In this document: positions 1 through 64,000 of the stretch, piece after piece
Numbering within the stretch: position 1 is the stretch's first letter
Layout of the letters: the number at the start of each line of letters is the position of its first letter
Sequence record: MK327929.1
Length of the DNA: 64,000 bases
Direction: 5' to 3' (one strand)
Origin: Escherichia phage D5505
Notes under the pieces: model-generated
What the model was told of the DNA's origin: nothing
Seen by the model: the letters and a program-made list of their open reading frames with translations, nothing else
The model's database searches: none
Translations under genes and position numbers: made by a program

Positions 1-462
<462 letters not shown>

Positions 463-490
463 TATTAAAGCATATTAAAGAGGATTAAAA

Positions 491-2470
491 ATGACTTTAT
501 TATCTCCGGGCATTGAGCTCAAAGAAACTACGGTTCAAAGCACCGTGGTTAATAACTCTACTGGTACAGCAGCTTTGGCCGGTAAATTCCAGTGGGGTCC
601 TGCTTTTCAGATTAAACAGGTTACAAACGAAGTAGATTTAGTTAATACTTTTGGTCAACCTACAGCTGAAACTGCTGACTATTTTATGTCTGCAATGAAT
701 TTCTTACAATATGGAAATGATTTGCGAGTTGTGCGCGCTGTCGATAGAGATACCGCTAAAAACTCATCTCCGATTGCTGGTAATATTGAATACACAATTT
801 CTACCCCAGGTAGTAACTACGCGGTTGGAGATAAAATCACGGTCAAATATGTTTCAGAAGATGTTGAAACAGAAGGTAAAATTACCGAAGTAGATGCTGA
901 TGGAAAAATTAAGAAAATTAATATTCCTACTGCAAAAATTATTGCTAAAGCTAAAGAAGTTGGCGAATACCCAACATTAGGTTCTAACTGGACTGCAGAA
1001 ATTTCTTCATCTTCTTCCGGTTTAGCTGCAGTAATAACTCTTGGAAAAATTATTACTGATTCCGGTATTTTATTAGCTGAAATCGAGAGCGCTGAAACTG
1101 CTATGACAGCAGTTGATTTTCAGGCAAATCTTGAAAAATATGGAATTCCAGGAGTAGTAGCTCTCTATCCAGGCGAATTAGGCGATAAAATTGAAATTGA
1201 AATCGTATCTAAAGCTGACTATGCGAAAGGCGCTTCTGCATTACTGCCAATTTATCCAGGTGGTGGTACTCGTGCATCTACTGCCAAGGCAGTATTTGGA
1301 TATGGGCCGCAGACTGACTCACAGTACGCTATTATAGTTCGTCGAAATGATGCTATTGTTCAAAGCGTTGTTCTTTCAACTAAGCGTGGTGAAAAAGATA
1401 TTTACGATAGTAACATCTATATTGATGACTTTTTCGCAAAAGGTGGTTCAGAATATATTTTCGCAACTGCGCAAAACTGGCCAGAAGGCTTCTCTGGAAT
1501 TTTAACTCTGTCCGGTGGATTATCATCAAATGCTGAAGTAACAGCAGGAGATTTGATGGAAGCTTGGGACTTCTTTGCTGACCGCGAATCTGTTGACGTT
1601 CAGTTGTTTATTGCGGGTTCTTGTGCCGGTGAATCTTTAGAAACAGCATCTACTGTCCAAAAACACGTCGTTTCAATTGGAGATGCTCGCCAAGATTGCT
1701 TAGTATTGTGCTCACCACCGCGTGAAACTGTTGTTGGAATTCCTGTAACTCGTGCAGTAGATAATTTAGTTAACTGGAGAACTGCGGCAGGTTCATATAC
1801 TGATAATAACTTTAATATTAGTTCAACCTACGCAGCAATTGATGGTAACTACAAATATCAGTATGACAAATATAATGATGTAAATCGTTGGGTTCCATTA
1901 GCAGCTGATATTGCTGGTTTATGCGCAAGAACTGATAACGTTTCTCAGACTTGGATGTCTCCAGCCGGTTATAATCGTGGCCAGATTCTTAACGTTATTA
2001 AACTTGCTATTGAAACTCGTCAGGCGCAGCGCGACCGTTTATATCAAGAAGCTATCAACCCAGTAACTGGTACAGGTGGTGATGGTTACGTATTGTATGG
2101 TGATAAAACAGCTACTTCTGTTCCTTCTCCATTTGATCGTATTAACGTTCGCCGTCTGTTTAATATGTTGAAAACGAATATCGGACGTAGTTCAAAATAT
2201 CGTTTGTTCGAATTAAACAACGCGTTTACTCGTTCATCATTCCGCACAGAAACTGCCCAATACTTACAGGGAATTAAAGCTCTCGGTGGAATTTATGAAT
2301 ATCGTGTAGTTTGCGATACAACAAATAACACTCCGTCAGTAATTGATAGAAATGAGTTTGTTGCAACATTCTACATCCAACCGGCTAGAAGCATTAACTA
2401 CATTACCTTAAACTTCGTAGCAACTGCTACTGGTGCAGATTTCGATGAGTTAACTGGTCTTGCAGGTTAA
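491..2470 (+). CDS. 18: tail sheath protein gp18
   Basis: 659-aa ORF, ATG with AAGAGGA SD; length and sequence match T4 gp18; synteny. Confidence 0.92.
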   Translation: MTLLSPGIELKETTVQSTVVNNSTGTAALAGKFQWGPAFQIKQVTNEVDLVNTFGQPTAETADYFMSAMNFLQYGNDLRVVRAVDRDTAKNSSPIAGNIEYTISTPGSNYAVGDKITVKYVSEDVETEGKITEVDADGKIKKINIPTAKIIAKAKEVGEYPTLGSNWTAEISSSSSGLAAVITLGKIITDSGILLAEIESAETAMTAVDFQANLEKYGIPGVVALYPGELGDKIEIEIVSKADYAKGASALLPIYPGGGTRASTAKAVFGYGPQTDSQYAIIVRRNDAIVQSVVLSTKRGEKDIYDSNIYIDDFFAKGGSEYIFATAQNWPEGFSGILTLSGGLSSNAEVTAGDLMEAWDFFADRESVDVQLFIAGSCAGESLETASTVQKHVVSIGDARQDCLVLCSPPRETVVGIPVTRAVDNLVNWRTAAGSYTDNNFNISSTYAAIDGNYKYQYDKYNDVNRWVPLAADIAGLCARTDNVSQTWMSPAGYNRGQILNVIKLAIETRQAQRDRLYQEAINPVTGTGGDGYVLYGDKTATSVPSPFDRINVRRLFNMLKTNIGRSSKYRLFELNNAFTRSSFRTETAQYLQGIKALGGIYEYRVVCDTTNNTPSVIDRNEFVATFYIQPARSINYITLNFVATATGADFDELTGLAG

Positions 2471-2486
2471 TACGGTGCATTCTAAA

Positions 2487-2504
2487 GGCCTGTTTCGGCA
2501 GGCC
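2487..2504 (+). terminator. stem-loop downstream of gene 18 (GGCCTG-N6-CAGGCC)
   Basis: Perfect 6-bp GC-rich inverted repeat right after gene 18 stop; no long U-tract. Confidence 0.4.
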
Positions 2505-2505
2505 A

Positions 2506-2513
2506 TATAAATA
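2506..2513 (+). promoter_or_regulatory. late promoter TATAAATA (gene 19, distal)
   Basis: Exact TATAAATA motif. Confidence 0.5.
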
Positions 2514-2564
2514 CACTATATCCTTAATTCTTTAATTCTATATGCCCTAGGTTAAACATAGGGA

Positions 2565-2572
2565 TATAAATA
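2565..2572 (+). promoter_or_regulatory. late promoter TATAAATA (gene 19, proximal)
   Basis: Exact TATAAATA 15 nt upstream of gene 19 ATG region. Confidence 0.6.
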
Positions 2573-2586
2573 CTACAGAGGCTAAT

Positions 2587-3078
2587 ATGTTTGTAGATGA
2601 TGTAACACGAGCGTTTGAATCTGGTGATTTTGCTCGACCTAACTTATTCCAAGTAGAAATTTCTTATCTTGGACAAAATTTTACGTTTCAATGTAAAGCC
2701 ACTGCTTTACCAGCTGGTATTGTAGAAAAAATTCCAGTCGGATTTATGAACCGTAAAATTAACGTAGCAGGCGATCGTACATTCGATGACTGGACTGTTA
2801 CAGTAATGAACGATGAGGCACATGATGCTCGTCAGAAGTTTGTTGATTGGCAAAGCATTGCTGCGGGACAAGGAAACGAAATTACTGGTGGAAAACCTGC
2901 AGAGTATAAAAAGAGCGCTATTGTTCGTCAATATGCTCGTGACGCTAAAACAGTAACAAAAGAAATTGAAATTAAAGGTCTGTGGCCTACTAACGTGGGT
3001 GAACTTCAATTAGATTGGGATTCAAACAACGAAATCCAAACATTTGAAGTAACTCTTGCTCTCGATTATTGGGAATAA
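2587..3078 (+). CDS. 19: tail tube protein gp19
   Basis: 163-aa ORF; sequence and length match T4 gp19; synteny. Confidence 0.92.
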   Translation: MFVDDVTRAFESGDFARPNLFQVEISYLGQNFTFQCKATALPAGIVEKIPVGFMNRKINVAGDRTFDDWTVTVMNDEAHDARQKFVDWQSIAAGQGNEITGGKPAEYKKSAIVRQYARDAKTVTKEIEIKGLWPTNVGELQLDWDSNNEIQTFEVTLALDYWE

Positions 3079-3110
3079 AATGAATGGGGAGAAATCCCCA
3101 TCCTGCTTAA

Positions 3111-4735
<1,625 letters not shown>

Positions 4736-4736
<1 letters not shown>

Positions 4737-4975
4737 TGGAAGGTTTAATTGAAGCTATTAAATCAAACGACCTCGTAGCCGCTCGTAAATTATTTGCTGA
4801 AGCCATGGCTGCAAGAACGACTGATTTAATTAAAGAAGAAAAAATCGCTATCGCTCGTAATTTCTTAATCGAAGGTGAAGAACCTGATGACGAGGATGAT
4901 GACGAAGACGAAGATAGTGATGATAAAGACGACAAAAAAGACAAAGACTCTGACGAAGACGAGGATGATGAATAA
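4736..4975 (+). CDS. 67: prohead core protein gp67 (acidic C-terminal tail)
   Basis: 79-aa ORF, ATG overlaps gene 20 stop; D/E-rich C-terminus; position as in T4. Confidence 0.8.
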
Positions 4976-5400
4976 TGCTTCTGATCCCTGAAACTCATGA
5001 ATTAGTTCTCGAGAATGTCGAAGCACTTATTCCTGAAGCACAGGGTCGCTTTGACGAATTGTCTTCTGCTTTAAATAAAGACGATATAAATACAATTGTC
5101 GAGAATATGCTTGATGATGAAACTGATTTAGCGGTTGCATTAGCTTCTATTAATGAAAATATGCCGTTAAATGAATTTATCGTTAAACATGTTTCTGCCC
5201 GTGGTGAAATTACTCGCACTAAAGATCGCAAAACCCGCGAACGTAATGCATTTCAAACTACCGGGTTGTCTAAAGCAAAACGTAGACAAATTGCTCGTAA
5301 AGCTACCAAAACGAAGATTGCCAATCCAGCAGGTCAATCTCGTGCTCAGCGTAAGCGTAAAAAAGCTCTTAAACGCCGTAAAGCATTAGGATTAAGCTAA
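4975..5400 (+). CDS. 68: prohead core protein gp68
   Basis: 141-aa ORF with start/stop overlaps to neighbours; synteny with T4 67-68-21. Confidence 0.75.
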
Positions 5401-6038
5401 TGAATGAACCCCAATTACTAATTGAAACTTGGGGTCAACCTGGCGAAATTATTGATGGCGTACCAATGCTTGAATCTCATGATGGAAAAGACTTAGGTTT
5501 AAAACCGGGTTTATACATCGAAGGAATATTCATGCAAGCGGAAGTCGTCAATAGAAATAAACGTCTTTATCCAAAACGTATATTAGAAAAAGCGGTAAAA
5601 GACTATATTAATGAGCAAGTTTTAACTAAACAAGCTCTCGGAGAATTAAATCATCCTCCACGCGCTAATGTTGACCCGATGCAAGCCGCTATCATTATAG
5701 AAGATATGTGGTGGAAAGGAAATGACGTATACGGACGAGCTCGTGTTATTGAAGGTGACCACGGTCCTGGAGATAAATTAGCAGCTAATATTCGTGCCGG
5801 ATGGATTCCAGGAGTTTCTTCTCGTGGATTAGGTTCATTGACTGACACAAATAAAGGTTATCGTATCGTAAACGAAGGATTCAAATTAACTGTAGGTGTT
5901 GATGCAGTATGGGGTCCAAGTGCTCCAGATGCATGGGTAACTCCTAAGGAAATTACCGAATCACAGACGGCGGAAGCCGATACAAGTGCCGATGACGCCT
6001 ATATGGCTCTCGCAGAGGCCATGAAAAAAGCGTTATAA
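5400..6038 (+). CDS. 21: prohead core protease gp21
   Basis: 212-aa ORF; length/sequence match T4 gp21; synteny. Confidence 0.88.
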   Translation: MNEPQLLIETWGQPGEIIDGVPMLESHDGKDLGLKPGLYIEGIFMQAEVVNRNKRLYPKRILEKAVKDYINEQVLTKQALGELNHPPRANVDPMQAAIIIEDMWWKGNDVYGRARVIEGDHGPGDKLAANIRAGWIPGVSSRGLGSLTDTNKGYRIVNEGFKLTVGVDAVWGPSAPDAWVTPKEITESQTAEADTSADDAYMALAEAMKKAL

Positions 6039-6041
6039 ATA
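6034..6041 (+). promoter_or_regulatory. late promoter TATAAATA (gene 22)
   Basis: Exact TATAAATA overlapping end of gene 21. Confidence 0.55.
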
Positions 6042-6068
6042 TTATTATCTAAACAACAGGACTACAAA

Positions 6069-6878
6069 ATGCTTAAAGAACAACTGATTGCCGAAGCGCA
6101 GAAAATTGATGCTTCCGTTGCTCTTGATAGTATTTTCGAATCAGTTAATATTTCTCCGGAAGCAAAAGAAACTTTCGGCACTGTATTCGAAGCTACCGTC
6201 AAGCAGCACGCCGTTAAATTAGCTGAATCTCATATCGCTAAAATTGCTGAAAAAGCAGAAGAAGAAGTAGAAAAAAATAAAGAAGAAGCAGAAGAAAAAG
6301 CTGAGAAGAAAATCGCTGAGCAAGCTTCTAAATTCCTTGACCATCTTGCAAAAGAATGGCTCACTGAAAATAAATTAGCAGTAGATAAAGGTATCAAAGC
6401 CGAACTGTTTGAATCCATGCTTGGTGGATTAAAAGAGCTCTTTGTTGAACACAACGTTGTTGTTCCAGAAGAATCAGTTGATGTTGTAGCTGAAATGGAA
6501 GAAGAGCTGCAAGAACATAAAGAAGAATCAGCTCGTCTGTTCGAAGAACTCAATAAGCGTGACGCATATATCAATTATGTGCAGCGTGAAGTGGCATTGA
6601 GCGAAAGTACTAAAGATCTGACTGAGTCTCAAAAAGAAAAAGTCTCTGCTCTGGTCGAAGGTATGGATTATTCAGATGCATTCTCAAGTAAATTGAGTGC
6701 AATCGTAGAAATGGTGAAGAAATCTAATAAAGATGAAAGCACTATTACTGAGAGTATAAATACTCCTGATACTGAAGCAGCCGGACTGAATTTCGTCACT
6801 GAAGCTGTAGAAGATAAATCTGCACAAGGTGCAGAAGATATTGTAAGTGTATATGCGAAAGTCGCATCTCGTTTCTAA
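6069..6878 (+). CDS. 22: prohead core scaffold protein gp22
   Basis: 269-aa ORF, E/K-rich coiled-coil composition; T4 gp22 length; synteny. Confidence 0.88.
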   Translation: MLKEQLIAEAQKIDASVALDSIFESVNISPEAKETFGTVFEATVKQHAVKLAESHIAKIAEKAEEEVEKNKEEAEEKAEKKIAEQASKFLDHLAKEWLTENKLAVDKGIKAELFESMLGGLKELFVEHNVVVPEESVDVVAEMEEELQEHKEESARLFEELNKRDAYINYVQREVALSESTKDLTESQKEKVSALVEGMDYSDAFSSKLSAIVEMVKKSNKDESTITESINTPDTEAAGLNFVTEAVEDKSAQGAEDIVSVYAKVASRF

Positions 6879-6896
6879 TTTTAAAGGTTAACACAA

Positions 6897-8462
6897 ATGA
6901 CTATCAAAACTAAAGCTGAACTTTTGAACAAATGGAAGCCATTACTGGAAGGTGAAGGTTTACCGGAAATTGCTAATAGCAAACAAGCGATTATCGCTAA
7001 AATCTTTGAAAACCAGGAAAAAGATTTCCAGACAGCTCCGGAATATAAAGACGAAAAAATTGCTCAGGCATTCGGTTCTTTCTTAACAGAAGCTGAAATC
7101 GGTGGTGACCACGGTTACAATGCTACCAACATCGCTGCAGGTCAGACTTCTGGAGCAGTAACTCAGATTGGCCCAGCTGTTATGGGTATGGTACGTCGTG
7201 CTATTCCTAACCTGATTGCTTTCGATATTTGTGGTGTTCAGCCAATGAACAGCCCGACTGGCCAGGTATTCGCACTGCGCGCAGTATATGGTAAAGACCC
7301 AATCGCTTCCGGTGCTAAAGAAGCATTCCACCCAATGTATGGTCCAGATGCAATGTTCTCTGGTCAGGGTGCTGCTAAGAAATTCGCTGCTTTGAAAGCA
7401 AGTGATACTCTTGAAGTCGGAACTATTTACACTCACTTCTTCCAGGAAACTGGTACAGTATATCTGCAAGCTACAGCAGCTAAACAAATTGATTCAGGCG
7501 CATCTGACGCAGACAAATTAGATGCTGAAATTAAGAAACAAATGGAAGCTGGTGTACTGGTAGAAATCGCTGAAGGTATGGCTACTTCTATCGCTGAACT
7601 TCAAGAAGGTTTTAACGGTTCTACCGATAACCCGTGGAATGAAATGGGCTTCCGTATCGATAAACAAGTTATCGAAGCTAAATCTCGTCAGCTGAAAGCT
7701 GCTTACTCTATTGAATTAGCACAAGACCTCCGCGCTGTTCACGGTATGGATGCTGATGCTGAACTGTCTGGTATTCTGGCTACAGAAATTATGCTGGAAA
7801 TCAACCGTGAAGTTGTTGATTGGATTAACTACTCCGCTCAGGTTGGTAAATCTGGTATGACCCTGACTCCGGGTTCTAAAGCTGGTGTATTTGACTTCCA
7901 GGACCCAATCGATATTCGTGGTGCTCGCTGGGCAGGTGAATCCTTTAAAGCTCTGTTGTTCCAGATTGACAAAGAAGCAGTTGAAATTGCTCGTCAGACT
8001 GGTCGCGGCGAAGGTAACTTCATTATCGCTTCCCGTAACGTAGTTAACGTTCTGGCTTCAGTTGATACCGGCATTTCTTATGCTGCACAAGGTCTGGCTA
8101 CTGGCTTTAACACTGATACTACCAAGTCAGTATTTGCTGGTGTTCTGGGTGGTAAATACCGTGTATATATCGACCAGTATGCTAAACAGGATTATTTCAC
8201 TGTAGGTTATAAAGGTCCGAACGAAATGGATGCTGGTATTTACTACGCTCCATATGTAGCTCTGACTCCGCTGCGTGGTTCCGATCCGAAGAACTTCCAA
8301 CCGGTAATGGGATTCAAAACTCGTTACGGTATCGGTATCAACCCATTTGCAGAATCCGCTGCTCAGGCTCCGGCTTCTCGCATCCAGAGCGGTATGCCTT
8401 CTATTCTGAATAGCCTTGGTAAAAATGCTTACTTCCGCCGTGTATATGTTAAAGGTATCTAA
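6897..8462 (+). CDS. 23: major capsid protein gp23
   Basis: 521-aa ORF (MTIKTKAELLNKWKPLLEGEG...) matches T4 gp23. Confidence 0.95.
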   Translation: MTIKTKAELLNKWKPLLEGEGLPEIANSKQAIIAKIFENQEKDFQTAPEYKDEKIAQAFGSFLTEAEIGGDHGYNATNIAAGQTSGAVTQIGPAVMGMVRRAIPNLIAFDICGVQPMNSPTGQVFALRAVYGKDPIASGAKEAFHPMYGPDAMFSGQGAAKKFAALKASDTLEVGTIYTHFFQETGTVYLQATAAKQIDSGASDADKLDAEIKKQMEAGVLVEIAEGMATSIAELQEGFNGSTDNPWNEMGFRIDKQVIEAKSRQLKAAYSIELAQDLRAVHGMDADAELSGILATEIMLEINREVVDWINYSAQVGKSGMTLTPGSKAGVFDFQDPIDIRGARWAGESFKALLFQIDKEAVEIARQTGRGEGNFIIASRNVVNVLASVDTGISYAAQGLATGFNTDTTKSVFAGVLGGKYRVYIDQYAKQDYFTVGYKGPNEMDAGIYYAPYVALTPLRGSDPKNFQPVMGFKTRYGIGINPFAESAAQAPASRIQSGMPSILNSLGKNAYFRRVYVKGI

Positions 8463-8477
8463 TCTTTGACGATTTAA

Positions 8478-8493
8478 GGGACCTTCGGGTCCC
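8478..8493 (+). terminator. intrinsic terminator after gene 23 (GGGACC-UUCG-GGUCCC + U-rich)
   Basis: Perfect 6-bp GC stem with UUCG tetraloop followed by TTTAGTTGTTTTT. Confidence 0.7.
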
Positions 8494-8510
8494 TTTAGTT
8501 GTTTTTATGG

Positions 8511-8518
8511 TATAAATA
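8511..8518 (+). promoter_or_regulatory. late promoter TATAAATA (gene 24)
   Basis: Exact TATAAATA ~28 nt upstream of gene 24 ATG. Confidence 0.6.
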
Positions 8519-8545
8519 AATCATATAAACCAAAAGGAAAGCGCA

Positions 8546-9829
8546 ATGGCTAAAATCAACGAACTTCTGCGCGAATCAACCACAACGAATAGCAACTCAA
8601 TCGGTCGCCCAAATCTCGTTGCTTTGACTCGCGCTACCACTAAATTAATATATTCTGACATTGTAGCAACGCAAAGAACTAATCAACCTGTTGCTGCTTT
8701 TTATGGTATCAAATACCTTAACCCAGACAATGAATTTACATTTAAAACTGGTGCTACTTATGCTGGCGAAGCTGGATATGTAGACCGAGAACAAATCACA
8801 GAATTAACGGAAGAGTCTAAATTAACTCTTAATAAAGGCGATTTATTCAAATATAATAATATCGTTTATAAAGTATTAGAAGATACACCATTTGCTGATA
8901 TTGAAGAAAGTGATTTAGAATTAGCTCTTCAGATTGCAATTGTTCTTTTAAAGGTTCGTCTATTTTCTGACGCAGCGTCAACAAGCAAATTTGAAAGCTC
9001 TGATAGTGAAATTGCGGATGCTAGATTCCAGATTAATAAATGGCAAACCGCAGTTAAATCTCGTAAACTTAAAACTGGTATCACAGTTGAATTAGCACAA
9101 GATTTAGAAGCAAATGGATTCGATGCTCCTAATTTCTTGGAAGATTTGCTTGCAACTGAAATGGCAGATGAAATCAATAAAGATATTCTGCAGTCTTTGA
9201 TTACAGTATCAAAACGTTATAAAGTTACAGGAATTACTGATACTGGATTCATTGATTTGAGTTATGCATCTGCACCTGAAGCTGGTCGTTCATTATACCG
9301 AATGGTATGTGAAATGGTTTCGCATATCCAAAAAGAATCAACTTATACAGCAACGTTTTGTGTTGCTTCAGCTCGTGCCGCTGCGATTCTTGCTGCATCT
9401 GGTTGGTTAAAACATAAACCAGAAGATGATAAATATCTTTCACAAAATGCCTACGGGTTCTTAGCTAATGGTTTACCGCTTTATTGCGATACTAACAGCC
9501 CATTAGATTATGTAATCGTTGGCGTAGTAGAAAATATCGGTGAAAAAGAAATTGTTGGATCAATTTTCTATGCTCCGTATACAGAAGGTCTTGACTTAGA
9601 TGACCCTGAACATGTAGGTGCATTTAAAGTTGTAGTTGACCCAGAAAGTTTGCAGCCATCTATCGGTTTATTAGTTAGATATGCTTTATCAGCAAATCCT
9701 TACACTGTAGCAAAAGATGAAAAAGAAGCAAGAATAATTGATGGTGGAGACATGGATAAAATGGCGGGTCGTTCAGATTTGTCTGTTTTATTAGGTGTTA
9801 AGCTACCAAAAATTATCGTTGATGAATAA
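8546..9829 (+). CDS. 24: capsid vertex protein gp24
   Basis: 427-aa ORF; T4 gp24 length; gp23-like fold region; synteny. Confidence 0.9.
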   Translation: MAKINELLRESTTTNSNSIGRPNLVALTRATTKLIYSDIVATQRTNQPVAAFYGIKYLNPDNEFTFKTGATYAGEAGYVDREQITELTEESKLTLNKGDLFKYNNIVYKVLEDTPFADIEESDLELALQIAIVLLKVRLFSDAASTSKFESSDSEIADARFQINKWQTAVKSRKLKTGITVELAQDLEANGFDAPNFLEDLLATEMADEINKDILQSLITVSKRYKVTGITDTGFIDLSYASAPEAGRSLYRMVCEMVSHIQKESTYTATFCVASARAAAILAASGWLKHKPEDDKYLSQNAYGFLANGLPLYCDTNSPLDYVIVGVVENIGEKEIVGSIFYAPYTEGLDLDDPEHVGAFKVVVDPESLQPSIGLLVRYALSANPYTVAKDEKEARIIDGGDMDKMAGRSDLSVLLGVKLPKIIVDE

Positions 9830-9835
9830 AACAAA

Positions 9836-9851
9836 GGGACCTTTCGGTCCC
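9836..9851. terminator. bidirectional terminator between gene 24 (+) and rnlB (-)
   Basis: GGGACC-TTTC-GGTCCC stem-loop flanked by A/T runs on both strands. Confidence 0.65.
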
Positions 9852-9858
9852 TTTTTAT

Positions 9859-10863
9859 TTAACTTACCAATTCAATCCAAGCCGGACGAAGTACATCTTG
9901 TACCATTTTAACTAATTCCTTTTTAACCAAAGAAGGATTATCTGCTTGAGTTAGAGTAATACCTTCACGAGAAGTTTCTTCCAAAATATCTTGAACAGTT
10001 AGTCCCATCACCTTTCCAAAATCCTTCGGACCAATTTCACCAATTTTAGAAATAACGTTATTTACTCGGTTCAGTGTAACGTAGCAAGCTAAAATTCCCA
10101 CCAATTTGTTATCAGCTTCTGATAGTTCAACTTTAGCTTTAATAGGCTTATCAGACTTTTTCTTTTCACTAAATTTGGAATTCTTGCATTTGATGGCTAC
10201 ACGATTTCCATTATGAAGCCAAGAAGGATAACAAGGTTTCAATACATATCCTTCAGCGGTAAATACTTCGCCTTTGGCTTCAGCTTTCCAAACACATTTG
10301 TTAGCGTCAACTAATCCAGCATGGTCTACTGTAAAATTATAATCTTGGACGACAGAATCTAAATCATTTGGCAATTTAATAAGTTCTTCAAATTTACCAC
10401 GACCTAAAAGTGGAGCCATTTTAAATTTAAATGTATTACAGAATGATTCCATCATATAATCATCGACATAAGTTACATCACCACTTTCTGTAGTGACAAT
10501 AATGTCAAATACATAAAAATCTTTATCGCCATAATCGACATTCTTCTGAATGCCAGGTCCAGCGAATTCGCCAAAGACTTGATAAGATACAACCGCTGAG
10601 GTTTCCATAATATCTTGTACTGCTTTAATAGAATCTTCGTAATTCTTTAGAATAATTTCATACCCAAAGAAATCTTCAGCAGGAAGAATCGGTCCAGTAC
10701 GTTTAGCGCAAGTTACTTTATCACGCTCAATAATCAATGAGAAATTTGTGCCGTGAATCTTTTCACGAGCTACCCACTCCCCACCAGTCAATCCCAAGCT
10801 ATAAAGTTTTTCAATAAATTTAGAGTTGTAATGATTTTCAAGACTGCTATACTTTTTAAACAT
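9859..10863 (-). CDS. rnlB: RNA ligase 2 (RnlB)
   Basis: 334-aa ORF with nucleotidyltransferase motif I KIHGTN; matches T4 Rnl2 length and position. Confidence 0.85.
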
Positions 10864-10872
10864 AATTAATCC

Positions 10873-11151
10873 TCAAAATGTAATTTCTAACCAATCACCA
10901 TCACGCTGATCACTATTGACTTTAAAGCTGAATCCTTCTTTTCTCAGCCAATCACCAATTTCTTCAGTAATCAATTTATCACGAGCAATACAATAATAAC
11001 TAAAATGTGTTTTACCTTGTTCAGCTGCTTTATTAGCAAGTTCCGAAAAATCTTTAATAAAACACTCTAGCTTAAACTGTTTACTTTTAAGTGCTTTTTC
11101 GCGCAATTGATTAGCAAAAGATTCATTTTCATAAAGATCATACTGTTCCAT
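10873..11151 (-). CDS. hypothetical protein (T4 24.x-like)
   Basis: 92-aa ORF, tight spacing with neighbours; no recognisable motif. Confidence 0.5.
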   Translation of the reverse strand: MEQYDLYENESFANQLREKALKSKQFKLECFIKDFSELANKAAEQGKTHFSYYCIARDKLITEEIGDWLRKEGFSFKVNSDQRDGDWLEITF

Positions 11152-11353
11152 TTTTCACCTTTTTATTGATATGTCTTTTTCTATAGACGACTTTTTCTCG
11201 AGTTTCAAATTTATTTTTAGCAGTCATAGCTCGAGCCCATAATACAGCCACTTCTTTTGCCTGTAAGTTTAATTCACGAGCAATTTCAATGAATGACTTT
11301 CCAGACTCATGAAGAGTAAACACCACAACCTCAGTTCTCATAATCAATCTCAT
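11138..11353 (-). CDS. hypothetical small protein, possible HTH
   Basis: 71-aa ORF; segment SFIEIARELNLQAKEVAVLWARA resembles a helix-turn-helix. Confidence 0.45.
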   Translation of the reverse strand: MRLIMRTEVVVFTLHESGKSFIEIARELNLQAKEVAVLWARAMTAKNKFETREKVVYRKRHINKKVKNGTV

Positions 11354-11422
11354 GTTATCGAGTTGATGCCATTATATACATCATTTTCTGAGTATGTTTT
11401 GTGTGCTTTCAAAATGAAGAAA

Positions 11423-11436
11423 GGGGCCGAAGCCCC
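11423..11436 (-). terminator. intrinsic terminator downstream of hoc
   Basis: GGGGC-UUCG-GCCCC on minus strand followed by U-rich tract. Confidence 0.6.
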
Positions 11437-11466
11437 TTATGATTATGATTATGATTATGATTATGG
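11437..11466 (-). repeat. hexanucleotide tandem repeat (TAATCA)n at hoc stop
   Basis: Plus strand TTATGA x4 + TTATGG; on minus strand gives five consecutive in-frame TAA codons. Confidence 0.9.
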
Positions 11467-12591
11467 ATAGGTATAGATGATACCAGTTTCTAAAGCAGTT
11501 TTATGAATGATGTATCCATTACGCGATTCTTGAACATCAACTTCTGGATAGTCTTTCATCATCTTCTGAAGAGTGTAACGATGTAGGTAATATTTACTAT
11601 CTGGGTCGTCAGTTTTCCAATCTTTACCTTCTTCGGTCATTTTTTGGATTTCATCCATAACCCACCAACCGCACCAGATATAAGCTGAAGTACGATGTGG
11701 AAGAGGATGAACATAAGGTAGTTCACCTTCTGGTTCTGGAGCAACTTTATCAGTTACCTGAACTTGACCTTCTGCTGTAATAGTTTTGCTATCGTAATCA
11801 GTTGCAGTAACGACAGCAGTAACTTCAATAGTTTGACTTCCAACAGATGAGGTATCGACAGTATATACGTTAGTTGACCCTTCTACAGGAGAAGAATCTT
11901 TCTTCCATGAGTAAGTAATTTGTGCTTCTTCTGGAGCACCCGTAACATTAGCCGTAAATGTAGCCGAAGCATCTTGCTGAACATTAATAGAAGGAGGAGT
12001 CAATGTAACCTGTGGATTCATTGTCTTCTTATTAACTGTCAGTGATACTTCATTCGAAGTAACTTCCTTTGTATCATAATCTGTCGCGGTTACTTGAGCT
12101 ACGCACTTAATTGTTTTAACTCCGATTGCGTCAGGAGTGTAATTGAATGTAGTGCTAGTTGCTTCGCCCACAGGAGAACCGTCAACGTACCATTGATACG
12201 TAGCGTTTGCACCTGATGGCTGTGAAGCTAAGGCAGCGGTAAATTCAATTGGAGTTCCAATCACTCCAGCATCAGGGCTACCAGGAGTTACTGCCAAAGT
12301 AGTTGTTTGTGTCTTATTTTGAACTGTGATAGTTGTACTAATTTCAGCTGTTTCAGGTTCAGATTCTGCAACTTGATTGGTTGCAACTACTTTAATAGTC
12401 TTTTGACCGGCAGGTCCTTTTAGTACATAACTAAAAGTTGCTGACGTTTCTTCCTGTGGAGCGTCGTCTACAGTCCAAGCATATGTAATAGGTCCATCTC
12501 CAGTTTGACCACTGGGTGTAGCAGTAAACTGCTGAGTCTGATCTATAACTCCAGTAGGTGTTTTAGGAATTATATCAACTGTAAAAGCCAT
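11461..12591 (-). CDS. hoc: head outer capsid protein Hoc (Ig-like domain decoration protein)
   Basis: 376-aa ORF = T4 Hoc length; repeated ~90-aa Ig-like segments; synteny. Confidence 0.85.
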   Translation of the reverse strand: MAFTVDIIPKTPTGVIDQTQQFTATPSGQTGDGPITYAWTVDDAPQEETSATFSYVLKGPAGQKTIKVVATNQVAESEPETAEISTTITVQNKTQTTTLAVTPGSPDAGVIGTPIEFTAALASQPSGANATYQWYVDGSPVGEATSTTFNYTPDAIGVKTIKCVAQVTATDYDTKEVTSNEVSLTVNKKTMNPQVTLTPPSINVQQDASATFTANVTGAPEEAQITYSWKKDSSPVEGSTNVYTVDTSSVGSQTIEVTAVVTATDYDSKTITAEGQVQVTDKVAPEPEGELPYVHPLPHRTSAYIWCGWWVMDEIQKMTEEGKDWKTDDPDSKYYLHRYTLQKMMKDYPEVDVQESRNGYIIHKTALETGIIYTYP

Positions 12592-12600
12592 AAGTTATCC

Positions 12601-13281
12601 TTATTTTAATGTTACGAAAGAAGAATTACGTGTTTCACGAATTAGAACTGATCCGTCACGATTAATGTAGTAAATTAAGCTAAATAAAGTTTGGTGTGCC
12701 GACGCATGTTCAAAACTAGTTGGGTGAGATTTCCAATCAGGAGTTTCAGCAATCCATTGATAAATCCACCAAGGAACAGTGCAGAATCCTGGATTTTTTC
12801 CAATCAGCTGAAGATTCGGACTAAAGTTTTCCGGAAGAGTAAATACAGACGGCTTTTCAGATTCAATAATCTCAGCTACAGCCTGTTCGAATTTTTCTTC
12901 AACAAAAGGAGTATCTTCAATTAAAACAGTGGTATTTTCAGGAATTTTATCCGTTTCTACTACTTCAATTTTAATGTCAGATTTAACCGGAGAATCAATC
13001 AGAAGTGCTGCCTCTGGATTGACTTCTTCATCGTCATATTTTAATCCGTCTGCAGCATCAGCAGCATCAATTAAGTCTTTAATAGATAACCCATCAGTCT
13101 CTGGCATAGGTTCACTAGCGAGCTTCTGGAGGGCTTCTTCAATATCAGCAATGATATTATCAAAAGATTTATTCTTTTTGACCTTTATACCAAACTGCTC
13201 AGCATATTCAGCTAATTTAGCTTTAGCTTCTTTGTTATCATCAAGAGCCTTCAGCTCTGCAATATAATCTTTATCTATCAT
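12601..13281 (-). CDS. inh: Inh-like protein (inhibitor of prohead protease)
   Basis: 226-aa ORF at the hoc-adjacent position; length matches T4 Inh. Confidence 0.6.
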   Translation of the reverse strand: MIDKDYIAELKALDDNKEAKAKLAEYAEQFGIKVKKNKSFDNIIADIEEALQKLASEPMPETDGLSIKDLIDAADAADGLKYDDEEVNPEAALLIDSPVKSDIKIEVVETDKIPENTTVLIEDTPFVEEKFEQAVAEIIESEKPSVFTLPENFSPNLQLIGKNPGFCTVPWWIYQWIAETPDWKSHPTSFEHASAHQTLFSLIYYINRDGSVLIRETRNSSFVTLK

Positions 13282-13331
13282 AATATTTCCTCAGTATAAA
13301 TATAGATATATTTATTACATGGTATTTAGAC

Positions 13332-14843
13332 ATGACTGACATTAAAGTACATTTTTATGATTTTAGTCACGTGAGAATTGATTGTGAAGAAAGTACATTT
13401 CATGAACTCCGTGATTTCTTTAGCTTTGAAGCTGATGGGTATCGTTTTAATCCGAAATACAAATATGGCCACTGGGATGGACGAATCCGTCTTTTAGATT
13501 ATAATCGTCTTCTTCCATTCGGCTTAGTCGGGCAAATTAAAAAGTTCTGTGATAACTTTGGCTATAAAGCCTGGATTGACCCACAAATTAACGAAAAAGA
13601 AGAATTATCAAGAAAAGATTTTGATGAATGGCTTTCTAAATTAGAAATCTATTCAGGAAATAAAAGAATTGAACCGCACTGGTATCAAAAAGATGCAGTG
13701 TTCGAAGGATTAGTTAATCGTCGTAGAATTCTTAATCTTCCAACATCCGCTGGTAAATCGTTAATTCAAGCTTTGCTTGCGCGATATTATTTGGAAAATT
13801 ATGAAGGTAAAATTCTTATCATTGTTCCAACAACTGCTCTAACAACTCAGATGGCTGATGACTTCGTTGACTATCGTTTATTCAGTCATGCAATGATAAA
13901 GAAAATTGGTGGCGGAGCATCAAAAGATGATAAATATAAAAATGATGCACCAGTCGTTGTTGGTACATGGCAAACTGTAGTAAAACAACCGAAAGAATGG
14001 TTCTCACAGTTTGGAATGATGATGAATGATGAATGCCATCTTGCTACAGGAAAAAGTATTTCATCTATCATATCAGGTTTAAATAACTGCATGTTCAAAT
14101 TTGGTCTATCTGGTTCATTACGTGATGGCAAAGCCAATATCATGCAGTATGTTGGAATGTTTGGTGAAATATTTAAGCCAGTAACGACTTCTAAGTTAAT
14201 GGAAGATGGACAAGTAACTGAGCTAAAAATTAATAGTATTTTTCTTCGCTATCCCGATGAGTTCACTACTAAATTAAAGGGAAAAACTTATCAAGAAGAA
14301 ATAAAAATTATTACGGGGCTTAGTAAAAGAAATAAATGGATCGCTAAATTGGCTATTAAGCTTGCACAAAAAGATGAAAACGCTTTTGTCATGTTTAAAC
14401 ATGTATCACATGGTAAAGCTATTTTCGATTTAATTAAAAATGAATACGATAAAGTTTATTACGTATCAGGGGAAGTTGATACCGAAACCCGCAATATAAT
14501 GAAAACCTTAGCTGAAAATGGTAAAGGAATAATTATAGTAGCTAGTTATGGTGTATTTTCTACTGGTATTTCAGTTAAAAATCTGCATCACGTTGTTTTA
14601 GCGCACGGTGTTAAATCAAAAATCATTGTATTACAAACAATCGGTCGTGTATTACGTAAGCATGGTTCTAAAACAATCGCAACAGTCTGGGACCTCATAG
14701 ATGACTGTGGTGTCAAGCCAAAATCTGCTAATACTAAAAAGAAATATGTTCACTTGAACTATCTTTTAAAACACGGCATTGATCGTATTCAGCGCTACGC
14801 AGATGAAAAATTTAATTACGTAATGAAAACAGTTAATTTATAA
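13332..14843 (+). CDS. uvsW: UvsW DNA/RNA helicase
   Basis: 503-aa ORF with Walker A (PTSAGKS) and DECH motifs; T4 UvsW length. Confidence 0.9.
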   Translation: MTDIKVHFYDFSHVRIDCEESTFHELRDFFSFEADGYRFNPKYKYGHWDGRIRLLDYNRLLPFGLVGQIKKFCDNFGYKAWIDPQINEKEELSRKDFDEWLSKLEIYSGNKRIEPHWYQKDAVFEGLVNRRRILNLPTSAGKSLIQALLARYYLENYEGKILIIVPTTALTTQMADDFVDYRLFSHAMIKKIGGGASKDDKYKNDAPVVVGTWQTVVKQPKEWFSQFGMMMNDECHLATGKSISSIISGLNNCMFKFGLSGSLRDGKANIMQYVGMFGEIFKPVTTSKLMEDGQVTELKINSIFLRYPDEFTTKLKGKTYQEEIKIITGLSKRNKWIAKLAIKLAQKDENAFVMFKHVSHGKAIFDLIKNEYDKVYYVSGEVDTETRNIMKTLAENGKGIIIVASYGVFSTGISVKNLHHVVLAHGVKSKIIVLQTIGRVLRKHGSKTIATVWDLIDDCGVKPKSANTKKKYVHLNYLLKHGIDRIQRYADEKFNYVMKTVNL

Positions 14844-14868
14844 GGGCTTCGGCCCTTTGGAGAAAAAG

Positions 14869-15099
14869 ATGTTACTAGAATTTAAACAATTTCTTTATGA
14901 AGCTTCTATTGATGAATTTATGGGTAAAATTGCCTCTTGTCAAACATTAGAAGGTTTAGAAGAACTTGAAGCTTATTATAAGAAAAGAGTTAAAGAAACT
15001 GAATTAAAAGATACTGATGACATCTCAGTCAGAGATGCTTTGGCAGGAAAAAGAGCTGAATTAGAAGATTCAGACGATGAAGTAGAAGAAAGCTTTTAA
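14869..15099 (+). CDS. uvsW.1: UvsW.1-like small acidic protein
   Basis: Track ORF starts at TTG 14857; first ATG (14869) with GGAG SD gives 76 aa. Confidence 0.6.
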   Translation: MLLEFKQFLYEASIDEFMGKIASCQTLEGLEELEAYYKKRVKETELKDTDDISVRDALAGKRAELEDSDDEVEESF

Positions 15100-15108
15100 A
15101 TTAAAAAA

Positions 15109-15131
15109 GGCCCAACCAAAAAGGAAGGGCC
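15109..15131 (-). terminator. stem-loop (GGCCC...GGGCC) with U-tract on minus strand
   Basis: 5-bp GC stem, 13-nt loop, followed on minus strand by TTTTTTAATTT; lies between convergent genes. Confidence 0.4.
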
Positions 15132-15154
15132 AAAACTATAGACTAAAGGTCACA

Positions 15155-15322
15155 CTATAGCAAAAGTTGCGTTTCATTTAATTGTTCTTCCGAACTTTCT
15201 GAAACTGGTAGTTCTTTAATGTAATTATAGCAAGGCCCAGGATGTACAGGACCTTTGTCTGTTTCAACAACCAATGCAGAATCGATTGGAGTTTTACAGA
15301 CAACACAAATCTTATCTGACAT
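15155..15322 (-). CDS. small Cys-containing protein (55 aa; below ORF-track cutoff)
   Basis: Hand-translated: ATG 15322 with GAGGAGA SD; MSDKICVVCKTPIDSALVVETDKGPVHPGPCYNY...; CxxC...C suggests a Zn-ribbon. Confidence 0.55.
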   Translation of the reverse strand: MSDKICVVCKTPIDSALVVETDKGPVHPGPCYNYIKELPVSESSEEQLNETQLLL

Positions 15323-15350
15323 GATTGTCTCCTCTGAATTATATATCTAT

Positions 15351-15575
15351 TTATACAACTCTCATATGCATATCAATGCCCATATCTTTAGAATAAAAAT
15401 ATTCATCAAGATATCCGGCAAATTTTCCTTTAATATAAAGAACATCTTCACCGCACGGGTGGTCGGCCAGGATACGAATATCCTGACGCTTGAGATTATA
15501 CTTTTTCATTAAGAATTGAATTTCCGTTTCGAATTCTTCTTCATAATTAAAAGCATCATCAATGCTATATTTCAT
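15351..15575 (-). CDS. hypothetical protein (uvsY-downstream ORF)
   Basis: 74-aa ORF, start overlaps uvsY stop. Confidence 0.55.
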   Translation of the reverse strand: MKYSIDDAFNYEEEFETEIQFLMKKYNLKRQDIRILADHPCGEDVLYIKGKFAGYLDEYFYSKDMGIDMHMRVV

Positions 15576-15988
15576 TATTTTCCAGCCTCAAATGCTCGCA
15601 TGTCTTGAATATGCTTAATAGCAAATCCGCGTGATTTAATAGCATCAAGAGCTCCGCTACAGAAATCCAATAAAATTCCCCAATATTGTAATGAAGTATC
15701 AACTTTTAAAACATCCTTATCAGCTGATAGAACTGTCTTCATTTCTGATTTCTCGTAACGATCCATACTAAATTCATCACCATCTCCTCGTCCCGAGTAG
15801 TAGTCTAATTTAGCTTTAAGAGCAACTTTTTTCTGTGCTTCAATTCTAAGCATTTCCTTTTTAATACTTGAATGCTTATTAAGCCATTTACTATATAACA
15901 TCACATTATTAGCTGCTTCATACTGTAATTTAGTCGAATCTATAAACACATCTTTCTTCAATTCTTCTTGAAGATCTTCTAATCTCAT
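15575..15988 (-). CDS. uvsY: UvsY recombination mediator
   Basis: 137-aa ORF; sequence and length match T4 UvsY. Confidence 0.9.
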   Translation of the reverse strand: MRLEDLQEELKKDVFIDSTKLQYEAANNVMLYSKWLNKHSSIKKEMLRIEAQKKVALKAKLDYYSGRGDGDEFSMDRYEKSEMKTVLSADKDVLKVDTSLQYWGILLDFCSGALDAIKSRGFAIKHIQDMRAFEAGK

Positions 15989-16054
15989 ATTGTTCTCTAT
16001 TCAATTGTTATTGGATGGACTTAGATTCATTATACCACGTTTATACGTGAAGCA

Positions 16055-16453
16055 TTATACTCTATTACTGGAAGCCAGTTGTAGTTTTATCTGCTCAATA
16101 TCATCAGGGTTATCGATGACTGAAAAGCGTATTTCTACTATCAAAGTATAATCATCATAAACCGGTATTACATTAACTGCTAATTTATCAATACGTGGCT
16201 CATAGTTTCTTACTGCGCTTTCGATATTACGCTCAACCGTGTCAGCAGTAAGAGGAGTCATATTCTCAAAAAGTTGGTCAGATAAATCGCATCCAAATTC
16301 AGGGTCAAACGGTCTTGAACCTTTTCTTGTTGTAATAATTCCTAAAAGACTATTTTTAATTGACCTTAATCCAAGTGATCTTGAAACGTCTTTGTTCCAA
16401 TCCATTTTCATCTCTGGGTCAATATCAGAATAAAGCTTATTAATATTTGCCAT
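16055..16453 (-). CDS. 25: baseplate wedge protein gp25
   Basis: 132-aa ORF, T4 gp25 length; synteny with 26. Confidence 0.88.
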   Translation of the reverse strand: MANINKLYSDIDPEMKMDWNKDVSRSLGLRSIKNSLLGIITTRKGSRPFDPEFGCDLSDQLFENMTPLTADTVERNIESAVRNYEPRIDKLAVNVIPVYDDYTLIVEIRFSVIDNPDDIEQIKLQLASSNRV

Positions 16454-17079
16454 TACAATAGCTCAAAGAATTCTTTGAGTCCTCTTATTACATGAGCGTG
16501 AGTTTTTCCACACTCTGGACATTTAATTGGAACAGCCAAATAAACAGTAGGCTTTAAAAGCATATCTTTTATAGCTACAATATCTGACTCTGCGATGATA
16601 GAATATAAATCTTCCAGTTCTTTTTCATTTAAGTCTTCAACTGGAATGCTTTCACCGTTAGCATGAATCGTTTCTATACATGATACTATCATGTGGGCTA
16701 TATTTTTATCATCAAAAATTTTAGGGTAATGGAATTTAATTTTAATGTCACCCAGTGTATACCAGAGGTCTTCTGGTGCATCTATTTGTGTATGTAATAG
16801 ATTTATATGGGTTGGTATTTCAGTTCCACAGGTGCACTTCCAGGAGTTTTCGTGATTAACTTCTCCAAGAGAATGCGCCCATAAATGAATCAGTAATAGT
16901 TCTGATTCTTGGCGGTTTAAATCTTTTGCATTTGTACAGTCTTTGATTAGCTTTTTAACAATCTCTTCTACTGAACCATTCTTTTTAGCAGTAATAAGTT
17001 CTAGATATTCTTTAAGAGTAAATGCGCGACAGTTGATTATTTTAGAACCAACTCTCACATCAAATTTGTATTCATACAT
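16453..17079 (-). CDS. 26: baseplate hub protein gp26
   Basis: 208-aa ORF; T4 gp26 length; synteny. Confidence 0.8.
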
Positions 17080-17100
17080 ATTTAGCTCCTTTATTTATCA

Positions 17101-17112
17101 TATTTATAAATA
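17101..17112. promoter_or_regulatory. palindromic bidirectional late promoter (TATTTATAAATA) between genes 26 (-) and 51 (+)
   Basis: TATAAATA reads on both strands within the 12-nt palindrome in the divergent intergenic region. Confidence 0.55.
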
Positions 17113-17129
17113 GAATAAAAGGAGCATCT

Positions 17130-17882
17130 ATGGCAAACATTATTCGTTGTAAATTACCAGATGGTGTTCATCGTTTTAAACCATTTACGGTAGAAGATTA
17201 TCGAGATTTTTTGTTAGTTCGAAACGATATAGAACATCGGTCACCACAAGAACAAAAAGAAATAATTACTGATTTAATTGATGATTATTTTGGAGACTAT
17301 CCGAAGACTTGGCAACCATTTATATTTTTGCAGGTATTTGTAGGTTCAATAGGTAAAACTAAAGTACCAGTCACATTTGTATGTCCAAAATGTAAAAAAG
17401 AAAAGACAGTTCCATTTGAAATATATCAAAAAGAATTAAAGGAACCTATTTTTGATGTAGCTAATGTTAAAATTAAATTAAATTTTCCTTCTGAGTTTTA
17501 TGAAAATAAAGCAAAGATGATTACTGAAAATATTCATTCTGTTCAAGTAGATGAAATGTGGTATGATTGGAAGGAAATTAGTGAATCGAGTCAAATAGAA
17601 CTTGTTGACGCCATCGAGATAGAAACATTAGAAAAAATTCTCGATGCAATGAATCCTATTAATTTAACATTGCACATGTCGTGTTGTGATAAGTACATTA
17701 AAAAATACACTGATATAGTAGATGTGTTTAAGCTATTAGTTAATCCAGATGAGATATTTACTTTTTATCAAATTAATCACACGCTTGTAAAAAGTAATTA
17801 TAGCTTAAATTCAATAATGAAAATGATTCCTGCCGAGCGCGGATTCGTATTAAAACTGATTGAGAAGGATAAACATCAATGA
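17130..17882 (+). CDS. 51: baseplate hub assembly protein gp51
   Basis: 250-aa ORF; position and length as T4 gp51. Confidence 0.8.
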
Positions 17883-19051
17883 GTATGTTACAACGTCCTG
17901 GATATCCAAATCTCAGCGTTAAATTATTTGAGAGTTATGACGCTTGGAGTAATAATAGATTTGTTGAATTAGCTGCTACTATTACCACATTAACTATGCG
18001 TGACTCTCTTTATGGTCGAAATGAAGGAATGCTGCAGTTTTATGATTCTAAAAATATCCACACAAAAATGGATGGAAATGAAATAATTCAAATTTCTGTA
18101 GCTAATGCAAACGATATTAATAATGTTAAAACACGAATTTATGGATGCAAGCATTTTTCCGTGTCAGTAGATTCAAAAGGCGATAACATCATTGCTATTG
18201 AATTGGGAACTATTCATTCTATAGAAAATCTTAAATTTGGTAGACCATTTTTCCCTGATGCAGGTGAATCTATAAAAGAAATGCTTGGTGTCATTTATCA
18301 AGACCGCACATTATTAACTCCAGCAATAAATGCTATAAATGCTTATGTTCCTGATATTCCATGGACTAGTACATTTGAAAATTATTTGTCCTATGTAAGA
18401 GAAGTTGCTCTAGCGGTAGGAAGCGATAAGTTCGTATTTGTATGGCAAGACATCATGGGAGTTAACATGATGGACTATGATATGATGATAAATCAAGAAC
18501 CATATCCAATGATTGTAGGTGAGCCAACTTTAATAGGTCAATTCGTCCAAGAATTGAAATATCCATTAGCATATGATTTTGTTTGGTTGACTAAATCAAA
18601 CCCGCATAAACGTGATCCAATGAAAAATGCTACTATCTATGCTCATTCGTTTTTAGATTCTTCACTGCCAATGATTACTACAGGAAAGGGTGAAAACTCT
18701 ATTGTAGTGTCAAGGTCAGGTGCTTATTCTGAAATGACTTATAGAAATGGCTATGAAGAAGCTATTCGTCTTCAAACTATGGCGCAATATGATGGCTATG
18801 CTAAATGTTCTACTGTCGGTAATTTTAACTTGACTCCTGGTGTTAAAATTATTTTTAATGATAGTAAAAACCAATTTAAAACAGAATTTTACGTTGATGA
18901 AGTTATCCATGAATTATCAAATAATAATTCAGTAACTCATCTATATATGTTCACTAATGCAACGAAACTGGAAACAATAGACCCAGTTAAGGTTAAAAAT
19001 GAATTTAAATCTGATACTACCACTGAAGAAAGTAGTTCTTCCAATAAGTAA
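17879..19051 (+). CDS. 27: baseplate hub protein gp27
   Basis: 390-aa ORF; T4 gp27 is ~391 aa; synteny. Confidence 0.88.
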
Positions 19052-19532
19052 TAAAGAAGTTTCTATTCCTAAGATGGGTCTTAAACATTATAACATTTTA
19101 AAAGATGTTAAAGGTCCTGATGAAAATTTAAAACTTCTTATTGATTCTATTTGTCCGAATTTATCACCGGCAGAAGTTGATTTCGTTTCCATTCATTTAT
19201 TGGAATTTAATGGAAAGATTAAATCCCGTAAAGAAATAGATGGTTATACTTATGATATTAATGACGTTTATGTATGTCAAAGATTGGAATTTCAATACCA
19301 AGGAAATACATTTTATTTTAGACCTCCTGGAAAATTTGAACAATTTTTAACTGTAAGCGATATGTTATCCAAATGCTTGCTTAAGGTCAATGATGAAGTT
19401 AAAGAAATTAATTTTCTTGAGATGCCAGCATTTGTTTTAAAATGGGCAAATGATATTTCTACAACTTTAGCAATTCCTGGCCCTAATGGTCCAATAACCG
19501 GAATTGGCAATATTATTGGATTATTTGAATGA
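18999..19532 (+). CDS. 28: baseplate hub protein gp28
   Basis: 177-aa ORF overlapping gene 27 end; T4 gp28 length. Confidence 0.75.
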
Positions 19533-21301
19533 AAAAGCCACAAGAAATGCAAACGATGCGTAGAAAAGTTATTTCAGATAATAAACCAACACAGGAAGCG
19601 GCTAAATCCGCTTCTAATACTTTATCTGGTCTTAATGACATTTCTACAAAATTAGATGATGCTCAAGCTGCCTCTGAATTAATAGCTCAGACTGTTGAAG
19701 AAAAATCAAATGAAATAGTTGGAGCAATTGATAACGTTGAAAGCGCAGTAAGTGATACTACTGCCGGTTCTGAGTTAATTGCCGAGACTGTTGAAATTGG
19801 CAATAATATCAATAAAGAAATAGGCGAATCACTCGGAAGCAAATTAGATAAATTAACGAGTTTATTAGAACAAAAAATTCAAACAGCTGGAATTCAACAG
19901 ACTGGAACGAGTTTAGCAGTAGTAGAAAATGCTATTCCTGTTAAAGTCGTCGAGGATGATACAGCTGAATCTGTGGGTCCTTTATTACCGGCTTCTGAAG
20001 CAGTTAATAATGATCCTGATGCTGATTTTTTCCCTACTCCTCAGCCAATTGAACCAAAACAAGAGTCTCCAGAAGAGAAGCAAAAAAGAGACGCATTTAA
20101 CTTAAAATTATCTCAAGCTTTAGATAAATTAACAAAGACAGTTGATTTCGGATTTAAGAAATCTATTTCAATTACTGATAAAATATCTAGCATGCTATTT
20201 AAGTATACCGTCAGTGCTGCTATTGAAGCTGCTAAAATGGTTGCATTGATAATGGCTGTTGTTATTGGAATAGACCTGCTGATGGTTCATTTTAAATACT
20301 GGTCAGATAAATTTTCAAAAGCCTGGGATTTATTTAGCACTGATTTTAAAACTTTCTCAAGCGAAACAGGAACTTGGGGCCTTTTATTACAAAGCATCTT
20401 TGAATCTATTGATGAAATTAAAAAGTTCTGGGAAGCTGGAGATTGGGGCGGATTAACAGTAGCTATTGTTGAAGGGCTTGGAAGTGTTCTTTATAATTTA
20501 GGAGAGCTTATTCAATTAGGTATGGCTAAATTATCTGCAGCAATTCTTCGAGTCATTCCTGGCATGAAGGATACTGCTGATGAAGTAGAAGGAAGAGCAT
20601 TAGAAAATTTCCAAAATTCTACTGGAGCATCTCTTAATAAAGAAGACCAAGAAAAAGTAGCAAATTATCAAGATAAACGAATGAATGATGATCTTGGCCC
20701 AATAGCAAAAGGATTAGACAAAATTGCGAACTGGAAAACTCGTGCATCTAACTGGATTCGTGGTGTAGATAATAAAGAAGCATTGACTACTGACGAAGAA
20801 CGTGCAGCAGAAGAAGAAAAATTAAAACAACTTTCACCGGAAGAAAGAAAAAATGCTTTAATGAAAGCTAATGAAGCTCGTGCTGCGATGATTCGTTTTG
20901 AAAAATACGCTGATTCAGCTGATATGAGCAAAGACTCGACAGTTAAATCAATTGAAGCTGCTCATGAAGACCTTAAAAAACGAATGAATGATCCGGATTT
21001 AAATAATTCACCAGCAGTTAAAAAAGAACTTGCTTCTAGATTTGCTAAAATTGATGCCACTTATCAAGAGCTCAAGAAAAATCAACCTGAAGCAAAACCT
21101 GAAACTTCTGCTAAATCACCAGAAGCAAAACAGGTCCAGGTGATTGAAAAGAACAAAGCACAACAAGCTCCTGTTCAACAAGCATCTCCTTCAATCAATA
21201 ATACTAATAATGTTATTAAGAAAAATACTGTCGTTCATAATATGACACCTGTCACAAGCACAACTGCTCCTGGTGTATTTGGTGCGACGGGAGTTAATTA
21301 A
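19529..21301 (+). CDS. 29: baseplate hub / tail length determinator gp29
   Basis: 590-aa ORF, T4 gp29 length; synteny. Confidence 0.88.
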   Translation: MKKPQEMQTMRRKVISDNKPTQEAAKSASNTLSGLNDISTKLDDAQAASELIAQTVEEKSNEIVGAIDNVESAVSDTTAGSELIAETVEIGNNINKEIGESLGSKLDKLTSLLEQKIQTAGIQQTGTSLAVVENAIPVKVVEDDTAESVGPLLPASEAVNNDPDADFFPTPQPIEPKQESPEEKQKRDAFNLKLSQALDKLTKTVDFGFKKSISITDKISSMLFKYTVSAAIEAAKMVALIMAVVIGIDLLMVHFKYWSDKFSKAWDLFSTDFKTFSSETGTWGLLLQSIFESIDEIKKFWEAGDWGGLTVAIVEGLGSVLYNLGELIQLGMAKLSAAILRVIPGMKDTADEVEGRALENFQNSTGASLNKEDQEKVANYQDKRMNDDLGPIAKGLDKIANWKTRASNWIRGVDNKEALTTDEERAAEEEKLKQLSPEERKNALMKANEARAAMIRFEKYADSADMSKDSTVKSIEAAHEDLKKRMNDPDLNNSPAVKKELASRFAKIDATYQELKKNQPEAKPETSAKSPEAKQVQVIEKNKAQQAPVQQASPSINNTNNVIKKNTVVHNMTPVTSTTAPGVFGATGVN

Positions 21302-21309
21302 GGAATAAT

Positions 21310-22404
21310 ATGGCAATTGTTAAAGAAATAACTGCTGATTTAATTAAAAAGTCCGGTGAAACAATTTCAGCCGGACAGAGTACTAAATCAGAAGTAGGAA
21401 CTAAAACATACACAGCCCAGTTTCCAACTGGGCGTGCTAGTGGTAATGACACTACAGGGGACTTCCAGGTAACAGATCTATATAAGAATGGATTATTATT
21501 TACTGCATACAATATGTCATCTAGGGATTCTGGAAGTCTTAGAACGATGAGATCTAACTACTCTTCTTCATCTTCGAGTATTTTACGTACAGCCAGAAAC
21601 ACTATCAGTAATACAGTATCAAAACTATCAAATGGACTAATATCAGATAATAATTCAGGAGCAATAAGTAAAGTTCCTGTTGCAAATATTCTTTTACCTA
21701 GATCTAAATCTGACGTCGATACGTCATCACATAGATTTAATGATGTTCAAGATAGTCTTATTACAAAAGGTGGAGGTACTGCTACTGGTGTGCTAAGCAA
21801 TATGGCTTCAACCGCAGTATTTGGAGCGCTGGAAAGTATAACACAAGGTATAATGGCTGATAATAATGAACAGATTTATACGACAGCCAGAAGCATGTAC
21901 GGCGGTGCTGAAAATAGAACTAAAGTGTTCACTTGGGATTTGACTCCGCGCTCAACAGAAGATTTAATGGCTATTATTAATATCTATCAGTATTTTAACT
22001 ATTTTTCTTACGGTGAAACTGGTAAATCTCAATATGCTGCTGAAATAAAAGGATATTTAGATGAGTGGTACCGTTCTACTTTTATTGAGCCGTTAACTCC
22101 AGAAGATGCAGTTAAAAATAAGACGTTATTTGAGAAAATGACATCGAGTTTAACTAACGTTCTTGTAGTTTCAAACCCGACAATTTGGATGGTGAAAAAC
22201 TTTGGTGCAACATCTAAGTTTGATGGAAAAACGGAAATATTCGGTCCATGTCAAATCCAGAGTATCAGATTTGATAAAACACCTAATGGTAACTTTAACG
22301 GATTAGCTATTGCTCCAAATCTCCCTAGTACATTTACTCTCGAGATTACTATGAGAGAAATTATCACGTTAAACCGTGCTTCTTTATATGCGGGGACTTT
22401 TTAA
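21310..22404 (+). CDS. 48: baseplate tail-tube junction protein gp48
   Basis: 364-aa ORF; T4 gp48 length; synteny. Confidence 0.88.
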   Translation: MAIVKEITADLIKKSGETISAGQSTKSEVGTKTYTAQFPTGRASGNDTTGDFQVTDLYKNGLLFTAYNMSSRDSGSLRTMRSNYSSSSSSILRTARNTISNTVSKLSNGLISDNNSGAISKVPVANILLPRSKSDVDTSSHRFNDVQDSLITKGGGTATGVLSNMASTAVFGALESITQGIMADNNEQIYTTARSMYGGAENRTKVFTWDLTPRSTEDLMAIINIYQYFNYFSYGETGKSQYAAEIKGYLDEWYRSTFIEPLTPEDAVKNKTLFEKMTSSLTNVLVVSNPTIWMVKNFGATSKFDGKTEIFGPCQIQSIRFDKTPNGNFNGLAIAPNLPSTFTLEITMREIITLNRASLYAGTF

Positions 22405-23369
22405 TGTATTCTTTAGAGGAATTTAATAATCAAGCAATAAACGCAGATTTCCAACGTAATAATATGTTCAGCTGTGTTTTTGCTACAACTCCATCAACTA
22501 AAAGCTCTTCGTTGATAAGTTCAATTAGCAACTTTTCTTATAATAACTTGGGCCTAAATTCAGATTGGTTAGGATTAACTCAAGGCGATATTAATCAGGG
22601 AATTACTACGCTAATTACAGCTGGCACACAAAAACTGATAAGAAAATCAGGGGTTAGTAAATATCTTATTGGTGCCATGAGTCAACGTACAGTTCAAAGT
22701 TTATTAGGCTCATTTACAGTTGGTACATATTTAATTGACTTCTTTAACATGGCATATAACTCATCTGGATTGATGATATACTCTGTAAAAATGCCAGAGA
22801 ATAGATTATCCTATGAAACTGACTGGAACTATAATTCTCCTAATATTCGTATAACTGGGAGAGAATTAGACCCTTTGGTTATTTCATTCAGAATGGATTC
22901 AGAAGCTTGTAACTATCGTGCAATGCAAGACTGGGTTAACGCTGTTCAAGACCCAGTAACTGGATTGCGTGCTTTGCCGCAAGATGTCGAGGCAGATATT
23001 CAGGTTAATCTTCATTCTCGCAATGGATTACCACATACTGCGGTGATGTTCACTGGATGCATTCCAGTGTCAGTGAGCGCTCCTGAGTTATCATATGATG
23101 GAGATAACCAAATAACTACATTTGATGTTACTTTTGCATATAGAGTCATGCAGGCTGGAGCAGTTGATAGGCAAGCTGCGCTTGAATGGCTTGAATCTGC
23201 TGCTATAAATGGTATTCAAAGCGTTCTCGGAAATAGTGGAGGTGTTACTGGACTATCTAATTCGCTTTCACGACTCAGTAGATTAGGGGGAACTGCAGGA
23301 AGCATTTCAAACATTAATACTATGACAGGAATTGTCAATTCGCAAAGTAAAATATTAGGAGCAATATAA
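22404..23369 (+). CDS. 54: baseplate tail-tube initiator gp54
   Basis: 321-aa ORF; T4 gp54 ~320 aa; synteny. Confidence 0.88.
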   Translation: MYSLEEFNNQAINADFQRNNMFSCVFATTPSTKSSSLISSISNFSYNNLGLNSDWLGLTQGDINQGITTLITAGTQKLIRKSGVSKYLIGAMSQRTVQSLLGSFTVGTYLIDFFNMAYNSSGLMIYSVKMPENRLSYETDWNYNSPNIRITGRELDPLVISFRMDSEACNYRAMQDWVNAVQDPVTGLRALPQDVEADIQVNLHSRNGLPHTAVMFTGCIPVSVSAPELSYDGDNQITTFDVTFAYRVMQAGAVDRQAALEWLESAAINGIQSVLGNSGGVTGLSNSLSRLSRLGGTAGSISNINTMTGIVNSQSKILGAI

Positions 23370-23373
23370 CAAT

Positions 23374-23391
23374 GGGGACCTTTCGGTCCCC
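23374..23391. terminator. bidirectional terminator between gene 54 (+) and alt.-3-like gene (-)
   Basis: GGGGACC-TTTC-GGTCCCC stem-loop, A/T-rich both sides. Confidence 0.65.
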
Positions 23392-23397
23392 ATATTT

Positions 23398-23688
23398 TTA
23401 TTTACGGAATGAAATGAAAGCAGCAACTGAAGCAACTAAACTGTCTTCAATATAAACTTCAATTTTTACCGGAGCTTCTGACTCAAATTTACCTGTTACT
23501 ACACCCTGAAAAATACTTTCAGTCTGTTCTGGCTTTGAAAAATTTTCAGAAGGAAAAATTCCGAACTTTTTATCTGTTCCAAAAATTTTGATAAATTCAT
23601 CGTAAACTGCTTCATTAAAAGCATTATCAGCAGGAATAACGCCTTCAACTACAAGTTCTTGACCTAAAAAGCGCAAAGAAGATTTCAT
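23398..23688 (-). CDS. hypothetical protein (alt-downstream, alt.-3-like)
   Basis: 96-aa ORF with GAGGAA SD supplied by the 54-bp cassette. Confidence 0.55.
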   Translation of the reverse strand: MKSSLRFLGQELVVEGVIPADNAFNEAVYDEFIKIFGTDKKFGIFPSENFSKPEQTESIFQGVVTGKFESEAPVKIEVYIEDSLVASVAAFISFRK

Positions 23689-23695
23689 TTTGTGT

Positions 23696-23749
23696 TCCTC
23701 ATGTTATGTCAGTAAGACTACTATAACACAACACGAGGGACTTGTAAAC
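23696..23749 (-). promoter_or_regulatory. early promoter + RBS cassette, copy 1 (GTTTAC -35, TATAGT -10, GAGGA SD)
   Basis: 54 bp identical to 39620-39673; -35 hexamer abuts stop of upstream alt-like gene. Confidence 0.7.
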
Positions 23750-25806
23750 TACATCTTGAACTTTTTAGACATTCCGTTGATGTTAACCAAAGAAGCTAAG
23801 ATTTGAGAAACTTCGTTTTCCTCTTCTTTTGATTCTTCTACAAGGAATTGATTAAATCCAGCCATTGGACGAACTTCACCAGTTTCCATCAAATGATCGC
23901 CATCATATACTGATTCTTCTAATTGCTCAGAAGGAGGAACGATTGTACCTTCGATTAGATACTTGTTATAAGCAGTTTCTTTCATAAAGTAAGTACTTAC
24001 TTTATTAATCTTCAGTAAAATTCCACGCGGTAGAATAACTTCAGCTTCTGATGGAAATCCTGATAAATGACCCGGAACGATAACTTTGATTCGCTCAGCT
24101 CCTTTAATTACCATACCCACGCTAGTTTCAGCATCTTCATTAGCATATGTAGAATGACTACCCATATGCATCAAATCTTCTGCATCAACGGAACCTTCTC
24201 CTTCACCAGAAAATACTGCACCGGAATCATCTAGAGCCATATAGTTTTTACCATGCTCGCCGAAGATATTTGGTTTAAGCGATGTAGATACGAAGTTCTT
24301 GAAATAGAACATTTTGTTTTCAATGTTATGACGCAAAGTTTTAAAGGTAACTTCTTGTCCGCGATAAAGCGTAGTTCCTGGAGGAAGAACTGAACCTTTA
24401 GCGAATGCAGAATCCAACGTCTCGATGTGCTTAATAGCTCGTTCCATATATTCTTCACGGGTAGAATCTGGTTTACCCAAAAGGAACGAGTTCATTTCAA
24501 CATATGAATCTGCACAATAATCTTCAATTACATCAGATTCGGCCTGAGTCAGTCCTTTTGGAGTTACTTCAGTGCTTGCGTATTCATATGCCTGGGCAGC
24601 AGATTCATTAATCAATTTATAAATGCCATTCATGACAAATTGAATAATAGCTGTCTTTTCATCTGGCGTAGCTTTAGAACCTTTAACTAAATCATTAATA
24701 ATTTTCTTAATAACATCAAAGCTATTAGAAATATTAATGTCAGCAAGATCGCTTAAAATTTTATCAGTTTTATAATCAAAGAATTCTTTATTCTTTAAAT
24801 ATTCTTGAGAACCTTGATATGTTATATCGCTCTGCAACTTGATAGATGGATCACGTAAACGTGCATGGGCCAATGCAATATGATTTCGGAAGCTTTCTAG
24901 TTCATAATCGCTAGATTTAAAACGAGAAGCACTTCTCATACCACCGATAGCTCCTTTGCTGAAGTTTGAACCAATCTGGATAACGCCAGAGTTCATTGGT
25001 CCTTCTGCTTTATATACCGGAACTTTAGATTCAAACTCTTGATATTTCTTGGCAGCGAAGCTATCACCCTGTAGCGAAGCATCGACAGTAGAATATTGAG
25101 CTTGTGCTGCTAATCGACGACTAATTTTAGTTTTTTGAATAACAGCTTGATCCGTGCGCTTATCATTTTCTAAAGCAATAGAAGCAGCAACAGCGACAGC
25201 TTTAGGAACAGCATTACCTGTTTTAACATCTACATAAACATCACCGACCTTCGATTCAACTTTTGTGAATAACTCAGTTGAAATAGGAGGTACACCTGGA
25301 ATGTCTTCTAAATTGGCATTTTTACGGTAAACCATAATATATGCATACTTTTTATCATAGTCCCAGATTTCCTTTAAAAGAACATATCGACCTGCTCCTT
25401 TAGTACGTACTAAACGGTCAGCAATAACTTGCATTTGACGAGCAGCGCCATTTGTTTTACTCTTTAGTACGCGGAATAAGCATGCATCAATTTTATACTG
25501 TTTCATTGTTTGAAGAGCAGTATCAAAAACAGCGTTAATGACGCCAATTGGATTTCCACCCAAGTTTCTAAGTTTAACCAGTGATAATTTCTCGTTGACA
25601 CCTATCATTACGATATGCATCATTTTATCGCCCGGCTTAACGTTTTTATTTGTATCACCTCCAGAGGTGTATGTACAAAATCTAAATCCAGGAAGCACGC
25701 TTTCTTCGCCGGCTTGAATAGCAAAAATTTGAGGTATTTTATGCTTAGGATTTAAGTTAACAACCGGCGCCGAAGCGCCGTCAAATAATTCTGTAATAAG
25801 TTCCAT
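23749..25806 (-). CDS. Alt-like ADP-ribosyltransferase, paralogue 2
   Basis: 685-aa ORF; N-terminal half near-collinear with the adjacent 683-aa ORF; C-terminal R (LYRGQ), STS (FVSTSL), ExE (SEAEV) ART-type motifs. Confidence 0.75.
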   Translation of the reverse strand: MELITELFDGASAPVVNLNPKHKIPQIFAIQAGEESVLPGFRFCTYTSGGDTNKNVKPGDKMMHIVMIGVNEKLSLVKLRNLGGNPIGVINAVFDTALQTMKQYKIDACLFRVLKSKTNGAARQMQVIADRLVRTKGAGRYVLLKEIWDYDKKYAYIMVYRKNANLEDIPGVPPISTELFTKVESKVGDVYVDVKTGNAVPKAVAVAASIALENDKRTDQAVIQKTKISRRLAAQAQYSTVDASLQGDSFAAKKYQEFESKVPVYKAEGPMNSGVIQIGSNFSKGAIGGMRSASRFKSSDYELESFRNHIALAHARLRDPSIKLQSDITYQGSQEYLKNKEFFDYKTDKILSDLADINISNSFDVIKKIINDLVKGSKATPDEKTAIIQFVMNGIYKLINESAAQAYEYASTEVTPKGLTQAESDVIEDYCADSYVEMNSFLLGKPDSTREEYMERAIKHIETLDSAFAKGSVLPPGTTLYRGQEVTFKTLRHNIENKMFYFKNFVSTSLKPNIFGEHGKNYMALDDSGAVFSGEGEGSVDAEDLMHMGSHSTYANEDAETSVGMVIKGAERIKVIVPGHLSGFPSEAEVILPRGILLKINKVSTYFMKETAYNKYLIEGTIVPPSEQLEESVYDGDHLMETGEVRPMAGFNQFLVEESKEEENEVSQILASLVNINGMSKKFKM

Positions 25807-25809
25807 GAT

Positions 25810-27861
25810 TTATCCTTGAACGAACTTGTAAGGCATGTTTGCAATATCTATGCAAGACGCAATAATTCCAAGAGATGATTCTACTTTCTGTTTAACATTT
25901 GATGAAACAAATGATGCAAAGTCAACTCTATCTTCTATATCACCTGTCATTGTAACCAATTCACCAGTTTCCATTAAATGGTCTCCGTCATAGATTACCG
26001 ATTCGGTGAGTTCTTCTGTGGTCATAACTTCAGCTTGAATAAGCTTGTTGTTAGTTTTAACTGTTCCATCATTGTAAGATGCATCGGTTATTTTATTAAC
26101 TTTGACCATTAATCCACGTGGCAAAATGACTTCCATTTCATTTGAAGGTGCTAAACTTCCACCGGGTAAAACAACATTGACCTTATCAGCCCCAGTAATA
26201 ACCCATCCAATTCCAACTAAATTATCGCTAGAATTTACTAGTCCTTCATCAGTTTTATCAATAGAAACACTTAGACGCTTTTCGTCTGGTAAAACACCTA
26301 CAGATGAATCAGTCATCCAAGTACCAAAAATATTTGGATATAATGATGTTGACACAAAGTTTCTAAAATAAAAAACTCGATTTTTTACCATTGCTTCATA
26401 TATTGAAGGTAACATTCGTTGTGAACGATACAAAGTAATACCTTTTGGTAATCGTTCACCATTTTTAAAGGCTGAATCTAAATTATCAATAGCTTTTTCT
26501 ATGTCAGATGCTGTCAAAATACTTGTACGCTCATCTGGATTATATAATCCCAAAAGAGCATTATTTATATCTACATATCCTGAACCTACGTATTCACGAA
26601 TTCCGCGTTTTTGCGCCGGTGTGTATTTAGATGAATCTTTATTTTCGACTATAGGATGTAATGACCATCCAGCTGTAAGAGCATATCCACGTAATTCTCT
26701 TCGAATAATCTTTGTTTTTATTGCATTCCAAGAATTTTGTACTAACTCATTTGCAGCATCTTGATTTAAATGCGAATGTTTGTTAATATTTCTTTCAAAC
26801 CAAGCACCTTTATATTTTTCTAAAGTATCATCGACGATAGAAGCAATAGTTTCTAAAGTTTTTATTGAAGTAATAGATTCTTTTCGTAATCTTTCTAAAG
26901 CTTTATTTTTTATTTCTGTATTAACATCAGATTCTTTATCTTCAGGAATTATAGAAGCTTCTCTGAATGCCATTCCAGCTGTAACACTATTAAGAGCATT
27001 CTCTAATGCAAATCCTGAAGTAGAAATAACAGTTAATTCGTTAGCATCGGAAATTAAAGGCGCATCAGCGGGTTTATTTAATTCTGCTGCTGAAGCCTCA
27101 AATTTTTGAAACATCGGTGTTTCAAATCTAGAAGATTCCAATGATTGACTTTGCGCAATTGCTCTACGGGAAATTTTAACTTTAACGATTACAGCTTGGT
27201 CAGAACGTTTATCATTTTCTTGTGCAATAGATGCTGCAATTGCCTCATTTTTAGTTACTTGAGCTCCAGTATCTTTATTGATATAAACATCACCGACCTT
27301 CGATTCAACTTTAGTAAAGAGCTCGGTACTAATTTCTGGAACTCCTGGAATGTCTTCTAGTGATACATTTTTGCGATGTATAAGAATATATGCATACTTT
27401 TTATCATAATCCCAGAGTTCCTTAAGAAGGACGTATCTGCCACCTGAACGACTACGGATAAGTCTATCAGCAATAACTTGAATTTGTCGAGCTTGACCAG
27501 CGGTTTTAGACTTAAGAATACGGAGCATACAAGCATCAATTTTATATTGACGCATTGTTTGCATTGCAACAGTAAAAACTGAATTGATATAATTAATTGG
27601 GCTTGGCCCAAGACCTTTCAATTTAGCAATTGAACCTTTAGCGGTTAATGTAAAAGGAACAATATGCATCATTTTATCGCCCATTTTTAAATCGCGATTA
27701 GTATCACCTCCAGATGTATAGGTACATAAACGAAAGCCTGGCTGTTCAATTGCATCATCAACGTGAACTGAAAAAATTTGCGGTATTTTCTTCTTTGGAT
27801 TTAAGTTTGTAATCGGAAGAGTAGTATCTTCGTCAAATAATTCTGTAATGAGTTCCATCAT
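25810..27861 (-). CDS. alt: Alt ADP-ribosyltransferase (virion-packaged, modifies host RNA polymerase)
   Basis: 683-aa ORF (T4 Alt ~682 aa) adjacent to gene 30; R (LYRSQ), STS, ExE (NEMEV) motifs. Confidence 0.8.
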   Translation of the reverse strand: MMELITELFDEDTTLPITNLNPKKKIPQIFSVHVDDAIEQPGFRLCTYTSGGDTNRDLKMGDKMMHIVPFTLTAKGSIAKLKGLGPSPINYINSVFTVAMQTMRQYKIDACMLRILKSKTAGQARQIQVIADRLIRSRSGGRYVLLKELWDYDKKYAYILIHRKNVSLEDIPGVPEISTELFTKVESKVGDVYINKDTGAQVTKNEAIAASIAQENDKRSDQAVIVKVKISRRAIAQSQSLESSRFETPMFQKFEASAAELNKPADAPLISDANELTVISTSGFALENALNSVTAGMAFREASIIPEDKESDVNTEIKNKALERLRKESITSIKTLETIASIVDDTLEKYKGAWFERNINKHSHLNQDAANELVQNSWNAIKTKIIRRELRGYALTAGWSLHPIVENKDSSKYTPAQKRGIREYVGSGYVDINNALLGLYNPDERTSILTASDIEKAIDNLDSAFKNGERLPKGITLYRSQRMLPSIYEAMVKNRVFYFRNFVSTSLYPNIFGTWMTDSSVGVLPDEKRLSVSIDKTDEGLVNSSDNLVGIGWVITGADKVNVVLPGGSLAPSNEMEVILPRGLMVKVNKITDASYNDGTVKTNNKLIQAEVMTTEELTESVIYDGDHLMETGELVTMTGDIEDRVDFASFVSSNVKQKVESSLGIIASCIDIANMPYKFVQG

Positions 27862-27895
27862 ATCCTCTCTAGTGTTTATTCTATTTATAAAATTA

Positions 27896-27913
27896 AAGGC
27901 CCGAAGGCCTTTA
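27896..27913 (-). terminator. stem-loop AAAGGCC-TTCG-GGCCTTT overlapping stop of upstream small gene
   Basis: 7-bp perfect stem with UUCG loop between small ORF and alt. Confidence 0.45.
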
Positions 27914-28099
27914 ATAATCTATTGGTAAGAGAGTACGGTATATTTCAAACTTTGGACCTTTTTCATAGGCATCAAATGTTTCTGTGAATTTATTATAAGC
28001 ATATGCATCTACAAATTCGAGAATGACTTGTGATACAGAAGTAGAAACATCTCCACCTTCTTTTTGAGCAATGACAATTGTTTCTAAGTAAGCTTTCAT
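27911..28099 (-). CDS. hypothetical small protein
   Basis: 62-aa ORF, start overlaps gene 30 stop. Confidence 0.5.
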   Translation of the reverse strand: MKAYLETIVIAQKEGGDVSTSVSQVILEFVDAYAYNKFTETFDAYEKGPKFEIYRTLLPIDY

Positions 28100-29559
28100 A
28101 GACCAGTTACCTCATGAAAATCACCAAATACATCCTCGAATGTATTAGCTTTAGTTTTATCTTCACGTAAACGAATCGCAATCGGAAGAAATAATTTAAC
28201 GTAATCAGTGCGGCCATCAGATTTTAACCAACCGTTGCATTCGCACTCTAGAATTTTTCCAATATAATAATTTTGGTTTTCCATAATGCGAGTACGGTCA
28301 AGTTCATGCGATTTTACACCGGCTTTATCTTTTAAGCCTGAACCAGCATTTACTTTAATTTTTCCACACTCTGACTCAAGAATAAATCCACCTGCTTTAG
28401 TAGGGTCTTTACGGTGAGGATAAATTCCTACAATTTTTAAATCAACATCAATTACTTCTTTAAATTTATAGAGATTTTTTGAACGAGCATTTTCCCATAA
28501 TCCATCGATATTTTTGAGAATAATACCTTCAAGACCTTGGTCAATATACTTTTTATAAATTACCTTAGCTTCATCTAGGTTATTTACTACCTGGTTTTCA
28601 ATTAAAATTACTTTATCATATCCCGATGTCATTTGTTCTAGTTTAGAAAAACGTACATCATATTTTAAACGAAACGCTGGAAGACCGTATATTTCTACCA
28701 ACGGGACATAATCCCAGACCTGAAACTTCATACATTGAGCTTCTTTTTCAGAAATGGTTCCTTTTAAGGATTTATTGGCGATTCCATTAGAAGTAGTACG
28801 AGATTCCGCTACTTCGGCGAATTCTTTGGCTTTACTAATTTCAGGATAAGCATCAAAAAGAAAATCTAGGCCTTCTGGTTCCTTTTTAACTTGCTCATGG
28901 TATACCAATTCGCCATCAATTAACACACCTTCTGGATGAATCTGGCGGGCTTCAGCAGTCATTTTGATTAACTCTTCCTTAAGAAGATCTAATCCTAGAT
29001 ATTCATTACCAGCTCGTGATAAAAGACGAACATCATCTAATTCATCGCCTCGGACTTCAGCAAAACACCGAGCTCCATCTGCTTTTAACTGCGCAAAGGC
29101 TGGAAACTTGATATTCTTATTAATGCCTTTTTCATCATAAGAACTTGCAAGCATTTGAGGTTGTTCAGGAATTAAACCTGGCCAAACTTTATTTGCAATA
29201 GATACTGAAGCACCGCATTCAAGGTCTCGCATCATAACTCGACGCAAAACTTCAACATCATCCTTTTTACCATCAGTGATATATCCAGTTAATTCCTCAA
29301 TTGCAGCATTTCCAGTCAATTTCCGAGTAGCTAACGTGAATTCAATGAAGTCAAGCATATCGGTAATAGTCAGCATTCCAAAACTCTGGGTAGCAATACC
29401 CGGTTTAGGCCATTTCTTGATATAATACTGTAACCCACGAGAATAAGTCAGACGATATACTCGTTTAAGCAATTCATTATCTTTATTCTTTTCAAGAATT
29501 GCTTGCTTCTGCTTAGTTGAACCAATAGATGCTATTTCGTTCAGAATTTTAAGAATCAT
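28096..29559 (-). CDS. 30: ATP-dependent DNA ligase gp30
   Basis: 487-aa ORF = T4 ligase length; adenylation motif KADGAR. Confidence 0.93.
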   Translation of the reverse strand: MILKILNEIASIGSTKQKQAILEKNKDNELLKRVYRLTYSRGLQYYIKKWPKPGIATQSFGMLTITDMLDFIEFTLATRKLTGNAAIEELTGYITDGKKDDVEVLRRVMMRDLECGASVSIANKVWPGLIPEQPQMLASSYDEKGINKNIKFPAFAQLKADGARCFAEVRGDELDDVRLLSRAGNEYLGLDLLKEELIKMTAEARQIHPEGVLIDGELVYHEQVKKEPEGLDFLFDAYPEISKAKEFAEVAESRTTSNGIANKSLKGTISEKEAQCMKFQVWDYVPLVEIYGLPAFRLKYDVRFSKLEQMTSGYDKVILIENQVVNNLDEAKVIYKKYIDQGLEGIILKNIDGLWENARSKNLYKFKEVIDVDLKIVGIYPHRKDPTKAGGFILESECGKIKVNAGSGLKDKAGVKSHELDRTRIMENQNYYIGKILECECNGWLKSDGRTDYVKLFLPIAIRLREDKTKANTFEDVFGDFHEVTGL

Positions 29560-29825
29560 TGTTCATCCTTTAGAGTTTGGTTTACAGCTCTATTATAAAT
29601 CAATTCATCATTAAGCTCAGTCAAAGACCTGTGGTACGTGGTTCTAACTTTATTTCCTTGCATCCAGTGCTTGACGTAAATGAAACCTTGCTCTACACAT
29701 TTTTTAAAAATTCGTTCGTCTTTTTGAGCTCGGAATTCTGGATTGCATCTAAAAAATTGATTTACGTGACCGTAATCACGTGTAGTATTACCTTCATTTT
29801 CATAAATAGTGTGAACAACAAACAT
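29556..29825 (-). CDS. hypothetical protein (30.1-like)
   Basis: 89-aa ORF with overlapping start/stop to neighbours. Confidence 0.55.
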   Translation of the reverse strand: MFVVHTIYENEGNTTRDYGHVNQFFRCNPEFRAQKDERIFKKCVEQGFIYVKHWMQGNKVRTTYHRSLTELNDELIYNRAVNQTLKDEQ

Positions 29826-30664
29826 TAGAATGCTCCTTGGAAAATATTATCACCACTAGTAAATCTATTAAAATATCCTGCATCACCAGGCTTAGTATAA
29901 CTCCACGTATGGAATGGATTCATATGATACGGGTGTGTATAATATGGATTATACGGATTAAATCCAGGAGTTCTCCAGGTAGTGTTCCAACGAAAAGAAT
30001 CGTTTTTAACCATCTTCTCAATTACATCTTTTATAGCTTTTTCACTATCAAAACTTTCTTTATTTTCCTTCGGTGAAAAAAGCTTATTTTCTACATCATT
30101 CCATGTATAAACTCGCTGCGCAGTTTTTGGAATATTGTCACGCTCTCCTCGAGCCATCCAATAAACAGGAACATTTAATATTTCACTCGCATGATCGCAG
30201 TGGTGGGCGAGATCGTCAATATAACAAATTACATTATATTTCTCTTTTGCCTTTTTGAATAACTCTTCTTTTGAAGAATCATGACCACACATCATTACTT
30301 CTGAGAAGGCACCAGGAAAAAGAGCATTCAAATTAAATTGACGATTCAGCAGAGCGTCAATAGAATCACCCAATGCTGTAACAGCTACAAAATTATAATC
30401 TTCTTTTAGTTTGTTAATTACGCACAGGGCATCTTTATATGGAGACAGGTAACGAATAAAATCTGATCGATTGTATTTTTCAATTAGCTTGGCACCAAGT
30501 TCTTCATCACAATTAAAGAGTTTACCCGGAGAAATAAATTTCTCATCTTGGATCATTTTTAAAATATGTTCTAACGGAAGATTATATTTCTGAGCAAAAT
30601 AAGGAAGACCTGATTGCCAGCTTAAACATACTCCATCAATATCAGTTAAAATAGTAGGCTTCAT
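29825..30664 (-). CDS. HAD-superfamily hydrolase-like protein (30.2-like) with Tyr/Pro-rich C-terminal tail
   Basis: 279-aa ORF; N-terminal ILTDIDGV resembles HAD motif I (DxDG[TV]); C-terminus NPYNPYYTHPYHMNPFHTWSY. Confidence 0.55.
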   Translation of the reverse strand: MKPTILTDIDGVCLSWQSGLPYFAQKYNLPLEHILKMIQDEKFISPGKLFNCDEELGAKLIEKYNRSDFIRYLSPYKDALCVINKLKEDYNFVAVTALGDSIDALLNRQFNLNALFPGAFSEVMMCGHDSSKEELFKKAKEKYNVICYIDDLAHHCDHASEILNVPVYWMARGERDNIPKTAQRVYTWNDVENKLFSPKENKESFDSEKAIKDVIEKMVKNDSFRWNTTWRTPGFNPYNPYYTHPYHMNPFHTWSYTKPGDAGYFNRFTSGDNIFQGAF

Positions 30665-31125
30665 AGAGAGTCTCTTAATAGGTTTAACACATCAATAAAT
30701 TCAGCTTCGGTTAGTATTGTATCATCTTTTGTTAGACCACTAGCCATGCTGTGCTTCAAAACTTTTCCTTTCGAGGCTTGTAATGCATCGCGAAAGCCCC
30801 TGTTTTGGAACGCTGCTTCAAAATATGCATTTGTGTATAATTCTTTCCACACTGGAGAGTATCTTGAAAACGGAACTCCAAGCCAGAAGAGGGTCCCACG
30901 GTCCTGAGCTCTAGCATAAGACCTTCCAGCTTGTTGGGCGGCAAGCCCGGATAACCCAAATATACGACGTTGCTGTTCAATATTTTTCACCTTACACCCT
31001 TGGAGGAATCCTTCGAGACCTCCAAATTGGATACCATCCATAACAAAAGGCCATTGGGCGAAATTACTTAATGCGCATGATGGCCATCTAAAATTGCTTC
31101 TAATCTCTAACTCAGACATTTTCAA
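30661..31125 (-). CDS. YbiA/NADAR (DUF1768) family protein (30.3-like)
   Basis: 154-aa ORF; SNFAQWPFVMDGIQF resembles E. coli YbiA SNFAAWPIKVDGKTW. Confidence 0.6.
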   Translation of the reverse strand: MKMSELEIRSNFRWPSCALSNFAQWPFVMDGIQFGGLEGFLQGCKVKNIEQQRRIFGLSGLAAQQAGRSYARAQDRGTLFWLGVPFSRYSPVWKELYTNAYFEAAFQNRGFRDALQASKGKVLKHSMASGLTKDDTILTEAEFIDVLNLLRDSL

Positions 31126-31318
31126 TACTTATAATTTCAACATCAGCCCAATGACCATAGCAAGGAAGACGAAATTCAACTGGCCAGTTAGGGTCCTTTT
31201 CTAATATAATAGACTTAACTTGTGGTTCTTCGTGTTCATCAGTATATGGATTTTTATCTGTTACTTTATATGTGACCTTAATGTACTGAATTCCAAAAAT
31301 CTTATTAATTATATTCAT
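31112..31318 (-). CDS. hypothetical small protein
   Basis: 68-aa ORF, overlaps neighbours. Confidence 0.5.
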   Translation of the reverse strand: MNIINKIFGIQYIKVTYKVTDKNPYTDEHEEPQVKSIILEKDPNWPVEFRLPCYGHWADVEIISIENV

Positions 31319-31512
31319 ACTAATTCCTTTAATCCGTAGATAGGAGATAATTCATCACCCATACGAAGGTCTTCATTTCCATCTACCCAGGAAACAATAT
31401 AAGCCTCTTTTATTTGAATACCACTCCATTTAAATGGAGGTAGAACCTTAGAAATTAATCCAGGTATACCAACTCCCTTTAATTCAACAGTTTGACCTAA
31501 AAAGAATTTCAT
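31315..31512 (-). CDS. hypothetical small protein
   Basis: 65-aa ORF, start overlaps upstream stop. Confidence 0.5.
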   Translation of the reverse strand: MKFFLGQTVELKGVGIPGLISKVLPPFKWSGIQIKEAYIVSWVDGNEDLRMGDELSPIYGLKELV

Positions 31513-31798
31513 TAAAACCTCATCTGAAAACCGTGCGATTTAACATTACCGCCATTAATATCAGAACTATTAATTTCACGTGCAATTGAGGGATCAATGT
31601 CAATTTCGCGATTGAGTTTAGTGATAGCTAAAGTATCGCGCCCATTTACAGTACGGAACTCTAAAGGGCAGACTACATTAACGTAGTTTTTAATCGATTC
31701 ACTGGTAGGTTGCAAATGTGCAGGAAGGTCTTTAGGCGCCTTTGAGAAAACCACTTCACAAAATTTTTACGGGTATCAAAATAAGTAGTCATAAACAT
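31512..31798 (-). CDS. hypothetical protein with split reading frame (ATG+SD in one frame, 80-codon body in -1 frame)
   Basis: ATG 31798 preceded by GAGGAA; body ORF 31512-31754 has only a GTG without SD; frames overlap at A_AAT_TTT (31760-31766). Confidence 0.4.
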
Positions 31799-31811
31799 AA
31801 CATTTTCCTCA

Positions 31812-31830
31812 GTAAGGGGCCAAAGCCCCT
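31812..31830 (-). other. intergenic stem-loop GGGGC-TTTG-GCCCC
   Basis: Perfect 5-6 bp GC stem between two minus-strand genes; possible processing/terminator site. Confidence 0.4.
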
Positions 31831-31838
31831 CATTTATT

Positions 31839-32204
31839 TTAAATATCAAATTCGTTAAGAACTACATCAAAGATTGCTTCAAGATGCTCAGGTTTAGCTC
31901 TGTTACTCAGAATATGACGAATCCAAGTTTTAACCAAAAGCTTGCGATTAACGCCATTCCAGCAAGGATGAGTCCCTAAATCGCGTTCACGGAAATCATC
32001 ATCCAGAGCGATTTTAAAGTTGGAACCTTCCATCGTGATTGAAACCGTGATACCGTTTTCAAATCGCATATAAACGTAATTAGGAGTCATATACTGCTCA
32101 ATTTCGCATACTGATCCATTTTGATGTTTCCAAAGGCAAATAGTATCAATAGAACCTGCAATACCATTAGAAACATATTTACGTTCAAAGTTGATGTAGT
32201 TCAT
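31839..32204 (-). CDS. hypothetical protein
   Basis: Track ORF starts at TTG 32216; first ATG at 32204 gives 121 aa. Confidence 0.5.
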   Translation of the reverse strand: MNYINFERKYVSNGIAGSIDTICLWKHQNGSVCEIEQYMTPNYVYMRFENGITVSITMEGSNFKIALDDDFRERDLGTHPCWNGVNRKLLVKTWIRHILSNRAKPEHLEAIFDVVLNEFDI

Positions 32205-32229
32205 TTTATTATCCAAGATGTTTAATTGC

Positions 32230-32269
32230 GGTACAGGTATATAATATCATATCCTGTACCAAAGTAAAC
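32230..32269 (-). promoter_or_regulatory. early promoter with embedded stem-loop (GTTTAC ... GGTACAGG-loop TATTAT-CCTGTACC)
   Basis: -35 GTTTAC, 17-nt spacer, -10 TATTAT; 8-bp perfect inverted repeat flanks the -10. Confidence 0.6.
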
Positions 32270-32271
32270 AA

Positions 32272-32604
32272 TTATTTTACTACTTTCCAATGCTGCATGT
32301 CAAGTTTACCAACTTTTTTCATCTTCTCAATTAAGCGTTCGGCACGTTGGCGAGCTGTAACATAATACCATTCACCTAATTCATTTTGTTCAATTTTTCC
32401 AACGATTACTGTATTCAATTCATAAATCCAACCAGTAAAGAAATTATGAACTTGAATTGTAAAGGTGAAATCTGTTCCCATACCTTCTGTTGTTTCTACT
32501 TCAATAATATCACCTTCAACTGCCATTAAGAACCACATAGTTTCATCATATTTACCATTGAAGCATTTAGTTTTAACTGCAGCGTTCAGATTAATCGTTT
32601 TCAT
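32272..32604 (-). CDS. hypothetical protein
   Basis: 110-aa ORF, ATG with AAGGAG SD. Confidence 0.55.
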   Translation of the reverse strand: MKTINLNAAVKTKCFNGKYDETMWFLMAVEGDIIEVETTEGMGTDFTFTIQVHNFFTGWIYELNTVIVGKIEQNELGEWYYVTARQRAERLIEKMKKVGKLDMQHWKVVK

Positions 32605-32690
32605 TTTATTCTCCTTTGTTTGTGTAAGATAATACTATCACAAAGGAACCATACTGTAAACAACTTTATGCAATCTTTGGAAAATAAAAA

Positions 32691-32710
32691 AGGACTCCCG
32701 AAGGAGTCCT
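32691..32710 (-). terminator. rho-independent terminator (GGACUCC-UUCG-GGAGUCC + U-tract)
   Basis: 7-bp perfect stem, UUCG loop, followed on minus strand by TTTTTTATTTT; just downstream of the small basic-protein ORF. Confidence 0.8.
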
Positions 32711-32714
32711 CAAC

Positions 32715-32891
32715 TTATGCTTTCTGCTTACCAAAACGAGAAGCATCATCTCGAAGAACCGCACGTGCTCGGCGCATGATCTTCTCAACAGTTTGATTGA
32801 TACGAGAGTTCGACCCACGCTTGTAGCCAGCGCGTTTAGAATCACCAACTTTCTTTTCAACTGCTTTCTTTGCTTTAGCTTGTTTTGCCAT
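32715..32891 (-). CDS. small basic protein (58 aa, MAKQAKAKKAVEKK...)
   Basis: Track ORF 32715-32933 (72 aa); internal ATG at 32891 with AGAG-type SD is the more likely start; Lys/Arg-rich; own terminator. Confidence 0.55.
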   Translation of the reverse strand: MAKQAKAKKAVEKKVGDSKRAGYKRGSNSRINQTVEKIMRRARAVLRDDASRFGKQKA

Positions 32892-33289
32892 TATAAATTC
32901 TCTTTTAAATGAAAATGCAGGACTTATTGGCATTGCCTGCGCAAGCCCTCAAGGGGAACATAGGTTTTTGGATATTTAACGACCAGGATAACCATAAACC
33001 CGTCATCATACCTTATAGCTCTTATCTGTTGCACACCGTTAGCTTAAAGGTTCCGGGTTCGATTTCTCGAGGATAAGATATATACTGATGGATATATAGG
33101 CCTTGAGGCGTACTCCCGATTGGCCATCACCTCGGGGTAGCATGCACTTGCCGCTATAAGAATAACATTCAAGAGGTACACCGTAAAACTGCCGGGGTCT
33201 TAAAACTATAATGATTCACAAATCATTAATCAGACAGTTCGACGGCTCCTCGTTTTAACTTCACACTAAGGCAGTGACTCTCCAATAAA

Positions 33290-33538
33290 TTACTTCAGTG
33301 TTACCACAAAGTGACGAACTGCTTTTCGTGCAGCAGAAGCCAGAGGCTTAGCATATTTAAGTTCATCTTTTTCCTGAAGCTCAGCAGCTAATGCAGTTTG
33401 AGCAGGATTCAGATGTTTGAAATAACGCAGGATTTCAAGAGCTTCGGCTTCAACATCAATAGATGCGCCATAGTTTTCGTGACCATTATTCCATGCGTTT
33501 CGTTGCAGTTCAAGAGCGTGTTGTAATTGTTTAATCAT
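33290..33538 (-). CDS. rIII: rIII lysis-inhibition accessory protein
   Basis: 82-aa ORF = T4 RIII length; located between 31 and the 30.x cluster as in T4. Confidence 0.8.
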   Translation of the reverse strand: MIKQLQHALELQRNAWNNGHENYGASIDVEAEALEILRYFKHLNPAQTALAAELQEKDELKYAKPLASAARKAVRHFVVTLK

Positions 33539-33677
33539 TTAAAAATTCTCGTTAGAGATTAAAACTCGGTAGTCACGTTCTTCTGAATTTCATCTTCTTT
33601 CGACAGATCTCTCAGTTGTAGACTACCACATAGAATTGTTCGGTTAACTTATTATTCCGACACCCAATTCATATTAT

Positions 33678-33685
33678 TATTTATA
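33678..33685 (-). promoter_or_regulatory. late promoter TATAAATA (minus strand) upstream of rIII
   Basis: Plus-strand TATTTATA = minus-strand TATAAATA just downstream of gene 31 stop. Confidence 0.45.
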
Positions 33686-34021
33686 TCACTTATAAAGACA
33701 CGGAATAGCTTTATAGTGACAGGTAACGAATTTTTGTTTAATTTCTTTTGGCTGCTTAAGACCCAGAGCTACAAAAGGGTGTGGAACGTTTCGAATTTGA
33801 CCAACTGGAAGAGAAGTCAAATCACCAACTTCACAGAAACCTTCAGGAACATCAGGACCGACAGAGTGAACTACACACAGTTCAGGAACTTCACCTTGAA
33901 CACGTTTACCGATAATAAGTCCTGATTCTGTAACTTCTTCATCACCGGCTTGTGCAGGTTCAGAAACTAAAATAACATATTCACCGACAGCACGAATTGG
34001 TAGCTGTTGTACTTCAGACAT
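33686..34021 (-). CDS. 31: co-chaperonin gp31 (GroES analogue)
   Basis: 111-aa ORF; sequence and length match T4 gp31. Confidence 0.9.
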
Positions 34022-34045
34022 CGTTTTTCCTTTTTGTTAACAGAT

Positions 34046-34078
34046 GAATTAATAATAACAAATAATTCTTAAAGCATT
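34046..34078 (-). promoter_or_regulatory. middle promoter (MotA box TGCTTTA + TATTAT -10) for gene 31
   Basis: AAATGCTTTAA on minus strand ~14 nt upstream of TATTAT. Confidence 0.5.
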
Positions 34079-34386
34079 TATTTACCAATAAATTGGAGCA
34101 AATGCTCAACTTTCATACCATTAACGGAAATCAATTTGTCAATAGAAAAACCTCGCCATGCACCAAGCTCAACATCAAATACTGGAATCATATCAGTAGA
34201 TTCTTTCCGAGTAGATTCAGTCAATTTACCAGTTTGCATGGTTGGCATAAAGTCAGCATCGCGAGTACCTTTCATAACACGAATAGTACCATCAGACTTT
34301 TCAAAAACTACGTTTGAAACACCCATGGACAATTTAGTTTTCAAAATTTCAAGAATTGCTACTTTTTGTTCAGTCGTCAGTTTCAT
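34078..34386 (-). CDS. hypothetical protein (31.1-like)
   Basis: 102-aa ORF. Confidence 0.5.
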   Translation of the reverse strand: MKLTTEQKVAILEILKTKLSMGVSNVVFEKSDGTIRVMKGTRDADFMPTMQTGKLTESTRKESTDMIPVFDVELGAWRGFSIDKLISVNGMKVEHLLQFIGK

Positions 34387-34623
34387 TTATTTACCTATTA
34401 CAGTTTTAATATGAGTTGTTCCACGTTCTTTAAGAGTGGAAAGTAATTTTTGGCATTTTTCTAAATCAGATTTCCAACTATGTGGTCTATCAATACAAAC
34501 CCAGTTTGACTTATAATACTGCTTCCATTTAGAGAAAAAATACTTCTTATACTCTACAGCAAATGAAATGTTCTCGTTGGAATAAGAACTAATTGCTGTG
34601 AGCTGTACCAAACGAAATTTCAT
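34387..34623 (-). CDS. hypothetical protein (31.2-like)
   Basis: 78-aa ORF. Confidence 0.5.
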   Translation of the reverse strand: MKFRLVQLTAISSYSNENISFAVEYKKYFFSKWKQYYKSNWVCIDRPHSWKSDLEKCQKLLSTLKERGTTHIKTVIGK

Positions 34624-35204
34624 TATTCACCACAGAATTCGTTGATATTTTCCCAGTTTAACTTATTTAAGTTTTTCTTAGGAACATTAAACACTTCAAT
34701 ACCTGCATTTCGCAGAATATCATCCCAGCCAGGTTTATTTTTATCGTATGTTTCACAATAAACCAGCTTTTTAATTCCAGATTGAGCTATTGCTTTTGCA
34801 CAATCTGGGCAAGGAGAAAGTGTTACATACATAGTAGCACCTTCAATTGAAGAACCGTTTCGTGCAGCAAACAAAATCGCATTTAGTTCAGCATGAATTT
34901 CATTTTTAGACGACCATTCAGAGTGCGCGCTACGATGTTCTTTCGCCAATACAAAACGATCAGTTGAACCAAACGATACACATTCAGGCTTATGACCTTG
35001 AATGATAGTATGTTTAGGCTTATTCAGCAACCAACCTTGCTCAGCAGCATAATCACAGCAGTTCACACCACCTGCAGGTGAACCATTATATCCAGTAGAA
35101 ATAATACGTCCATTCTTTTCAATTACTGCTCCTACTTTCCAGGAGCAACATTTTGATTCTTGTGATACTAAATATGCAATTTGAAGTACTGTACTCGCTT
35201 TCAT
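34623..35204 (-). CDS. cd: dCMP deaminase
   Basis: 193-aa ORF; zinc deaminase motifs HAE...PCPDCA; T4 Cd length. Confidence 0.9.
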   Translation of the reverse strand: MKASTVLQIAYLVSQESKCCSWKVGAVIEKNGRIISTGYNGSPAGGVNCCDYAAEQGWLLNKPKHTIIQGHKPECVSFGSTDRFVLAKEHRSAHSEWSSKNEIHAELNAILFAARNGSSIEGATMYVTLSPCPDCAKAIAQSGIKKLVYCETYDKNKPGWDDILRNAGIEVFNVPKKNLNKLNWENINEFCGE

Positions 35205-35539
35205 TTCATAATCACCAGATAAGCAGATTTAGCAGTTTCAACACGATAAATTTCGTGACGAAGTTTAGTTATACTTTTAATAACAGAACTAATTATATTC
35301 TGCCCATCTTTAAAGCGGTTTTTCTTATCAATAAAAATTGCGCCAACCATCTTTTTGTGAAGCTCAACCGGATACTTCGTCACAATAATAGCATCATACA
35401 CAGAAGGATGAATACTATTCACCAGAGTATCATTCATTAAAGTTATTCTAATGAACTTTGCTGTTTCAGAGTCAAGCGCTCTATGATCGCCAGTATCATT
35501 TTCAAGACAATTATCAATTATATCAGTTAAATTCATCAT
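35201..35539 (-). CDS. hypothetical protein (cd.x)
   Basis: 112-aa ORF. Confidence 0.5.
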   Translation of the reverse strand: MMNLTDIIDNCLENDTGDHRALDSETAKFIRITLMNDTLVNSIHPSVYDAIIVTKYPVELHKKMVGAIFIDKKNRFKDGQNIISSVIKSITKLRHEIYRVETAKSAYLVIMK

Positions 35540-35772
35540 AGTACGCCATACACCCTTTGTGCTTCAACTAATCCATCAAAATCCAATTTGAGATGTGTTA
35601 TTTGGTCACCATCACCTGGATTCACAATTACTAATACCGAACGAGGAGTTTCGGTAATAACACGAACCGACGTTTCAGGAAATCGTTCAGAAACCTTATT
35701 TACCAATTCTTGAGCAAATAGTTTAACTTTTTCTTGGAATTCTTTAACAGTAATTGGTTTTTCGCTTAGCAT
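35536..35772 (-). CDS. hypothetical protein (cd.x)
   Basis: 78-aa ORF. Confidence 0.5.
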   Translation of the reverse strand: MLSEKPITVKEFQEKVKLFAQELVNKVSERFPETSVRVITETPRSVLVIVNPGDGDQITHLKLDFDGLVEAQRVYGVL

Positions 35773-36293
35773 GTTGATCCTAGCTCCTTACTTTCAACAT
35801 TTTTAACTAATTTGACAGAAACTAATTCAGCATCTTGGGTAATCATTACCGGACCTTCTTCATGCTCTTCAAGATATTCTAGAGCTTTCTTTTTAGCTTC
35901 TTCCTTCGTATCAGTTTGAGCATAGATATAGAACATACAACCAGTAATACCTACTACTTTCCACTTAATTTCTTTATCAGTTTTAATTTCAAATTTACTT
36001 ACAGAATCATCTTTTTGAACTTCTTCGAAAAAAGAATATTCTAACATATAAGCAATTGAAAATAACGGGCTAACTTTATAGGATTCACCCATTACATCAA
36101 CAGCTTTATACCAACAATCATCAATTTCACGTTTAATGCTAATAACATTTTTCGCAGGATCTATTTTTACTTTAAATGAATTTTCCCCAATAAACTGGGC
36201 AATTCGTTTATTAGCCCCGCAAGTTTCATTAAAAATATCTTTATACCCAGTTTTAAAGCGATAAACCTTATCTTCTTCAAACCATTCGCTCAT
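35766..36293 (-). CDS. hypothetical protein (cd.x)
   Basis: 175-aa ORF. Confidence 0.5.
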   Translation of the reverse strand: MSEWFEEDKVYRFKTGYKDIFNETCGANKRIAQFIGENSFKVKIDPAKNVISIKREIDDCWYKAVDVMGESYKVSPLFSIAYMLEYSFFEEVQKDDSVSKFEIKTDKEIKWKVVGITGCMFYIYAQTDTKEEAKKKALEYLEEHEEGPVMITQDAELVSVKLVKNVESKELGSTC

Positions 36294-36314
36294 TTCAATT
36301 TCCTCGTTTGTTTT

Positions 36315-36353
36315 GGTAGAGCTATAATATCACAACTCTACCGTAAAGTAAAC
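36315..36353 (-). promoter_or_regulatory. early promoter with embedded stem-loop (GTTTAC ... GGTAGAG-loop TATTAT-CTCTACC)
   Basis: Same architecture as 32230-32269: -35 GTTTAC and 7-bp inverted repeat flanking the -10. Confidence 0.6.
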
Positions 36354-36354
36354 T

Positions 36355-36630
36355 TTAAATTGCTTTGAATTCTGATGTCTGTGATTCAAAGCGAATATCG
36401 CCTTTGATGACTAGCTCAGCATCAAGACCGAATACGACAATGATATGCGCGGAACCTGGATACAACGTGATGGCAACAGAATCCACCTGGTCTGGAAGCA
36501 AAGTGTTCAATACATGAGTCACTTGAGCATGGATTCGAAGCTCAGCTGCGTTATCAAGTTTTTCAAACATATTATTAGCGATAATTTGGCTAAACACTAC
36601 TTCTACGATTTTAGAGTAAGTCGGAAACAT
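36355..36630 (-). CDS. hypothetical protein
   Basis: 91-aa ORF. Confidence 0.5.
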   Translation of the reverse strand: MFPTYSKIVEVVFSQIIANNMFEKLDNAAELRIHAQVTHVLNTLLPDQVDSVAITLYPGSAHIIVVFGLDAELVIKGDIRFESQTSEFKAI

Positions 36631-36632
36631 AT

Positions 36633-36825
36633 TTACCTCACATAATTTTCTTCAAGCCAATCAATAACATCCAAAGCGTTATCAAAAGTTGCGCCATCTA
36701 CTTTGTCTTCTGTTTCATAATCAAGAACATCTAGGCCTACTCTTCCGTCAACAATAGGCCATAGACAAAATAGATATTTCTTTTCTTTTTCAATTTTATC
36801 ACAAAGACGATAAATCTTTTCTAGG

Positions 36826-36833
<8 letters not shown>
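36633..36833 (-). CDS. hypothetical protein
   Basis: 66-aa ORF. Confidence 0.45.
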
Positions 36834-38241
<1,408 letters not shown>

Positions 38242-38245
<4 letters not shown>

Positions 38246-38472
38246 TTATTTTTCTCAACTAATGATTGAATATAATCATGCAGGTCTTTAGATGCTTTAC
38301 CCCACTTATTTTGATATTCATTTTTGAGATTAGCACGGGATTGAGCTAATAAAACATCATTAGTTGGAGGTAAAGATTCTAACCGCTGAATCTGGCGTCC
38401 ATAAATCATTGCAGCCATCTCGGATTCATAAATCAATCCTTTGAGATGTTCAAATTGATGCCATGAAATCAT
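38242..38472 (-). CDS. hypothetical protein (pseT.x)
   Basis: 76-aa ORF. Confidence 0.5.
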
Positions 38473-38768
38473 TTACATTTATCCTCTTTTAACTCTTGAC
38501 GATAATAACATATCATAGTTTTTTGGTCATGTACATATCGTTTTACATCATTAAGCCAAATACGAAATTCCTGGGAATCTTCAAATGGCATACCGACCCA
38601 AGCTTTACCATCAATAACTTTAACTTGCCAAGATAGTTTAGCTTCATCATATGACTTTATCTGTACAGGCCAATTAGGATGAACTGTTTCTTTCTTTACT
38701 TCTAGAGGCTTTGTCGAACAACCAGCTAGAAGACCGATAGATAATATTACTGCTGATAGTCTAATCAT
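38469..38768 (-). CDS. o-spanin (outer-membrane lipoprotein, PseT.2-like)
   Basis: 99-aa ORF; signal peptide with lipobox LLAG-C; start overlaps i-spanin stop. Confidence 0.7.
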   Translation of the reverse strand: MIRLSAVILSIGLLAGCSTKPLEVKKETVHPNWPVQIKSYDEAKLSWQVKVIDGKAWVGMPFEDSQEFRIWLNDVKRYVHDQKTMICYYRQELKEDKCK

Positions 38769-39118
38769 TTAGAAAGGTCCTGGATGTCTTCTGCGAACTT
38801 GTTGAAGGAGTTGTTGATTTGTTTTTCAACCAATCCTGGCTTACGAGCCACCACATCCGCCTTCTTTGCATCTTTGCGGAGTTTTTCATTTTCACGCTCA
38901 ATAGCAGCAATCGCCTCACGATTTTTATTATTCATCGCATCAATATAATTATACTGAATTCGCAAATTATTTAATGCTAAGGCGTTTTCATTGGCCGTTT
39001 TTGTAATTTCTACAACAGACGTTTCTAATCTTTCAATTTTATTTTTTAAAATTAAAGAAGTTCCGCCTAATGCAATTACAATTAATAGCAAACCTGCTGT
39101 CGTATTACTTAATTGCAT
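38765..39118 (-). CDS. i-spanin (inner-membrane, PseT.3-like)
   Basis: 117-aa ORF; N-terminal TM segment AGLLLIVIALGGTSLIL followed by charged helical region. Confidence 0.7.
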   Translation of the reverse strand: MQLSNTTAGLLLIVIALGGTSLILKNKIERLETSVVEITKTANENALALNNLRIQYNYIDAMNNKNREAIAAIERENEKLRKDAKKADVVARKPGLVEKQINNSFNKFAEDIQDLSK

Positions 39119-39615
39119 AAAGTTTTAATAACCTCTATAATATCGTCTTGAGAAAGACCGTTAATTAAAATATGATGTTCAGCCGGAGATTTAGAAATTT
39201 TAAAGCATGCCTCAACATCTTCTGCCATATCCGATGCGCTACGATTTGGATTACTAATTCCAAGACGATGTTTTCCCGTTAAAGGATTAACGATGATATA
39301 GCATTTACAGTTGTTAATATGAACATTAGGTTGAGTCTGATTAATGAACACATCGCAATCATATTTCGCAAGCTGATTTTCTAAAAAGACTTTCATCTCC
39401 TCAACCGCATCAGGAAGCATATCACGGGCTTGCTCAAGACGACGATTTCGATATTCTTTAATGGTCGTTTTCCGCTTGACTTGCTTAGCTAAATCTTTCT
39501 TAAGATCGGTGATATATCCAACTCGACGATTTCCTTTAAATACAGAAATCCCATCTGTAGTATCACCGTATGCTTCAACGACCATTTCAGTAGTAATAAG
39601 CTGCAAATCCATCAT
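39109..39615 (-). CDS. alc: Alc-like protein (blocks transcription of cytosine-containing DNA)
   Basis: 168-aa ORF immediately downstream of rnlA, as T4 alc (~167 aa). Confidence 0.6.
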   Translation of the reverse strand: MMDLQLITTEMVVEAYGDTTDGISVFKGNRRVGYITDLKKDLAKQVKRKTTIKEYRNRRLEQARDMLPDAVEEMKVFLENQLAKYDCDVFINQTQPNVHINNCKCYIIVNPLTGKHRLGISNPNRSASDMAEDVEACFKISKSPAEHHILINGLSQDDIIEVIKTLCN

Positions 39616-39619
39616 AAAG

Positions 39620-39673
39620 TCCTCATGTTATGTCAGTAAGACTACTATAACACAACACGAGGGACTTGTAAAC
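39620..39673 (-). promoter_or_regulatory. early promoter + RBS cassette, copy 2
   Basis: 54 bp identical to 23696-23749; -35 GTTTAC sits 3 nt after rnlA stop. Confidence 0.7.
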
Positions 39674-39676
39674 AGC

Positions 39677-41264
<1,588 letters not shown>

Positions 41265-41291
41265 AATAAAATGGGCCTTGCGGCCCACTCC

Positions 41292-42470
41292 TTAAAAGTA
41301 TTTTTTAAAACTCATCATAACTTTATCATCAACATCATTATCAATCTGTGCAACAAGATAAGATGACAGTTCTACTTCTTGTGGTGCTGATTGAACATTA
41401 TCAGAATTAAGATATTCACGAATCCAAGGATATGGATGTTTAACCGGAGCATCGGTAATTGGGCATGGAAGACCACACTGTTTCATACGAGATACAGTTA
41501 AGTAATCAATAAAGCTCCACATGCTATTTGTATTTAATCCAGGAACATCGCCATCTTTAAATAAATGAACTGCCCAATCTTTTTCTTGGCGGTTAACTTC
41601 CATGAAAATATCAACTGCTTCTTGCTCGCACTCTTGAGCAATTTTAACCCATTCATCGCCATCAGTACCAGATTGAAGTTGACGAATAATATATTGTGTA
41701 CCTTTAAGATGAAGCTGCTCATCACGTGCAATGAACTTCATAATCTTGGCATTACCTTCCATGATTTCCATGTTTTTATGGAAGTTAAAGGTACACGCAA
41801 AGGATACATAAAAACGAATAGCTTCTAATGCATTAATAACGTGCAAACAGAGGTAAAGAGATTTCATTAGCTCACGCTTCCAATATGTCTCATGCTCAAT
41901 AGCATCTTCAATAACGTCTTCGTCTGCATTAATTTCTTTTTGGTATTCGATATCAGCTTTAGCGTTTTCCCAATAACGAGTTTTAATCAGAACATCATCA
42001 TAATAACGTCCAATGGATTCAGCACGTTTCATAATAGCTTCATCTAATACAATTTCATCAAATACCTTCGATGGATCAGTATAAAGATTTCGCATGATAT
42101 GAGTATATGAACGACTGTGAATAGTTTCACTAAAAGTCCATGTAGCAACCCATGTATCAAGGCTTGGGTCTGAAATTAATGACATAAGTACAGCAGATGG
42201 CGCGCGACCCTGAATGCTATCTAAAAGTGATTGATACTTCAAGTTGTTAGTAAAAATATTTTGCTGATACTGAGGAAGCTTATTAAACTGTGCAGCATCC
42301 ATCATCAAGTTTACTTCTTCAGGACGCCAGAAAAATGATAATTGCTTTTCGGTTAAATCTTCAAAAACTTTATGACGTTGAATATCATAACGCGCAATAC
42401 CAAGACCTGAACCAAAAAACATAGGTTCTTTTAAAACATCAACTGGATTTGTATTAAAAACTGTGCTCAT
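41292..42470 (-). CDS. nrdB: ribonucleotide reductase small subunit NrdB (intronless)
   Basis: Single uninterrupted 392-aa ORF; R2-type protein. Confidence 0.88.
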   Translation of the reverse strand: MSTVFNTNPVDVLKEPMFFGSGLGIARYDIQRHKVFEDLTEKQLSFFWRPEEVNLMMDAAQFNKLPQYQQNIFTNNLKYQSLLDSIQGRAPSAVLMSLISDPSLDTWVATWTFSETIHSRSYTHIMRNLYTDPSKVFDEIVLDEAIMKRAESIGRYYDDVLIKTRYWENAKADIEYQKEINADEDVIEDAIEHETYWKRELMKSLYLCLHVINALEAIRFYVSFACTFNFHKNMEIMEGNAKIMKFIARDEQLHLKGTQYIIRQLQSGTDGDEWVKIAQECEQEAVDIFMEVNRQEKDWAVHLFKDGDVPGLNTNSMWSFIDYLTVSRMKQCGLPCPITDAPVKHPYPWIREYLNSDNVQSAPQEVELSSYLVAQIDNDVDDKVMMSFKKYF

Positions 42471-42521
42471 AAATTTTCCGCTTAGTTAATAGTTGGTGAC
42501 TCGTCCGTGAGTCAAATTATA

Positions 42522-44786
42522 TCATAATTTACAGGATGAACAATCTTCAGCTTTTGGAGTTTCTATTTCATAATCATCAGTACCAGAACCATCGCGGGTA
42601 TTATGATAATAGAAATTTTTTCCGCCAAAATACCAAAAATACAAAAGGTCATCAATCATTATTGACATTGGAACCTTGCCTTTAGGGAAGATTTGGGGGT
42701 CATAGTATGTATTCGCCGAAGCTGATTGACAAACCCATTTCAGCATAATAGCTACCTGCGTAAGATAAGGTTTATTACCTTTCTTAGCTAATTTCCATGT
42801 ATAGTCGTAAAGGTCTATGTTATGCTCAATATTGGGCACGACTTGATTAAAGGAGCCCTCTTTTGATTCTTTAACAGAGACTGGTCCACGTGGAGGCTCG
42901 ATACCGTTTGTACTGTTAGATACCTGACTGGATGATTCGCAAGGCATCAACGCGGATAAAGTAGAATTTCTAATTCCATGCTGTTTGAGTTCAGATCGAA
43001 GTTCGTCCCAATCACAAACGTATTTTGGAGCTGCGATTTGGTCAATCTTTTTATTGTACCAGTCAATAGGTAATTCGCCTCGAGACCAACGAGTGTCTGA
43101 ATAATATTCGCAAGGTCCTTTTTCTTTGGCGAGTTTAATGGATGCTTTAATGAGTCCATACTGTAATCTCTCAAATAGTTCATGTGTTAAATCGTTAGCA
43201 TCTTCATAAGAAGCAAAGTTACTTGCCAGCCAAGCTGCATAGTTAGTAACACCTACACCGAGGTTACGACGCTTTTTAGCTTTTTCTGCTTCAGGAACTG
43301 GATATCCTTGGTAATCCAAAAGATTATCAAGAGCACGAACTTGAACTTCTGCCAATTCATTAATTTTATCTTGGTCTTGCCAGTCAAAATTATCTAGTAC
43401 GAATGCAGAGAGAGTACACAATCCAATTTCAGCATCAGGACTATTCACATCATTTGTTGGAATAGCAATTTCACAACACAAGTTACTCTGACGAATAGGC
43501 GCCTTTTCACGAATAAACGGAGTATAGTTATTCGTATTATCAATGAACTGCACATAAATCCTTGCGGTTCCTGAACGTTCAGTCATGAGCAATTCAAATA
43601 GTTCACGGGCTTTAATACGCTTTTTACGAATATTAGGGTCTTTTTCTGCTGCTTCGTATAATTCACGGAAACGGTTTTGGTCTTTAAAATAAGAATAATA
43701 AAGCTCGCCACCCATTTCATGTGGACTGAACAAAGTAATGTAATCGTTCTTTCCGAATCGTTCCATCATCAAATCATTCAGTTGAACACCATAATCCATA
43801 TGACGAATGCGGTTTTCTTCTACGCCTTTGTTATTTTTCAAAACGAGAAGATTTTCAACTTCCAAATGCCAAATAGGATAATAAGCAGTAGCAGCGCCGC
43901 CACGAATTCCGCCCTGTGAGCATGATTTAACAGCAGTCTGAAAATGTTTCCAAAAAGGAATAACACCAGTATGACGCACTTCACCCATGCCAATCTTAGA
44001 ACCTTCGGCACGAATCATACCAACGTTAATACCAATTCCAGCACGTTTGGAGATATATTCAACAATTGAAGCAGAAGCCTTATTAATAGACTTTAATGAA
44101 TCACCTGCCTCAATAACAACGCATGAACTAAACTGCCGAGTTGGAGTACGGCAACCAGCCATAATAGGAGTTGGTAATGAAATCTGTCGAGTAGATACTG
44201 CTTCATAAAAACGAATAACATGTTTTAATCTATCAACAGGTTCATCTTGATGCAATGCCATTCCAATAGTCATAAATGCAAACTGTGGAGTTTCATAAAT
44301 TTGACCAGTGGTTTTATCTTTAACTAGATATTTTTCTTTTAATTGCATCGCCCCGGAATAAGTAAATTCCATATCCCGTTCGTGCTTAATTTTTGATTCT
44401 AAAAATGTAATTTCTTCTGCTGAATATTTTGACAACAGTTCAGGGTCGTATTTACCTTCATTTACACAGTAAGAAATATGGTCAATAAATGAACGCGGTT
44501 CATACTGCCCATAAACATGCTTACGAAGAGCGAACATTAGACAACGTGCAGCTACATATTGATAATCAGGCTCTTCAACCGAAATAGAATTCGCAGCGGC
44601 CTTAATGACAATAGTCTGAATATCATCAGTTGTCATTCCATCACGGAGATAAGATTTAATATTTTCATATAATTCATAAGGATCTACTGATGTTCCCTCA
44701 GCTGCCCAAGATAAAACTTTAATAATTTTTTGTGGGTCAAAGCTCTGAGAAACACCACTACTTTTGATAACATTAATTAATTGCAT
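42522..44786 (-). CDS. nrdA: ribonucleotide reductase large subunit NrdA
   Basis: 754-aa ORF = T4 NrdA length; class Ia RNR. Confidence 0.92.
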   Translation of the reverse strand: MQLINVIKSSGVSQSFDPQKIIKVLSWAAEGTSVDPYELYENIKSYLRDGMTTDDIQTIVIKAAANSISVEEPDYQYVAARCLMFALRKHVYGQYEPRSFIDHISYCVNEGKYDPELLSKYSAEEITFLESKIKHERDMEFTYSGAMQLKEKYLVKDKTTGQIYETPQFAFMTIGMALHQDEPVDRLKHVIRFYEAVSTRQISLPTPIMAGCRTPTRQFSSCVVIEAGDSLKSINKASASIVEYISKRAGIGINVGMIRAEGSKIGMGEVRHTGVIPFWKHFQTAVKSCSQGGIRGGAATAYYPIWHLEVENLLVLKNNKGVEENRIRHMDYGVQLNDLMMERFGKNDYITLFSPHEMGGELYYSYFKDQNRFRELYEAAEKDPNIRKKRIKARELFELLMTERSGTARIYVQFIDNTNNYTPFIREKAPIRQSNLCCEIAIPTNDVNSPDAEIGLCTLSAFVLDNFDWQDQDKINELAEVQVRALDNLLDYQGYPVPEAEKAKKRRNLGVGVTNYAAWLASNFASYEDANDLTHELFERLQYGLIKASIKLAKEKGPCEYYSDTRWSRGELPIDWYNKKIDQIAAPKYVCDWDELRSELKQHGIRNSTLSALMPCESSSQVSNSTNGIEPPRGPVSVKESKEGSFNQVVPNIEHNIDLYDYTWKLAKKGNKPYLTQVAIMLKWVCQSASANTYYDPQIFPKGKVPMSIMIDDLLYFWYFGGKNFYYHNTRDGSGTDDYEIETPKAEDCSSCKL

Positions 44787-45103
44787 AAGTCCTCAACTTG
44801 AAAATCGTCTTTAAACAATCGGTTAACTATATGAGCTATTATATCACCATGGCACGGCTTTGGTTTACATGTGCATCCTAGCCTCATTCCACGTAAAGGC
44901 TCTAAATGTGCTTTAGTTATTTCTCCGGATTTAATTCGACGTATAAAATCTTTTTTGAATAATTCAATGGCAGCCTCCCGGCTGCCAGCATCTTTACCGA
45001 CGTAATTTCCCCAAAATGTACCACGGTGAATATTCACATCAAAGTCGGATTTGTATTTATTCACTACCCGACATAGACGGCCCGCGCGGTGATAATTCGG
45101 CAT
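44777..45103 (-). CDS. hypothetical Cys-rich protein (nrdA.1-like)
   Basis: 108-aa ORF with CxC...CH motif. Confidence 0.5.
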
Positions 45104-45320
45104 ATTGTTTTTCCGTTAAAACAGTAATATCGTAGTAACAGTCAGAAGAAGTTTTAACTGTGGAAATTTTATTATCAAAATACTCACGAGTCATTTTATG
45201 AGTATAATATTTTTTGCCATAAATGATAATAGGCTGATTTGGTCCTGGAACTTCTAACTCACTTGGGTTAGGAAGTGTAAAAAGAACTACACCAGAAGTA
45301 TCTTTAAATCGTAAAATCAT
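45057..45320 (-). CDS. hypothetical protein (nrdA.2-like)
   Basis: 87-aa ORF. Confidence 0.45.
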
Positions 45321-45343
45321 AAATCCTCACAATTAAATTAAAA

Positions 45344-45655
45344 TTACACCGCCATTTTTCCTTTCAAGACGCCGTGGGACTGATAATCTTTGAGAACGAA
45401 ATCTTTAGGCCTGAGTTTAAGAATGTATTCCAATTGTTCTTTAGTAGAAAGATAGCGGAATTTATAAGGCAATCCGCCTATTACCAGTTCACAAAGCTCT
45501 TTAGGTTCACGACGCAAAATTTCTTTACATTGTTCTACGTGATTCATATAGATATGAGTATTACCACCGGAAAATATCAAATATCCCGGAATAAGATTAC
45601 ACATCTTAGCTACAATATGAACTAACGTAGCATATGATGCAATATTAAATGGAAG
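45344..45655 (-). CDS. td: thymidylate synthase, exon 2
   Basis: Encodes LPFNIASYATLVHIVAKMC...; joins exon 1 to give 286 aa; intron terminal AUG is the apparent M of the track ORF. Confidence 0.88.
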   Translation of the reverse strand, partial: LPFNIASYATLVHIVAKMCNLIPGYLIFSGGNTHIYMNHVEQCKEILRREPKELCELVIGGLPYKFRYLSTKEQLEYILKLRPKDFVLKDYQSHGVLKGKMAV

Positions 45656-46671
45656 CATTATGTTCAGATAAGGTCGTTAATCTTACCCCGGAATTATATC
45701 CAGCTGCATGTCACCATGCAGATCAGACTATATCTCCAACTTGTTAAAGCAAGTTGTCTATCGTTTCGAGTCACTTGACCCTACTCCCCAAAGGGATAGT
45801 CGTTAGGCATTTATGTAGAACCAATTCCATTTATCAGATTTTACACGATAAGTAACTAATCCAGACGAAATTTTAAAATGTCTAGCTGCATCTGCTGCAC
45901 AATCAAAAATAACCCCATCACATGAAATCTTTTTAATATTACTAGGCTTTTTACCTTTCATCTTTTCTGATATTTTAGATTTAGTTATGTCTGAATGCTT
46001 ATGATTAAAGAATGAATTATTTTCACCTGAACGATTTCTGCATTTACTACAAGTATAAGCAGAAGTTTGTATGCGAACACCGCACTTACAAAACTTATGG
46101 GTTTCTGGATTCCAACGCCCGTTTTTACTTCCGGGTTTACTGTAAAGAGCTTTCCGACCATCAGGTCCAAGTTTAAGCATCTTAGCTTTAACAGTTTCAG
46201 AACGTTTCTTAATAATTTCTTCTTTTAATGGATGCGTAGAACATGTATCACCAAACGTTGCGTCAGCAATATTGTATCCATTAATTTTAGAATTAAGCTC
46301 TTTAATCCAAAAATTTTCTCGTTCAATAATCAAATCTTTCTCATATGGAATTTCTTCCAAAATAGAACATTCAAACACATTACCATGTTTGTTAAAAGAC
46401 CTCTGAAGCTTTATAGAAGAATGGCATCCTTTTTCTAAATCTTTAAAATGCCTCTTCCATCTCTTTTCAAAATCTTTAGCACTTCCTACATATACTTTAT
46501 TGTTTAAAGTATTTTTAATCTGATAAATTCCGCTTTTCATAAATACCTCTTTAAATATAGAAGTATTTATTAAAGGGCAGTCCTACAATTTAGCACGGGA
46601 TTGTCTACTAGAGAGGTTCCCCGTTTAGATAGATTACAAGTATAAGTCACCTTATACTCAGGCCTCAATTA
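45656..46671 (-). mobile_element. td group I self-splicing intron (1016 nt) carrying I-TevI
   Basis: Intron 5' end TAATTGAGGCCTGAGTATAAGGTGACTTATAC... matches my recollection of the T4 td intron; in-frame TAA right after exon 1; length 1016 nt. Confidence 0.88.
45803..46540 (-). CDS. I-TevI: GIY-YIG homing endonuclease I-TevI
   Basis: 245-aa intron ORF; N-terminal GIYQIKNTLNNKVYVGSA...; Zn-finger/HTH C-terminal region. Confidence 0.92.
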   Translation of the reverse strand: MKSGIYQIKNTLNNKVYVGSAKDFEKRWKRHFKDLEKGCHSSIKLQRSFNKHGNVFECSILEEIPYEKDLIIERENFWIKELNSKINGYNIADATFGDTCSTHPLKEEIIKKRSETVKAKMLKLGPDGRKALYSKPGSKNGRWNPETHKFCKCGVRIQTSAYTCSKCRNRSGENNSFFNHKHSDITKSKISEKMKGKKPSNIKKISCDGVIFDCAADAARHFKISSGLVTYRVKSDKWNWFYINA

Positions 46672-47219
46672 ACCCAAGAAAACATCTACTGATCGTTGAT
46701 ACCACTGCAAATCCAAATAGCCATTACGCACATTAAACTGATAGAACATATGACAAGGCGGTAATGCCATCTGCTTGAGTTCAGCTGGATTCCATGCTGA
46801 AACAATTTGACGCCTATCATTTGGCAGTTTTTTAATACGATCAATAACTTCTATAATTTGGTCTACACCACCAAAATCACGCCACTGTTTTCCATAAATT
46901 GGACCAAGTTCACCGCTATGGTATCCTAAATCTTTTGCTTGATTTTCGTAATTTTCATCCCAAACTGTTTTGCCTTGGATTAACGAATCATGTTGAATTA
47001 ATCGCAAATCATTGACATTTGTGCTTCCCGATAAAAACCAAAGCAGCTCAGCAATGCAAGCTTTCCAGGCGAGCTTCTTAGTTGTTACTGCAGGAAAACC
47101 TTTAGTTAAATCCCAGCGTAATTTAGTACCGAACAAAGCAATTGTTCCTGTGCCTGTTCGGTCATCGGTTTCGTAGCCATTTTCCAGGATATCTTTAATT
47201 AAAAATTGGTATTGTTTCA

Positions 47220-47220
<1 letters not shown>
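46672..47220 (-). CDS. td: thymidylate synthase, exon 1
   Basis: ATG at 47220 (MKQYQ...) through ...QWYQRSVDVFLG; contains PPCHMFYQF active site. Confidence 0.88.
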
Positions 47221-48249
<1,029 letters not shown>

Positions 48250-48260
48250 ATTATCTCCTA

Positions 48261-48593
48261 TTAAAAAGGATCAGGAACATATCCGCTAGCTTTAATCATT
48301 TTAATTAACGTTAACATTCCTTTGTTAACTGCTCGTGAGATTTCATCAAAAACTTCATCACTAAAAAGTTCTAACACGCCCTTCTGAACTTTTAATTTAC
48401 AGCCAACAATTTCGTCATCTCCTATAGTAAATTCGCTTCCGCCAATTCCGCCGAAAAACTTAATTACGCCAGTTAACTGTCTTCCACGAGAATATGGGTC
48501 GTGTGATAAAGTAATATGAGTCACCCCAGGTACAGTTTTAAATTGGCAGCGGATGTTTACTTGAGCAATTCCAGTTACATGAATGTCAGACAT
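48261..48593 (-). CDS. hypothetical protein (frd.x)
   Basis: 110-aa ORF. Confidence 0.5.
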   Translation of the reverse strand: MSDIHVTGIAQVNIRCQFKTVPGVTHITLSHDPYSRGRQLTGVIKFFGGIGGSEFTIGDDEIVGCKLKVQKGVLELFSDEVFDEISRAVNKGMLTLIKMIKASGYVPDPF

Positions 48594-48603
48594 ATTATTT
48601 TCC

Positions 48604-48846
48604 TCAAACAGACTTTTTCACAATTTTCCAATCAGCTTTAAACTGATCAACATCAGAATGATAAATCCAGAATCCTGCGCTTTCTCCGTCTTCATAAAGA
48701 GGACATCCATCGCATTCATCTTCCCACCCCATATCGCGTAAAAGATGTTCAGCTTTTTCAACAAGCCCAGAATCTTTACCGATGATATTAAAATACCATT
48801 TACCTTTAACTTCTGAATCTTTGATGCTCTGGCGTTGTAATCTCAT
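48604..48846 (-). CDS. hypothetical protein (frd.x)
   Basis: 80-aa ORF. Confidence 0.5.
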   Translation of the reverse strand: MRLQRQSIKDSEVKGKWYFNIIGKDSGLVEKAEHLLRDMGWEDECDGCPLYEDGESAGFWIYHSDVDQFKADWKIVKKSV

Positions 48847-48856
48847 TTTATTCTCC

Positions 48857-48925
48857 TTAGCAAGCTTTAATCAAAAGATATAAACAGACCAACATAACTG
48901 CTGCCATAATATAAGGTGCGAACAT
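48857..48925 (-). CDS. possible 22-aa hydrophobic peptide (MFAPYIMAAVMLVCLYLLIKAC)
   Basis: Hand-found; ATG 7 nt after GGAG SD, downstream of an early promoter/stem-loop; single TM-like helix. Confidence 0.35.
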   Translation of the reverse strand: MFAPYIMAAVMLVCLYLLIKAC

Positions 48926-48949
48926 TTTCTTTTCTCCATTAGTTTTGAT

Positions 48950-48985
48950 AGGGTAATAGTATCACACTACTACCCTTCTGTAAAC
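48950..48985 (-). promoter_or_regulatory. early promoter with embedded stem-loop (GTTTAC ... AGGGTA-loop TACTAT-TACCCT)
   Basis: Third member of the GTTTAC + hairpin family. Confidence 0.55.
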
Positions 48986-49350
48986 TACTTTTTGAAAGTT
49001 TTTCGCAAAAGTTCAATGATTTCATCTACATTGTTTTCGTCAACAATGCAGTGAATTTTTGTTACGCCAGAAACTTTGTCTTTGACTTCATCTTCTTCAG
49101 AAGTCGGTTCTTTATACTCACGAAAACAATGAAATTCGTCTTCACAAACGTTAAAGTAAAAATGCTTTCCATTTGCGCATTCAATGTGTTTTATTACTCT
49201 AAATCCATCAACAAAGAAAGCTTCTTTAACTTCAAACCATCCGCCATTTTCTTGAATAATTTTAACTATCGATGAATTAGAACGTGGGCGATAATTAATA
49301 AATGTATCAATAAGTCTTGGAACAAGCTCATACTTTTTGCCAATATACAT
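48985..49350 (-). CDS. hypothetical protein
   Basis: 121-aa ORF. Confidence 0.5.
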   Translation of the reverse strand: MYIGKKYELVPRLIDTFINYRPRSNSSIVKIIQENGGWFEVKEAFFVDGFRVIKHIECANGKHFYFNVCEDEFHCFREYKEPTSEEDEVKDKVSGVTKIHCIVDENNVDEIIELLRKTFKK

Positions 49351-49395
49351 TACGTTTTCCTCATTTTAACGGGGCTTGTAATAGCCCCTTGATAA

Positions 49396-49626
49396 TTATT
49401 GTTCAATCAATCCCATGTAAAATTCTGCGTCTTCAGAATCCATACCATCACAATATTCATTAGCCATAAAGCGGGTGAGGTCTTCAAGAGGACCTTCAAT
49501 GACAATAGAAAAATTGCAATAATTGGGATCATCGTGAATACTTGTGATACTAAGTTCAGGATAACGATTACGAATAATTTCTTCAATATATTCAAAATCA
49601 ACGATGTCAATATCAACTTTAGCCAT
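49396..49626 (-). CDS. hypothetical acidic protein
   Basis: Track ORF extends to 49689; ATG at 49626 follows AGAGGA SD ([11 protein letters not shown]...). Confidence 0.5.
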
Positions 49627-49729
49627 ATTATTTTCCTCTTTAATTATCAGCAGTATTGCCGATAGTTGTATAGTACCATGGAAGGACAAGGATGTAAACA
49701 GTTTTGTGAAAAAATTTTTGAAATAAAAA

Positions 49730-49747
49730 GGGGACCTCTAGGGTCCC
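49730..49747 (-). terminator. rho-independent terminator downstream of gene 32
   Basis: GGGGACC-CTAG-AGGTCCCC hairpin followed on minus strand by TTTTTATTT. Confidence 0.7.
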
Positions 49748-49770
49748 CAATTAATTAGTAATATAATCTG

Positions 49771-50679
49771 TTAAAGGTCATTCAAAAGGTCATCTAGATC
49801 CGTGTCATCAGCACTAGATGAACTGCCAGAGCTTGAGCTCATAAAATCATCTTCAGTTTTTGTTTTGAAGTCATCAACATTGAATGCATCCAAATCATCA
49901 GCAACTTTATCAGCTTTCTTAGCGGCAGTTGCAGCGGCACCACCCATTGCAGCAGTTCCCATAACTTGACTGAACTTAGTGCTCAGTTCTTCAAATGATT
50001 TGAATTTATCTTTAGAAGTCATTTCAGAAAGGTCAACCATTTGTTCGAACAGTTCTTTCTGGAAAGATTCATCGTCAATGTTTGGAATCGCAGATTGATT
50101 CAGGAATTTAGATTCGTCGTAGTTACTAAAACCAGAAACTTGTTTAACTTTCAGTACAAAGTTAGCACCTTCCCACGGACAAGTTACATCAACCGGAGTT
50201 TCACCCATTTCAACATCAACTGCAATCATTGCATTGATTTTATCCCAGATTTTCTTACCGAAACGATATTTAAATACTTTACCTTCGTTTTCTGGAGCAG
50301 CTGGGTCTTTTACAACAAGAATGTTAGCCCAGTAAGAAGTTTTACGTTTAACAAGACTGTACTCTTTATTGTCAGTGTTGTACAGATCATTTTTACTGAT
50401 GTACTGACATACTGGGCAAGAATCGTAATCACCGTGGGTAGATGAGCAATTTTCGATATACCATTTACCGTTTTTCTTGAAACCGTGATTTACAAGAATT
50501 GCGAATGGTGCTTGTTCATCATTTTTAGACGGAAGAAAACGAATTACTGCTTGACCGTTACCCGCATTATCGAGTTTCAGTTTCCACTCGCCTTTATCTT
50601 CAGAAGAAAAACCACCTTTATTTCCAGCCAGTTTAGCCATTTGTGCAGCGAGTTCAGCAGTAGATTTACGTTTAAACAT
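49771..50679 (-). CDS. 32: single-stranded DNA-binding protein gp32
   Basis: 302-aa [16 protein letters not shown]...; T4 gp32 ~301 aa. Confidence 0.93.
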
Positions 50680-50760
50680 TTTTATTTCCTTTTTAATTTA
50701 ATTAACAGTTGGTGCTATGACGATGTATGACCTCATAGCTGGTCAGTGAGATAATTATAA
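50680..50760 (-). promoter_or_regulatory. gene 32 translational operator (autoregulatory leader: pseudoknot region + UUAAAUUAAAAAGGAAAUAAAAAUG)
   Basis: Leader AATTAAATTAAAAAGGAAATAAAAATG directly upstream of gene 32 ATG matches the known gp32-binding A/U-rich site. Confidence 0.6.
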
Positions 50761-50778
50761 TCTATTTATAATAAGCAA

Positions 50779-51432
50779 TTAATACTTGCAAGATTTCACA
50801 GTTTCAATGAAAACATTTTTAGCTTTCTGTGAATCAATATTTAAAATTTTTCTATAAGCTTTTAACTTTATAGAATAATTGTTCCAAACTAAATTATCAG
50901 TCTGTTCATCATGTTTATCGATTATATTTAAAAACGAATCAAGCAAGATAAACGTCTCAAACGAAATTATATTCGATTGAAGTAGTTTAAAAATATAACT
51001 CGACTGAACTTTTGGATTATACTCAAAGATTTCTTTAAAAGCAGAAACTTCAACTTTTTTACTAAAATAATAGATATTCCTAATATCTTCTTCAAACTTA
51101 AATTTAATTTGCTTTAAGCGTCCGATATATTCACGATAAAATACTAATGCATCAGCGTCAGAGATATCACCAATCCAAGCATCTTGGTTAGCTACAAGAT
51201 TGCTAATAAAAATTAAAGTTAATTCTTTTAATTTATACTTTTCTGATAGCTTTTGGAAAAAATACTTATCCCTTCGCTTTTGATAAGCGGCATCAGACAC
51301 CCGCATGCACCAATTATACTTAATAACATCATACTTTCCATTCATATGTTGTTTTATCATTAAGTATAATTTATAAACTGATTTACCATCAATGTATCTT
51401 TCACCATCAGCAGGCATGCGGAGTTTAATCAT
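50779..51432 (-). CDS. 59: helicase loader gp59
   Basis: 217-aa ORF = T4 gp59 length; between 32 and 33. Confidence 0.85.
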   Translation of the reverse strand: MIKLRMPADGERYIDGKSVYKLYLMIKQHMNGKYDVIKYNWCMRVSDAAYQKRRDKYFFQKLSEKYKLKELTLIFISNLVANQDAWIGDISDADALVFYREYIGRLKQIKFKFEEDIRNIYYFSKKVEVSAFKEIFEYNPKVQSSYIFKLLQSNIISFETFILLDSFLNIIDKHDEQTDNLVWNNYSIKLKAYRKILNIDSQKAKNVFIETVKSCKY

Positions 51433-51767
51433 AGTAGAAAATCTAATGTATTAGTTTTTTCACAACGAACAACAGAAGGACGTAAAAGATTTTCGTCAAT
51501 GGCTTCTGACTGAATTTTTTCAATTATACCCGAAGGAATAAATTTAGCAAATTGAGTTTCAGGAATAGAGTTTTCTTCCAAAAATGCTGTTGTAGCTTCA
51601 AGATAACTCATTCCAAATTCTTCTACCATTTTTTCAATAATAAATCCATTTTCTTGACGATCAAGAAGCTTTGCTATTTCATCCTTTTCTTTCTTGATTG
51701 AAAGTTCTTTTTCTGAAAGACCGGTCTCATCGACCGGACGAATATCATTTAGAGAAAACTGTGTCAT
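51429..51767 (-). CDS. 33: late transcription co-activator gp33
   Basis: ATG at 51767 gives 112 aa (MTQFSLNDIRP...) = T4 gp33 length. Confidence 0.8.
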   Translation of the reverse strand: MTQFSLNDIRPVDETGLSEKELSIKKEKDEIAKLLDRQENGFIIEKMVEEFGMSYLEATTAFLEENSIPETQFAKFIPSGIIEKIQSEAIDENLLRPSVVRCEKTNTLDFLL

Positions 51768-52014
51768 AAAGTTCAACTACCTCTTCAGTTTCAGCTTCAA
51801 ACACATCACGGTTATCTTTATGATACAAAGCTAATAGACGATTAAACATCTTACCATCAACGCCAAGTTCATCTTTGGCACGAATTCGAATATCTTTAAT
51901 CAGTTCATTATAACCGGAAATTTTCAGTTTATGATCAGATGCTTCTTTAATAAATTTAGCCAAGTCTTCGCCATGGATAGCTTCATCAAATTCAACCATT
52001 TCTTTTTTAGCCAT
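51745..52014 (-). CDS. dsbA: dsDNA-binding protein DsbA
   Basis: 89-aa ORF; position between rnh and 33 as in T4. Confidence 0.7.
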   Translation of the reverse strand: MAKKEMVEFDEAIHGEDLAKFIKEASDHKLKISGYNELIKDIRIRAKDELGVDGKMFNRLLALYHKDNRDVFEAETEEVVELYDTVFSK

Positions 52015-52022
52015 TATTCACC

Positions 52023-52940
52023 TCAAAATTCATTAATGCTATTAGTTAATTTAGAAAGACCCGCTTTTACAAAATATGAATAAATTTTGCCACGCGGTGG
52101 TAATTTATATGAATTATAGTAATTCACAATGTTTGAAGCAATATTATCAGGAATATAATCAAAATCAATTAGAACTAAATTTTCTTTATAACGATTATAT
52201 TCAGATTCTGTGAGAAGCACCTTAGCTTGCTCACGGTCATTAGCAATAGCTTCAACGATTGAAGTTTTCATTGAAGGAGTTCGTTCACCTTCAACTCTGG
52301 TAAACCAAAAGTCAGAACGTACTTTAACTGAAGCAACATTATCCTTTTTGTCACCCTTAAGAATTTTAGTCATACAATCAATTTCAGCAGAACCGCTTTT
52401 AATTTTAACCCATTTCTTATGCATCGGTGACCATTGCTTAACATTTGGATATTTGTGAAGCTGTGTAAAGTCACCATCCGATGAAATGATTAAAATCTTA
52501 TGTCCTTCTAAAGAGAACTTTTTAACAAGAACAGCAATGTGGTCATCTGCTTCATACTTATCAATATCCATAACAATGTATGGCATATAAGCTTTCAATT
52601 CATCTATAACTTTATGGCTGGATTCAAAATAACCTTCCCAGTCCCAAGTAGATTCTTCTCGTGCTTTTCCACGGTTTTTCTTATAATAATAAGCGAAATC
52701 ACGACGCCAGTATCCAGATTTCGCGTTATCAATACACAGTACAATTTTAGTGTATCCAAGCGTTTTTGCTTTTTTGACATTAAACTTAATTGAGTTCAAT
52801 ATCAAATGACGAACCATTGATAAATTAATTTTTTCTTTATCTGGGAAGTTTACCAGAGCAGTTGAAAGAGCAATTTGACTAAAGTCAATAAAGCAAATTC
52901 CTTCTTTGTAATCTTCATCCAGCATCATTTCTAAATCCAT
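52023..52940 (-). CDS. rnh: RNase H (5'-3' exonuclease / flap endonuclease)
   Basis: ATG at 52940 gives 305 aa (MDLEMMLDEDYKEGIC...) = T4 RNase H. Confidence 0.9.
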   Translation of the reverse strand: MDLEMMLDEDYKEGICFIDFSQIALSTALVNFPDKEKINLSMVRHLILNSIKFNVKKAKTLGYTKIVLCIDNAKSGYWRRDFAYYYKKNRGKAREESTWDWEGYFESSHKVIDELKAYMPYIVMDIDKYEADDHIAVLVKKFSLEGHKILIISSDGDFTQLHKYPNVKQWSPMHKKWVKIKSGSAEIDCMTKILKGDKKDNVASVKVRSDFWFTRVEGERTPSMKTSIVEAIANDREQAKVLLTESEYNRYKENLVLIDFDYIPDNIASNIVNYYNSYKLPPRGKIYSYFVKAGLSKLTNSINEF

Positions 52941-53002
52941 ATGAACCTCGTTCAATTAGTGAGATTTCTATTATATACTATCTAAATCTTAAAGTAAACA
53001 GG

Positions 53003-53010
53003 TATAAATA
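53003..53010 (+). promoter_or_regulatory. late promoter TATAAATA (gene 34)
   Basis: Exact TATAAATA ~35 nt upstream of gene 34 ATG. Confidence 0.55.
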
Positions 53011-53044
53011 CTTATTATTGAAAACACAATAGGAGCCCGGGAGA

Positions 53045-56000
53045 ATGGCCGAGATTAAAAGAAAGTTCAGAGCAGAAGATGGTCTGGACGCAGGTGGCGA
53101 TAAAATAATCAACGTAGCTTTAGCTGACCGTACCGTAGGAACTGACGGTGTTAACGTTGATTACTTAATTCAAGAAAACACAGTTCAGCAATATGATCCA
53201 ACTCGTGGATATTTAAAAGATTTTGTAATCATTTATAATAATCGTTTTTGGGCAGCAACGGATAATATTCCAAAACCTGCTGGAAATTTTAATAGAATTC
53301 GTTGGAAAGCATTACGTACTGATGCCGTATATACAACCGTATCATCTGGACCATATCAATTAAAATCCGGAGAAGCAATTTCAGTAGATACATCAGTTGG
53401 CAATGACATTGAGTTTACTTTACCACCTTCTCCGCTTGATGGAGAAACCGTAATAATTCAAGATATCGGTGGAAAACCTGGCATAAATCAGGTTAAAATA
53501 AATTCTTCAAATCAGAGTATTGTCAATTTTAGAGGTGAACAGGTACGTTCAGTTTTAATGACTCATCCAAAGTCACAGATGATATTCATTTTTAATAATC
53601 GTTTGTGGCAAATGTATGTTGCTGATTATAGCAGAGAAGCTGCGATTGTTACTCCATCGACTGCGTATCAAGCACAATCTAATGATTTTATCGTACGTAG
53701 ATTTACTTCTGCTGCACCAATTAATGTTAAACTTCCGAGATTTGCTAATCATGGCGATATTATTAATTTCGTTGATTTAGATAAACTGAATCCACTTTAT
53801 CATACAATTGTTACTACATACGATGAAACGACTTCAGTACAAGAAGTTGGAACTCATTCCATTGAAGGCCGTACATCGATTGACGGTTTCTTGATGTTTG
53901 ACGATAATGAGAAATTGTGGAGATTGTTTGACGGGGATAGTAAAGCACGTTTACGCATTATAACAACTAATTCAAATATTCGTCCAAATGAAGAAGTCAT
54001 GGTATTTGGCGCGAATAATGGAACAACCCAAACAATTGAACTTCAGCTTCCGACTGATATTTCTGTTGGTGATACTGTTAAAATTTCCATGAATTACATG
54101 AGAAAAGGACAAACAGTTAAAATCAAAGCTGCTGGTGAAGATAAAATTGCTTCTTCAGTTCAATTGCTGCAATTCCCAAAACGTTCAGAATATCCGCCTG
54201 AAGCTGAATGGGTAACAGTTCAAGAATTAGTTTTTAACGGTGAAACTATTTATGTTCCAGTTTTACAACTTGCTTATATAGAAGATTCTGATGGAAAATA
54301 CTGGGTTGTACAGCAAAACGTTCCAACTGTAGAAAGAGTAGACTCTTTAAATGCTTCTACTAGAGCAAGATTAGGCGTAATTGCTTTAGCTACGCAAGCT
54401 CAAGCAAATGCTGATTTAGAAAATTCTCCACAAAAAGAATTGGCAATTACTCCAGAAACGTTAGCTAATCGTACTGCTACAGAAACTCGCAGAGGTATCG
54501 CAAGAATAGCAACTACTGCTCAAGTAAACTGCTACAGAAACTCGCAGAGGTATCGCAAGAATAGCAACTACTGCTCAAGTAAATCAGAACACTACATTCT
54601 CTTTTGCTGATGACCTTATCATCACTCCTAAAAAGCTGAATGAAAGAACTGCTACAGAAACTCGCAGAGGTGTTGCTGAAATTGCTACGCAGCAGGAAAC
54701 TAATACAGGTATCGATGATACTACAATCATCACTCCTAAAAAGCTTCAAGCTCGTCAAGGTTCTGAAACATTATCGGGTATTGTAACTTTTGTATCTACC
54801 GCAGGAGCTACTCCAGCCTCTAGTCGTGAATTAAATGGTACAAATGTTTATAATAAAAACACTAATAATTTAGTTGTTTCACCTAAAGCTTTGGATCAGT
54901 ATAAAGCTACTCCAACGCAACAAGGCGCAGTAATTTTAGCAGTTGAAAGTGAAGTAATTGCTGGACAAAGCCAAGAAGGATGGGCAAATGCGGTTGTAAC
55001 GCCAGAAACGTTACATAAAAAGACATCAACTGATGCAAGAATTGGTTTAATTGAAATTGCTACACAAAGTGAAGTTAATACAGGAACTGATTATACTCGT
55101 GCAGTCACTCCTAAAACTTTAAATGACCGTAGAGCAACTGAAAGTTTAAGTGGTATAGCTGAAATTGCTACACAGGTTGAATTCGACGCAGGCGTCGACG
55201 ATACTCGTATCTCTACACCATTAAAAATTAAAACCAGATTTAATAATACTGATCGTACTTCTGTTGTTGCTCTATCTGGATTAGTTGAATCAGGAACTCT
55301 CTGGGACCATTATACCCTTAATATTCTTGAAGCAAATGAGACACAGCGTGGTACACTTCGTGTAGCTACACAAGTTGAAGCTGCTGCAGGAACATTAGAT
55401 AATGTTTTAATAACTCCTAAAAAGCTTTTAGGTACTAAATCTACCGAATCGCAAGAAGGTGTTATTAAAGTTGCAACTCAGTCTGAAACTGTGACTGGAA
55501 CGTCAGCAAATACTGCTGTATCTCCAAAAAATTTAAAATGGATTGTGCAGAGTGAACCAACTTGGGCAGCAACTACTCTGATAAGAGGGTTTGTTAAAAC
55601 TTCTTCTGGTTCATTAACGTTTGTTGGTAATGATACGGTAGGTTCAACACAGCCATTAGAATCATATGAGAAAAATGGTTATGCAGTATCACCATATGAA
55701 TTAAATCGCGTATTAGCAAATTATTTGCCATTAAAAGCAAAAGCTGTAGATAGTAATTTATTAGATGGTCTAGATTCGCTCCAGTTCATTCGTAGGGACA
55801 TTGCACAAACAGTTAATGGTTCACTAACCTTAACCCAACAAACGAATCTGGGTGCCCCTCTTGTATCATCTAGTACTGCTACATTCGGTGGATCAGTTTC
55901 AGCAAATAGTACATTAACTATTTCTAATACTGGAACGGCAACTCGTCTGATTTTTGAGAAAGGACCTCAAACTGGAACAAACCCGGCTCAAACGATGACA

Positions 56001-56969
56001 GTCAGAGTGTGGGGAAATCAATTTAGCGGGGAATCAGACACAACACGTTCTACCGTATTTGAAGTTAGTGATGAAACGTCTAGTCATTTTTATTCTCAGC
56101 GTAATAAAGCTGGAAATATAACATTTAATATCAACGGTACAGTAACACCGATAAATGTTAATGCTTCAGGAACATTGAATGCAAATGGTGTAGCAACATT
56201 TGGTAATTCAGTCACTGCAACTGGTGAAATTATTTCTCGAAGCGCAAATGCTTTCCGTGCTATTAGCGGAAATTATGGTTTCATTGTTCGCAATGACGGG
56301 TCAGTAACGAATTTTATGCTTACTGCATCGGGTGATCAGACTGGCGGATTTAATGGATTGCGTCCTTTAGCTATTAATAATGCATCTGGCCAAGTAACGA
56401 TTGGTGAAAGCTTAATCATTGCCAAAGGTGCTACTATAAGTTCGGGTGGTTTGACTGTTAACTCGAGAATTCGTTCTCAGGGCACTAAAACATCTGATTT
56501 ATACACCCGCGCTCCAACATCTGATACTGTAGGATTCTGGTCAATTGATATTAACGATTCAGCCACTTATAACCAGTTCCCGGGTTATTTTAAAATGGTT
56601 GAAAAAACTAATGAAGTGACTGGGCTTCCATACTTAGAACGTGGCGAAGAAGTTAAATCTCCTGGTACATTGACTCAGTTTGGTAACACACTTGATTCGC
56701 TTTACCAAGATTGGATTACTTATCCAACGACCCCAGAAGCACGTACCACTCGCTGGACGCGTACATGGCAGAAAACTAAAAATTCTTGGTCAAGTTTTGT
56801 TCAGGTATTTGATGGAGGTAACCCTCCTCAACCTTCGGATATAGGAGCGATCCCATCTGATAATGGAATAATAGGTAATCTTACTATTCGTGATTTCTTA
56901 CGAATTGGTAATGTTCGCATTATTCCTGACCCAGTGAATAAAACTGTTAAATTTGAATGGGTTGAATAA
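53045..56969 (+). pseudogene. 34: long tail fibre proximal subunit gp34, reading frame interrupted by a 55-bp tandem duplication
   Basis: N-terminal ORF 53045-54610 and frame-shifted ORF 54528/54891-56969; removing one 55-bp copy yields 1289 codons, the T4 gp34 size. Confidence 0.85.
54473..54582 (+). repeat. perfect 55-bp direct tandem duplication (2 copies) inside gene 34
   Basis: 54473-54527 = 54528-54582 (ACTGCTACAGAAACTCGCAGAGGTATCGCAAGAATAGCAACTACTGCTCAAGTAA). Confidence 0.95.
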
Positions 56970-56977
56970 GAGGTATT

Positions 56978-58093
56978 ATGGAAAAATTTATGGCAGAGTT
57001 TGGACAAGGATATGTCCAAACGCCATTTTTATCGGAAAGCAATTCAGTAAGATATAAAATAAGCATAGCGGGTTCTTGCCCGCTTTCTACTGCGGGGCCA
57101 TATGTTAAATTTCAGGATAATCCCGTTGGAAATCAAACATTTAGTGCAGGTCTTCATTTAAGAGTTTTTGACCCTTCTACAGGAGCATTAGTTGATAGTA
57201 AGTCATATGCTTTTTCTGCTTCAAACAATACAACATCTGCCGCTTTTGTTAGTTTCATGAATTCTTTGTCAAACAATAGACTTGTTGCTATATTAACTAG
57301 CGGAAAGGTTAATTTTCCTCCTGAAGTGGTATCTTGGTTAAGGGGAGCAGGAACTTCAGTTTTTCCATCAGATTCAGTATTGTCAAGATTTGACGTGTCA
57401 TATGCTGCTTTTTACACTTCTTCTAAAAGAGCTATCGCATTAGAGCATGTTAAACTAAGTAATAGAAAAAGCACAGATGACTATCAAACTATGTTAGATG
57501 TTGTATTTGATAGTTTAGAAGACGTCGGAGCTACAGGATTTCCTAAAAGAACATACGAAAGCGTTGAGCAATTTATGTCTGCGGTTGGTGGAACTAATAA
57601 CGAAATTGCGCGATTGCCAACTTCAGCTGCTATAAGTAAACTTTCTGACTACAATTTAATTCCTGGTGATGTTCTTTATCTTAAAGCACAACTATATGCT
57701 GATGCTGATTTACTTGATCTTGGAACTGCAAATATATCTATTCGTTTTTATGATGCATCAAATGGATATATTTCCTCGACCCAAGCTGAGTTTACTGGGC
57801 AAGCTGGGTCTTGGGAATTAAAAGAAGATTATGTAGTTGTTCCTGAAAATGCAGTAGGATTTACGATATATGCACAAAGAACTGCCCAAGCAGGTCAAGG
57901 CGGCATGAGAAATTTAAGCTTTTCTGAAGTATCAAGAAATGGCGGAATTTCAAAACCTGCTGAATTTGGTGTCAATGGTATTCGTGTTAATTATATCGGT
58001 GAATCCTCTTTACCTCCAGATATAATGGTACTTCCTACACAGGCATCGTCTAAAACTGGTAAAGTGTTTGGACAGGAATTTAGAGAAGTTTAA
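56978..58093 (+). CDS. 35: long tail fibre hinge protein gp35
   Basis: 371-aa ORF; T4 gp35 ~372 aa; synteny. Confidence 0.85.
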   Translation: MEKFMAEFGQGYVQTPFLSESNSVRYKISIAGSCPLSTAGPYVKFQDNPVGNQTFSAGLHLRVFDPSTGALVDSKSYAFSASNNTTSAAFVSFMNSLSNNRLVAILTSGKVNFPPEVVSWLRGAGTSVFPSDSVLSRFDVSYAAFYTSSKRAIALEHVKLSNRKSTDDYQTMLDVVFDSLEDVGATGFPKRTYESVEQFMSAVGGTNNEIARLPTSAAISKLSDYNLIPGDVLYLKAQLYADADLLDLGTANISIRFYDASNGYISSTQAEFTGQAGSWELKEDYVVVPENAVGFTIYAQRTAQAGQGGMRNLSFSEVSRNGGISKPAEFGVNGIRVNYIGESSLPPDIMVLPTQASSKTGKVFGQEFREV

Positions 58094-58098
58094 ACTGA

Positions 58099-58116
58099 GG
58101 GAGCCTTCGGGTTCCT
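58099..58116 (+). terminator. terminator after gene 35 (GGGAGCC-UUCG-GGUUCCU + U-tract)
   Basis: Stem with G.U pairs, UUCG loop, followed by TTTTTTCTTT. Confidence 0.6.
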
Positions 58117-58124
58117 TTTTTCTT

Positions 58125-58132
58125 TATAAATA
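58125..58132 (+). promoter_or_regulatory. late promoter TATAAATA (gene 36)
   Basis: Exact TATAAATA ~25 nt upstream of gene 36. Confidence 0.6.
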
Positions 58133-58155
58133 ATATTAAAATAAAGGGGCATACA

Positions 58156-58806
58156 ATGGCTGATTTAAAAGTAGGTTCAACTGTAGGTGGATCTGTCATT
58201 TGGCATCAAGGAAATTTTCCGTTGAATTCAGCCGGTGACGATGTACTCTACAAATCATTTAAAATATATTCAGAATATAATAAACCACAGGCAGCTGATA
58301 ATGATTTCGTTTCTAAATCTACTGGTGGTACTTACACAGGCCCAGTTACTATTAATTATGGTGTAAATAGTTATCTTCAATTAAGTAATAATGAAACCCC
58401 CATCCGAATTCGTTCTGGTGGCGGCACTGGCAATACTCTTGTAGTTGGTGGCTCTTCTGGCGGTATTAGTTTTAGACCAGCAGGTAGTGAAATCACTACT
58501 GGACAAATTACTATTACGCCAGAAGGTTTGACAACATTTACCAAAGCTGTAAAGGCTCCATCTGTAACTGTTACATCTACTCCTTCCGCAGCATCTGATG
58601 CTACTCGTAAAGATTATGTTGATGGAGCAATAAATACTGTTACAGCAAATGCAAACTCTAGGGTATTACGCTCTGGAGACACTATGACAGGAAATTTAAC
58701 TGCGCCAAACCTTTTTTCACAGAATCCTGCATCTCAACCTTCACACGTTCCACGATTTGACCAAATCGTAATTAAGGATTCTGTTCAAGATTTCGGCTAT
58801 TATTAA
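58156..58806 (+). CDS. 36: long tail fibre distal connector gp36
   Basis: 216-aa ORF; T4 gp36 ~221 aa; synteny. Confidence 0.85.
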
Positions 58807-58814
58807 GAGGACTT

Positions 58815-61760
58815 ATGGCTACTTTAAAACAAATACAATTTAAAAGAAGCAAAACTGCAGGTCAACGTCCTGCTGCTTCAGTATTAGCCGAAGGTGAATT
58901 GGCTATAAACTTAAAAGATAAAACAATTTTCACAAAAGATGACTCAGGTAGTGTTATAGAATTAGGTTTAAAATATGGAGGAACTATAAATGGGTCTTTA
59001 GAGGTTACAGAAAATATAACTGGAACTTTAATTGGAAATTCTAGCACAGCTACTAAATTGCAAACACCTAGGAAAATTAATGGTATATCTTTTGATGGGT
59101 CAAAGGACATTACCTTAACTCCATCTGACATAAATGTCAATAGCACAACATTTATAAAAAATAATGGCGAATTACCTACTGATGCTAATTTAGATACGTA
59201 TGGGCCCATTGAAGAATATCTTGGTGTTTGGTCGAAATCTACTTCAACAAATGCGCAACCAGCAAATAAATTCCCAGAAGAAAATGCCGTAGGTGTACTA
59301 GAAGTGTTTGTGGCCGGCCAATTTGCTGGCACTCAGCGTTATACTGTAAGATCTGGTAACGTCTATATTCGTTCCTTATCTGCTAAATGGAATGGCGTCG
59401 ATGGTCCATGGGGTGTGTGGCGTAATGTTCAAGCGTCAACTCGTCCACTTTCACAAACGATTGACCTTGATAGCTTGGGAGAATTAGAACATTGTGGCTT
59501 ATGGCGAAACAGTTCAAGCGCAATCGCATCATTTGATCGCCATTATCCAGAAGAAGGATCAGCCGCACAAGGATTTTTAGAAATATTTGAAGGTGGTTTA
59601 TACACGAGAACTCAGCGTTATACTACCCGCATGGGTATGGTTTATACTCGTTGTCTCGCTGCTGCATGGGATGCTAGTGCACCTAAGTGGGAGGAATGGA
59701 AGCAGGTTGGTCATGGCACACCAGCGACTTTCTATGATGGTGACCTTAATGATTTTAAAACTCCTGGGTTATATAATATTTTAGGCACCGATGCCGTTAT
59801 TAACTGCCCTACAGGTGAAGGTTTGCCGCCTGTTATTGTTGGTTTGCTGGAAGTTAAACAGCGTGCTTCTGGTGGTGCTATTTTCCAAAAATTTACTACT
59901 GCCGGAACAGGCGCAACTACTCGCGGACGTATTTTTGAGCGTGCATATACTGGTGGTGCGTGGGGTGCATGGAACGAAGTATATACATCTTACTCTCTGC
60001 CAATTACTTTGGGTATGGGTGGTATTAAAGCTCAATTAGCGGAGTTAGATTGGCAAACCTTTGATTTTGTTCCTGGTAGTATGTTTAGCGTTCCTTTAAA
60101 CAAAATAAAGAACATGCCAGCAAATATGGATTGGGGGACGATTGACGGAAACTTGGTTATGTTTTCCGTTGGTCCTAGCGAACACACTGGCACAGGGCGT
60201 ACTGTTCAGGTTTGGCGCGGTACTGTATCCCAGACAAACTACCGTTATTTCGTTGTTCGTATCGCTGGTAATCCAGGAAGTAGGACTAATACTTGTCGCC
60301 GTGTTGTTCTTGAAGACGGATCACATACTTGGACTGCTCAACAAAACTTTAGGGGATTGCTGAATATCACTGCTGCTGTTAATCTTGGTGCTAATCAGAA
60401 AATTTCACTTGCTCCAGGAGCATATATTCAAGCCCCTGCTAGCGGTTCTGGTTCTAATACTTACGCAAATCAGAATACTACCATTGCGCCATTATATCAG
60501 GCTATTGACGATTCAAATAAAAACCAGTTTGCGCCAATTGTTAAACAGAAAAATACTGTAAGTAATATCACCTTTGCCACTGGTATGGCTATAGGTACAT
60601 CCGAATATAAGATCATTGCTCAGGGTGATTTATCCGCTGATGGAACAGCAGATGGGTTAAAACAGTGGACTTTCATGCCGTCAGGTTATTTTAAATCTCC
60701 AGGGCGTGTATATGTCGGTGATGCGTTCCTTAATACAGATGGTAATATTGCCGGTTCAATCTGGAAGAAATATAACAATGCGACAAATTTAGATGCTGCC
60801 TTGAATACTCGCGTAGGTAAAGGCGGTGATACGATGACAGGTCGGTTAACAATCAATGCACCTAATGATTCTATTGTATTATCAACGACTGCTAGTAATT
60901 CTTTGCATATTCGTGGTGACATAGACGGGACTGGTAACTGGTATATTGGTAAGGGTGGTGCTGATAATTCGCTAGCATTTTATAGCTATGCTTCTCAGGC
61001 GGCAGTACATATCACAAACAATGGTGAGATTGCGTTAAACCCGCAAAATACCGCAATGGTTAACGTTAACCGTGACCGTGTACACATTAACGGTTCTGGA
61101 TGGATTGCTAGACAACCGGGTGATTGGGGCAACCAATGGCGAGTAGAAGCTCCATTATTCGTTGATCATGGTTATGTTTCACAGGATTGTTATTATCCTA
61201 TTCTTAAAGCAAGAAGCGTTATAACCAATCAAGGATATAGCACCGCTGTTGACTTTGGTATGCGTCGTATTCCATCACAGTGGGGGCAAGCAATCATTCG
61301 TGTCGGATCCACGGAGGCTTCTCCTGATGCTGGACACCCACAAGCTGTGTTTGAATTCCATCATGATGGATTCTTTTATACACCAGGAAATGGTAGCTTT
61401 AGCGATGTGTATATTCGTTCTGACTCCCGTCTCAAGATTAATAAAGAAGAATTAGAATATGGAGCGGTCGAAAAAGTTTGCCGACTGAAAGTTTATATTT
61501 ACGATAAAGTTAAGTCTATTAAAGACCGTAGTGTTATTAAACGTGAAGTTGGTATTATTGCTCAGGACCTTGAAAAGGAATTACCGGAAGCTGTATCTAA
61601 AGTTGAAGTTGATGGATCTGATGTTCTGACAATTTCTAACTCTGCTGTGAATGCTCTTTTAATTAAGGCTATTCAGGAAATGAGTGAAGAAATTAAAGAA
61701 TTGAAAACGCCTCTCTTTACTAAAATTGTTCGCAAAATTAGTAAATATTTTAAATTCTAA
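58815..61760 (+). CDS. 37: long tail fibre distal subunit gp37 (T2/T6-type, with probable C-terminal intramolecular chaperone domain)
   Basis: 981-aa ORF; N-terminus [13 protein letters not shown]... conserved with T4 gp37; lacks T4 His-rich tip; C-terminal ...[18 protein letters not shown]... resembles auto-cleaving chaperone domains. Confidence 0.85.
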
Positions 61761-61766
61761 CAACAA

Positions 61767-61781
61767 GGGGGAAATGCCCCC
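61767..61781 (+). terminator. stem-loop GGGGG-AAATG-CCCCC after gene 37
   Basis: 5-bp G/C stem followed by TTTGG and the gene 38 SD. Confidence 0.5.
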
Positions 61782-61796
61782 TTTGGAGTATAAATT

Positions 61797-62576
61797 ATGG
61801 CAGTAGTTGGTGTTCCTGGTTGGATTGGAAGTTCAGCCGCAAATGAAACAGGACAGCGCTGGATGAGTCAAGCGGCTGGTCAATTAAGATTGGGTGTTCC
61901 TTGCTGGATGAGTCAATTTGCAGGTCGCTCACGAGAAATTATTCACACGCTTGGAGCAGACCATAACTTCAATGGTCAATGGTTCCGAGATAGATGTTTT
62001 GAGGCAGGTAGTGCACCTATAGTGTTTAATATTACAGGTGATTTAGTATCATATTCTAAAGATGTTCCTTTATTCTTCATGTACGGAGATACACCAAATG
62101 AATATGTTCAGTTAAATATACATGGCGTAACGATGTATGGTCGTGGAGGTAATGGTGGTAGCAATAGTCCTGGCTCAGCTGGGGGTCATTGTATTCAAAA
62201 CGATATTGGTGGGAGACTAAGAATTAATAATGGTGGAGCTATTGCTGGCGGTGGCGGTGGCGGTGGCGGCGGATATTATTCTCCTTTTTCACAAATGAGA
62301 TTAACCTTTGGCGGTGGTGGGCGTCCGTTTGGTGCACCTGGCGGATCTATTGATATGCAATCAGGCGCAACTGCTGGTACTATTTCTGCACCTGGCTCAG
62401 GATCCGTGAATGGTATCTATAATGGTGGAAACGGTGGTGAAGTAGGTTCCGCGGGAGGTAGATGCAATATTCGCGGTCAAGGATCTGAATATAATGGCGG
62501 CGCTGCTGGTTATGCTGTCATAGGGTCTGCTCCAACGTGGCAAAATGTTGGAGCAATATATGGTCCAAGAGTATAA
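61797..62576 (+). CDS. 38: receptor-binding adhesin gp38 (T2/T6-type, glycine-rich motifs)
   Basis: 259-aa ORF with poly-Gly blocks (GGGGGGGGG, GGGG) separating variable segments; T4 gp38 is a ~183-aa chaperone instead. Confidence 0.85.
62251..62277 (+). repeat. (GGY)9 trinucleotide run encoding Gly9 in gene 38
   Basis: GGCGGTGGCGGTGGCGGTGGCGGCGGA. Confidence 0.85.
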
Positions 62577-62606
62577 TGTGAATAAATACCCTTAAAAGGA
62601 GGGTCT

Positions 62607-63263
62607 ATGGCAGCACCTAGAATATCATTTTCGCCCTCTGATATTCTGTTTGGTGTTCTAGATCGCTTGTTCAAAGATAACGCTACCGGGAAGGTTCTTG
62701 CTTCCCGAGTAGCTGTCGTAATTCTTTTATTTATGATGGCGATTGTTTGGTATAGGGGAGATAGTTTCTTTGAGTACTATAAGCAATCAAAGTATGAAAC
62801 ATACAGTGAAATTATTGAAAAGGAAAGAAATGCACGCTTTGAATCTGTCGCCCTGGAACAACTCCAGATAGTTCATATATCATCTGAGGCAGACTTTAGT
62901 GCGGTGTATTCTTTCCGCCCTAAAAACTTAAACTATTTTGTTGATATTATAGCATATGAAGGAAAATTACCTTCAACAATAAGTGAAAAATCACTTGGAG
63001 GATATCCTGTTGATAAAACTATGGATGAATATACAGTTCATTTAAATGGACGTCATTATTATTCCGACTCAAAATTTGCTTTTTTACCAACTAAAAAGCC
63101 TACTCCCGAAATAAACTACATGTACAGTTGTCCATATTTTAATTTGGATAATATCTATGCTGGAACAATAACCATGTACTGGTATAGAAATGATCATATA
63201 AGTAATGACCGCCTTGAATCAATATGTGCTCAGGCGGCCAGAATATTAGGAAGGGCTAAATAA
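62607..63263 (+). CDS. t: holin T
   Basis: 218-aa ORF; single N-terminal TM segment (VAVVILLFMMAIVWY) and large periplasmic domain; T4 T length. Confidence 0.9.
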   Translation: MAAPRISFSPSDILFGVLDRLFKDNATGKVLASRVAVVILLFMMAIVWYRGDSFFEYYKQSKYETYSEIIEKERNARFESVALEQLQIVHISSEADFSAVYSFRPKNLNYFVDIIAYEGKLPSTISEKSLGGYPVDKTMDEYTVHLNGRHYYSDSKFAFLPTKKPTPEINYMYSCPYFNLDNIYAGTITMYWYRNDHISNDRLESICAQAARILGRAK

Positions 63264-63536
63264 TTATTTGTTCGTATACATCTCTAGATATCGATATACA
63301 CCCTCAAAACCCTCGTTGAATTCGTCGATGAGGGTTTTCTTATCTTCTTGAGTTAATTCAGAAACAATTTTACGGAATGAATTCTGATTTAACTTTCTAC
63401 CTTCATGTGTTACTCCAATCTCATTCAGAAATGCAATAAAATTAGCACGATTTTCAACAATATCTTCTCTGGAAAATTTAATCAAAATAGACGCAACAGT
63501 AATAATTTCACGAACTGTATCAATGTTTTTATTCAT
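63264..63536 (-). CDS. asiA: anti-sigma70 factor AsiA
   Basis: 90-aa ORF MNKNIDTVREIITVASILIKFSRE... = T4 AsiA. Confidence 0.9.
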   Translation of the reverse strand: MNKNIDTVREIITVASILIKFSREDIVENRANFIAFLNEIGVTHEGRKLNQNSFRKIVSELTQEDKKTLIDEFNEGFEGVYRYLEMYTNK

Positions 63537-63545
63537 TAACTATAC

Positions 63546-63701
63546 CACTCAATTAGTTGACTTTGTTATAATATCATCAGACACTTGATTTGTAAACTGG
63601 TCTGTGTTATTTTCTTCAAAAATTTTTTCTACGAATTCCTTGAACGACTCGCGTTCCTGAGCTACATTATGCTCGATTACCATTTCAAGATTATGACTCA
63701 T
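63546..63701 (-). CDS. hypothetical 51-aa acidic protein (below ORF-track cutoff)
   Basis: Hand-translated MSHNLEMVIEHNVAQERESFKEFVEKIFEENN...; ATG directly follows arn stop. Confidence 0.4.
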
Positions 63702-63976
63702 TCGAAATAATCTTCAATTTCGTAATCATGGACATAAATCATTATAGTTTTTAATACATCATCAATACTTTTTCCTGGAGCTGGAATTACGTAAAAATAT
63801 CCTGCTTTTGAGAGGTCTTTATAAGTTCCAACCAAGAAATCATTATTCTCGAGATGTAATTCTTCAACTAATTCATTAACAATTGAATGGTATAAATTTG
63901 GTAGAAACTTATATAGCTTTTCTAGAATATCAATTTTGATTGTATATTGAACCACAGATTGAGAATCAATAATCAT
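63698..63976 (-). CDS. arn: Arn-like anti-restriction protein (McrBC inhibitor)
   Basis: 92-aa acidic ORF adjacent to asiA, as T4 arn (92 aa); AAGGGGAAGG SD upstream. Confidence 0.65.
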   Translation of the reverse strand: MIIDSQSVVQYTIKIDILEKLYKFLPNLYHSIVNELVEELHLENNDFLVGTYKDLSKAGYFYVIPAPGKSIDDVLKTIMIYVHDYEIEDYFE

Positions 63977-64000
63977 AGACCTTCCCCTTATGTTTCTGTT

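Follow-up and report, generated by a model that had tools for sequence, protein, structure and literature searches.

How a T4-type phage could live with the gene of its proximal long tail fibre written in two pieces is the question raised by positions 53045-56969 of the sequence of Escherichia phage D5505, of which we analysed a stretch of 64,000 nucleotides, hereafter called the window. The window is that of a Tequatrovirus (T4-like phage): it covers, in this order, the gene of the large terminase, those of head, tail and baseplate, genes 34-38 and the holin gene, and it aligns colinearly with Yersinia phage PYps14T, the identity being about 98% (98-99% to PYps14T, U115 and others by megablast). 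The gene order 33(rnh)-34-35-36-37-38 is kept, and the neighbours of gene 34 agree with the PYps14T annotation. Inside gene 34 itself a 55-nt segment stands twice in succession, and as 55 is not divisible by 3 the gene looks frameshifted. We put the probability at roughly 87% that this repeat is an assembler overlap of 55 nt, left untrimmed when a circular de Bruijn contig was closed. The duplication is thus most probably not a real biological feature, and the phage itself most likely has an intact gene 34.

Judged by similarity of DNA and protein, the interrupted gene is a T4-type gene 34. Its DNA is 99.2% identical to the genes for "long tail fiber proximal subunit" of Tequatrovirus phages, and the reading frame that begins with copy 2 aligns over its whole length with residues 477-1289 of T4 gp34 (PDB 9x3r_M, 1289 aa); both comparisons agree with the initial annotation, which had named the gene as gene 34. 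An NCBIfam scan of the two gene-34 fragments returned no family. The apparent N-terminal ORF (53045-54610, + strand, 521 aa) reads ...TATETRRGIARIATTAQVN, continues for 26 out-of-frame codons and ends with the TGA at 54608-54610. Authentic gp34 accounts for its residues 1-495, and its final 26 residues come from out-of-frame read-through of copy 2. Identity to PYps14T gp34 amounts to 99.2% over residues 1-499 of this ORF and to 99.5% over the 813 codons located 3' of the shift, which contain neither a stop nor any further lesion. These 813 codons form the C-terminal gene-34 frame (54528-56969, + strand), which corresponds to gp34 residues 477-1289 and is undamaged; on its upstream side it is closed by a TAA at 54525-54527 (+ strand), made up of bases at the end of copy 1 when these are read out of frame. 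Removal of one copy results in a single ORF of 3870 nt, i.e., 1289 codons and a stop, colinear with T4 gp34. The frames and coordinates had been described correctly from the start (the TGA, the TAA and a frame open as far as 56969), and our recomputation reproduced the restored length of 3870 nt and 1289 codons, noted earlier as the size of T4 gp34 and matched by the 1289 residues of 9x3r_M. We also judge as right the earlier statement that the sequence as written yields no full-length gp34 by ordinary translation.

The repeat consists of copy 1 at 54473-54527 and copy 2 at 54528-54582 (both + strand), which are 55 nt long, 100% identical and joined head to tail without a spacer. That the two 55-bp copies are identical and in tandem, as first noted, was borne out both by direct comparison and by Tandem Repeats Finder, which reports at this place a period of 55, 2.0 copies, 100% matches and a score of 222. 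The duplicated unit is ACTGCTACAGAAACTCGCAGAGGTATCGCAAGAATAGCAACTACTGCTCAAGTAA. It codes for residues 477-494 plus one base, since the copy-2 frame aligns to gp34 residues 477-1289; copy 1 accordingly ends on the first base of codon 495, and from the first base of copy 2 onwards the correct gene-34 frame is open again. With a slash marking the boundary, the junction between the copies reads …CTCAAGTAA/ACTGCTACAG…, or, with a longer left side, …GCTCAAGTAA/ACTGCTACAG…; the pair is flanked by …TTAGCTAATCGT on the left and ATCAGAACAC… on the right, and in the single-copy order CGT is followed by one 55-nt unit and then by ATCAGAAC. Identity between the copies extends past the 55 nt by 0 nt on the left and by 1 nt on the right, a chance "A". 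A perfect 55-nt tandem cannot originate by chance, and this one is the sole sizeable tandem repeat within the 64-kb window.

The junction is, as far as sequence searches can tell, unique to this sequence among the collections searched. Phage records matching positions 54300-54760 number 505, and all 60 of those listed span 406 nt, not 461 nt; a span of 406 nt in two pieces equals 461 minus 55, and therefore each of the 60 listed records carries one copy. Against 50,697 phage records, a 60-nt query centred on the junction gave no match at E<=1e-12, and the exact 42-nt junction was not found in IMG/VR, in JGI metagenome contigs or in 100,044 species-representative genomes. The relatives in IMG/VR that contain the region have one copy at 5 of 5 loci. 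In an alignment with Sf21, U115, T6, EC.W14-2 and PYps14T, every relative displays a clean gap of 55 columns, and Sf21 and U115 are the same as the window at all other aligned bases of the 246-nt stretch. Megablast of three parts of the window against the phage collection returned no identical record, 98-99% being the best identity; exact-protein look-ups with the 521-aa fragment, gp37 and gp38, searches of E. coli genomes and plasmids, and an IMG/VR search with gp38 (best hit 98%) likewise revealed no second assembly of this genome.

An origin of such a repeat in the assembly process can be outlined as follows. The genomes of T4-type phages are circularly permuted, and therefore short reads derived from them assemble into a closed loop. 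A de Bruijn assembler of the SPAdes type, for which the final k on short reads is 55, would output this loop in linear form, with one and the same vertex as the first k and the last k bases of the contig. If the contig were then rotated to a conventional start without removal of one vertex copy, a perfect 55-nt tandem would appear in the interior of the sequence: copy 1 would represent the 3' end of the original circular contig and copy 2 its 5' end, both being the one k=55 vertex, and the closure point would have fallen within gene 34. Since the loop must be cut at a remaining vertex, this explanation predicts both the length of the repeat and its boundary. That the copies stand side by side inside the sequence implies that no end was trimmed when the contig was rotated or circularised. 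Both the use of SPAdes or another assembler with k=55 and the rotation without trimming are steps that we infer. What is seen at the locus is consistent with them: the copies are identical and adjacent, their length equals a k of 55, the genome is of the circularly permuted type, the repeated 55-mer is a plausible vertex, and independently assembled close relatives lack the junction.

The position of the repeat points in the same direction as its length. The 55-nt unit and a natural 24-nt repeat, R1 (ACTGCTACAGAAACTCGCAGAGGT), share their first base, so that R1 makes up the first 24 nt of the unit; R1 recurs as R2 at 54648-54671 (+ strand). In the single-copy gene R2 lies 120 nt (40 codons) downstream of R1; it is kept in relatives, and R1 and R2 belong to the series of repeated "TATETRRG" motifs of gp34. 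Left-maximal exact repeats of at least 24 nt start at only 8 positions in the de-duplicated window of 63,945 nt, and an arbitrary breakpoint would therefore coincide with such a start with a probability of about 1e-4 (about 1 in 8000). We built a k=55 graph from the single-copy sequence, to which we added a path leading from the left context of R2 into the repeat and on into the right context of R1, and found that the only in-branch vertex in this graph is exactly the duplicated 55-mer. The loop would thus have been cut at this vertex through the branching-in of a minor chimeric or recombinant read path leading from R2 to R1. The vertex argument needs such a path because a 24-nt repeat alone makes no branch at k=55. 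The duplicated 55-mer is a plausible k=55 vertex, and we infer the presence of the minor R2-to-R1 path in the reads; its source may have been a PCR or recombination chimera, or a minor variant with a 120-nt in-frame duplication, either of which would have the sequence …AATGAAAGA/ACTGCT…AGGT/ATCGCAAG….

Overlaps of this kind are documented. Roush et al. describe how SPAdes 3.12 left a 55-bp terminal overlap on the contig of another T4-like coliphage, one end of which needed trimming before the contig was reopened (PMC8483715). The same artefact was seen at k=127 in other phages (PMC5923482, PMC8104045), and Shovill/SPAdes assemblies of phages contain internal repeats of about 79 bp, most of which were confirmed by Sanger sequencing to be artefacts (PMC10438801). 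The repeat in gene 34 resembles these known "artificial overlaps" of 55, 77, 79 or 127 bp in being exact and equal in length to the final k of an assembler. It differs from the usual k-mer overlap in that the known copies are found at contig ends and are trimmed, whereas here the copies are adjacent and internal. The initial annotation had proposed, among other options, an assembly artefact in a repeat-rich gene; this option is the one strongly favoured by the length of the repeat, by its position at a vertex and by its uniqueness, and it can now be made specific as an untrimmed k=55 overlap.

A second option put forward at that stage was that the duplication is genuine, very recent and creates a frameshift null allele which would easily revert by recombination between the copies. 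We consider this unlikely. A fresh mutation would also be expected to be perfect, unique to one sequence and free of other damage in the gene, and T4-type phages are generally known to generate tandem duplications; since the 813 downstream codons are undamaged, the event must be either extremely recent or not biological. A genuine duplication does not, however, account for a length of 55 nt that equals an assembler k value exactly, and the location of the left boundary at a de Bruijn vertex (p ~1e-4) is not predicted by a slippage model. The junction microhomology is only 1 nt, although this is weak evidence because some real duplications occur without microhomology. The natural repeats could not have produced the duplication in one step: we rejected unequal exchange between R1 and R2 as a single-event origin since it gives a 120-nt in-frame change and not one of 55 nt, and a route through R1/R2 exchange would take two events, the first duplicating 120 nt and the second deleting 65 nt. 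Finally, gp34 is essential for the infectivity of T4-type phages, and gene-34 mutants form fibreless, non-infectious particles. A null allele is therefore not expected as the consensus sequence of a propagated phage and, unless leaky, would be impossible as that of a plaque-purified one.

The repeat is like the duplications of the T4 rII or lysozyme type, which are perfect, short, not a multiple of 3 in length, gene-inactivating and revertible by loss of a copy. Those mutants, however, were selected or deliberately maintained, whereas here an essential gene is affected, the microhomology is 1 nt, and both length and position are assembler-like. Motif-repeat variation in gp34 and Ig-domain variation in Hoc offer another likeness, namely a gene built of repeated motifs. 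Natural gp34 and hoc variants nevertheless differ by whole in-frame units, 120 nt long in gp34 and 288 nt long in hoc, and the 55-nt unit does neither. The claim that gene 34 is broken divides: it holds for the database sequence and probably does not hold for the phage itself.

The duplication would acquire a function if gain and loss of a copy through recombination served as a reversible, high-frequency on/off switch of long-tail-fibre production, or if ribosomes dealt with it by a 55-nt hop or a +1 shift; we regard a duplication that is both real and functional as very unlikely. A hop or a +1 shift, if true, would be the second bypass-type recoding event in a T4-type phage. Recoding was the third option of the initial annotation, and it found no support among the signals looked for. 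It would require that full-length gp34 be made from a real duplication either by a 55-nt hop similar to that of T4 gene 60 or by a +1 frameshift within 54528-54607, and we hold this to be extremely improbable. The gene-60 bypass is well known from T4 itself, and the likeness consists in a non-coding gap of about 50 nt (50 nt hopped in gene 60) in a T4-type gene, with matching flanking codons. Each codon of copy 1 does have an identical landing codon 55 nt downstream, but the need for matched take-off and landing codons is trivially satisfied because the two copies are identical. Unlike in gene 60, no stop adjoins any take-off codon (the first stop, at 54608-54610, is 27 codons past copy 1), no take-off stem-loop and no conservation are seen, and the "gap" is copied coding sequence. 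In a prediction of RNA folding, 54460-54640 did not exceed shuffled sequence in stability (z = -0.37). A +1 shift, the change of frame that is needed, is conceivable insofar as the zero frame ends with ...CUC UUU UGC UGA, where tRNA-Phe could re-pair in +1 on U UUU. Measured against a +1 shift of the prfB type, however, the stop in UUU UGC UGA is one codon away, the site lacks conservation, and codon-by-codon inspection upstream of UUU U revealed no SD-like stimulator; moreover, the product would carry 25 nonsense residues inside the trimeric fibre shaft. No evolved recoding signal is possible, given that the insert is absent from all relatives inspected. With an unremarkable fold, no take-off stop and no stimulator, recoding was rejected.

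It may also be asked whether gene 34 is genuinely split, so that the proximal half-fibre would be composed of two separately translated polypeptides. The two long frames jointly cover the whole protein with an overlap of 18 residues, as such an arrangement would require. The overlap, however, results from exact DNA duplication and not from evolved termini, no split gene is present among the 60 listed of the 505 matching phage records, and the downstream frame contains no ATG, GTG or TTG for 121 codons; the first possible start is a TTG at 54891, with no Shine-Dalgarno sequence upstream of it. The split-gene reading, whose probability we take to be close to nil, was rejected on account of the 121 codons without a start codon.

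The stop-to-stop ORFs of the window were compared with those of PYps14T. For the 89 reference ORFs that are 100 aa or longer, gene 34 is the only real gene to be broken; the other ORFs flagged correspond to the window edges, one spurious antisense ORF and one small hypothetical gene. A general poor quality of the assembly was rejected as an explanation, the remainder of the window being clean.

Since gene 34 of the phage itself is almost certainly normal, the duplication most likely carries little biological meaning and is most probably a curation error to be corrected, not a biological finding. Probably the deposited sequence exceeds the real one by 55 nt, and an essential tail-fibre gene is probably mis-annotated in it as two fragments or as a pseudogene. 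Such mis-annotation could mislead pipelines that screen for host range, receptor-binding proteins or phage-therapy candidates. The case also provides a reusable diagnostic: a perfect internal tandem repeat which has the length of an assembler k and is missing in close relatives points to the untrimmed overlap of a circular contig, the common values of k being 55, 77, 99 and 127, as well as 79 and 103 for Shovill.

Several other features of the window deserve mention in their own right. The hoc gene (11461-12591, - strand) codes for 376 aa, as in T4, vs 472 aa in PYps14T; the 288 nt by which it is shorter amount to one Ig-like repeat unit and represent natural in-frame variation, as opposed to the out-of-frame 55-nt repeat. 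A TTATGA hexamer is repeated 4.8 times at 11437-11465, in an array that is 18 nt longer than in PYps14T, overlaps the stop-codon end of hoc and extends into the adjoining intergenic region. A perfect dispersed direct repeat of 54 nt (TCCTCATGTTATGTCAGTAAGACTACTATAACACAACACGAGGGACTTGTAAAC), one base below k=55, occurs at 23696-23749 and 39620-39673, 15.9 kb apart. One copy has its counterpart, likewise 100% conserved, between alc and rnlA in PYps14T, and the other lies just 3' of gene 54; the element may be a transcript end or regulatory element, or a recombination site.

Further differences from PYps14T concern small genes and mobile elements. At 31764 (- strand) a 1-nt deletion is located near the 5' end of a hypothetical gene of 95 aa (reference 33636-33923); the ORF of this small gene at 31512-31766 (- strand) retains an open frame of 84 codons with a separate 62-codon piece upstream, and the deletion may be a real frameshift, may be accommodated by an alternative start or may be a sequencing error. 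Three segments (33009-33165, 48254-48591 and 49159-49331) have no megablast counterpart in PYps14T; located among small early genes, they are either insertions of local extent or patches that have diverged. Between gene 32 (ssDNA-binding protein) and gene 59 (helicase loader), PYps14T has a homing-endonuclease gene that the window lacks at the corresponding place (50742-50778), the interval here being shorter by about 620 nt (reference 52376-53008). Colinearity with PYps14T indicates that at about 45.3-47.2 kb the thymidylate synthase gene is interrupted by an insert containing a homing endonuclease, which looks like a td-type group I intron. An Rfam scan at the gathering threshold returned no family anywhere in the 64-kb window. 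Lastly, 25610-25809 and 27659-27861 contain stretches that are 72-94% identical and belong to two adjacent paralogues of about 2 kb on the - strand, both of the Alt ADP-ribosyltransferase type.

Follow-up and report, generated by a model that had tools for sequence, protein, structure and literature searches.

The window analysed here is a stretch of 64,000 nucleotides from Escherichia phage D5505 (sequence record MK327929.1). Two open reading frames on its plus strand, also reported in a preliminary description made from the letters alone, occupy the locus under study: gene 37 (58815..61760, 981 aa; PHROG 1699, E 8e-204), the precursor of the distal long tail fibre subunit, and gene 38 (61797..62576, 259 aa), a receptor-recognising adhesin of the T6 type. 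Both peptides of gp37 quoted in that description lie within its translation, and the two products are 100% identical to the D5505 database entries QBO61257.1 (gp37) and QBO61258.1 (gp38). The locus is preceded by gene 36 (58156..58806, +; 216 aa; Pfam Phage_T4_gp36, PHROG 1425), encoding the small distal fibre subunit or hinge connector, and bounded downstream by the holin gene t (62607..63263, +; Pfam Phage_holin_T, E 2e-117). The resulting order g36-g37-g38-t is that of T2, and ES19 likewise carries gene 38 between g37 and t. At the DNA level the module displays 99.7% nucleotide identity with phages ES19 and ES21; near-twins of gp37 and gp38 are found in ES19, ES21, LF73P1 and fPS-65, the gp37 of ES19 being 99.7% identical to that of D5505. 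A 156-aa antisense reading frame (58862-59332) lies inside gene 37 and is taken as spurious. Elsewhere in the genome, gene 34 is broken by a 55-nt sequence repeated perfectly in tandem (54473-54582), which none of 500 related records contains; assemblers commonly use k-mers of this length.

An exact match to the T4-type late promoter box (TATAAATA; 58125..58132, +) is located upstream of gene 36, and a terminator-like hairpin (58097-58118) lies after gene 35 and ahead of this box. Judged by what is known of T4, the box is probably the start of a late transcript spanning g36-g37-g38. Immediately ahead of gene 37 and of gene 38 no perfect late-promoter box was found; the sequence TATAAATT just before the start of gene 38 was considered as a promoter of this gene and rejected, as it lies too close to the ATG. 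A scan for sigma-70 promoters returned fewer sites than shuffled controls, and an Rfam search of the whole window gave no match. Between gene 37 and gene 38 a GC-rich stem-loop is present (61764..61785, +; MFE -14.7 kcal/mol, z-score -2.3), and the equivalent position is occupied in T6, T2 and T4 by hairpins of differing stem and loop sequence.

The first 64 residues of gp37 (58815..59006, +) represent the conserved T-even N-terminus, with 75% identity to aa 1-64 of T4 gp37 and 73% to aa 1-71 of T2 gp37 (blastp), in line with the T4-like N-terminus noted before. This is the only part of the protein that is well conserved with T4 gp37; beyond aa 64 merely weak local matches of 27-33% identity are seen. 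The preliminary description had also remarked that the His-rich needle tip of T4 is missing, and indeed D5505 gp37 contains no HxH motif, as opposed to eight in T4 gp37. Conversely, an S74 domain is present in D5505 and lacking in T4 gp37; the N-terminal 64 residues and the gene order are what the two phages have in common. A PDB search with gp37 yielded no match to the T4 gp37 tip. By its sequence, gp37 is not a member of the T4-type receptor-binding needles, which have iron-binding HxH repeats and depend on a gp38 chaperone of the T4 type.

A tandem array of three knob-like repeats, each about 87 aa long, follows at aa ~121-395 (59175..59999, +). Aligned from hand-picked segments (alignment A1), the repeats share L, G, P, G-LE, Q, T, R and W..W..V columns; they were not seen when gp37 was compared with itself by blastp. 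A length-matched homologue carries the title 'pyocin knob domain-containing S74 family peptidase' at NCBI. Further downstream, aa 692-742 (60888..61040, +) match gp37_trimer (Pfam PF20744) at 22.2 bits (cutoff 21.7). An NCBIfam search with gp37 and gp38 returned no match for either. Compared with T6, D5505 gp37 displays 91% identity over aa 1-524 and 86% over aa 676-981, whereas the central aa ~525-675 cannot be aligned to T6, which indicates a mosaic. The gp37 of T2 (1341 aa) shares only the N-terminus and the C-terminal chaperone with D5505, the latter at 42% identity.

This chaperone, of the Peptidase_S74 type (Pfam PF13884), occupies aa 869-981 at the extreme C-terminus of the 981-aa fibre protein (113 aa; 61419..61757, +), where an auto-cleaving intramolecular chaperone of about 110 aa had been proposed. 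The Pfam match itself covers aa 869-927 (E 6.3e-10, 39.6 bits vs. a cutoff of 22), which corresponds to positions 1-57 of the 58 in the profile; weak PDB matches of this region are MYRF and the tail fibre of a further phage, 8jov ('Putative tail fiber protein'). The chaperones of endosialidase and of T5 pb1 carry a dyad of an initial serine and a lysine five residues later, and this spacing is found in the SDSRLK of D5505 with S869 and K874. Autoproteolytic release of the gp37 chaperone in T2 was reportedly described by Drexler et al. in 1986. In the alignment with S16 gp37 (6f45_A), DVYIR|SDSRLK of D5505 falls on DLNVS|SDRRIK, i.e. the dyad comes to lie on the cleaved site of S16, for which self-cleavage and the release of a 113-aa chaperone have been shown experimentally (PMC7917993). 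The S16 chaperone is thus equal in length and shares the S-D-x-R-x-K motif, whereas S16 gp37 cannot be aligned to D5505 ahead of the cleavage site. From this homology, gp37 is predicted to cleave itself at DVYIR868|S869DSRLK874 and to free 113 aa, with S869 and K874 as the putative catalytic residues of the chaperone.

The second gene of the module belongs to a well-defined adhesin family. Its product matches the Pfam families GP38 (PF05268; E 3e-70, 236.8 bits vs. a cutoff of 25) and Gp38_N (PF21721; E 6e-20, 71.4 bits vs. a cutoff of 25) as well as PHROG 2056 (E 1e-110), and two PDB entries are found by sequence (9v85, E 4.5e-78; 6f45_D, E 5.9e-49). An AF2 model of gp38 (pLDDT 89, pTM 0.80) gave significant Foldseek matches for the same two structures only, namely 9v85 of PP01 (TM 0.87, rmsd 2.4 A) and 6f45_D of S16. 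Hence a fold of beta-helix and polyglycine-II sandwich is predicted by the model, and the organisation of T2/T6/S16-type adhesins ascribed to gp38 in the preliminary description holds at the level of family, sequence and fold. An assembly chaperone as in T4, with the receptor bound by gp37 itself, would be the other role conceivable for a protein of this name. Its probability appears negligible, and sequence data already contradict it: with T4 gene 38 just position and name are shared, T4 gp38 comes from an unrelated family according to an annotation note, the D5505 protein matches adhesin families and adhesin crystal structures, and gp37 has neither the HxH needle of T4 nor a PDB match to its tip.

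[quoted passage not shown] These tryptophans have been described as prongs that dock into the gp37 trimer (PMC6851490). The C-terminal half displays, at the level of sequence and model, the features of a polyglycine-II sandwich of glycine-rich motifs, with the loops between them predicted to point away from the fibre towards the receptor. Glycine makes up 23.6% of gp38, with runs of nine (aa 151-159) and four (aa 172-175) residues, which agrees with the poly-Gly blocks described earlier. Across 61 gp38 homologues the glycine motifs are invariant and the loops range from 0 to 100% identity; a single deviation of D5505 from the family motifs concerns GRM3, which begins with G4 rather than G5.

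Comparison with characterised relatives, as suggested in the preliminary description for T2, T6 and S16, places gp38 more precisely. S16 gp38 (PDB 6F45) aligns over the full length with ~44% identity (TM 0.74-0.77) and shares the three tryptophans and the glycine motifs, whereas its loops differ; S16 binds OmpC. The receptor-binding domain of PP01 gp38 (PDB 9V85) is the closest match in both structure and sequence, with a nearly identical beta-helix region, but from ~aa 158 on the loops of this OmpC binder are unrelated to those of D5505, so the receptor differs (PMC12892980). T2, a FadL/OmpF binder, has a gp38 of the same family and the same gene order, yet the tblastn alignment extends over aa 1-114 only, at 50% identity. 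T6 gp38 (AF052605), the classical Tsx-binding adhesin, is 92.7% identical and has the same module architecture. By sequence, gp38 of D5505 is T6-type and not T2-type.

[quoted passage not shown] By homology, gp37 would trimerise aided by its own C-terminal S74 chaperone. After folding of the beta-helix, S869 would act with K874 as its base to cleave between R868 and S869, and the chaperone of 113 aa would depart. The exposed end of the trimer (...DVYIR) would then be capped by one gp38 monomer, which would insert its N-terminal helices with W9, W22 and W37 into the gp37 tip. The family matches of both proteins are far above chance and the features are kept in hundreds of phage records. This is an ordinary, catalogued receptor-binding tip, in which gp37 with a self-cleaving folding domain is capped by a glycine-rich gp38; architecture and mechanism are already known from the proteins in GenBank, two crystal structures for the family and decades of genetics.

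The variable loops of D5505 gp38 match those of T6 except for S165P, D186N, A193G, A198S and N233D, with HVS2 being 92% and HVS4 100% identical; in total, T6 gp38 has 261 aa, with an extra glycine at 109-110 and G5-RP, versus 259 aa and G4-RP in D5505. Within the sandwich domain, 1 to 5 substitutions separate D5505 from WilhelmHis, RB5 and T6. The gp38 of WilhelmHis differs by seven substitutions and one missing glycine in D5505, of which A193G and that glycine alone fall into the receptor-binding sandwich domain. WilhelmHis depends on tsx, as confirmed by genetic complementation (PMC8594841), and Tsx is also the E. coli receptor for the T6-like adhesins of T6, RB5, RB14 and PST (PMC3157838). 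As the loops of D5505 hardly differ from those of T6, RB5 and WilhelmHis, the nucleoside channel Tsx is probably its receptor on E. coli K-12.

A different working receptor for the same module, namely OmpA, the LPS inner core or both, as in PST, HP3.1 and fPS-65, is suggested by several relatives. The gp38 of fPS-65, identical to that of APTC-EC-2A, differs from D5505 gp38 only by an extra glycine, and fPS-65 uses LPS inner-core heptose on Yersinia (PMC7917993). HP3, with a closely related gp38, is partly reliant on OmpA and LPS on ExPEC strains (PMC8092219), resistance to HP3 and HP3.1 mapping to LPS genes and ompA, and PST, with a few HVS changes, recognises Tsx plus OmpA (PMC3157838). However, D5505 has Q166 where the OmpA-using PST (167R in T6 numbering) and HP3.1 (Q166R) carry arginine, and the tested phages with a D5505-like loop set (T6, RB5, RB14, WilhelmHis) are Tsx-dependent on E. 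coli K-12. We therefore regard OmpA or LPS as the working receptor as unlikely and retain Tsx for K-12; the data on fPS-65 and HP3 imply that Tsx is not the whole story on non-K-12 hosts, where LPS core or OmpA are possible alternatives.

The longer glycine tract of gp38 (aa 151-159; GRM2 in the numbering of Trojet 2011) is encoded at 62247..62273 (+) by a (GGC GGT)n microsatellite. It had been described as a (GGY)9 run at 62251-62277. The run of nine glycines stands, but the position is shifted by 4 nt and the codons are GGC GGT GGC GGT GGC GGT GGC GGC GGA, i.e. eight GGY and one GGA. Tandem Repeats Finder reports a perfect 6-nt repeat, TGGCGG x4.0, at 62246-62269. The tract is followed by the T6-type variable loop HVS2 (12 residues, aa 160-171, including Q166; 62274..62309, +), the block of lowest confidence in the AF2 model (pLDDT 70), and by the second glycine block GGGG-RP at the start of GRM3 (62310..62327, +). 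The latter reads GGC GGT GGT GGG CGT CCG in D5505 and GGC GGT GGT GGT GGG CGT CCG in ES19, IP008 and PYps15T, and thus has one GGT fewer than in all close relatives; the missing glycine falls into a column conserved to at least 90% (alignment A2).

The same description had proposed the Gly9 tract as a site of slippage and recombination for host-range switching. For slippage, natural variants in close relatives provide support. G12 replaces G9 in PYps14T and AV121 by way of one extra 9-nt unit (GGCGGCGGT), and this difference separates the near-identical isolates PYps15T (G9) and PYps14T (G12). Tandem duplications of G5-6 together with the HVS2 loop are found in PYps47T and ZN18 (L007) as two independent events, and the reciprocal deletion of the loop in P0020, P0021 and P0025. 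The gene 38 of HP3.2, 11 nt shorter, was considered as a further case and rejected, as the change lies in the N-terminal region, where there is no glycine tract. Short glycine-codon microsatellites would thus undergo replication slippage and unequal exchange, giving rise to in-frame length variants, and D5505 would carry one such event, (GGT)3 to (GGT)2 in GGGGG-RP. The indel of D5505 itself concerns the second glycine block and not Gly9. As far as the sequences compared indicate, Gly9 has a fixed length in most relatives and is not hypervariable: among 110 measurable representatives, 50 have G9 and 37 have G8. A metagenome scan with a loose pattern gave, among the matches listed, mostly random ones and at least four real gene 38 copies, all of them G9/G5.

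The G4-RP of D5505 may also be an error of sequencing or assembly, the true gp38 then being the 260-aa protein of ES19 and fPS-65. It is found on a single contig only and is absent from the 113 family representatives, 109 of which have G5-RP, and from the 60 closest phage records; furthermore, the artefact-like duplication in gene 34 belongs to the same genome. On the other hand, the clean in-frame loss of one (GGT)3 unit is what replication slippage yields, other in-frame variants of the glycine tracts occur in independently sequenced, viable isolates, and exact 3-nt drops are rare in short-read assemblies. On balance an error seems somewhat unlikely. Deletions of whole glycine-rich motifs are lethal in T6 (PMC3157838), and hence a real G4-RP copy could be impaired.

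The link from tract length to host range is of an inferential nature. In one reading, the glycine-codon runs would be a selected, contingency-like hypermutable switch and not merely structurally required sequence that sometimes slips. In its favour, one and the same pair of tracts has changed repeatedly, by the step from G9 to G12, by two independent HVS2 duplications, by deletions and by a frameshift in the gene copy of the HP3 record; both HVS2 duplications occur in phages isolated on Yersinia pseudotuberculosis, and PYps47T lysed 52 of 128 strains compared to 78-87 for its siblings. However, the conservation of tract lengths given above is strong, a gene of standard length (783 nt) is present in 52 of the 60 closest records, the polyglycine-II sandwich structurally requires glycine (PMC6851490), and the host-range differences are correlations between phages that differ elsewhere too. 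A dedicated switch therefore appears improbable. Somewhat less so, yet still doubtful, is the proposition that the gene 38 microsatellites repeatedly generate in-frame variants of adhesin length (G9 to G12, G5 to G4, loop duplication and deletion) that could retune loop geometry and host range, with the loop duplications of two unrelated Yersinia-isolated phages being possibly adaptive and the G4-RP of D5505 a functional variant.

The module decides which bacteria phage D5505 can attack, and its grouping with the T6/Tsx specificity is useful when choosing or engineering therapeutic phages. The added value is modest and lies in a catalogue of natural in-frame length changes of glycine runs in close relatives, which provides concrete examples for the old proposal of glycine-rich motifs as rearrangement hotspots. 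If the doubtful proposition above were true, a motif regarded as invariant would have a working natural variant in the G4-RP of D5505.

Gene 37 (58815-61760, 981 aa) and gene 38 (61797-62576, 259 aa) are both present as proposed in the preliminary description, and the gp37 peptides it quoted are found in the translation. The pair is flanked by gene 36 upstream (58156-58806), itself preceded by a TATAAATA late-promoter box, and by the holin gene t downstream (62607-63263). The products match QBO61257.1 (gp37) and QBO61258.1 (gp38) of the 168,049-bp Escherichia phage D5505 contig in GenBank residue for residue. The 3.76-kb module displays 99.7% identity with ES19, ES21 and LF73P1, and 94-99% with dozens more Tequatrovirus isolates of E. 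coli, Shigella and Yersinia. The earlier reading as a T2/T6-type host-range module holds overall, with small corrections: this is a textbook T6-type gp37-gp38 module, which in D5505 is already deposited, annotated and known. The stop codon of gene 37 and the ribosome-binding site of gene 38 are separated by a GC-rich stem-loop (61764-61785; -14.7 kcal/mol), probably an intercistronic mRNA-stabilising element; its position is conserved in T6, T2 and T4, while stems and loops vary (CTTCGG in T2 and T4).

The description of gp38 as a glycine-rich adhesin of the T2/T6/S16 family is supported by Pfam (GP38, E 3e-70; Gp38_N, E 6e-20) and by sequence matches to two solved structures, 9V85 (E 4.5e-78), the receptor-binding domain of PP01 gp38 (PMC12892980), and 6F45_D, S16 gp38 (E 5.9e-49, full length). 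An AlphaFold2 model built with 62 homologues reached a mean pLDDT of 89 and a pTM of 0.80, with the variable loops as the lowest-confidence blocks; a Foldseek search of the PDB with this model was significant for the same two structures only (TM 0.87 and 0.77). Glycine accounts for 23.6% of residues; nine stand in a row at aa 151-159 (G9) and four at aa 172-175 (G4). In the alignment with S16 gp38, W9, W22 and W37 correspond to the three tryptophan prongs by which that protein docks into the gp37 trimer. Identity to T6 gp38 is 92.7%, whereas T2 gp38 aligns over aa 1-114 only, at 50%. Hence, of the combined "T2/T6-type" label, the T6 part stands and the T2 part does not: by sequence the adhesin is T6-type.

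For gp37, a T4-like N-terminus without the histidine-rich needle tip of T4 had been described, and the comparison agrees: identity to T4 gp37 is 75% over aa 1-64 only, followed by weak local matches (27-33%), HxH motifs number 0 versus 8 in T4, and a PDB search with gp37 returned no match to the T4 needle. T6 gp37 displays 91% identity over aa 1-524 and 86% over aa 676-981 with an unalignable middle, so that gp37 is a mosaic relative to T6. The high G+C content of central gene 37 (59250-61500; 40-46%, against 33-39% in the flanks) coincides with this segment and is consistent with a mosaic origin. The shaft contains three tandem knob-like repeats of ~87 aa each (aa ~121-395; 59175-59999), and the NCBI title of a gp37 homologue reads "pyocin knob domain-containing".

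The supposed auto-cleaving chaperone segment of ~110 aa corresponds to a Pfam Peptidase_S74 domain, matched from profile position 1 at S869 (39.6 bits; cutoff 22). Salem et al. (PMC7917993) report that the 113 C-terminal residues of S16 gp37 act as an intramolecular chaperone, with autocleavage at DLNVS^SDRRIKK, and they predict cleavage at DVYIR^SDGRLKI in related phages. In a phmmer alignment, the segment spanning R868/S869 pairs with DLNVS-SDRRIKK of S16 gp37 (PDB 6F45). Domain match and alignment together thus predict self-cleavage between R868 and S869, the site sought in the preliminary description, with S869 and K874 as putative dyad; the fragment released would be exactly 113 aa, as in S16.

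We consider Tsx the receptor of this gp38 on E. coli K-12 with a probability of about 0.65, based on its T6-type loops, near-identity to Tsx-using relatives, and Q166 in the first variable loop. In the sandwich (receptor-binding) domain, WilhelmHis (Bas35) differs by A193G plus one glycine only and RB5 by five substitutions; tsx dependence of WilhelmHis was shown with complementation (PMC8594841), and Tsx is also the E. coli receptor used by T6, RB5, RB14 and PST (PMC3157838). Arginine replaces Q166 in PST (167R, T6 numbering) and in HP3.1, and both show OmpA use. The Q166R change of HP3.1 (locus L144, 151-933) arose in a laboratory-evolved phage; in HP3.2 (L143, 151-922), gene 38 has lost 11 nt around codon 50, which truncates the annotated N-terminus. 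As a caveat to Tsx, fPS-65, whose gp38 is equal apart from one glycine, has the LPS inner core as its receptor when infecting Yersinia (PMC7917993).

This glycine belongs to the G5-RP motif, the second glycine block. Relative to ES19, IP008 and fPS-65, one GGT of the (GGT)3 run in GGC GGT GGT GGT GGG CGT is lost, leaving GGGG-RP with its glycine codons at 62310-62321. The alignment column is at least 90% conserved, and G5-RP is found in 109 of 113 family representatives; of the other four, two with G4 and one with G6 were left by larger deletions, and the fourth is listed with G4. Among the 60 closest phage records, 52 have the standard 783-nt gene 38, and the deletion is absent from the remaining 8. 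The loss is unique to the D5505 genome among the sequences examined. It may also be a sequencing error, and trust in it is lowered by an artefact-like feature of the same genome. A perfect 55-nt tandem duplication (54473-54582) inside the proximal tail-fibre gene 34 (53045-56969) shifts the frame, leaving two ORFs of 521 and 692 aa; it was found neither in ES19 or T4 nor in any of 500 related phage records matched. Since 55 nt is a k-mer size that assemblers commonly use, the duplication is probably an untrimmed circular-contig overlap rather than biology.

The first glycine run had been given as (GGY)9 at 62251-62277; it actually lies at 62247-62273 and reads (GGC GGT)3 GGC GGC GGA, i.e. eight GGY codons and GGA, in which Tandem Repeats Finder detects 4.0 perfect copies of the hexanucleotide TGGCGG. 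Across the family, tract length is strongly conserved: of 110 measurable representatives, 87 carry G9 or G8. PYps15T (L019, 301-1080), lacking the Asn at GIY[N]GGNGG, encodes Gly9 as (GGC GGC GGT)2 GGC GGC GGA; its sibling PYps14T (L021, 3083-3874) and the unrelated AV121 (L022, 3086-3877) encode Gly12 with three such units, a difference of one GGCGGCGGT unit. In PYps32T, gene 38 has the 792-nt length of PYps14T, and the HP3 record contains a frameshift within the run. Larger changes also occur: PYps47T (L020, 3283-4119) and ZN18 (L007, 4001-4834) carry tandem duplications of the G5-6 plus first-loop (HVS2) unit, on different codon backgrounds, the products of two independent unequal exchanges between the two glycine runs, and three metagenomic proteins show the reciprocal deletions. 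Yersinia pseudotuberculosis was the isolation host of both PYps47T and ZN18; for PYps47T, an "insertion of 15 aa" is all that the published description mentions. P0034, encoded by a chimeric ORF of 303 aa on a contig of an E. coli genome, starts as gp38 (N-terminal part and beta-helix, as far as the glycine run) and continues as a gp37-like S74 chaperone C-terminus; either recombination at this run or chimeric assembly has produced it.

In T6, engineering that removes a complete motif or loop from gp38 is lethal (PMC3157838). The proposed role of the glycine-codon runs in host-range switching is a hypothesis; the PYps phages lyse 78, 85, 87 and, for PYps47T, 52 of 128 strains, figures that relate to glycine-run changes as a correlation only. 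Across the family, N-terminal domain, beta-helix and loop set assort independently, a modular design already known (PMC3157838). The anticipated slippage and recombination is borne out in comparison with relatives: the G9/G12 difference, both duplications, the reciprocal deletions and the GGT loss, as in-frame variants, show that the glycine-codon runs of gene 38 do slip and recombine.
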